Of a DNA stretch of 64,000 nucleotides, positions 1 to 64,000 are shown in pieces. The DNA comes from Fimbriosthenelais zetlandica (lineage: Eukaryota), in the NCBI GenBank assembly GCA_977030845.1, contig OZ365113.1, positions 10,912,001 through 10,976,000 of the forward strand. The letters run 5' to 3'. Below the pieces are notes generated by a model, which had not been told where the DNA came from, ran no database searches, and saw only the letters and a program-made list of their open reading frames with translations. Both the position numbers and the translations under genes were made by a program. The first letter of the stretch is position 1, and each line of letters opens with the position of its first letter.

Positions 1-143
1 CAGGACAAGTCCAGGTAGAATAAATATTATATCTCTTATAAATCACCTTACATTTAAATTAAATAACAGATCAAGATGACGCTGTGTTAGATGGGAATAA
101 AGATATTTTTACAATGATTTTTTCTATGCTGTATTCATTTCAG

Positions 144-3100
144 AATTTCCTTGGAGAATTGTTTTTGGCAACGGGTAAACGAGTACCTACTGGAAAATTA
201 CAGGAGTATGCCGGTTCAATTGTAAGTATTTATCAGGATGTGTTTCCTATTATCTGTCTTGTATAGCACTTCCACCTGCTTCAATACAGACTATTGTACA
301 GCCATAGGCTGTAGCATTGTTGTCCAACGCTGCCATAATGTCCACCAGTATTATCTTTTGGCCATGACTGCATTTACTGGGGCATTAATATCTGTGTGCT
401 ACAGAGAAGTCAGTGTCTGCTCACATTTCAATCCATCAGATATCTGTACCTTTTGTACGGAATGATTTTTCAGTTGATTTAACATTGCTTTCGCCGGTTG
501 AAATGGTCTAGAGCACTGCACTGACCATTAATCTGCTATGTTGCTCCAGGACATTCCTTGTTGGAACAGATATTGTTACCACAATATTTGTCGATGGGAA
601 TGATGGTCAACAATTTGAAAAGGCCCCAAATAGTATTATGTTCCGAGATTTGTACTCAATGTCTCGATTTTCTAATTTGTTACCAGCTTTGGATAATAAT
701 CGCAGGGACCCCTCCCCAGGAGGCAGGTTTTATTTTTGTGCACAACTTCACAGTTCAAACTATGAGATACTTGAATCTGATATGCTGCACACATTTATAC
801 GAATGTAGATTATTGAAAAACATTTATGTTTCTCTGATTGTCATGGCCACAGCTTAGATTCAGCAAATGCTTGTCTCAGAGAGCTTGGTGAACGGCTTGA
901 CAGCATTCCATCCATTACCCCTATCTGTACATGGGCTCACGTGCCTCGGTCCTTCAAAGTGCCAGTTCAGCCAATCACAACATATCATTCCAGTAATGGT
1001 GAATATTAGGGCCATTTTAGCTGGCAGGTCTGAAGTTGATACATAGACCTCTTGGATCAACATTTCCCAGTTACACATAAGTCTGCTGATGGCAGAAATT
1101 GGTGTTGTCACCAGCTCACTAACATCAAAATGTGAAGTTTATGACGGCATTAAGATTCGTTGGTGCACTGCTAAAGTTCAAAATAATATAATTATTTCGA
1201 AACCAGTATCATTCTGTTTTGCTATTTTTGATCAAGACCATGATCATTGGCTTAAGTGAGTTAGTCCCAGACATAAAATTGAAATATTACACTTCTACTA
1301 AGTAGCCTGGTATACCTCAATGCCCATAGGGACTTGACATCCCTCCAAAACTGGGGGCGATGGAATGCCAAGGCAAAGCTTATTCATTGGATACCAAAAT
1401 AATAAGCCACAAGACTCTGAGTGCCCCCATTACATAGGACCAGGCAGCTTTCTACCCTACAGGGGGCGTATGTGTAGCAACTTCCGGTTGACTCACCCCA
1501 TGTGACATTGATTCTGGACGATAGTAACGTCTTTGATGTCGACCTGGCCTACTGTATAGCACCAATATCGATTATGGGAATAGACCGTATGCGCGTACCA
1601 CCCCCATAGTCCTAGCTTCAATGCAAAAGGGTCAGAACACAAAGTCGCCCATCCTTTCATGTACCTGACCTTATACATAGATGGGGTGATAATACATATT
1701 CAATGGGTCATTGCCGGGTAGGAAAGATTCAATGCCTGAGTTGCGGATGATCATACATGCTTCGGTGTTCAGAAGCTGGATAGGGCACCAATGGTTGGCA
1801 GGGAGGGTAAGGCTGTAGGTAAATAGTGGCAGCCCATTCCTAACTGATCTCTGAACTCTCTAATCATTGCACTTCACTGGCAGAGGCAGGACGGTGCAAC
1901 CGAGCTCTGGGGCAGATTTACTTCGGTTGTACACCAAGTGATAAAAGCAGATTTATTGAGCCGCTGTAAGGATAGAAAGTTGGATTTATATGCTTTTCCT
2001 GTCAGGGTGTCCTATAAACCTGTTGCCTGTACATTTTATTGTACATAATATTATTTAGACGGCGCGTAATGTGAGTATGAAAAGCTCACACTAGAACAAT
2101 GTGAATTGACGTATTTTAGCCTGGTAGAATTGGAGGGAAATTTAGAGACCTCGGTGCCTAAATATGCTATAAGTAGTTTGGAAACATTGCACGGACTCAG
2201 GCGTTGAATTGTTGCTGTAATCTAAACCTGCATGTATTTGAATGAATCATACCATTCAGCATCAATCACATGCCTACCATCAACCTAACTCTTGGTCACT
2301 TATAGATTCGTTAGTGACCATTTCTCTGGGTCTGGGATATTTCCGGCCAACCTTTCCCCTGTCAGCTTGTTTCTTTGTCTACCTTCCATCTGTCTTTTCC
2401 CTCTCGTTTCTTAACTGGCCGTTCACTCAATCAAAGGACTGATATATGGAGGCTGAGTTACGTCTCTATGATGTCCGCTACTACTACGTTCTTTTGCTTC
2501 CTCCTGATAGACAGAAAAGTAACTTCTTGTAGTCAATGGACTACAGGAGTATCCAGGAATAGAAGCGCTGGGTCATCAAGCTGATGCTGTAAAATGGGCA
2601 GAAGACTGATCAGACCAGAAGAGAAAGACACCGCTAATCAATCTTTATAACGTCCTTTATGCCATCATATTATTCTGCAATCGTTGATGATGGATTATTT
2701 TCTAGCATCTAACTGATTATTGAATTCTGCATTCTTGTAGCTTCGACTCTATGATGCCAACGGCGATGGCAAATTGAGTTTTAAGGAACTGTCTAGGTAA
2801 GTTCATACCTTGTAACTGGATGTTTTGTCCTCTGACTAACAATCATTTTGGGAAGAGATTAATACGCAAAATTCAACAAAGATTAATCATAGATAAGTAT
2901 TACCCAATATACTTAATCTATTATAATTTTCATCTTTTGTCTTAGACTACTTCCAGCTGAAGAAAATGTACTGCTCAAGTTTAAGGTAAGTCACACGAAG
3001 TCCTTCAAAGCATTTAAAGGGACTACAGGGAGTGAATCCTCATTTATGAATAAAATCGTTTAACATTAATATTCCTACCTGGTTATACTTCTTCACATTT

Positions 3101-6100
3101 GCTAGTATTATATTTTATATTTTTAGGATAAAATGCAGCTTACATCACAGAACTTTGAACAACTTTTCAATCACTATGACGAGGTAAGTCATATGATTGG
3201 TCCACATCCAACTAACTGCTTCGCAAAGATATTTCTGTTCTTGTATATAATGCTTATAATTTTCTAAATAGATTTTATAAATTTAAATCATTTGATTTCC
3301 AAAAATAAATACTTTGATTGAAACGATCTTCATTTATATCCCAGGATGGAAATGGCTCCATTGCCGGAGAGGAACTCGATGTGTTCTTAAAGGATGTGGC
3401 AAGGGCGATAAGTGTAAGTAACGACTCATGACCCGACCTTTCAGTATTTATCGTTTAAGACAAAGTGTCATGGCCGAACATGTCCATCTGAATAGTTCAA
3501 ATGCAGAGCCCCAGGAAAAATATTAATTTAAATTGATCAAATTCTAGTGATGATATTCCATTGCATCTAATATTATAGGCCGTATGTAATTCCCATTTAA
3601 GCGGGCCCACACCAGCTCCTTTACAAGTCATTTATAGACTATTTATCACCATGTTATTCTCTATAGATTAGCATTTCCATTTCAGTGGCGTATTCAGTGG
3701 GGTTTCCAAGTATCCTGGAACCCCCCCGCCCCCGATTTTGTTTTGCTTCATTGTCTGGTAGTTATTCGGCGTATTTGACTTGGGACATGATCGTACGCGT
3801 ACACGGTCTGAGCGATTTCTTTTTCCAAAAGAGTTTCCAGACTCCTGAAGGCTAATTTAATAGCCTAGACTACTTTTTAGGGGTGACCATTAGGCCCAGA
3901 ATACCAGGGTTTCTTTTCATAATTTTGTGGGAATATAGATGAAATAGGCCACCTATAGGCTAGATTTTGCTCATAAATACATTGACAAGAGACGGGAGAA
4001 AGAGGCCTAGTATTTTGTCTAGCTCATAAGATAGTGAAGCAGGCCTCTACAGATCTTTAACTTCAAAAGGGGTTACATTTACAGGGGTCAGAAATAATAG
4101 TGGAATATATGAAAGCTGGATTGTATCCCTGTTACCAGCCTCTGTTCCCATTACATCTAGTAAGTCGAACTGACTACCCCAATCTCTCACTCTTTCACCG
4201 CTCGCATTTTCGTGCCTTTGGCATTCATATGTTGCGCCTACAAGAGGGAGACAAGATGGTAGACACCATCCTGAACTTGTTTGTAGAAAAAAGTGAGCGT
4301 CCAATTGAAATTGTGAAATCCATCGAAGTTCTGATGATTTAACACATACAATGCAAAAGTATACAAAACTATTAATCAACAAGGGCCTGCCACCGGTCAG
4401 AGACATCTTAATTCTACAGGCTGAAATACAATACAATAGAACAAAACGCAGGCCCTCAGAATAATCTTATAAAAATCAATAATAGATAAAAAAAAAAAAA
4501 ATAAAAAAAAAAAAAAATAGAGTAGCATACTTTAGATGCCCCTCTCCACTTACCCACGTTTCCTCCGCTCTTCATCCAGCGATGAGCCATCCACACCAAG
4601 AGTCATCCATGAGCTAATGAGGAGCAGTAACTAGTTTATTCATGAGTATTAGTCCGTTCATGACCAACTCATGAGTATTAGTCCATTAGTCCATAATGTG
4701 AGAATTTAGGAGGGTGAGAGGAGTCGCTGGTATCTCAGGTGGGGTAGGTGGGCTGGAGGTGTACGTCAAGGCAACGACCAAGCTCAGGTGTGAAAGTAGA
4801 GGCAGGTGTGAACAGTTGTGAAGGTGGGACCAGGTGAAGTGTAGTTTTTCTCTGGTCAGCTTGGGGATTGAACCTCCGACCCTCTGATCACGTTACGCCT
4901 AGCTCACTCCATCTGAAAAAAAGAAATAATGAAATAATAATGTTTATGAATATATTGCGTAATATTTCTGGGTGGTTAATTAAAATGTATTTATAATTAC
5001 TGAATAGGAATACTGTAGGCCTAAATGAGTCGGAGGAAATCTAATAGGCCTATTTCTTAATTTAAAATCCCTGAATTTATCTACTGTAGGCTTACATGGT
5101 CTGAGGAATTCTAAGTGATAGCTAAAACACAAGAGCTGAATGAATTTCGGGATAGGCCTAAGGTGAAAATGCAATTCCCATCGCCATGACAGAAAATCGA
5201 ACCTTGGCCTCACACATGCGAGGCAAGCGTTCCAACCACTGGGACCATACATTGTCACCGCTTTGAACATCCAGGTGACTGATCATGACACGTTTCAAAA
5301 AAATTAGGTACCTGCTGTCTCACAATGAAGTACGTGCTCATGTTGTGACAGAAGCTCCTCTCTACACAACCCACAACCTGCAATGCGCCAAGTTGTTGAC
5401 ACGGCTCTCAACTTGTGGATGCTGTAGCTTATATTTTGATTGGTACAACACTCGTGAACTTGCGCCTTACTTACTACGTTCCCTATGAATACAGACTGTC
5501 CAAGGCAATTTTCGAGCTTTACATTTCTAGTGAGATGTGCTTTTTTGTACATTTTTATGTCAGCAGTGTAAGGGGTAGGCCTACCTGGTAACTCGATCAC
5601 CTGCAGTGCTTCGGCATTTTGGTTCTGTACGTTTCTCTTTTTTGTTCTAGTACGTAGCCTATTTTACCATGTCATCCGCTTTCGAGTTTACCACAGACAT
5701 CAAAACAATGTTAGCTAACATAATAATGTTATAATACAACAGTACTGACCTTTTAGGGTGCATATTTTGATGTTTTTGAGTGAAGCAGTGGTCGGATGTG
5801 CGTCCTCCGCTGCTGACGATCACGTGGTGGCAGCACCGGACTAGTACACTTCCTGCGGGGGGGGGGGGGGGGGGGGTGCAAGCAAATATCCGATTAGCGA
5901 TTTAAAAAAGCAAGTTTAGGGTTTTTTTTGTAATAGAGGGGAAAATGCAGTGACAGGATACTTACCCCCCGCCATTTTTTTTACTTCATTGTCTGGTCGC
6001 TATTGGGACATGGTCATGAATAGGCCTATATACTGTCTGAGTGATTGTTTCTCCAAAATAGTTTCCAGACTCCTGAAGGCTAATTCAAGTCCCTAGGGCA

Positions 6101-9100
6101 ACTTTTTTTTTGTGGTGGGGGGGGGGGGGGGTGATCATTAGGCCCAGAATACAAGGGGGTCTGGGTTTCTTTTCATAATATTATGGGGAATATGGATCAA
6201 ATAGACCTAGGCTAGATTTTGTCAATAAATAAATTGAAAAGATATGGTAGATATGGTAGAAATAGGTCCAGATATTTTATCTAGCTCATTTATAAGATGG
6301 TGAAATATGCCTTATCTTGATCTTGATCTTTAACTATAAAAGGGGTTACATTTACAATTACAGGGGTCAGTTCGAACTGACAACCCCAATCTGACCATCG
6401 ACCAGAGATCCACCTGTTTGGCCAATCAGTTTTTTGTCTAGACCATTATTGAGGAAGGGAAGGGGGGTAAGTTTCAGACAAACCACGATGATTTATGGGA
6501 GGATTTGATAGGGCTCATCTACTATGGCGCACATTAGGCCCATGCCAAGGAAGTTGATAATCTCCATTTTCTAAAGATTTAATGGAAATGTTTTTTCCAG
6601 AAACCCCCACTTTGGGGACTGTGTTCTCGATACGCCACTGTTCATAGCCTATTTATCACAATGTTATTCTCTATAGATTAGCATTTCCATTTCATCCATC
6701 ATTTTTGATACCATGGGATCCTGTCAGGGATGTACTGACACCATTGGTCATTTGATAGTTATGCAGTTCATGATGTCACCGTTTCTTTGATCAAGTCCCG
6801 TTGAAAGGCGTGGCCACGCATATAACCGGGAATGACAGTTCAAAAGGGAACTCATGACAGACTGTCGTCTCAGATGAATCTGTTAGCCCGGGCCATTGCA
6901 GCTTCAATAAATGCAACATTATTCTTTGGTGCTGACTACAAAAGATTTGTTTTGATCACCTCATAGATACATTTCTCGGAAATCGGGCCTTTTTTCGTTC
7001 GAATCATTGGCCAGATGCCGGAGAATCTGAAACAGAAGTCTGACAACCTGATCTTATCCGTAACAATATTTCAATCTGATGCATGAAGATTTTTGGTCAC
7101 GGGTTTCCATATTTTAACTGTCAACTGCTGCTAAAACTGAGGTATTAAAAGATTAGCCTCAACTGCTGCTAAAATGGTTAGAGGTTGGCTATCATATTAT
7201 TCCTCCTGCCTTTACATCATATCAGTCTTGGCGACAGGGGGTCATCCTACTTCCTATTATCACCACAGAGGTCGCTCCATTGTCCTTGATTATCCGCTAC
7301 ACATGTGACTCGGGCCACGTGATGGATGTTCTCGCGTTGCAGGACGAGACCTCTTGGTTTTCAGCTTCGGCTCTAATATTCCCCTTGTGTAAAAATACAA
7401 TTTGCTGTGTCTAACACCTATTCAATGTTGCATATGTAATTGGTATAAATGGGACTGAGAAAATGCCTGAAAGAGATTCATGCACCATTTTAAAAGATGC
7501 ATGACAAAGGAAAATAAATCATATTTTTTGTCTCAGACCAAATCCCCCAGGGGAAAAGCCATAATAGTACAGCAAATTGTTTTAGTTTATTAGGATCTAT
7601 AGTGCATGCTTATTTATCTTACTTTCTACATCTAGTTTTTAGAATCACCCATCCATTATTTCCGAGTGGTACTCGAGGTGTCCTACCACAGAAATGCTCA
7701 GAGCGTGCTGAAGGTTTATATGAGTGGTAAATAATGGACAGTACTTACCGCTGCTTTACGACCCCCCCGATGGAATGAACCGTGCAGTTTTACAGCCTAA
7801 AAATGGGCTATTGACAGGGAACTTAATGTGGATGCAGATTTCACTGGGTCGCTCAGTGCTGTTAGCAGCAACAGATCCATCAAGTGTGGAACAGGGTCAT
7901 ATCAGTGATCGTGATGGGTGATGGATGGGTGGGCCAGGTTGATCCAGAATGCCCCCCTCCTACCCAACATGTGATCACCCGCCACACAAGATTATGTCTG
8001 GTATTAAAGTATTGACAAGAGAAAAGGCATGGATATATCAGTTGTAAACCTCCCTGGATGGCAGGCGACAAGCCAGTGATATAGCCTACTATACCTATAA
8101 AGTATAATAGGCATGTATGTAGTATACTGTATATTAGCTAACCTATCATTAATTATTCTCTATTGCTCCTCCTGTGCCCCTCTCATCAAACCGCCTCCTC
8201 CTCTTCGGCTTCCTGTCATACCCATGTACCTCATCCTATTCCTGGTTCATGGTTCACCTCCTCATAAATTCCTCATGTCACATCCACCCCCTCATTTCCT
8301 CATGTCACATCCATACCCCCCCCCCCCCCCCCCCCCCCCGCCCCCTCTCCCTGTCACATCCACCTCCTCCTGCCCCATACATATCCCCCTCTGGCCCTCT
8401 CCCTATATCACATCCTTGTACCTCATCCGCTTTTCTTCATCGCCCCCCTCTTCACATGCCCTGTCTCATCCACTTCATTCCTCCCCCTCTTAGTCTTAAT
8501 ATCACACCCACCTGCTTTGTATTTTGGATTAGGTTAGTTTCCCAAATGCACTTAAGTCTAGAGAATATGATCACTTAAATCAAACAGGGGTCCATAATGT
8601 GATACATGCAAATACTGATTTTAAAACTTTTTTATGGGGAGGCGGTGTATCACTCGGGTACTATCAAGGATAAGGCCATTTAAAACAAAAAATATGAATT
8701 AGTAAATTTAATTATGGTGGTCTACTATGCTGTGAAGTAGAGATATGGATATAGCTTAGGCAGATGTATATCCTGCTTCTCACAAAAAAGCCAGGCCTCA
8801 GGCTTGGATTGCCACTAGTGCCTTCATTTACCACTCATCCAATCATTTGCTCATAAATAATCTTTTATCTTCATTGATGGTGCTGGCGTGTGGACCTGCT
8901 AGGGCAGACGTTATTTAGCTGAGTGGTCCTTTTTCTCTAGGCAGAAGATCATCATGCTCCTCACGTATTGCCTTACTAGCTTATCCCTTCAGTCCCATTT
9001 ACTGTACCGCCTCAACCCACCCACTGATCCAAGATTCAGCACTGAGGAGACCAGATCATGCATTGGATCAAATCAGACCTAACTCGGGTTCTCTACCACC

Positions 9101-9654
9101 GTGATTTCTGTGATGAATTTTTGGTGTTAAATAAAACATGAGGAACCGGCAATCTATAAAAACATGAGAATATATCACCATATATTATACGAATAGGCCT
9201 ACAGCAATTTCATTCCATTCACTATCAGCAACATACATCAATCACATATAGCATGTCTTTTATACTATTTTAATGTGATATCGATGAACGAATAAGAACT
9301 TTAAGGGTTGCTTTAATTGAGGTCTAGCATGTGTGGGTGTTGTGCAGTTCATTTCAATATTGCCCATCAATAGAGCTAGCTACACAAAGGTCTGAATTTT
9401 TCTTAATTATGCCCGGAGCAGAACATGTGTTGCTTAAACCCTACCCTAGCATTAGTTTGGATAATAACATTTCGGCTTGAAAGAAATATTATCCAAGTAT
9501 CTTTTTCTATTTAATTCAGAATGACATTGCTGAAAATCCAGAAGAGTTTGAAAAGTTCAAGAGGATGATGCTGCTGTCCTGCGATGAGAGTGGAGATGGT
9601 GTTCTACAAAAGGAGGAGGTAGCTCTGTGGCTGGGAGTAGGGGATGGCGAGTGA
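144..9654 (+). CDS. Hexa-EF-hand Ca2+-binding protein (calbindin/calretinin/secretagogin family), 3' part; upstream exons lie before the window or were not recognised
   Basis: Exons 144-221, 2741-2796, 2946-2985, 3127-3183, 3345-3413, 9520-9654, all AG/GT-bounded and in phase. They give NFLGELFLATGKRVPTGKLQEYAGSI-LRLYDANGDGKLSFKELSR-LLPAEENVLLKFK-DKMQLTSQNFEQLFNHYDE-DGNGSIAGEELDVFLKDVARAIS-NDIAENPEEFEKFKRMMLLSCDESGDGVLQKEEVALWLGVGDGE*. There are three canonical EF loops and the family-typical 'RLLPxxENxLLKF' linker. Confidence 0.9.
4853..4910 (-). pseudogene. tRNA-derived SINE-like head (same family as 59212-59294)
   Basis: The minus strand reads ...GAGCTAGGCGTAACGTGATCAGAGGGTCGGAGGTTCAATCCCCAAGCTGACCAG, with a B-box-like GGTTCAATCC. 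It aligns with the 59.2-kb copy apart from an internal deletion. Confidence 0.55.
5185..5250 (-). pseudogene. Degenerate tRNA-Ala(CGC)-like fragment
   Basis: Minus strand TGGTCCCAGTGGTTGGAACGCTTGC-CTCGCAT-GTGTGAGGCCAAGGTTCGATTTTC resembles metazoan tRNA-Ala (..TGC TTCGCAT GTATGAGGCCCCGGGTTCGAT). The stems are imperfect. Confidence 0.5.
8270..8490. repeat. Pyrimidine/C-rich low-complexity tract including a 22-C run
   Basis: Poly-C at 8318-8339 with repeated CCTCATGTCACATCC-like words. This tract explains the Pro-rich spurious ORFs at 8113-8578. Confidence 0.8.
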
Positions 9655-12600
9655 TGATAAACCTACCTATCTATACATGGTAACAGCTCAATGACCCAAG
9701 CTACAGATGGGATCGGAGCTGCTCCCATTATTATGAGCGAGTCACTTAGCTGTATCCCAGTGCCACAACTTGCCTCAAAATAAAGCCATAAGTAAAGTTC
9801 TTTTGGAGAAACAACACTGCTTTTCCTTCTATAATACCCTCTGAGGAATGATATATAGAATATCATTGATGAAAATTTACATATACAGAGATATAGTCAA
9901 AAATTCCCCTTGATCCATTGATAGTAAGGATGATCCACAGCATGGAGAAGGATACCAGGGGATTATTGGCTGCTTCTGTATCAGGATTATAGTCGAACTT
10001 CGCTTGTGGATGTACAGAATCGATGACCAAAAATGTTCAATGCTTTGACCGGGATAAATAACTATTCAGATAGTCGAGGAGTTTACGACAATGATACCAT
10101 TGCCAGAAGCCGCTTTCCAAGGTTAAACTCATTTTGCAATGACTGGAAAAAAATGGAGCACCAGGTACGTGTTTGCTGTAGTAAGGAACGTCTGTGAGGT
10201 TCAGCTTTGTCCACTCGTGAATTATCATTGTATCGTTCACACTGACATCATTATCATAAAATCATCTTGTGGCTTGCGAGTTGTCAAGGCAACCATTTGG
10301 CGATTTATCCATAATCTGGGCTATGCAATAGAGTAATTTGCAATAATTCTATTCGTACATATAACCATTGGACCAGAAGTTTGTTGTTATCAGTTATAGG
10401 TATTCCACTTCTTGGTATCTGTCTTATCACCAACCCCATAATTTTATAATATTGTTCGTTGATAATCATGGGTTTTATACCCTAAAACAAAATAAATTAG
10501 TTGGATGTATCAATGCCAATTTGATGTAGGCTATAAGAGTGTTCTTCCTAGCGTAATAGTTTCGAGTTAATCAATTATCAAGATGGTTTGATTCATCAAA
10601 AATTACCAGTGGGTTTAAACCTTTGAGATATTATGAATCTCATGTTTGTAATATATTGACGCATGTATGTGTATAATATGACGAAATGTGTTCAATACAA
10701 CATTTCATAGTCTCATTAATGTCATTTATTATTTCCTCTTGTGTTTAGGAATAGAGACACATTATTATTATGTCTACTCAAATATATCGAATTGGTGATG
10801 CAAGAATGAAATATAGCTAGGCTCTATTGGCTCGTAAGGTCAAGAGTATTTTGCCTTTATTTCAGCAGGAAACTTCCACAAAAATTTCCTAGAAAATGTT
10901 CTAATGAGTAGACTATGTCGCCTCAAGGTTTGCTCAAACACATTCTAATAATAAAGTAAAGAAATTATCATACCAATTATAGTTCAATATATATATATAT
11001 ACATGAACACATTAATTACTCTCTCGATAAGCTTAATATCTAAACATTTTCATTCGTATGGATAATTAATTTACTTATCACGATCTGTATGCATGCAGTT
11101 CTGTTCCATTAGAAATCGGCAGAGAAATTGACATTTTTTCTCATTAATGAGCAATGATTATAGCATCATTATCAAAATGTCTAGGATTTGTGTAGTTTAG
11201 GAAAGGCAAAAATACCCATTGATTATAATACTATATTCTGGGATGATTGTAAATTTCTTTCAATCTTGGAAATTATAAAATAGAATTAGTAATTAGGCTC
11301 ACCATATCTATATACATTTAATAGAATCCTTGTATTCAACCTATTACCAAATGCCCTTTTATCAGTATTCAGTGCTATCATGCTGATCACATATCTTTGT
11401 TATTTCTTTGTTATTTAAGCGTTTGCATGTAAATATTGTTAAATGCTCTGAAGTAAGATAATAATTATAAGAGCTTTCCACTAGATATCATGAATGTTCT
11501 GCAAGGCGCCATCTAGGTATATATGGTTGATGGAACCCATATATTACGACACCGAATCATTTAAGTACAACAGGAATTCAAGAATGAAGTTGTATAGGAT
11601 GCTTTCCTTAGATAATACTTATCTTAAGAATGGAAAGACCAAAGAAAGATTGTTAGTAAAAGTGAATGAACATCATGCCTTATGATCTCTAGACAGAGTG
11701 AAATGGCTGTTCTCATTCTACGTTAATGTATTGATTCCTTCACATCTTATTGAGAGTTGAGCTATTAATTATATTGCCCTGGTAACAGGCCTGTACAGAT
11801 CTAGATGTTACATTCAATGCAATATAACTGCGTCCTTCCTCCATTTTACGATTAAAATTTGGGTGAAATGACGGTACTAGATGTTTTGATTATGTCGATC
11901 GATAAATATGAAGGTCCGTTGCAATAAGAATATCATTTAAATCATCCAGATTTGGTTCCAAACTGCTATCATGTATTAATTTAAGCATGCAACACATAGA
12001 TGAATTAAATCAAATTATACAATATATTATAATAAACCAAACTCGAGTAATTTATTAATTATATTACTGTCGTCTTTGTCTGATGTCGTATTATGAGTTA
12101 ATTGACCTGAAGCATGAACTGCTGAATATACAGCGCACAATGAAATTATAAGATTATTCAGTCTTTCCAAATTTTGATGTTTTATAACCTGGGATATATG
12201 AGATTAATTGATGCCAATACTTTGTTTCTTTGTCTGTTATAAAAGTTCATTTATGTCTAATGTTTTCTAAATACAGTGTAAAATATGTTTCCTTAGCCTT
12301 TAAACATGGTTGGACACGTACTTAGTTATTTGAGTTCAGTTGCCATATAATGAGATTTCTAGATATGTTGCTGACATTTTTCCTCTCCTAGCTTGTTCCG
12401 CAATGCTTTATTATCCCATATTTGACATGTATATCATGACATGAGTAATAAAGCATGGATTATAATTATCAATCTTGTTCACTCTCGAGTGCTGACGTCA
12501 GGCGGGAAGTCTCGACATGACTGGGTTCTCTACGTTTCAGCTCAGCTCAGTCTACGCCCGGGTAGCAGACGGCAGGCCAGCCCGGGCATGAGAGAAATTA

Positions 12601-13828
12601 ATTGAAATCGCAAACATTTTCCTTGATAAAATTTTATTTCTATTTTGCAATCAACGAAGGATTGTTTGGCATTTACAACGATGCTCTACTAACTGTTCCT
12701 TTCAAAGTGCTAAGACCTTTCACATACATCCGCTTCATTCAACTTTTAAATTTGGTGGATCTTGTAGGGCTAAGAAATACAAGTTCAAACTCCACTTTGT
12801 AAGTACCGGTATATTGTTTTCACTTAAATCTAATAGTACCGGATATTTCACAGGTTTATGTTAGCTTAAATAAAGAGAGTTCACAATTTATGTCATGAAC
12901 CTTTCTTCAATTATATTACCGGTACCGGTACGGTAAATATTACTGGGCGCGAAAATTCCTGAGAAATAAAAATCCCGTAAAGTTTTCTTAAAGGGTACGA
13001 AAACAAATTAACTTTCAAATGAACGTAAAATATTCAGATAGACTACAACTAATTAAATTTACTTGACAGAAGGAATGGCCAATCTGTACCCCCGTTGCAA
13101 CAAATGACATTGTCGGTTGGATAATTATCTTATATCTACTATTAACAACTAAATCAAATTAACACGCACAAATCCGAGTATCAGCATAAAGGCAATGATA
13201 TACCCACATCTCTGGTTATTCATCGACAAATCGATATACAGTAATGTATGCTTATCTCGGCGATTATGTCAACAGAGCAAATATATATCACTAAAATCCA
13301 CTATTATTCTTTTCATTGGTACCGTAATACGAATGAACTACCATTAAAGACAATACTATCTTAGTCTACAATAAGATGAGTTGGTTTCTTTGCACAGCTC
13401 TTAAATTCAATATATTTTAATTTACAATATACCATTTTCATACTTAGATCAGAAGGAAATTATAATGAAAACACTTTCATAAGTGAGACAGAGTAAAATA
13501 TATACCCATGATGTCATAATGTTTTTCCTTTTATACAAAAACTGAATTTCTCTACCACAAGGTACCGGTACCATTATTAAAATACTGAATTTTCGAGAGA
13601 AAAAATGCTGAGTCAGCGACATAGAATTATATTGTACAATCCACTCCTCGCCAGTACTTTAGAAAGACACGAAGCTCAGGTTCGTACCGGTACACTCTTT
13701 GGAAAATTGTGACTGTGATGGAGTATGAGAGATGAGATGAGATGAGGAGATGAGGAGGGGGTGGTGAACACTGTCCAGGCACGCACACACGTGGAGAATT
13801 GTTGTAGTCGGTGGTAAGACGGAGAGGG

Positions 13829-14879
13829 TCAGTCAAAATGAATCGCAGAGTAAAGTATTATCCAAGAAACCTAGAGATGAAAATACAACTTTTTATCTGA
13901 CATTCAACAAGCAAATATTGCGTTTTGATTTTTTCTCCCAGAAATGAAGCAAATTGTAATAAAAGGAAAGATCCTAATTATTTGTCACAAATCGAAGACA
14001 AATGAAGATTGTTTTTTAGCAAGATGAGGCCAAGGCCTACTTCTAGCTACTACTGGGTCCGTACTGATGTCTCACCATGAATGAAGAAAATGAAGTCATT
14101 AATCCTTCTTTGAGAATTTCTGACATTCCTCCGTACTCCTCTTCGTCCACTCTTTGGAAAGAACTATAGTAGAGATAGACGATGAGGGTATTCACAGCAA
14201 AGAATCTGAAAGAATTAAAAATACCAAAATTGTGAGAACTATAAATGTAAAAGACAATAACCTGTACGGTATAGATTTACCGGACAATTAATTTAATAAT
14301 AAAAGTAATAAAGAAAAAATAATAAAATACTTACAGAAGTATACCTAAAAATCCCTTGAGTGGTACTATCCCCCAAATGACACCGATTACAACACCAATA
14401 ATCTGCCGCATCCAGTAGATGACGTCCAGAAATTCATCCTGTAAATAATGATTTAAAACACGGTCTTAACTCAGACTTCATTGTAGCATATTTTGACACA
14501 GTTAAATTCAACTTAAATTTAAACTTTTAATCTAAATTAAAATTTAAGTTTATTCTTTATAACAATGGAAAACATGGCTCTTAGCCTACTACAGTAGAAT
14601 GTATAACCAAATGTACAGTCTAGGCTAAGCTTAGCCTTAGGCAGTTAGGGCTAGGCCTATTACTACAAACTTGGCCTATGAGTATGAGGCTACGTGGACA
14701 AAACCAACGATTAGACTACACTCTACATACACATCCAGAGGGGTGGGGTGCGGCAGGTTGCTTACCTTGTTCGTCCAATCTGATTCACTTGAAAGAGCTT
14801 TAGTCATCGTTTCCATGACGGTAGGTTCTTTTGACGCATTTCTGTCGCCTATCCGTTGTCGTACGTTCGTTTTAGACAT
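13829..14879 (-). CDS. RAB5IF: RAB5-interacting factor (C20orf24/OPTI family), 129 aa
   Basis: Exons 14879-14766, 14438-14335, 14205-14076, 13870-13829, in phase. They give MSKTNVRQ...SESDWTNK-DEFLDVIYWMRQIIGVVIGVIWGIVPLKGFLGILL-FFAVNTLIVYLYYSSFQRVDEEEYGGMSEILKEGLMTSFSSFM-VSWIILYSAIHFD*. This matches the family signature DEFLDVIYW..RQ / DEEEYGG / KEGxMTSF. Confidence 0.95.
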
Positions 14880-15302
14880 GGCTAACCCTTTAAAATCTGG
14901 ATAAATTCACTGGAATGAACACCTTGTCTCGTGCGCAAGAAAAGCCGGGCCGGAAGTTACTCCACTGAATCCGTTGCAACGGAGCCTTATTTTCTTGATT
15001 TTATTTGTACAGAAACTGAAGAGTTCCAATAGTTCCTTGGTGGTATTCTCCTAATTTCGAGGCTATTTTCCAAGTATATCTACTTTAGTCTTAAATAAAT
15101 TTTATATATGGCATAAAGAATGCAAAATATAAAAGGAATGAGCTCCACATTCTAATAGACTAATTTATATTGCAGTTACCAGTAGAGTTCATAAACCGGA
15201 AGTACATCTCTAACAACTTTTGTCATTTTCGCAAGCTGGAGGCAGGAGACTAAAGTTTTGTTGTTGATAGTGCCAGTTGCATTAGACTATCAACATTTCA
15301 CC
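14880..15302. promoter_or_regulatory. Compact bidirectional promoter shared by RAB5IF and DCAF17
   Basis: 423 bp separate the divergent start codons. Two ETS/GABP-type CCGGAAGT sites (14950-14957, 15196-15203), a 14-bp palindrome TCCGTTGCAACGGA (14970-14983), and no obvious TATA box. Confidence 0.7.
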
Positions 15303-18300
15303 ATGGGAAAGAAGCGAAAAAATATAGCATATTTAGTGCTTCAGCGACAATATAATTTAAAATCAAATTACCGAATCAATCTGGAGATTATGAAAGCGAT
15401 TGTGTGTGAGGTGAATAATACTCTAATAGTAATAGCCTAAAATTTACCTGGTACGGTAGCCTATTTAGGGCTAGGGCCAGTAGGGGCTTAAATTCTCTAA
15501 GTCTAAGCAAAGATTCTACTATACTAAGACTAGGCCTATCAGTATTAGCTTAGGCTCCAAGGCCTGGCTTTGAATTGAGGAAGCTGGTAATTTGATATGT
15601 AGAGCCAGAGGCATACAAATTTGTCAAATCTTAGACTTAGAGTAAATCATTTTACTCTAAGGTCAAATATACATGACAATGTAAATGGGGTAACATGACA
15701 ATGCATATTGTATCATTATATCGCAAGGACCTTTTGTTGAATATTTTAATTGTCATTGACAGTATTTTGTTACAATTTTCAGGAAGGAACCAGCTTCAAA
15801 CCATTATGGCAAAAGTCGTCGAGTTCTAATATATCATATGAAAAGTGAGTACGGTAAAGTACTACATTTTACATTGCAGTTTCCCCTTAGTTCTCCCTTT
15901 ATAATTTCTATTTCCATTATAATTTTAATGGCCTCAAAATTAGTGGAGGGAGGCATCTAGACTATAGACAAACACTGCCAAATGATATTAAAAAATATAT
16001 CGAATAGATATGTGAATAGATTTTAACGTTTACTTTCTATTGTAGCGGACGTATATACTTCGACAACTACAGAAACTGCTACACAATGTAAGCTCAATAA
16101 TTATTTGACAGAGTCATACATTTATAGGTACCGGTACCGGTATGTAGGGAGACAACTCTAAGTTATTTAAAAAAAAAAGTTTAATCAGTGTTTTGTAAAA
16201 CTTTTTCTTTTCATTCACAGATACGGTATGCACAACTCGCCCTCGCCTTTATATAGCTTACCTAAATGCCCTGCTTCCCAAAAAATTCAAGATGCCTTAG
16301 TATGTGGGTGCCCAATGGTAAGTAAGATGCATCCCAACACAGGAAAATCTCCATGCCTTATCTGATCATATCAATCATTTTATCCATCACTGGTTTTTAA
16401 TAACCATATATACTGCATCATGACATGGGTCAAAACATGGGAAAATTAAAATAAATTTTGATATAGGATGCGCTACCAGTACAACATGAAGGGTGGAGGA
16501 ACCACTTACTGGCACTGACGGCTCACAACTGGCTGCTGCGGCAGGATGTGGACACGGGCAGAACACTTCAACAAATCTTCTTAACAACCAGATATAAATT
16601 CAGGTGTGTTATAAAGTAGACGATTTATTATAAAACCAGTCAACAAATCAAGATCCCCGTATTCAATTCTAGAGTCGATATCCATACTAGATATTTGCAT
16701 TTATTCCTTCGTTGCGTCTAATAATCTTTTTTTTAACACCAGACACATATCATGGGACAACGAACAGGAAACTTTTGTACTTAAATCCACCCACATTCGT
16801 CTCAGGCCTCCAGTAGTAAATCAGGTAATATGACATGTTTTTTTGTTTTTTTAGATAATTTCCCTAAAACATATTTCTATCTACAAACTTGTATCGTGTA
16901 CCATAGATTCCATATTTTATATTAACATACTTTCTCCCCTTACAGAATGCTGTAGTCGCTTTAGCAATGTTCACAGTGATTCCTTTAGAATTTGTTTGTA
17001 TGTTGGAAGTGACCCGTTCAGTGAGTATTTGTCTTACTTTTAAACTTAATTCCACATTATATGACATATTTATAAATGGCTGAAAAGTTTAGCACTTGTT
17101 ATGTACGAGTATTTGATTGCAGACGTTTGGAACGAGTGCCACAGATGCTTTAATATGTCAGGGAGCTCTGATTATTCTCCACAGTGGGGGGATGGTTCGT
17201 ATCTATAGCATGGAGCATATTATGAAGACTGGACTCATGTACAAGGCCAATATCCACCAATACTGTAGTGGGGCAGGTGGAGTGGTGGGTACTGAGCCTA
17301 CCGGTCTACCAAGGAACATACATCTTGATGGTACAGTTCCCAATCCACATCATTTACAAAATTTAATAATTTGCCTTTACTGTTCAGAATTTAAACATAT
17401 TCATCTATATCTAATTGGTCTGTTAATTGATGAGGAATTAATGGAGTTCTGACTGATTTGTCCACATAGAGGCGCCACCAGTATTGTTTGCCGTGCGGTG
17501 CGCTGATCACAACCTCACACTGGGCGGGATACCATGGCATTATATCATAAGTTCCCACAAGGAAAAGGAAAACTTCAAAGTCTACTCATTAGAAAATAAT
17601 GAAATGGTAAGTTACAACCACAGTTAAGGTGTCAAAATCTCATATTTCTTCGCATTATAAATTATATTAGTCATTGAATTGACATTGTCCGCTTGACAGT
17701 TCATATCATTGCTAAAGTATGTATCTGCCATTTCATATTCCTATATCCTTTCAGGTCGAAAATGGCATTTTAGAAATGCCAACACCATCTATAGAACCTG
17801 ATAAATGTATGTTTCATATGGACAACTCTGGGCGCATTCTCCATATAGGGCCAAACGAAGTCAGGTGAACAAAAAGAACTTTGTGTATTCTTTCTCATCA
17901 CTTATAAATCTGTTCACCATTCTGTTTGTAAAAAGGATCAGCCACTAATTCAACACCGCTAAAGTTTGACTTGAAATGACGCAATGAAAATATTTTCAGA
18001 ATCTTGAAGTTGATGGAAAATGGATCTTCTGGAAGACACAAGTTGGCACTAGATTTTAACATAGAAGCCAGCAAACTTTATGGTGCTAAAACTCAGTCAG
18101 AGGTGAGATACATACAGCCTAATTGTATATATTTTTTTTTCTCAAATCAACATTTTCAAATTGGTTGGGAGATTATTACTTGTCAAACAGGACCGATATC
18201 TAACATTGTTATATTTCCACAGGGATATGATGGACTAGTGCGTTACAGCTCATCAGGGAGAGTTGTTAAAACTAATTATAATTTGGAGGACATGGTTCCT

Positions 18301-18899
18301 AACTTGCAAGAGGTAATTATATAAACGCTACAAAGATGTCTCAGTCAATTCGTGAAATTTTCACCAAGTTGGGTTTTCATTAGCATTTGGTAATATTAGT
18401 ATGCCATGTTGTCAGTCATGTCTTATTATCTTTAGACTATAGCAGATCTTCAATATGAGAATGAAATAGATATACTGGCAGTGACGTCCACCCAGAGTGA
18501 CGGAGACGACGTCAGCGCTAAAGTTCACCTCATCAACAATGAGACGGGTCAAACAGTGAAGGAGATAGCCATGGCGGGGTCATGGAGAGAGGTAGGGGGC
18601 ATACTACCTTATCACGACATCACCTGTCTTTCCATCTATTAACTAAATTCTCAGATCTTTCTCGACAACCAGTCATCATAGATTGGCCACTTTCATAATT
18701 ATACCGTTTCATGATGAGCCCCAATTTTCCATTTCAGTATTGTGAGTATCAAATGGTATTAGACCTCTATCACCTCATCTACATAGTCAAGGGACCAAAG
18801 AATAAATATGAATGCAGCATCTACCAACTGGACAGAATCTCGCAAGATGAAACGGAGAACTCCAAAAAGAAAGGGAGAAGACGATCAAGACTATTATGA
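15303..18899 (+). CDS. DCAF17: DDB1- and CUL4-associated factor 17, 14 coding exons
   Basis: Exons 15303-15410, 15783-15844, 16046-16087, 16221-16317, 16467-16603, 16743-16824, 16946-17020, 17123-17330, 17470-17606, 17755-17864, 18000-18102, 18223-18312, 18436-18591, 18738-18899; all phases join. Diagnostic motifs are GRIYFDNYR, LPKCxxSxKIxDAL, LLALTAHNWLLR, LGGIPWHYI, SGRILHIGPNEV, SGRVVK and YENEIDILAV. Confidence 0.93.
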
Positions 18900-20884
18900 C
18901 ACCTTCATAACCAGTTATAGTTACAAAACTTATGCCTTCAGGGTTCGTACAATTCCAGTAGATCAAGATTTCATGAATTTTCATGATTTTTAAGGACGTA
19001 CGAACCCTGGCCTTATTCTCACCAATATGGCAGTTCTAACGTGGTTTTTATCCTTTATTACATATACATGTACTAAAATTCTGAATAAATTATTCAGTGA
19101 TTATATATCTCTTGTTGGCCTTTGTGAGTCCAGACACAATTGCCCTACTTCCATCCTAGTTTGAAGTATAGCTTGTTCTATCAACCGACACTAAAAATGT
19201 CCGACAAAATTACAAAAAAATAACATTCAGAGATGGCATTTTATTTCCCGCCTTTAATACAGATATTACTCCAAACAGCCTTAGTTGATCGGCAGGAAAT
19301 GTGGATGAAATAACATCAATAGGAACTGAAATTGCGAACAGTGGTAATGAATATTCTATGTACAATGGGTCACCTTTGCTACATGATAATTTTGATAATA
19401 TAAAGTGTCAAATTCCCTCATGCCATTAGTACTGTTTCGACATGTTTCAGTAAATTGAACGAGTAGAAATAGTAAATATTAACATGCACATCACAACCTT
19501 ACAGAATGTATAACGACGAACCACTGATAGCAAGAAGAAATCATTAATCATACACTGTCAACGTACGTAGAAAGTCTAACATAAGTAAAATGGTTGGGAA
19601 GAAAATGAAAATATACTCTCCCGAAAATGGTCCACACGAGGTAACTATTGGGGTAGGGCCTTGCAAGTATTCAAATAAGATATCCAACTGACAAGTCCTA
19701 TTATACTAAACTGTCAATTACGCATCATGGCAGAATGGCCTGAATGGATGTTCCAGGCCCTGTGTATATAACAAATATATCAACAAATTCGGGATAAATA
19801 GATTACACTTCTTGCTATCATATACAAGAAAATCAGTTCTAATAAAGACATTCCAGAGGCCAGGGATGATATTAGTTACTTTTACATGACTACCGTAATC
19901 GTACATGATATAATTCTGACTATTTATCTCTTAATCTACAAAGACATGGGTACAAGATTGTGCTGAAAAACAATCATATAAAACGCGAGGAAAAACTCCA
20001 CGTATCTCTTTCAAACGGTCGTAAAAAATAGAAACTTATTTCTCTCTTAACCTGAGATCAGTTTAGAAAAATTACAAAGTGCTGCCTGCAATTTGGATTT
20101 GTTTCTTTAAATCTGAAACTATATGAGCCCTCATTGTACAAGCTGGAGCTGCAACAGTCAGACAATTCTTCAGAATAACGAAGTCCAACAATACGAGTTT
20201 ACTAATTGCACCACTGCTTTAACACGGACAGTGAAGTATTATATATGATTGTTATTTCAATTAACACAATCGGCTGCCTTTTAATTATGAACAAGGAAAG
20301 AACGAGGTCATTTAGACCGTTGGCAAGGTAGGGTTAATATTAAGCACGCTTTTTACATTTGCTTCTAATGCCTTAATACATTTTGGAATATGTTAGTATT
20401 TGGTAACAGACAGTGTATGACGCTTCCAGTCACAAGACTCCACATAATAACAAGTACGGCTATTCCAAAAAAACATATTCCAGTAAATACTTTCTAGACA
20501 TTGTCATTACTTCACAAATATATACCAAGAAAGCTATCAGATCTCAACACTGTACAGATAGACACCCATGAGACAGTATGCTATCAAATTATGCATCAAT
20601 ACATTTTGTCCCCTTCAAATAATATTCTATTATCTAACTCCAGATAATTACTTTCCTATTCCAACCAATCCAATTTTAGTAAGACCTATGTAGTTTAAGT
20701 ATTCCCATTTCATACAAAAGTTTAAATTTGTTACATTAATCGTCTCAGGGAAATGCGGGGTGGGTCAGGGTAATTCAAAGTGAAACATATCCAAACCCAC
20801 ACAAAAACTGGAACAGAAAGATACGATTGGCTACAGAAACACCAGTTTGGTACAAAATCAATGGAGTTAAGTTTCTTGATGTTA

Positions 20885-23800
20885 CTATTTGGCGCCTGTG
20901 ATTTTGCCCACGAAGCTTCTACCAGACGGCTCCAGATTCTGAATGATAAAGTAGACTACAGCAGCCACGGCCAGGAATATAAGGACCTGCACCCAGATAG
21001 GGAAATGCCTCTTGGTTGGCTTGGTTTGTTTCTGTGGTCGCGGGGCTGGTTTAGTAGTGGTGCTGATAGAGGAGAGGGGAGGGCGAGAGATGGATGGACC
21101 ATTACTGACATGTCCCCGGCTTTTACTGGGTGGTGGGATGCTGTCAGGCACATCCTCCTCTTCCTCTTCTTCCTCCTCCTCCTCTGGCTGCTCAATTTTC
21201 GAAGGTGGGTCAGGTTTTCTGAAAAATAAATTTGAAAAAATACCAAATTTTAATATTTATAAAAATAGATATATATAATTTATAGATTTTTATAAAGGGT
21301 TCTTCCCTTTGGATGGAGATCTTTTCCAGGGCGAAATGAGAAATTCAAGGACCTTCAAAGGATACTAACAAAGGTCTAGTTTATTAGAAGTAACGGTGAG
21401 CTTTCAAGATATTTATGTAGACACACATAGGAGTTCAATAAAGTTAATCATGAAAAGCAGTGTTATACAGTTGGATATTTATCAATCATACAAGTTACTT
21501 TACTAAAAACACTCCAAACAAAATTCACAAGATGAAAATAGATAGAAGATTACCTTATTGATGGTGTTGGCTTTTTAGGCGACTGCCTGGGTGGTGGCAT
21601 ATTCCTACGGCGCAGGTTCCTGTAAATAAATAAAACATTTTGTTGATCCTTTGTTATTCTGCATACATAACTATACTCTAGCGATTATAATCAAACCTAG
21701 TATCTCATAATATTGAAGACATAAAACAAGTTTTCTTGTTTATCTATATCTAAATACGTGTATGAAAGAATTTATATTAAATTAATGTACAATGTATAAC
21801 AAAGTCACTTACTGCCTAGGTTCCGGTTCAGGGTCTGAAAAAGCAAAGATAAAATTACAAAACGAGCAATGACAACAAACTCACAGATTTAACTAAAACA
21901 GGATGTTTAAAAAGTGATACGGACTGAAAGGGTTAATGTAAAAACTAAAAGGAGAACTATACCTTGAACATCTTCCAACCGTAGAATTTACAAATCAGGT
22001 GAATTCATTCATTCCATTTCTTCACTTTAGCTCATCATGACTAATTCACACCTACATACCCATCCATCTATTTCCCAGTTTCAGTTTAAGTAAATTGAGC
22101 CCATATATAATTGTGAAGACCAGCTGTGCCTCCCCGGGCTAGTGACCTACATGAGCACTTCACTTCTACTTATAATATTCAGGTGAGTCAAGCGAGCTGC
22201 TCCTCAACTCCTACCATCACTCACTCCCCCAACACAGCCACAGATGGACCTTAGTGTTAACATTGACTAAATTCCATTTTTGATTTGACAGTACGACTAG
22301 CTTCTTCTCTTTGATATCAATTATTATTATTTAGTAGCACTAGACACAGCGATAGGTGGAAGATCATGGAAAACGCATACACGGATGTTCCGTGAACCTA
22401 TATTTCTTTTGGTATTTGTATAATTTTCTTATTTTCTTTCTTGTATGTTAAACTTATAACTTCTATGCTGTATAAACATGTTGACTATAAAAAAGAAAAG
22501 AAAAATAGGTTATACAGTATCACTATGGTAGAAATTAATAACACTTAACATTAAAGTATACCTTCATCATAACCTATCAGTGACTTAGTATAAAGTCAAA
22601 TTGTAATGTGTTAGTAATATTAATACAAGATCTTAATCACACTAATGACACATCATTTTATATCACAATCGGATGAATCCCAAGTGGGATTCATTATTTG
22701 ACACTCAACATCATTTTCAGAATCTCAAAGTTTGAAACGATATCATGGCGGATCCCAAAACCAATAATTATAACATAAAACGTCCCAAACGTTATGTTTC
22801 CAAAAATACCAGTTCCTATTTTGTACTTGCCATTTTTCTCTGCTTGTGGACCTGTAGTTAAACATGAGCCATGAGTTAATTGTAAACTCAGTAACAAGCC
22901 CCCAACTGGGCATGTAGGCAACACCAGAAACCCTAAAGTGGGCTCTGGCAACACCAATAAATACATCAACTACAGGTAAATCACATTAAGGCACGTGTGC
23001 TAAGATTGCCGACTAAGAAAACAGGAATAAACCATTTTCAACAACTCTGCCCTCTATGTCGAGTTACGCACACTAACCTACTTTCGCAAGATAGACAAAA
23101 TTCCAAGTCTATCTCAAACAATGGACAAAAATGCTAAACATTATAAGGGACCTTACTAAGTGATGGTTGCTTAGGATTCCTGAAAAATAGTTTTCCTCAC
23201 GTTGTATGTACTATAAAATTCTACAAGATATTAATCTATCAGACCGGCCTTTTTAATTTTTCAAAATTTCTTTAAAATATTATCTGAGCAAGGGAAGAAA
23301 GTGTTAAGCGTTGTTGGGAGAAGGGACAAGGTTTTGTTGATTAGAGTAACTGAGAGTGGAGTTTTGTAAGATGGGGTTCAGTACCCACCCTCCAATATAA
23401 CCCACCTACAACAAGATCCATACAAACACTGGCTCATGTGGCACACCTACAAGGCCTGCTCATATGGACTACACACTCACACCCTAACAAACTAAGGTTA
23501 TGTTCACAGAGTACATGCTCAGACTCCTGTAACAAATTCCTCATGCAAGAGTAGACTGATACCAGACACGGGTGTACTCTCCCCTGGTAAGGCCACATTT
23601 TTTTTATTGTTTGGTTCGCGGACCCGCCGACAAAAATTTTTGACAAATAAAAAAAAATAATTTATTTTTCTGGCATTAGCGGATCCGCCGACGTTAGATC
23701 CAGGCAAAATTGTTTTTATCTTCCGACCTCCGAAGTTTAAAAATGTTTATATCATGGACCTACACATCAATGGTTTTTAGCAGTTTATATATACTTTTAA

Positions 23801-26800
23801 TGAAGATTTAAAAAAAAAATCATTATAAATTTATATTACAAAAAATGAATCAGAAATTTTTTTTTTTTTTTTCCGCCCGCCCCCAAAATATTTAGACCTA
23901 TTTTGTCCGCGAACCAAACAATTAAAAAAATGTGGCCTAAGGCGGAAGACTATATTTACACACAATATCATGACATACATTGACGGGTGGGGGCGGTCTA
24001 GCGGGGGGGGGGGGGGGGGGGGGGCTGGAAACGGAGCCTCTTTTGCCTATCAAGTATCATTGATGGTCTACAGTTTCTACCTAAACAGTTAAAGTTTGTT
24101 TGTACTCACCATCTCTGTCACTGAACTCTATTTCAGCAGGCGGTGCGGGTGGAGGGACATAGTGACTGACTCGTTCTGTTCGCACTGTCTCTGTCCTGTT
24201 CACCACGGTAACAGGCTCAGCTTTTGTTTTCGCACTCATTAGACGCTCAAGTTTCTTGATGTACACCCGACGTGTGGAATCTAAAATTTGAGGAAATATC
24301 ACAAAGTTAAATCACCAGGCAAAATAATTCATCCTTTTTTGTCCCCATTAAAATAGCATTCTCACATCATGACATGACATTGATTGCCTTATCAAAGTCA
24401 GTAACAAATTCAATGTTTTTCTCCAGGTTCCTTCCAATCTTTTCCTAATATCGGAGAATACCTGGGTAGCTTATACCAAAATCACACATCTCCTTATACA
24501 AATAGGTATCGGAGGACCCACAGAACAAATATTATATTACATATGTTCACAAGTAGGCAGTGCCTTAACACCTTATTACCCCCACCCCCACCCATCACTG
24601 GAGATACCATCAAGTGTTGACAGCATCAGTATCTCACCATGGGGTGGGGGCAGGGGGCAGACCTTAAGGTTAACGAGTTTCTACCCTTCCCTTCTTCCAT
24701 ACACCACGACCTAATACCCAAATACAACTTAGAGGAGCACTGGACAAGTTCAACAAAGAGAGAATCATCAGAGACAAAATGGCATATATAGAACCCCATC
24801 CACCTTGAACACCTTCTTTATCAAATCAACCTGTGAGAAGATTCAAGAAGATACATTATATCGGCGCTAGTACTACCTTAGAGTTTTACTCTAAGGTACT
24901 ACTAAGTACTCTGGGTTCAATGTATATCCAGGCACTTGGGTTAACAGCTGTTCGCATGAAATGAGTAGCACATGCTAATCTAACAGAGTTAGTACTTTGG
25001 AAATGCAGATTCCGAGCCATGGAGGATCAAATTACCCATTATATTACTTAAGATATTTATCCAGTTAAATAAAATATTTTGGTAGGGATTTCTAATTAGC
25101 CTATATATGGAGATGAGTGACATTTAATGAAATCTAATTTAGGCAATTGAATTCACCACAGAATTGGACTTTTTCTCAATGGTGGCAATATTTTTGAACG
25201 TCAACGTCAGTATGGTTCACTGTCATCAGTGTCATGCGATCAGTTCCCTACCATCGCCTGCTACAATCCTACAGGTGACCACAGCTGGACGAATATCTGC
25301 CAAGTTCTTATCCCTTATTTTAAATCTTTATGTGCCTCAAAAGCCAATGATTCATTGGCAGAAGAGAGTATGAACTTGGCACAGACTTGCAGCAGAAGAG
25401 GAAAATGGTCTATTAAATGTGCCACCAGTTTTAAAGTTTGCTATTTAATAAATTAGGAAAGATTAATTTTATTCTAGAAGATGGTTTGTTCTGAAAAGCG
25501 GCAAGCCACAGCACTATTAGAGTGTATTCCAAGAATTAAGCTACATGTAATGTGTATTTCTTTTTTGGATGGGGGCATGACATGACAAGATATAGTAACC
25601 TAATCATATCATAGTGCCTAACACACGGAAAGATATGAAAATGGTAACCCAGTAGAGTTCTGAATATAAATTTTCTAGAAACAGTAGGGAGGGGGGCAAC
25701 TCATATGACTCTCAGTCACTGAAGTCACTTACAAAGACTTTAATTATAAGTGTATAAAGTTCCTCTTAGGATTTTGATGTCCTTTTATAAATAACAACGA
25801 CCTCAATGTTCAATAAGGGACAGTAACACTGACATGTTTGATATACATGTAGTGACAAGAGCCCAACTCACTGACTATAAATTAAGGCATTAAGGGACTC
25901 TTCCACACCCAAATTTAGGTTATCCACGTTGGGTTAACTTAACCCACTAAATATATCAGCATAACAATTCAAAAAGAAACTATTTATGTCAGTTGGTACA
26001 AACATGATATTTAATACTAGGTGCGTCATTCACTGTGCAAAGATCCACAAAATCTTAAGCGAGAAAGATGTTTGGCATGAGGTTGGTAGGTTTGTTAACA
26101 TGTGAGGAAGGCGTATGGCCTGGTGACACATGAACCTCTTTTTTACCCTTCATTTCAGGGCCCCGCCATCATTTTGTCCCCATTTGTCATAGTTTGACTT
26201 TCCCTATTAAGAGCAGTGAAAAGCGCCAAGCCCTAACAACTTAACAACTTTTAAGCCCGCATTACACAATAATGCAATCAATTAAGTTTCCCTGTGCTCA
26301 GATGGCAACTAGATACAGATTACAAATTGGCAGGGAAATGGACAGAAAGTTGGTGATCTGTGCTTATGTCACCACCTCACCTCCTAGTGACCTACATGCA
26401 TTATGTTGTGATTATATTATAACAGTATAATATGGGGATTTCCAAGCCAGACACTGAGACATGGATACATTCAGTTAAACCAGGAATAAAGTAATAAATC
26501 AGTATACATATCACTTGCCCTAAATATCAACAAGTTTTCGCAGTATCACTGAATAGTAAATAACGTTAGAGCAACGAGTATAGAATGAAGTTGGTTAGAC
26601 TTTGAGGTAGCCTAGTATGATGTATTTTTAAGATGAGCATACTGCAGCAGGTTACAGGCAGGCCACCTGTCTGTGAGGGAACATAAATTACACAGATATC
26701 AGTGGCATATATCTCATGGGCTCTAACTTAGTGGCAGTCTGAACCCAGGAGCAAGGTTTTCAGGGGTTTCCTTTAACAAGTTTTTTTTGCTATGTAGCAT

Positions 26801-28169
26801 ACCCCTCCAGTACACTGACAACAAAGTGGCCTTACGTATATATTGGACTAGAAGCAGGACTGAGAGAGATTGGCAGTCAAAATAGATAATAAGAAATCTG
26901 TACAATGAAGAGTTCAAATGACATCTTGTGATCAGCTCATACTTCCATTATAGTACATTCAATGATAATCAAATGGTGAGAACCTGTGACATGCCCCAGG
27001 TCTTGTGCCGGAAGACAAACCCAAGCATCTAAGTCTGTCATTAATAGCCCTACAACCACGCCATTATTTCCATAATTACATACATGTATTATAGTTATTA
27101 GTAACAGTTATTTAATTCAGGGTATTAAACCATGGTTTGTTCAATATTTAAACTTCAAACTGAGATAAGAAAAATCAAGGCTTGGAAATAAAAATTGAAT
27201 GATTTCTTCACATAAACATTCTCATATTAAAAATTTATAGATATCTATACAAAATAATAAATAAAAAATAACTGACCAGTGATTGGTCCCGCATTGACTC
27301 CATGTTGTTTGAGGGCAGCCCTCAGTTCATCGTCAGAAAGCTGGTCAACGTTGGCCTGTCCGTTCATACTGCTCGTCTCACTAGAAACTTTCTTAGTGGG
27401 TGACCCGGGCTTTTTCTGCAACAATATAAGATATAGATAAGTTTATAAAAGACGCAATATATTATGTATCGGGATATCTGAATATGTATAGGTCTAGATC
27501 TATAGGTAAAACTAAAAGAGGTAATGTGATAATTCCCGAGACCTAGTCTTGAATAGATCCAGTACTGGTGGAATTTGTTGGAATGTCTTTAGCAAGAGAC
27601 GATGGCCTTCAAAAATCTAGGTGATATAAATTAATTTAATAGGCGATAGATAACTCCAAAATTTGAACTTATTGTCTTATATGACAGATATTTCCAAAAA
27701 GGACAATCTAATATTGTGACATACCGTAGTCTGGCGTAGACTACTGACAATGAATGAGAATGTGTATTCACACAAGACTTGTCGTCTCTGATTCCTAGCA
27801 TTGAATGAGGCAGTGAATCAATCAAGTCCCCCTTCGTGTCAGAGACGTTGGTCAAGTTCAAGTGTCTCGAAACAAGTATTGGATTCAGTATTGTGTAATG
27901 GTTATAGGCCTAGGTCTTACCTGACCTATAAATAAATATAGCATGGAGATGACTAACACTGTTCGTTGGAGTGAGTGTTTGTTTTGTTTTTTTTATCATC
28001 CACCGGTCTCCGTGTCATCGAGGCACATGTCAAACCATACAAATGTCAAGGACGACCGTTTGAAATCCAAATCAAAACATTTTCATTTTACACGCGATGT
28101 GATGTGATTATTATTTCATTTCTCCTCAGGGAGAAATGAAATCAAGTTTTTCACCGCGTTTCTGTACAC

Positions 28170-28203
<34 letters not shown>

Positions 28204-31200
28204 TCATTTCTCCTCAGGGAGAAATGAAATCAAGTTTTTCACCGCGTTTCTGTACACTATTATTATTATTATTATTATTATTATTCTTATTATTGTTGTA
28301 GTTAGACAAATTTTAAATCGGCTTAAAATCGACTTTCTAATAGAGACAGGAATCTGGTCTTTGGCACACAGGTAGAGCATGGTCAGAAGATGTCAAATGT
28401 GGCAGGATTGACTTTCATGTCATGTCATGTCATGTCATAAAATGACGTCAAACTTGCATAACTGGAAAAATGTATTGGCTGTTTTTTTCAGAAATATTGC
28501 CAACCAAAAATCATGTCACTGGTATCAGGTAACATGTACTTGATGCCCTATCATTTGGTACCATCATTTGACCTGTGGCCTAATTACTGTCTGTTAATTA
28601 GCTAATTAACATGAAATGCAATCACTTAAATGCTATCTACTCCTAGCCTGGTTATTCCAGGTGAATGAAGGTTGCATTATGGACCCTTTAGAGGCTTCTT
28701 GTCATCATGATTAGTTTGATTTTTTAATTGACGTCATAATGACGTCATAATTGACGTCTTAATGACGTCATGGCATCTTTGGGTAAAAAATGGAAAAAAT
28801 GCTTCAAACATGTGAGGGATGGTCATATATGTCCAAATATAAAATATTGTGACAATCCATATTTTAATAAGGGTGTTAATTAAAAAAAAAAAAAAATTGC
28901 AATATGGGAAAAAACAAAGCCAGCAGCAGGATTCGAACCCACACTTACAACCACCATTGGATCACAAGACCAACAGCTTATCCATTGGGCCATGGAGACG
29001 GCATACATAAGCATGGCTTGTAGCCCAGTACCAATTGATCTGTATGTGATGCATGAGTAGTAAGTCAGGGTTGGTTTGGCTCATGATATAGATTGTGAAC
29101 TTTGACAGTCATTCAATGATTTGTGACTCCTATAAATTAATGGGAGTTGGGAAAGTTGGGGAAAATAAATCCTTAGATCTGGCTTGGACATTATTGGCCA
29201 TAAATATCACAGATTACCATGGTTACTATTTTCAATTGGCTTAAAATCGACTTTCTACTAGAGACAGGATTCTGGTTTTGGGTACACAGGTAAGGCATGG
29301 TCAGAAGAGGTCAAATGTGGGAGGTTTGACTTTCATATCATGTCATGTCATGTCATAAAATGATGTAAAATCAGGCATAACTGGGCAAATGTATTGGCCG
29401 TTTTTTCATAAATCTGGCCTACGAAAAATCATGTCACTGGTTATTCCAGGTGAATGGCAAGTTGCATTATGGACCCTTTAGAGGCTTCTTGTCATCATGA
29501 TTTTTTAATTGACGTCATAATGACATCTTAATGACATCATGGCATCTTTTGGTAAAAAGTGGATAAAAATGCTTCAAACATGTGAGGGATGGTCAGATAA
29601 GTCCAAATATAAAATATTGTGAAAGTCCATATTTTATTAAGGTTGTTCATTAAAAATAAATTTTTTTAAAAAATATGGGAAAAAAACAAGCCAACAGCAG
29701 GATTCGAACCCACACTTGCAACCACCATTGGATCTCAAGACCAAGTCATTATACCTCTAGGCTACAAGCCATGCTTGTTTGTGGAGTCTTGATGGCCGAG
29801 TGGTATTAGGTGTTGGTCTTGAGATCCAATGGTGGTTGCAAGTGTGTGTTCGAATCCTGCTGTTGGCTTGGTTTTTTCCCATATTTTTTTTTTATTTTTT
29901 TTTTAATTAACCCCCTCAATAAAATATGGATTGTCACAATGGATTGTCCAGGCAAATGACAAGGTGCATATATGGACTCTTTAGAGGCTTCTTGTCATCA
30001 TGATGTTTTCAATTTTTTAATTGACGTCATAATTGACATTATAATGATGTCATGGCATCTTTGGGTAAAAAATGGAAAAAATGCTTCACACATGTGAGGG
30101 ATGGACAAATACATCCAAATATAAAATATTGTGACAATCCATATTTTATTAAGGGTGTTAATTAAAAACAAAAAATTTAAATTATCGGCAACAAAAAAAA
30201 GCCAACAGCAGGATTCGAACCCACACTTGCAACTACCATTGGATCTCAAGACCAAGACCTTAACCCGCTGAGCCATGCTAGACACATGCATGGCTTGTAG
30301 CCCACTGATCTATGGTGGATGAGAAGTAAGTCAGGGTGGTTTGGGCTCAAGATTTCAATTCCATATGGTTCCACTGGTTCTTATTATTGTTGTAGTTAGA
30401 CAAATTTTAAATCGGCTTAAAATCGACTTTCTAATAGAGACAGGAATCTGGTCTTTGGCACACAGGTAGAGCATGGTCAGAAGATGTCAAATGTGGCAGG
30501 ATTGACTTTCATGTCATGTCATGTCATGTCATAAAATGACGTCAAACTTGCATAACTGGAAAAATGTATTGGCTGTTTTTTTCAGAAATATTGCCAACCA
30601 AAAATCATGTCACTGGTATCAGGTAACATGTACTTGATGCCCTATCATTTGGTACCATCATTTGACCTGTGGCCTAATTACTGTCTGTTAATTAGCTAAT
30701 TAACATGAAATGCAATCACTTAAATGCTATCTACTCCTAGCCTGGTTATTCCAGGTGAATGAAGGTTGCATTATGGACCCTTTAGAGGCTTCTTGTCATC
30801 ATGATTAGTTTGATTTTTTAATTGACGTCATAATGACGTCATAATTGACGTCTTAATGACGTCATGGCATCTTTGGGTAAAAAATGGAAAAAATGCTTCA
30901 AACATGTGAGGGATGGTCATATATGTCCAAATATAAAATATTGTGACAATCCATATTTTAATAAGGGTGTTAATTAAAAAAAAAAAAAAATTGCAATATG
31001 GGAAAAAACAAAGCCAGCAGCAGGATTCGAACCCACACTTACAACCACCATTGGATCACAAGACCAACAGCTTATCCATTGGGCCATGGAGACGGCATAC
31101 ATAAGCATGGCTTGTAGCCCAGTACCAATTGATCTGTATGTGATGCATGAGTAGTAAGTCAGGGTTGGTTTGGCTCATGATATAGATTGTGAACTTTGAC

Positions 31201-34200
31201 AGTCATTCAATGATTTGTGACTCCTATAAATTAATGGGAGTTGGGAAAGTTGGGGAAAATAAATCCTTAGATCTGGCTTGGACATTATTGGCCATAAATA
31301 TCACAGATTACCATGGTTACTATTTTCAATTGGCTTAAAATCGACTTTCTACTAGAGACAGGATTCTGGTTTTGGGTACACAGGTAAGGCATGGTCAGAA
31401 GAGGTCAAATGTGGGAGGTTTGACTTTCATATCATGTCATGTCATGTCATAAAATGATGTAAAATCAGGCATAACTGGGCAAATGTATTGGCCGTTTTTT
31501 CATAAATCTGGCCTACGAAAAATCATGTCACTGGTTATTCCAGGTGAATGGCAAGTTGCATTATGGACCCTTTAGAGGCTTCTTGTCATCATGATTTTTT
31601 AATTGACGTCATAATGACATCTTAATGACATCATGGCATCTTTTGGTAAAAAGTGGATAAAAATGCTTCAAACATGTGAGGGATGGTCAGATAAGTCCAA
31701 ATATAAAATATTGTGAAAGTCCATATTTTATTAAGGTTGTTCATTAAAAATAAATTTTTTTAAAAAATATGGGAAAAAAACAAGCCAACAGCAGGATTCG
31801 AACCCACACTTGCAACCACCATTGGATCTCAAGACCAAGTCATTATACCTCTAGGCTACAAGCCATGCTTGTTTGTGGAGTCTTGATGGCCGAGTGGTAT
31901 TAGGTGTTGGTCTTGAGATCCAATGGTGGTTGCAAGTGTGTGTTCGAATCCTGCTGTTGGCTTGGTTTTTTCCCATATTTTTTTTTTATTTTTTTTTTAA
32001 TTAACCCCCTCAATAAAATATGGATTGTCACAATGGATTGTCCAGGCAAATGACAAGGTGCATATATGGACTCTTTAGAGGCTTCTTGTCATCATGATGT
32101 TTTCAATTTTTTAATTGACGTCATAATTGACATTATAATGATGTCATGGCATCTTTGGGTAAAAAATGGAAAAAATGCTTCACACATGTGAGGGATGGAC
32201 AAATACATCCAAATATAAAATATTGTGACAATCCATATTTTATTAAGGGTGTTAATTAAAAACAAAAAATTTAAATTATCGGCAACAAAAAAAAGCCAAC
32301 AGCAGGATTCGAACCCACACTTGCAACTACCATTGGATCTCAAGACCAAGACCTTAACCCGCTGAGCCATGCTAGACACATGCATGGCTTGTAGCCCACT
32401 GATCTATGGTGGATGAGAAGTAAGTCAGGGTGGTTTGGGCTCAAGATTTCAATTCCATATGGTTCCACTGGTTCTTATTATTGTTGTAGTTAGACAAATT
32501 TTAAATCGGCTTAAAATCGACTTTCTAATAGAGACAGGAATCTGGTCTTTGGCACACAGGTAGAGCATGGTCAGAAGATGTCAAATGTGGCAGGATTGAC
32601 TTTCATGTCATGTCATGTCATGTCATAAAATGACGTCAAACTTGCATAACTGGAAAAATGTATTGGCTGTTTTTTTCAGAAATATTGCCAACCAAAAATC
32701 ATGTCACTGGTATCAGGTAACATGTACTTGATGCCCTATCATTTGGTACCATCATTTGACCTGTGGCCTAATTACTGTCTGTTAATTAGCTAATTAACAT
32801 GAAATGCAATCACTTAAATGCTATCTACTCCTAGCCTGGTTATTCCAGGTGAATGAAGGTTGCATTATGGACCCTTTAGAGGCTTCTTGTCATCATGATT
32901 AGTTTGATTTTTTAATTGACGTCATAATGACGTCATAATTGACGTCTTAATGACGTCATGGCATCTTTGGGTAAAAAATGGAAAAAATGCTTCAAACATG
33001 TGAGGGATGGTCATATATGTCCAAATATAAAATATTGTGACAATCCATATTTTAATAAGGGTGTTAATTAAAAAAAAAAAAAAATTGCAATATGGGAAAA
33101 AACAAAGCCAGCAGCAGGATTCGAACCCACACTTACAACCACCATTGGATCACAAGACCAACAGCTTATCCATTGGGCCATGGAGACGGCATACATAAGC
33201 ATGGCTTGTAGCCCAGTACCAATTGATCTGTATGTGATGCATGAGTAGTAAGTCAGGGTTGGTTTGGCTCATGATATAGATTGTGAACTTTGACAGTCAT
33301 TCAATGATTTGTGACTCCTATAAATTAATGGGAGTTGGGAAAGTTGGGGAAAATAAATCCTTAGATCTGGCTTGGACATTATTGGCCATAAATATCACAG
33401 ATTACCATGGTTACTATTTTCAATTGGCTTAAAATCGACTTTCTACTAGAGACAGGATTCTGGTTTTGGGTACACAGGTAAGGCATGGTCAGAAGAGGTC
33501 AAATGTGGGAGGTTTGACTTTCATATCATGTCATGTCATGTCATAAAATGATGTAAAATCAGGCATAACTGGGCAAATGTATTGGCCGTTTTTTCATAAA
33601 TCTGGCCTACGAAAAATCATGTCACTGGTTATTCCAGGTGAATGGCAAGTTGCATTATGGACCCTTTAGAGGCTTCTTGTCATCATGATTTTTTAATTGA
33701 CGTCATAATGACATCTTAATGACATCATGGCATCTTTTGGTAAAAAGTGGATAAAAATGCTTCAAACATGTGAGGGATGGTCAGATAAGTCCAAATATAA
33801 AATATTGTGAAAGTCCATATTTTATTAAGGTTGTTCATTAAAAATAAATTTTTTTAAAAAATATGGGAAAAAAACAAGCCAACAGCAGGATTCGAACCCA
33901 CACTTGCAACCACCATTGGATCTCAAGACCAAGTCATTATACCTCTAGGCTACAAGCCATGCTTGTTTGTGGAGTCTTGATGGCCGAGTGGTATTAGGTG
34001 TTGGTCTTGAGATCCAATGGTGGTTGCAAGTGTGTGTTCGAATCCTGCTGTTGGCTTGGTTTTTTCCCATATTTTTTTTTTATTTTTTTTTTAATTAACC
34101 CCCTCAATAAAATATGGATTGTCACAATGGATTGTCCAGGCAAATGACAAGGTGCATATATGGACTCTTTAGAGGCTTCTTGTCATCATGATGTTTTCAA

Positions 34201-34987
34201 TTTTTTAATTGACGTCATAATTGACATTATAATGATGTCATGGCATCTTTGGGTAAAAAATGGAAAAAATGCTTCACACATGTGAGGGATGGACAAATAC
34301 ATCCAAATATAAAATATTGTGACAATCCATATTTTATTAAGGGTGTTAATTAAAAACAAAAAATTTAAATTATCGGCAACAAAAAAAAGCCAACAGCAGG
34401 ATTCGAACCCACACTTGCAACTACCATTGGATCTCAAGACCAAGACCTTAACCCGCTGAGCCATGCTAGACACATGCATGGCTTGTAGCCCACTGATCTA
34501 TGGTGGATGAGAAGTAAGTCAGGGTGGTTTGGGCTCAAGATTTCAATTCCATATGGTTCCACTGGTTTTCCTACCCCCATTAACATGACCACAAGTGAAA
34601 TGAAATATCTGTAATTGCAGCAATTACTGTGATGACTAGTTCTTGTAATAAAGTGAAAGATATCCTGAACTATGTAGGCTACAAGTCGCCTATCAGTTAA
34701 TAATATAACACCATCTACTGACAGGTTTTTAAAATTAAATGGTTAAAGGAAAAACACTACAGGGGTTGGAGGCCTAGACAAGTACTAAAGTAGATACGAA
34801 CCTTGTTGCGCTTGGAAGGTGAGAGATTGACTGCAGTTTCTTCATCGCTGGAAAACTCCATGCGATCTCGGTTTTCGATGTGTGTCTTGTACAGTTCCAC
34901 GTACACATCCTTTTTGGCGTCCCTCGGGAAGGGTACGTTGTATTTTGCCAGCTCTGATTTGAGCTTGTCCTTTGTGAATGAAGCCAT
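20885..34987 (-). CDS. TMPO: LAP2beta/thymopoietin-like inner nuclear membrane protein (LEM-like + LEM + C-terminal TM)
   Basis: Exons 34987-34802, 27415-27277, 24280-24110, 21834-21813, 21619-21554, 21218-20885, in phase. The N-terminus FTKDKLKSELAKYNV..KKDVYVELYK..EFSSDEE is LEM-like plus the LAP2 FSSDEE motif. The LEM domain is VDQLSDDELRAALKQHGVNAGPITDSTRRVYIKKLERL. An acidic/Pro-rich linker leads to the TM segment FPIWVQVLIFLAVAAVVYFII and a short tail. The symbol reflects domain architecture; orthology is not tested. Confidence 0.85.
23591..23937. mobile_element. MITE with 3-bp TAA target duplication (PIF/Harbinger, Tourist-like)
   Basis: TIRs GGCCACATTTTTTT(T)ATTGTTTGGTTCGCGGAC ... 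GTCCGCGAACCAAACAATTAAAAAAATGTGGCC, with TAA on both sides (23588-23590, 23938-23940). Confidence 0.8.
28919..28999 (-). pseudogene. tRNA-Leu-derived cassette 'a' (anticodon position TGT); also at 31013-31093 and 33107-33187
   Basis: GTCTCCA TG GCCCAATGGATAAGCTG TTGGT CTTGTGA TCCAA TGGTGGTTGTAAGT GTGGG TTCGAAT CCTGC TGCTGGC, followed by a T-run. A/B boxes are present and the acceptor stem is partly mismatched. Confidence 0.65.
29690..29770 (-). pseudogene. tRNA-Leu-derived cassette 'b' (anticodon position TGA, rearranged 5' end); repeated at +2094 and +4188
   Basis: The 3' two-thirds, TTGGTCTTGAGATCCAATGGTGGTTGCAAGTGTGGGTTCGAATCCTGCTGTTGGC, is nearly identical to cassettes c and d. The 5' part is replaced by the inverted upstream flank of cassette c. 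Confidence 0.6.
29786..29867 (+). pseudogene. tRNA-Leu-derived cassette 'c' (anticodon position TGA); also at 31880-31961 and 33974-34055
   Basis: GTCTTGA TGGCCGAGTGG TATTAGGTG TTGGT CTTGAGA TCCAA TGGTGGTTGCAAGT GTGTG TTCGAAT CCTGC TGTTGGC, 82 nt. It has a perfect A-box TGGCCGAGTGG, a B-box GTTCGAATCC, and T6 4 nt downstream. Confidence 0.7.
30201..30282 (-). pseudogene. tRNA-Leu-derived cassette 'd' (anticodon position TGA); also at 32295-32376 and 34389-34470
   Basis: TCTAGCA TGGCTCAGCGG GTTAAGGTC TTGGT CTTGAGA TCCAA TGGTAGTTGCAAGT GTGGG TTCGAAT CCTGC TGTTGGC, then T8. Six of seven acceptor pairs form (two G-U). Confidence 0.7.
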
Positions 34988-35019
34988 AGTTGGGGGAGAT
35001 TTTTAAACACAACACGCGG

Positions 35020-35105
35020 GGGCTGACAAGATGGCGCCGCCGGTCGACTACTTCCTGCCCAGCGTTCACATACCACTTCCGGTTACCGACTGGTGGCGCC
35101 ATCAG
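35020..35105 (-). promoter_or_regulatory. CpG-rich core promoter of the LEM gene
   Basis: YY1-type AAGATGGCG (35028-35036), ETS-type ACTTCCTG (35050-35057) and ACTTCCGG (35075-35082), 40-95 bp upstream of the ATG. Confidence 0.6.
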
Positions 35106-35526
35106 CGGGATTTAACAGCATCTAACTTTCGCGCGCTTCGGTTTTAAGCATCCATCTGCTGGCTCGTAGACGGAGTAGCCTATCCATCTCTGCTGTGCCC
35201 AGAGTAAGGAGTAAGGGCTGGTTATACTGGCTAGCTGGCTCGATGCATCTATGCTCGATGCCATATGGCTTAACTGTAAGCTATAACTACCGGTAGGCCT
35301 ATGACTTTCATTTTGATAAATAAGTTAATAAAAGATTTTATTATACCCCTGATACTGATCTCCCATAGCCTTAACATAGGAGTTTGATATTGGCATCAGA
35401 GTGCCATAATTTGTCCTGTATTGCACTCTGTGACGTCACAGACATTGTTTCTAGGTTACAGCCGTATTTCTTCCATTTATTAACAATTTTTAATCGTTTT
35501 CTGGTGGTCAAAGGTATAATAAATCA

Positions 35527-35661
35527 AGAACCGACCTCGGTTTGGGACGGGGGTCATATCAACACCACCTCGGCGCTTGGAATTGACTCGGCTACGCCTC
35601 GTCAATACCAAGCGCCGAGGTGGTGTTGATATGACCCCCGTCCCAAACCGAGGTCGGTTCT
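35527..35661. mobile_element. 135-bp foldback/palindromic MITE-like element
   Basis: The 54-bp arms at 35527-35580 and 35608-35661 are perfect reverse complements. They are followed inward by one mismatch, ATTGAC/GTCAAT pairing, and a 13-nt loop TCGGCTACGCCTC. No clear TSD. Confidence 0.75.
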
Positions 35662-36075
35662 ATGTACTGTATGTAGCCATAGAACTGGTGGTTCGCAGTT
35701 TATTCAAAGTAGGCCTAGACAGAGCATCCGTACGTCCCTCCCCCGTAGCCTAGTCAACTGGAGGCTGCCCGTGAGGCTTGGATGTCAGGCTAGCCTAACC
35801 TATATATGATCCTATATCTATCAGCCAATTCGAGGCCTGAGCCATATTGTACGGTAGGCACTAGGTTATAGGCCTAATTATGTCCTCTAGTGGGTGACTT
35901 TACGTTGAATTAAAACACATAATCTTTAAATTATTTTCGGCTTTGTTTATTGAAAGAATAATATATCACATTATTAGGCTAGGCCTACATTAGCACATTT
36001 GCCATGTTTATGGTATTTTATTTGTGTTGTATTTTATAATTTTATAAACTTTTACAAGTTTTATAACTTATTCTA

Positions 36076-36145
36076 TGTAAAGCGCCTTTGAGCAGGTTTT
36101 TATACATGAAAAGGGCGTTATATAAATCCGGGGTTATTATTATTA
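36076..36145 (+). mobile_element. 3' tail of an L2-clade LINE or partner SINE
   Basis: TGTAAAGCGCCTTTGAGC...GAAAAGGGCGTTATATAAAT...TTATTATTATTA matches the typical L2-type 3' end (GTAAAGCGCT..GAG...GCGCTATATAAAT + (TTA)n). Confidence 0.6.
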
Positions 36146-36595
36146 AATTCGACAAATTGGGAACAGTGCTTGTAGGCTATTTTCAGACGTTTCTACGTTC
36201 TAACTTCTAAATGATAGGCTACAGATAATTATATACCACATACATTTATAAGTATTCTTCGTTAGCCTAATGTAACTATTAGTGCTTTCTATTATGAGAA
36301 TTCGCCAATAGAAAACTTAGGCCTAGACTGACTGACAAATCAATCTTGTGTGAACCATAGGCCTAAGCATTATTTCGTTGATTTTAAATGATAGACTACA
36401 AAATGTACTTACAAACATAGCATATACATGTACGTCTACTGTTAATACAGATTTACACGCCGAGTAGGATATGATATATATACATGTTAGACCTACTAAT
36501 CTTCGCCGGTGATTCTAGTTATATAACAAGAGTATTTTGCTATTAATTTAAATAAGGTTATTATGTGGCAAGTTCTAATTCAGATGACAGTTTTC

Positions 36596-38518
36596 TTAAT
36601 CCATTTCTTCAACTGTGGGTCCTCGGCCACAGTTGCCAGAAGGAGAGGCACCAGAGTGACAACCACCGGCGTCGCCATGGAGCTTGGTCATCACAGGATT
36701 GCACACCTTCTCCAACTCCTTCATCTCATGTTCAAACTCCTCTTTTTCAGCCAGTGAGTTGGCATCCAGCCACTTCATTGTCTCACCACACTTCTTCAGC
36801 ACAGAATCCTTGTCTTCTGAAGCTAGTTTATCATCAGCTGCTTCGTTTACAGCTTGTTGGTAACTGAACACAAGTCCTTCCAGCTGGTTCCTTGCTGTAA
36901 TCCTTTCTCTTTGCTTATCATCTTCGTCCTTGTATTTCTCTGCTTCTGAAACCATGCGATCAATATCAGCTTGGGAAAGTCTTCCGCGATCATTTGTAAT
37001 GGTGATGGTATTTGATTTCCCAGTGCTCTCATCTCGGGCTGTGACATTCAGAATGCCATTGGTGTCCACATCAAAAGTGACTTCGATCTTTGGAACACCC
37101 CTTGGTGCTGGAGGTATACCGGAGAGTTCAAAACTGCCCAGTTTGTTGTTGTCTGTCGTCATTGCTCGTTCACCTTCATACACTTGGATGGTCACTCCTG
37201 GCTGATTATCAGCGTATGTGGTGAAGGTCTGAGAAGTCTTGCTTGGAATGGTAGTGTTTCTCTTGATCAGGTTTGTCATAACTCCACCAGCTGTTTCAAT
37301 ACCAAGAGATAAAGGTGCGACATCCACAAGCAAGAGGTCATTGATTGTTTTGTCATTTACTCCAGTCAAAACAGCAGCTTGAACTGCTGCTCCATAAGCC
37401 ACAGCTTCATCTGGATTGATGCCTTTATTAAGCTCCTTACCACCCATGAACTCCTGTAGAAGTTTCTGGATTTTGGGAATCCTCGTCGATCCTCCAACCA
37501 ATACAACATCATGGATTCTAGTCTTGTCTATTTTGGCATCCCTCAAAGCCTTCTCTACAGGATCGAGGGTCTGTCTAAAGAGATCAGCACAGAGCTCTTC
37601 AAACCTGGCCCTTGTGATGGAAGTATAGAAGTCAACACCTTCATACAGGGCATCAATCTCTATGTTAGCCTGAGCACTGTTGGACAGAGTACGTTTAGCT
37701 CTTTCACAAGCTGTTCTCAGCCTGCGAAGAGCACGGGCGTTGGAGCTCAGATCTTTCTTGTATTTCCTTCTGAATTCTTCTTTGAAGTGAGCTACCATGC
37801 GGTTATCAAAGTCCTCTCCGCCCAAATGGGTGTCTCCAGCTGTGGCTCTAACCTCAAACATGGATCCCTCACTTACAGTCAAGATGCTCACATCAAAGGT
37901 GCCACCTCCAAGATCAAAGATCAGAACATTCTTCTCACCTGACAAGTTCTTGTCCAGTCCATAAGCCAGAGCAGCAGCAGTGGGTTCATTGATGATCCTC
38001 AATACATTAAGTCCAGCTATAGCTCCAGCATCTTTGGTGGCTTGACGCTGAGAGTCGTTGAAATAAGCTGGGACGGTGACTACAGCATCAGTCACTTTTG
38101 ATCCAAGGTATGCTTCAGCAATTTCTTTCATTTTCACCAAAACCATAGAGCTGATTTCCTCAGGAGCGAAGCTTTTTTCCTCACCCTTGTGCTCTGCTTC
38201 TATTCTCGGTTTTCCTCCATCATTCCTGACAGAGAATGGCCACTGCTTCATGTCCCTCTGCACTGTCTCATCAGTGAATTTCCTTCCGATCAGTCGTTTA
38301 GCATCAAAGATGGTGTTCTTTGCGTTCATGGCAGCTTGGTTCTTTGCTGCGTCTCCAATGAGACGCTCAGTGTCTGTAAAGGCCACATAACTGGGAGTTG
38401 TTCTGTTGCCCTGGTCGTTAGCAATTATTTCCACTTTCCCATGCTGGAAAACTCCCACACAGGAATAGGTTGTTCCAAGGTCAATGCCAATGGCTGGTGC
38501 AATGTTCTTTCCAGACAT
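36596..38518 (-). CDS. HSP70: Cytosolic heat-inducible HSP70, intronless, 640 aa
   Basis: Uninterrupted ORF. The true ATG is at 38518 ([19 protein letters not shown]); the track's start at 38548 is a TTG. All three HSP70 signatures are present ([37 protein letters not shown]), along with RARFEEL. There are no GGMP repeats, and the C-terminus is GPTVEEMD. Confidence 0.98.
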
Positions 38519-38714
38519 TTTCTTTTCTTCTTCAGAATATAACTCCAACTGTCAAAGTTCCTATTTCCTCAATATGTATTCCTTCGGTAGACTCAGTATC
38601 TCCTGTGCTTGCTGGATATTTTGTCACTTGCCAATAGAGGTATACAGTTATAATGCTTTTCTGTATAACTATGTAGGCCTACCTCTTGTCTTTACTGCTG
38701 TGAAAGAATCGGTG

Positions 38715-38892
38715 ATCTGATGAGCAGTTAGGCCCAGGCTGGTTATATATTGTCAGGGACCATCATCCAGGACCTTCTGTCCACCACCAGAGTGTTCCAA
38801 ACCACGCGTGAACCTTCGGCATGGTTCTGGAATCTTCCACCAGTTTCTGGAACATTCTCCATACTGACTGAATCATAGAGAATCATCTGGAG
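38715..38892 (-). promoter_or_regulatory. HSP70 heat-shock promoter: Inr, TATA and heat-shock elements
   Basis: Minus-strand TATATAA at 38749-38743 lies 31 bp upstream of the A of an Inr-like TCAGAT (38718). Perfect three-unit HSEs TTCtgGAAtcTTC (38825-38837) and TTCtgGAAcaTTC (38845-38857) are accompanied by further in-phase GAA/TTC units. Confidence 0.9.
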
Positions 38893-41800
38893 ACCAGACT
38901 ATGGCGACATCTACAGTAAAGTAAAGGAACTAGAGTTACCATTTCACGGGAAGAACTACAATCATAGATAATCATTATAGGTGAGAGGCTTGAATGTTTT
39001 GATATTATTTTATATACTCAATATAGCGTTAATATATAGCGTTTGTGTGACAAATAACATGAAACCCAAGTTTTGTATGATGCATAAATGCATCGCACTT
39101 TTACTCGCTTTAAGAGGGCAGCCTTGAGTCTATGGACACGAGGCCAGTATATGATTATCAACTGTAATTTCATATACAAAAATAATGCAAGTACAACAAA
39201 TCACATCAGAACAAAAAAGACTGTTCAGCAGTGACAATAATCAATGATCACATAACAATGCAGAGTTGATGGAACTGTAAAAGAAGAAATCCACTTCTTT
39301 CTCATGAGTGTGTGAACCTTCAATCAATACACCATTAACTCTTTCTGGACTATAAATGGATAACATTCTAGTGGATGGCTCATTACCAGACAATAAAATA
39401 AGAACGATTCATATATTAGTAATCATTAATCCATTCACAGAACACAGATCCCAACAAGCATCCCTGTTTTGAATCAAACAAAAGTAAACGTCTATGAGGA
39501 ATCATAATTTTTATGATGTCCACGACCCCATTTGGCATACTATATTCTGAAACAAGGGTCACTCGGGAAACACTAAGTAACACACACAAATTAATCACAA
39601 TGCTTCACCCTACTACACATTGTCATAAATACATCTGAAATTATAACGTGATCCAATGGACCTGTAGCATATAATTTATCATTTTTCCACTGTCAACAAT
39701 AATTGTAAATTGAAGCAAGTTTGAGACAAATGGGCAGGAAAAACATAGCTGGCAGAAATAACTATCCCACAGAAATGACAAAAAGAGAGAATTATGCTCA
39801 CGAGGTTATATAAAAGATTGATGACATAATTATATCATGTCAGGTTCAACTCATAAGGCCCGAGGCTTGAAGTAACTGAAGCCATTATGAAAGGATATAT
39901 CTATAAGAAACATGGTGCATTTCATATACATATATTGAAAAAGTAGATTCAGAGAAATGACATTACAACAAGATACAATAGGGGCACGTAAGACATTATA
40001 AATGCGATTATTGCCAAGCTGAACAAGATATGTACGTTAGAAGTCCAAGAGATGGGACTTGTAAACGATCGCATAATCACATGAACATATCCCAATCTTG
40101 ATTCTTACATAAAATATTGGCAGAGATTTAGACAAATCCTGGCTATAGCAAAGATGAATGGTATATATAAGTATATATGATATTAACATAAATATCATAC
40201 ATAATCATATAAAGTGACTAAAAGTCTCTTTTCTTTTGTAATATAATAAATTCCGCACCCTTATATTTGCTCACTCATGTGACCAGACCTTTGTTTGGGA
40301 CATCTGTTTTCTTCGTACCTAACCCTAATGTGAAACCATATAAATCGCACAAAGAAAAGGCATCTCGTATGGAGATTGACAGAGATAGACCTAGAGTAGT
40401 AAAACATGGGATGATTGTGAACTCAGTCACATTTTTCTCAACAGAAGAATCAGACAGAAAAGATTCTCCCATTTCTACCTTGATACACTAACCCTACCAA
40501 AAGGAAAGGACTTGAAAATCTCTTGATACTGATTGTCATCTCATTTCAACTTTTAAAAAATCATACTACGAAGACTATCCATAAGTTAACAGCCATCCCA
40601 GGTATTCACGAGATTGCTACCTATCTAAACTAATGATTATGTCCTACACTAAATCCCCCATGGAATGGCATTTCCTGTGGGACTAGAGAAATCTGATCCT
40701 ATCGGTAAATATAGAGATGAGAGAAGTCCATTATATCCGTTTGTACAATAGTATTTGTCATAAGATGGGAAGGCCTGAAAAGATGCTTCTGGGTTATTAA
40801 GTGACGCAGGTTTAAGTTATTCTTTACATTTCATGTAGCATTGTCATCACCTGATACAGGTAACTATAAAACATTGACCCCCATAATGTACAAAGTATGT
40901 CAGAGTTCTCTAAATAATACATGGAATTTTACCAGATGCTTGTGAAGATGTAACAGTATTGAAGTGCAGTACAACCAGTGTTAAGGCATTAGCTGGTGCA
41001 TGGCGTTATATCATACAATTAAATAAGGGCGAGAAAATCAAAATCACAGCCAACTAATCAGCATCAATTTAATAAATGTCTGGGGACAATAGGTATAGAT
41101 AACTTTTGATTGATTTAGCCTTTAAGGCAGAATCGATGAAAATAACCGTGTTGCGTCAAAATGATGGGGTACACAAAGGTTGCCAGAAAAACATATAACA
41201 AATTGGAATATCAATTTAAGTATAAATGATATATTGTGAATTTCCTAGAAATGTTTGGTATTTGGGAACCATTTGAAATGCGTTTATTCAAAAACTGGAG
41301 GTTAGAGTTGTAGCCGTGATCCAGTCAACGCTTTAACACTTTATGACTCTCATTCAGGATATGTAGCAAGAATGCCTCAGCCAATGTCAGATGTAAAACA
41401 ATGCGTTTTACATCCGACACGCTAGCCTGGCATATCATCGTGAAATGAGTATACACCGAGAAAAAACAGATCTATTCATATCACATAAACCGTTTACAAA
41501 GCGTTTAGAAAATGTAACAAAATGTAACCCAAATGCCACTTTGCAACGTCTTACAGAACCCCTGCAGTGTGTCCATTCAATATACACATCTGAAGTAAGA
41601 ATTACAGTGAGAATACCTTCTTCAGATATTCATGTCTGGTTCCCATGCTAGATATTACATTTATTGCCTTCCATATGTTTCAAGAGATACCATTGTGTTA
41701 ATATATATAATAATATATTTCCTGTTAAACTTTGCCTTAGTCATGACCTTGTAAATCTGTGATTTGCAACTCAGCAGCATAACAGACACGTGAAAGCAAA

Positions 41801-43442
41801 ACCAATTGGAATTTTTATAAAAAAAAGAAAAAAGAAAAAAAAAGGAATTGAACTGAGGTACGGGTATCTTAATTTGTAGATAAAGTAATGAAGAGGGATT
41901 AGTTAGACACTGGTATAATGGAGTGAGATGTACTGATGCTGAAGTGCTGAAACTCATTCTAATAGAACAGGTAATCATTTTCTAAATGAATGCAGGGACC
42001 ACGACCTTTCCTATTAAAACGGCATTAAAGCTCCCAGCGGAAACAAATAGGAGGAAATTATGGGGTCCGGATTTCTTTGGGGTCGGGGGTAGAAGGAGGA
42101 AAATTTGCACAGTATTAGAACATTGGGTAATAACCCTAGGAAGAATACGATCTCATATTTAAAATATAGATCAATTTAGATCACTATAACATCAGGTTTC
42201 ATGTACAAGGGACTATTTTTTTCTGGAATATACAGGACCCCATGTTAATTTTAATATATTTATGCAGGTAGTCCTATGTATGATAATTTGATATTGTAAG
42301 GCGAGTTCTCATTGGAACAGAAGCAGGCAGGGATTGGGACTGGGAGGTAAGGAGCAAAGACTGGCAGGTTGAGAAGGACACAGGCCACTATTTAGACGAT
42401 TATAAGAATATAAACCAGTCATGATCAATAGAATCCTTGTATTAACTTTCCTCTTGTCGTACTGTGGTTATGTATGCTGAAGTGCAAGTATGAAGAATGG
42501 ATTATTTTGTTTTGTACATATAACATATTTGTATATTGATGTCTGTGTGTATCGTGCATGTATGTGAGTGAAGTTTGTGTTAGGTATGTAATGTACATGC
42601 ACATAATGTACACCCGTCGAGAATGCACGTCCAGATATACACATTACGTGTGCTTAATCGATGTACGTTGGGCCAGTAATCACATTTCCATGTGCATGTT
42701 CATTTCATATGTGTTGTAGGAAACGACTGCATTTGATCTGTCAGAATCGGGGCCTGGGAATATATTCAATCCATGCGATTAACGGAATCTTATCATATGT
42801 GAAAAGACTCCCTCTCTCTCTCTCTTCTCTATCTCCACAGCCTATTTTTTTTTCAACACACCAACGTTCAAAGCTCTAGTATTCTTTAGAGAACCACTCC
42901 TTTTCCTTGTGTGCATCACCATGTACTATACTGGTCCATGTGACGATATAATAGCACAATAAGAGATAACCAATTTCCACCATCGAAACATAAAAACTGA
43001 GACACTGCAGCGGAGCAAAAGTGATGCCTGCATGTCACTCTACCTTGCATCAACACTCTACCTCCTTTCTTATATCCTCAAAACATTTTCGGAGAATTCA
43101 ACAAGTAAATAATGAGGTTGTATATAGTACACAGACCCCGGCATTATGTGCTGAGCACAATATTGCATTTTGAATATTAAGCCAGAACAACTGTGTCGTC
43201 CCGCCGTCCATCGTCCACCATTGTGACTCCCATACAGTCATTAGTTTGTCAATGTTTTCCTCGACTGGGGACAAGGATGTCTTTTGGTTGTTCTTTTGGT
43301 TGTACATCCCTGGTGAACGTCATTTTTACTGGTGAAACCAAGGCTCCTTCCAATGTATTCCTCACAACTGTCCGCCTGACCAAATAGCTGGTGATATATA
43401 AATAGAGTTTGTATACATGTATATGTGGCTGCCCGGGTTCCT

Positions 43443-63999
<20,557 letters not shown>

Positions 64000-64000
64000 A

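What the first reader, a model, noticed from the sequence alone, without database searches (positions are those of the whole stretch)
28113..34630. Helentron/HINE-like element whose interior is a higher-order array of tRNA-bearing monomers
The ends fit the published layout of non-autonomous Helentrons (DINE-1/HINE type): a 5' sub-terminal repeat folded with an adjacent inverted repeat, a microsatellite, central tandem repeats, then a 3' sub-terminal repeat (GTGAAATGAAAT) and a short stem-loop (GTAATTGCAGCAATTAC). The interior has three levels. Old diverged monomers A (~920 bp), B, an inverted fragment and a partial C make up one 2,094-bp unit, and the unit is tripled. Every monomer carries a tRNA-derived Pol III cassette and a CRE cluster. 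A rolling-circle element that captured a tRNA gene and amplifies it as satellite-like higher-order repeats is not something I can match to a named family. It sits in intron 1 of a nuclear-lamina gene, ~170 bp from exon 1.
Basis: partly seen in the sequence, partly recalled or inferred. Interest (0 to 1): 0.75.

Follow-up and report, generated by a model that had tools for sequence, protein, structure and literature searches.

The report
Young Helentron-derived transposon with tRNA-like cargo
This 6.5-kb insert in the first intron of a nuclear-lamina (LAP2-like) gene is one copy of a recently active, non-coding rolling-circle transposon (a HINE) of about 200 units; its repeated interior carries decayed tRNA-like mini-genes, an unusual cargo in an otherwise well-known kind of element.

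Summary
It has two 88-bp head units (palindrome plus (ATT)n), a 2,084-bp body present three times at an exact 2,094-bp period and 100% identity, and one tail (GAAATGAAAT, 7-bp hairpin, GATGACTAGTT).

Head, body and tail occur together at all 20 other loci I read, 97.7-100% identical. The genome holds about 206 heads, 217 tails and 881 tRNA-like cores. Every insertion is bounded by TT, with no longer duplication. One paralogous empty site has 2 nt there.

Protein-coding partners exist. On C30, C31 and C27, a variant head, Rep, helicase, endonuclease and the matching variant tail lie in that order on one strand (24.3, 23.1 and about 38 kb).

The two termini haplotypes differ by concerted changes in the 5' repeat, its hairpin partner and the 3' repeat. 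Arrays elsewhere look like nested self-insertion into the element's own (ATT)n.

The tail-less tripling here is private to this locus. The tRNA-like units keep B box and terminator but have eroded 5' parts; expression is untested.

This scan met the same family before on other DNA. Verdict: a HINE, new variant of a known kind.

The parts
28111..28112 (+). 5' boundary TT (target and/or terminal T's)
   Evidence: Similarity among 17 copies starts exactly at TTATTTCATTTC; upstream flanks differ.
28107..28282 (+). Two identical 88-bp head units. Each has the 5' subterminal repeat ATTTCATTTC(TCC), the adjacent inverted repeat (GGA)GAAATGAAAT 4 nt away, and about 30 nt of conserved sequence followed by (ATT)n. 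Palindromes at 28113-28142 and 28201-28230.
   Evidence: The genome holds 182 exact palindromes against 0 for the control pattern, and 206 heads at up to 3 mismatches.
28258..28295 (+). (ATT)n microsatellite ending CTTATTATTG, the junction to the body
   Evidence: The same 39-nt junction is found exactly in the coding elements on C30 and C31.
28284..30377 (+). Repeat unit 1 (2,094 bp): monomer A 28296-29213, B 29214-29791, inverted fragment 29792-29940, C 29941-30379
   Evidence: The 2,084-bp body is 97.7-100% identical to 26 full units at 20 other loci.
30378..32471 (+). Repeat unit 2, 100% identical to unit 1; tail-less junction at 30362-30401
   Evidence: The junction 40-mer occurs only twice in the genome, both in this element.
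32472..34565 (+). Repeat unit 3, 100% identical; second tail-less junction at 32456-32495
28918..28999 (-). tRNA-like unit of monomer A (also at +2094 and +4188). ARAGORN calls it 'Thr(TGT)'. Perfect B box GGTTCGAATCC, near-consensus A box, T6 run just after the 3' end.
29690..29762 (-). tRNA-like unit of monomer B (also at +2094 and +4188), truncated at its 5' third. It faces the inverted unit as a 110-nt, 86% complementary foldback.
   Evidence: (I19).
29783..29866 (+). Inverted tRNA-like unit (also at +2094 and +4188). Consensus A box TGGCCGAGTGG, B box with one change, T6 run.
30199..30283 (-). tRNA-like unit of monomer C (also at +2094 and +4188). ARAGORN calls it 'Ser(TGA)'. Rfam tRNA 28.2 bits (cut-off 29). 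T8 run.
28729..28770 (.). CRE cluster of monomer A: 3 perfect TGACGTCA plus 1 near-perfect in 45 bp. Single perfect sites at 28443, 29510 and 30022. All recur at +2094 and +4188.
   Evidence: 18 sites in the element; 0.54 expected per window.
34566..34641 (+). Tail: 3' subterminal repeat GAAATGAAAT at 34597-34606, hairpin GTAATTG-CAG-CAATTAC at 34611-34627, terminal TGTGATGACTAGTT ending at 34641
   Evidence: The genome holds 217 tails, of which 37 have the TG-type end seen here.
34805..34987 (-). Coding part of exon 1 of the host gene (thymopoietin/LEM-like domain), GT donor at 34804-34803
   Evidence: PF08198, 46.5 bits.
27248..27442 (-). Open frame holding exon 2 of the host gene (first half of the LEM domain); the second half lies in 24084-24311
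   Evidence: PF03020, 41.5 and 23.4 bits.

Best explanation
This is a non-autonomous Helentron (a HINE) of a young family with about 200 units.

- Mobilisation (inferred): it is moved in trans by Rep-helicase-endonuclease proteins of 23-38-kb coding elements in the same genome that carry near-identical ends.
- Recognition signals (inferred): the head (5' subterminal repeat folded with its inverted partner) and the tail (matching 3' subterminal repeat, hairpin, terminal ...GACTAG) are the likely recognition signals. The support is concerted change of all three repeat copies between two lineages.
- Target (shown): insertion is at TT, usually T-W-A|TT, with no further target change.
- Arrays (inferred): the element's own (ATT)n is made of this target. 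New copies therefore often land just behind a resident head, giving stacks of heads followed by body-tail units.
- This copy (shown that the junction is private; cause inferred): after or during insertion into intron 1 of a LAP2-like gene, the head unit was doubled and the body tripled locally. Unequal exchange or replication slippage between short T-rich homologies would do this and leaves a single tail.
- tRNA-like units (inferred): they are passenger relics of a class-II (Ser/Leu-type) tRNA gene. They still carry Pol III promoter boxes and terminators, but the cloverleaf is decaying. They are most likely neutral cargo.
For: Layout and copy behaviour:
- Layout as published for HINEs: against PMC4067079 and PMC7492417.
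- Head, body and tail are linked at all 20 loci read.
- Bodies are 97.7-100% identical, median 98.8%.
- Invariant TT on both sides and no longer duplication in 14 loci; 5' flank is T at -3 in 13 of 14 and A at -1 in 11 of 14.
- A paralogous empty site has 2 nt where the occupied site has TT + element + TT.

Partners, all features on one strand at each place:
- C30: variant head 1052985, body start 1053060, Rep 1063525, PIF1 1065631, endonuclease 1066913, variant tail ending 1077273.
- C31: head 679345, body start 679261, Rep 669958, PIF1 667845, endonuclease 666564, tail ending 656197.
- C27: head 6870416, Rep 6894498, tail 6908382.
- Sources.
- Relatives of this Rep protein in other animals have the Rep + PIF1 + Exo_endo_phos architecture.

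Concerted change in the termini:
- One lineage has ATTTCATTTC / GAAATGAAAT / GAAATGAAAT. The other has ATTCCATTTC / GAAATGGAAT / GAAATGGAAT.
- Counts are 182 heads and about 178 tails (217 within 2 mismatches less the 39 type-ii) for the first, and 42 heads and 39 tails for the second.

Nested insertion:
- Heads and tails are about 1:1 genome-wide.
- In L014 and L017 the outermost head and the outermost tail are the rare type, with common-type copies inside.
- On C31 the coding element's variant head sits behind a common-type head.
- First heads have shortened (ATT)n.
- Units of one array are not sister sequences.

Tripling: its junction occurs only here.
Against: - The partner link rests on exact short matches and their order and spacing.
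- Their Rep/helicase and endonuclease parts lie in two frames on C30, C31 and C27.
- The one copy with a single 3,163-aa frame (C11:28272576-28276757) has no exact head or tail nearby.
- The partner's ends are the variant type, not the type in this window.
- Three landmark 34-35-mers from the monomers gave no exact hit inside the C30 and C31 elements. Shared sequence beyond the first 26 nt of the body is therefore unproven.
- The bounding TT can equally be read as a 2-bp duplication, or as an A|T target with a 5'-TT...CTAG-3' element.
- L006 and L016 do not have equal numbers of heads and tails.
- No reads were available to confirm the 100%-identical tripling.
Confidence: 0.85

Rival explanations
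1. The three identical 2,094-bp units and the two identical 88-bp heads are an assembly artefact, a mis-resolved repeat. The real allele would then have one body, or the usual body-tail array.
For: The units are 100% identical over 6.3 kb. The tail-less junction is found nowhere else. No sequencing run holding the locus could be found to check.
Against: The junction is a clean, in-phase join that occurs twice identically. The assembly resolves many other arrays of this family with 1-2% differences between units. A collapse would normally remove copies, not create a novel junction.
Confidence: 0.1
2. Arrays of the family, and by extension this one, arise from rolling-circle read-through or concatemer formation, or from unequal crossing-over of body-tail units, not from nested insertion.
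For: Tandem Helitron arrays made by missed termination are described in the literature (cited in PMC7492417, and PMC10701932). L006 and L016 have unequal numbers of heads and tails. Some bodies carry an extra monomer of about 830 bp, which shows that unequal exchange does occur.
Against: Concatemers would alternate head-body-tail. Instead heads are stacked at the 5' side and are 1:1 with tails genome-wide. Outer head and outer tail share the rare haplotype around common-type inner copies. Units of one array fall in different clades.
Confidence: 0.2
3. It is a cut-and-paste or foldback-type miniature element with a 2-bp TT target duplication, unrelated in mechanism to Helentrons. The nearby Rep-helicase genes would be coincidental neighbours.
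For: TT on both sides is formally a 2-bp duplication. The genome is rich in hairpin repeats with tRNA-like tips (earlier notes).
Against: The ends are asymmetric: the 5' end is a palindrome and the 3' end is a subterminal repeat plus hairpin, not true terminal inverted repeats. In three places the same variant head and variant tail bracket Rep, helicase and endonuclease in the same order. Rep-to-tail spacing is 13,748 and 13,761 bp in two of them.
Confidence: 0.04
4. The tRNA-like units and CRE clusters are working parts: Pol III genes, TFIIIC/insulator sites or enhancers that the element spreads. They may also serve as structured signals in transposition.
For: All four units per body keep a B box (perfect or one change) and a T6-T8 run within 10 nt of the 3' end. 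Three keep an A box. There are 881 cores in the genome. CRE motifs are about 30-fold enriched in the element.
Against: The 5' third is the most diverged part of each unit, so the acceptor stem no longer pairs. Only the C units approach the Rfam cut-off. The tRNA-like part is not better conserved than the rest of the monomer. No RNA data exist.
Confidence: 0.15

Closest known systems
DINE-1 / HINE (non-autonomous Helentrons; Thomas et al. 2014, PMC4067079)
   Same: 5' subterminal repeat with an adjacent inverted repeat, microsatellite, central repeats, 3' subterminal repeat followed by a short stem-loop, TT target without other target change, far more copies than the coding partner, and a partner that encodes Rep-helicase-endonuclease.
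   Different: The central repeats are 0.5-0.9-kb monomers carrying tRNA-like units and CRE clusters, not short satellite-like units. Whole elements stack by insertion into their own (ATT)n. The abundant lineage differs from the partner by a compensated change in all three repeat copies.
Cg_HINE elements of the Pacific oyster (Vojvoda Zeljko et al. 2020, PMC7492417), also pearl and DTC84 of bivalves
   Same: The left module has an 11-12-bp subterminal repeat plus a complementary repeat 1-12 bp away and ends in a microsatellite. The right module is about 60 bp, with the repeat followed by a palindrome. Tandem repeats lie in between. The host is a spiralian invertebrate by its HSP70 relatives.
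   Different: In the oyster no coding partner could be linked; here three are. The monomers here are several times longer and tRNA-derived. No sequence similarity to the oyster elements was tested.
Arabidopsis tRNA-Cys cluster overlapping annotated Helitrons (PMC10701932)
   Same: tRNA genes sit in tandem units associated with rolling-circle elements.
   Different: There the Helitron link is only an annotation overlap that Helitron finders did not confirm. [quoted passage not shown] Here the carrier has defined ends, about 200 dispersed units and coding partners, but the tRNA-like units are degenerate.
Canonical Helitrons and the Phytophthora proto-Helentron (PMC4067079)
   Same: Rep/helicase partner, a 3' hairpin near the end, and no target duplication. 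The end ...CTAG fits CTRR, and 5'-TT/3'-CTAG is the proto-Helentron pattern.
   Different: No 5'-TC. Subterminal inverted repeats are present. The partner carries an endonuclease. The base before the element is A in only 11 of 14 loci, so a strict A|T target is not met.

Membership tests
HINE (non-autonomous Helentron) | 11-15-bp subterminal inverted repeats near both ends | tested here: met
   ATTTCATTTC at 28113-28122 against GAAATGAAAT at 34597-34606. The first starts 2 nt from the 5' end; the second ends 35 nt from the 3' end. The two change together in the variant lineage.
HINE (non-autonomous Helentron) | Short inverted repeat next to the 5' subterminal repeat (DINE-1 type) | tested here: met
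   13-bp stem with a 4-nt loop, -12.1 kcal/mol, z -7.05.
HINE (non-autonomous Helentron) | Short palindrome after the 3' subterminal repeat, close to the 3' end | tested here: met
   7-bp stem with a 3-nt loop at 34611-34627, 14 nt from the end, invariant in all 40 tails read. Its folding energy alone is not exceptional (z -1.7).
HINE (non-autonomous Helentron) | Microsatellite after the left module and tandem repeats in the centre | tested here: met
   (ATT)n. Monomers A, B, C and an inverted fragment. Extra monomers occur in some copies.
HINE (non-autonomous Helentron) | Insertion at TT with no other target-site change | tested here: met
   14 of 14 loci have TT on both sides and no longer repeat. 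One paralogous empty site has 2 nt; a second paralogue differs by a 13-nt indel. This cannot be told apart from a 2-bp TT duplication. No allelic empty site was available.
HINE (non-autonomous Helentron) | No coding capacity; dispersed, multi-copy | tested here: met
   No open frame of 180 aa or more in the element. 206 heads and 217 tails on many contigs.
HINE (non-autonomous Helentron) | A coding Helentron (Rep-helicase-endonuclease) with the same ends | tested here: met
   C30, C31 and C27 have variant head, Rep, PIF1, endonuclease and variant tail on one strand. This rests on exact 31-40-nt matches and coordinates; the interiors were not read. Their ends differ from this window's by the compensated change and a few head positions (94.5% over 73 nt).
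Canonical Helitron | 5'-TC ... CTRR-3' ends, insertion between A and T | tested here: not met
   The 5' end is TTATTTC. The 3' ...CTAG fits CTRR. The base before the element is A in 11 of 14 loci only.
tRNA gene / tRNA-derived SINE | Cloverleaf scoring above the tRNA model cut-off; for a SINE, a tRNA head read through into a body and tail | tested here: not met
   The best unit scores 28.2 bits against a cut-off of 29, and the others are not reported at E<0.1. ARAGORN of 12 units with odd anticodons. A T6-T8 run follows each unit directly, so there is no SINE body.

The most novel reading that the evidence does not exclude
The family is a mobile carrier of Pol III/TFIIIC-binding tRNA-like units and CRE clusters. 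It has seeded about 880 such sites, some next to promoters as here (163 bp from exon 1 of a LAP2-like gene), and these act as insulators, enhancers or small-RNA genes. Separately, the concerted change of 5' repeat, hairpin partner and 3' repeat would be the first natural compensatory evidence that Helentron ends must pair or be read as one motif by Rep.
Probability: 0.15. Interest if true: 0.75.

Novelty: new variant of a known kind. Interest (0 to 1): 0.5.

Why it matters
Helentrons and their non-coding derivatives are abundant in invertebrates. Their transposition has never been studied biochemically, and in the best-studied mollusc case no coding partner could be tied to the HINEs.

This genome offers several things together:
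- a very young family;
- linked partners;
- two termini haplotypes that differ by coordinated changes at three sites, which says which bases matter;
- a clear picture of how arrays grow, by self-insertion into the element's own TT-rich microsatellite.

The tRNA-like cargo bears on a claim in the literature that no Helitron-type element has been shown to carry a non-coding RNA gene.

For the host, a 6.5-kb insert with 12 Pol III-type units and 18 CRE motifs has enlarged a roughly 0.85-kb first intron of a nuclear-lamina gene about eight-fold.

Tried and rejected
1. The 1.69-kb stretch between head and body in L003 and L014 is not a piece of the coding parent. It is a separate abundant repeat with over 500 candidates, also found alone.
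2. Sequencing runs to find an empty allele, confirm the tripling or see RNA: no run holds the locus, only microsatellite words matched.
3. Looking up this species' Rep protein in public collections to fetch flanks: the best relative is only 54% identical, so the species is not in the collection.
4. Other Helentron groups as partners: the copies on C1, C11, C13 and C14 have no exact head, tail or tRNA-like core nearby.
5. Long head-to-tail intervals as parents (C11:27.18-27.20 Mb, C1:32.31-32.32 Mb, C13:38.07-38.09 Mb, C11:21.51 Mb): none contains Rep, PIF1 or endonuclease.
6. Three allele-specific landmark k-mers to map monomers inside the parents: no hits there. This is uninformative if the parents carry other alleles.
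8. Selective conservation of the tRNA-like part within monomers: not seen.
9. A second paralogous empty site (the L005 site against the L003 flank) was not clean, with a 13-nt difference.

Full report
**What is there**

The window is eukaryotic. Its HSP70 gene at 36596-38548 has spiralian invertebrates as its best named relatives. The species is not in the protein or read collections.

From 28,111 to 34,641 on the plus strand lies a repeat-built element. It has three parts.
- Head: two identical 88-bp units. Each holds the palindrome ATTTCATTTCTCC-TCAG-GGAGAAATGAAAT, about 30 conserved nt, and (ATT)n. The palindrome folds as single-stranded DNA at -12.1 kcal/mol, z -7.
- Body: a 2,084-bp body present three times at an exact 2,094-bp period without a single difference.
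- Tail: ...GTGAAATGAAAT-ATCT-GTAATTGCAGCAATTAC-TGTGATGACTAGTT.

Each body is built of monomer A (918 bp), B, an inverted fragment and C. These share a module at 80-97% identity.

Each body holds four tRNA-like units, three on the minus strand and one on the plus strand, so 12 in all.
- ARAGORN calls six of them, with Thr(TGT) and Ser(TGA) anticodons.
- Rfam's tRNA model gives the C units 28.2 bits, just under its cut-off of 29. It does not report the others.
- All four per body keep a B box (perfect, or one change) and a run of 6-8 T within 10 nt of the 3' end.
- Three keep an A box.
- The 5' third is the most diverged part. B has lost it at the junction with the inverted copy.

TGACGTCA occurs 18 times in the element, against 0.54 expected per window.

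**Gene context**

- Exon 1 (34805-34987, minus strand) encodes a thymopoietin/LEM-like domain (PF08198, 46.5 bits).
- The LEM domain is split between open frames at 27248-27442 and 24084-24311.
- The element therefore sits in intron 1 of a LAP2-like gene, in the opposite orientation, 163 bp from the exon 1 donor.
- It accounts for 6.5 kb of a roughly 7.4-kb intron.

**It is a family**

The genome (447 Mb) holds these counts. Control patterns gave 0 in every case.

| Feature | Count |
|---|---|
| Exact head palindromes | 182 |
| Heads within 3 mismatches | 206 |
| Tails within 2 mismatches | 217 |
| tRNA-like cores within 1 mismatch | 881 |

I fetched 20 other loci. In all of them head, body and tail occur together and in the same order. 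The 26 full bodies there are 97.7-100% identical to the window's, median 98.8%. Many copies are single units of about 2.2 kb (coordinates).

**Ends and target**

- Similarity among copies begins at TTATTTCATTTC and stops at GATGACTAGTT.
- In 14 loci with both flanks, the only shared flank feature is this TT on each side. No longer duplication is present.
- The 5' flank prefers T-W-A before the TT: T at -3 in 13 of 14 loci, A at -1 in 11 of 14.
- One insertion (L003) lies in a repeat whose paralogue next to L005 is uninterrupted. There, 2 nt stand where the occupied site has TT + element + TT. A second such comparison was not clean.
- The data fit insertion between two T's without target change, as published for Helentrons.
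- They fit equally a 2-bp TT duplication, or an A|T target with a 5'-TT...CTAG-3' element. Sequence alone cannot separate these readings.

**Coding partners**

The genome has 30 Helitron-type Rep matches in about five groups.
- One group is canonical Helitron (Rep plus PIF1 in about 1,400 aa).
- Three groups have DUF6570 + Rep, then PIF1, then an AP-endonuclease-like domain about 3.4 kb downstream. In several copies all lie in one open frame of 2,200-3,661 aa.
- Relatives of this protein in mussels, sea urchins and fishes have Rep + PIF1 + Exo_endo_phos. These groups are therefore Helentrons.

For one group the ends could be tied to the gene by exact short matches.

| Feature | C30 (plus strand) | C31 (minus strand) | C27 (plus strand) |
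|---|---|---|---|
| Variant head | 1052985 | 679345 | 6870416 |
| (ATT)n-end/body-start 39-mer, exact as in the window | 1053060 | 679261 | not found |
| Rep | 1063525 | 669958 | 6894498 |
| PIF1 | 1065631 | 667845 | 6896604 |
| Endonuclease | 1066913 | 666564 | 6900097 |
| Variant tail | ends 1077273 | ends 656197 | at 6908382 |
| Length | 24.3 kb | 23.1 kb | about 38 kb |

- Rep-start-to-tail-end is 13,748 bp on C30 and 13,761 bp on C31.
- The 31-nt hairpin-plus-terminus of these tails is identical to the window's.
- In these three copies Rep/helicase and endonuclease fall in two frames.
- The copy with a single 3,163-aa frame (C11:28272576-28276757) has no exact ends nearby.

Three allele-specific landmark words from the monomers did not hit inside the C30 and C31 elements. 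What is shown as shared is therefore the head, the microsatellite, the first 26 nt of the body and the tail. Whether the tRNA-like monomers are also in the parents remains open.

**Two termini haplotypes**

| | 5' repeat | Hairpin partner | 3' repeat | Heads | Tails |
|---|---|---|---|---|---|
| Common type (this window) | ATTTCATTTC | GAAATGAAAT | GAAATGAAAT | 182 | about 178 |
| Variant type (coding elements and some HINEs) | ATTCCATTTC | GAAATGGAAT | GAAATGGAAT | 42 | 39 |

Counts are; the common-type tail count is the 217 within 2 mismatches less the 39 type-ii tails. In the loci I read, outermost head and outermost tail are always of the same type. This three-site concerted change is the best available evidence that these repeats are functional recognition or pairing elements. 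That reading is an inference.

**How arrays form**

Elsewhere the usual layout is 1-5 heads, then body-tail-(ATT)n-body-tail and so on. Every inner body keeps a full tail. Five observations point to nested insertion of whole elements into the (ATT)n just behind a resident head.
- Heads and tails are about 1:1 genome-wide and in most loci.
- First heads have shortened microsatellites. In L002 the two microsatellite parts add up to the usual length.
- Units of one array fall in different clades.
- In L014 and L017 a variant-type head and a variant-type tail bracket common-type copies. On C31 the coding element's variant head sits directly behind a common-type head, and a further body lies beyond its tail.
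- The preferred target T-W-A|TT is the microsatellite itself.

Other repeats also land in this microsatellite.

**This copy is different**

Its two heads are identical, including microsatellite length. Its three bodies are identical. The body-to-body junction lacks a tail, and that junction 40-mer occurs only twice in the genome, both times here. The tripling is therefore a private, very recent local duplication, or less likely an assembly error. It is not the way the family spreads. The closest relatives of this copy are at C25:9.37 Mb and C11:3.94 Mb, at 99.9-100% identity.

**Comparison with what is known**

Every structural criterion of DINE-1/HINE elements is met, and a partner is linked, which was not possible for the oyster HINEs.

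What is unusual:
- the tRNA-like, CRE-bearing monomers of 0.5-0.9 kb;
- the self-targeted stacking;
- the compensated termini.

A 2023 paper states that a confirmed tRNA gene in a Helitron would be the first non-coding RNA captured by such an element. I found no paper describing one.

**Earlier notes of this scan**

Earlier notes describe the same family in other windows and report a 23-24-kb parent. I used that as a lead and confirmed the parent independently by coordinates. I did not confirm their statement that the parent holds six tRNA-like units.

**Not done**

- No reads were laid.
- Nothing in this work touched a referred kind of step.

Noticed in passing
L003:2598-4288 (minus); also L014, L041-L052: A 1.69-kb repeat beginning with the palindrome CAAGCTAGAACCGGACT-GA-AGTCCGGTTCTAGCTTG. 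It has over 500 first-look candidates, many about 100% identical. It sits in the HINE's (ATT)n at several loci and also occurs alone, so it is a separate young mobile element of unknown type.
   Followed up: partly
L007:574-3745; L014 after the inner tail; L018:7400-9800: Arrays of monomers 70-87% similar to the body. They begin with AGCCTTTTCCCC...GGGGAAAAGGG directly after (ATT)n. This is an older or sister repeat family that uses the same landing site.
   Followed up: no
L019 (C38:12044600-12052000), element orientation about 4551: A truncated unit ends at an internal CTACTAG and is followed directly by TT plus a head. This mimics the true end GACTAG|TT and hints that ...CTAG|TT is the cleavage or joining motif.
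   Followed up: no
L010 (C37:4981400-4986800) flanks: This one insertion is flanked by an imperfect direct repeat of about 26 bp (AATAT..TAATATTAAAAATAGTTA..). It is probably a pre-existing tandem repeat in the target. No other locus shows it.
   Followed up: no
window 36596-38548 (-): An intronless HSP70 gene (650 aa, PF00012 845 bits) lies 1.6 kb upstream of the LAP2-like gene's exon 1. Its best named relatives are nemertean, brachiopod, mollusc and annelid proteins at 75-78% identity.
   Followed up: partly
window 35531-35657: A near-perfect hairpin that matches several microRNA models on both strands, well below their cut-offs (e.g. MIR4374, 70 bits against 105). It lies in the promoter region of the LAP2-like gene and is probably another small inverted-repeat element.
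   Followed up: no
G000 C1:31822673-31829232, C1:32324870-32328687, C10:15464832-15467621, C39:1743072-1746825: HINE copies and arrays with the variant-type head and tail (ATTCCATTTC / GAAATGGAAT). They form a smaller sister lineage of about 40 units that shares its ends with the coding elements.
   Followed up: partly
G000 C21:21057062, C21:2476712, C22:1685190, C23:3441286: Open frames of 2,350-2,520 aa with a weak PIF1-type helicase match but no Helitron Rep match. These are another large helicase-bearing element family.
   Followed up: no
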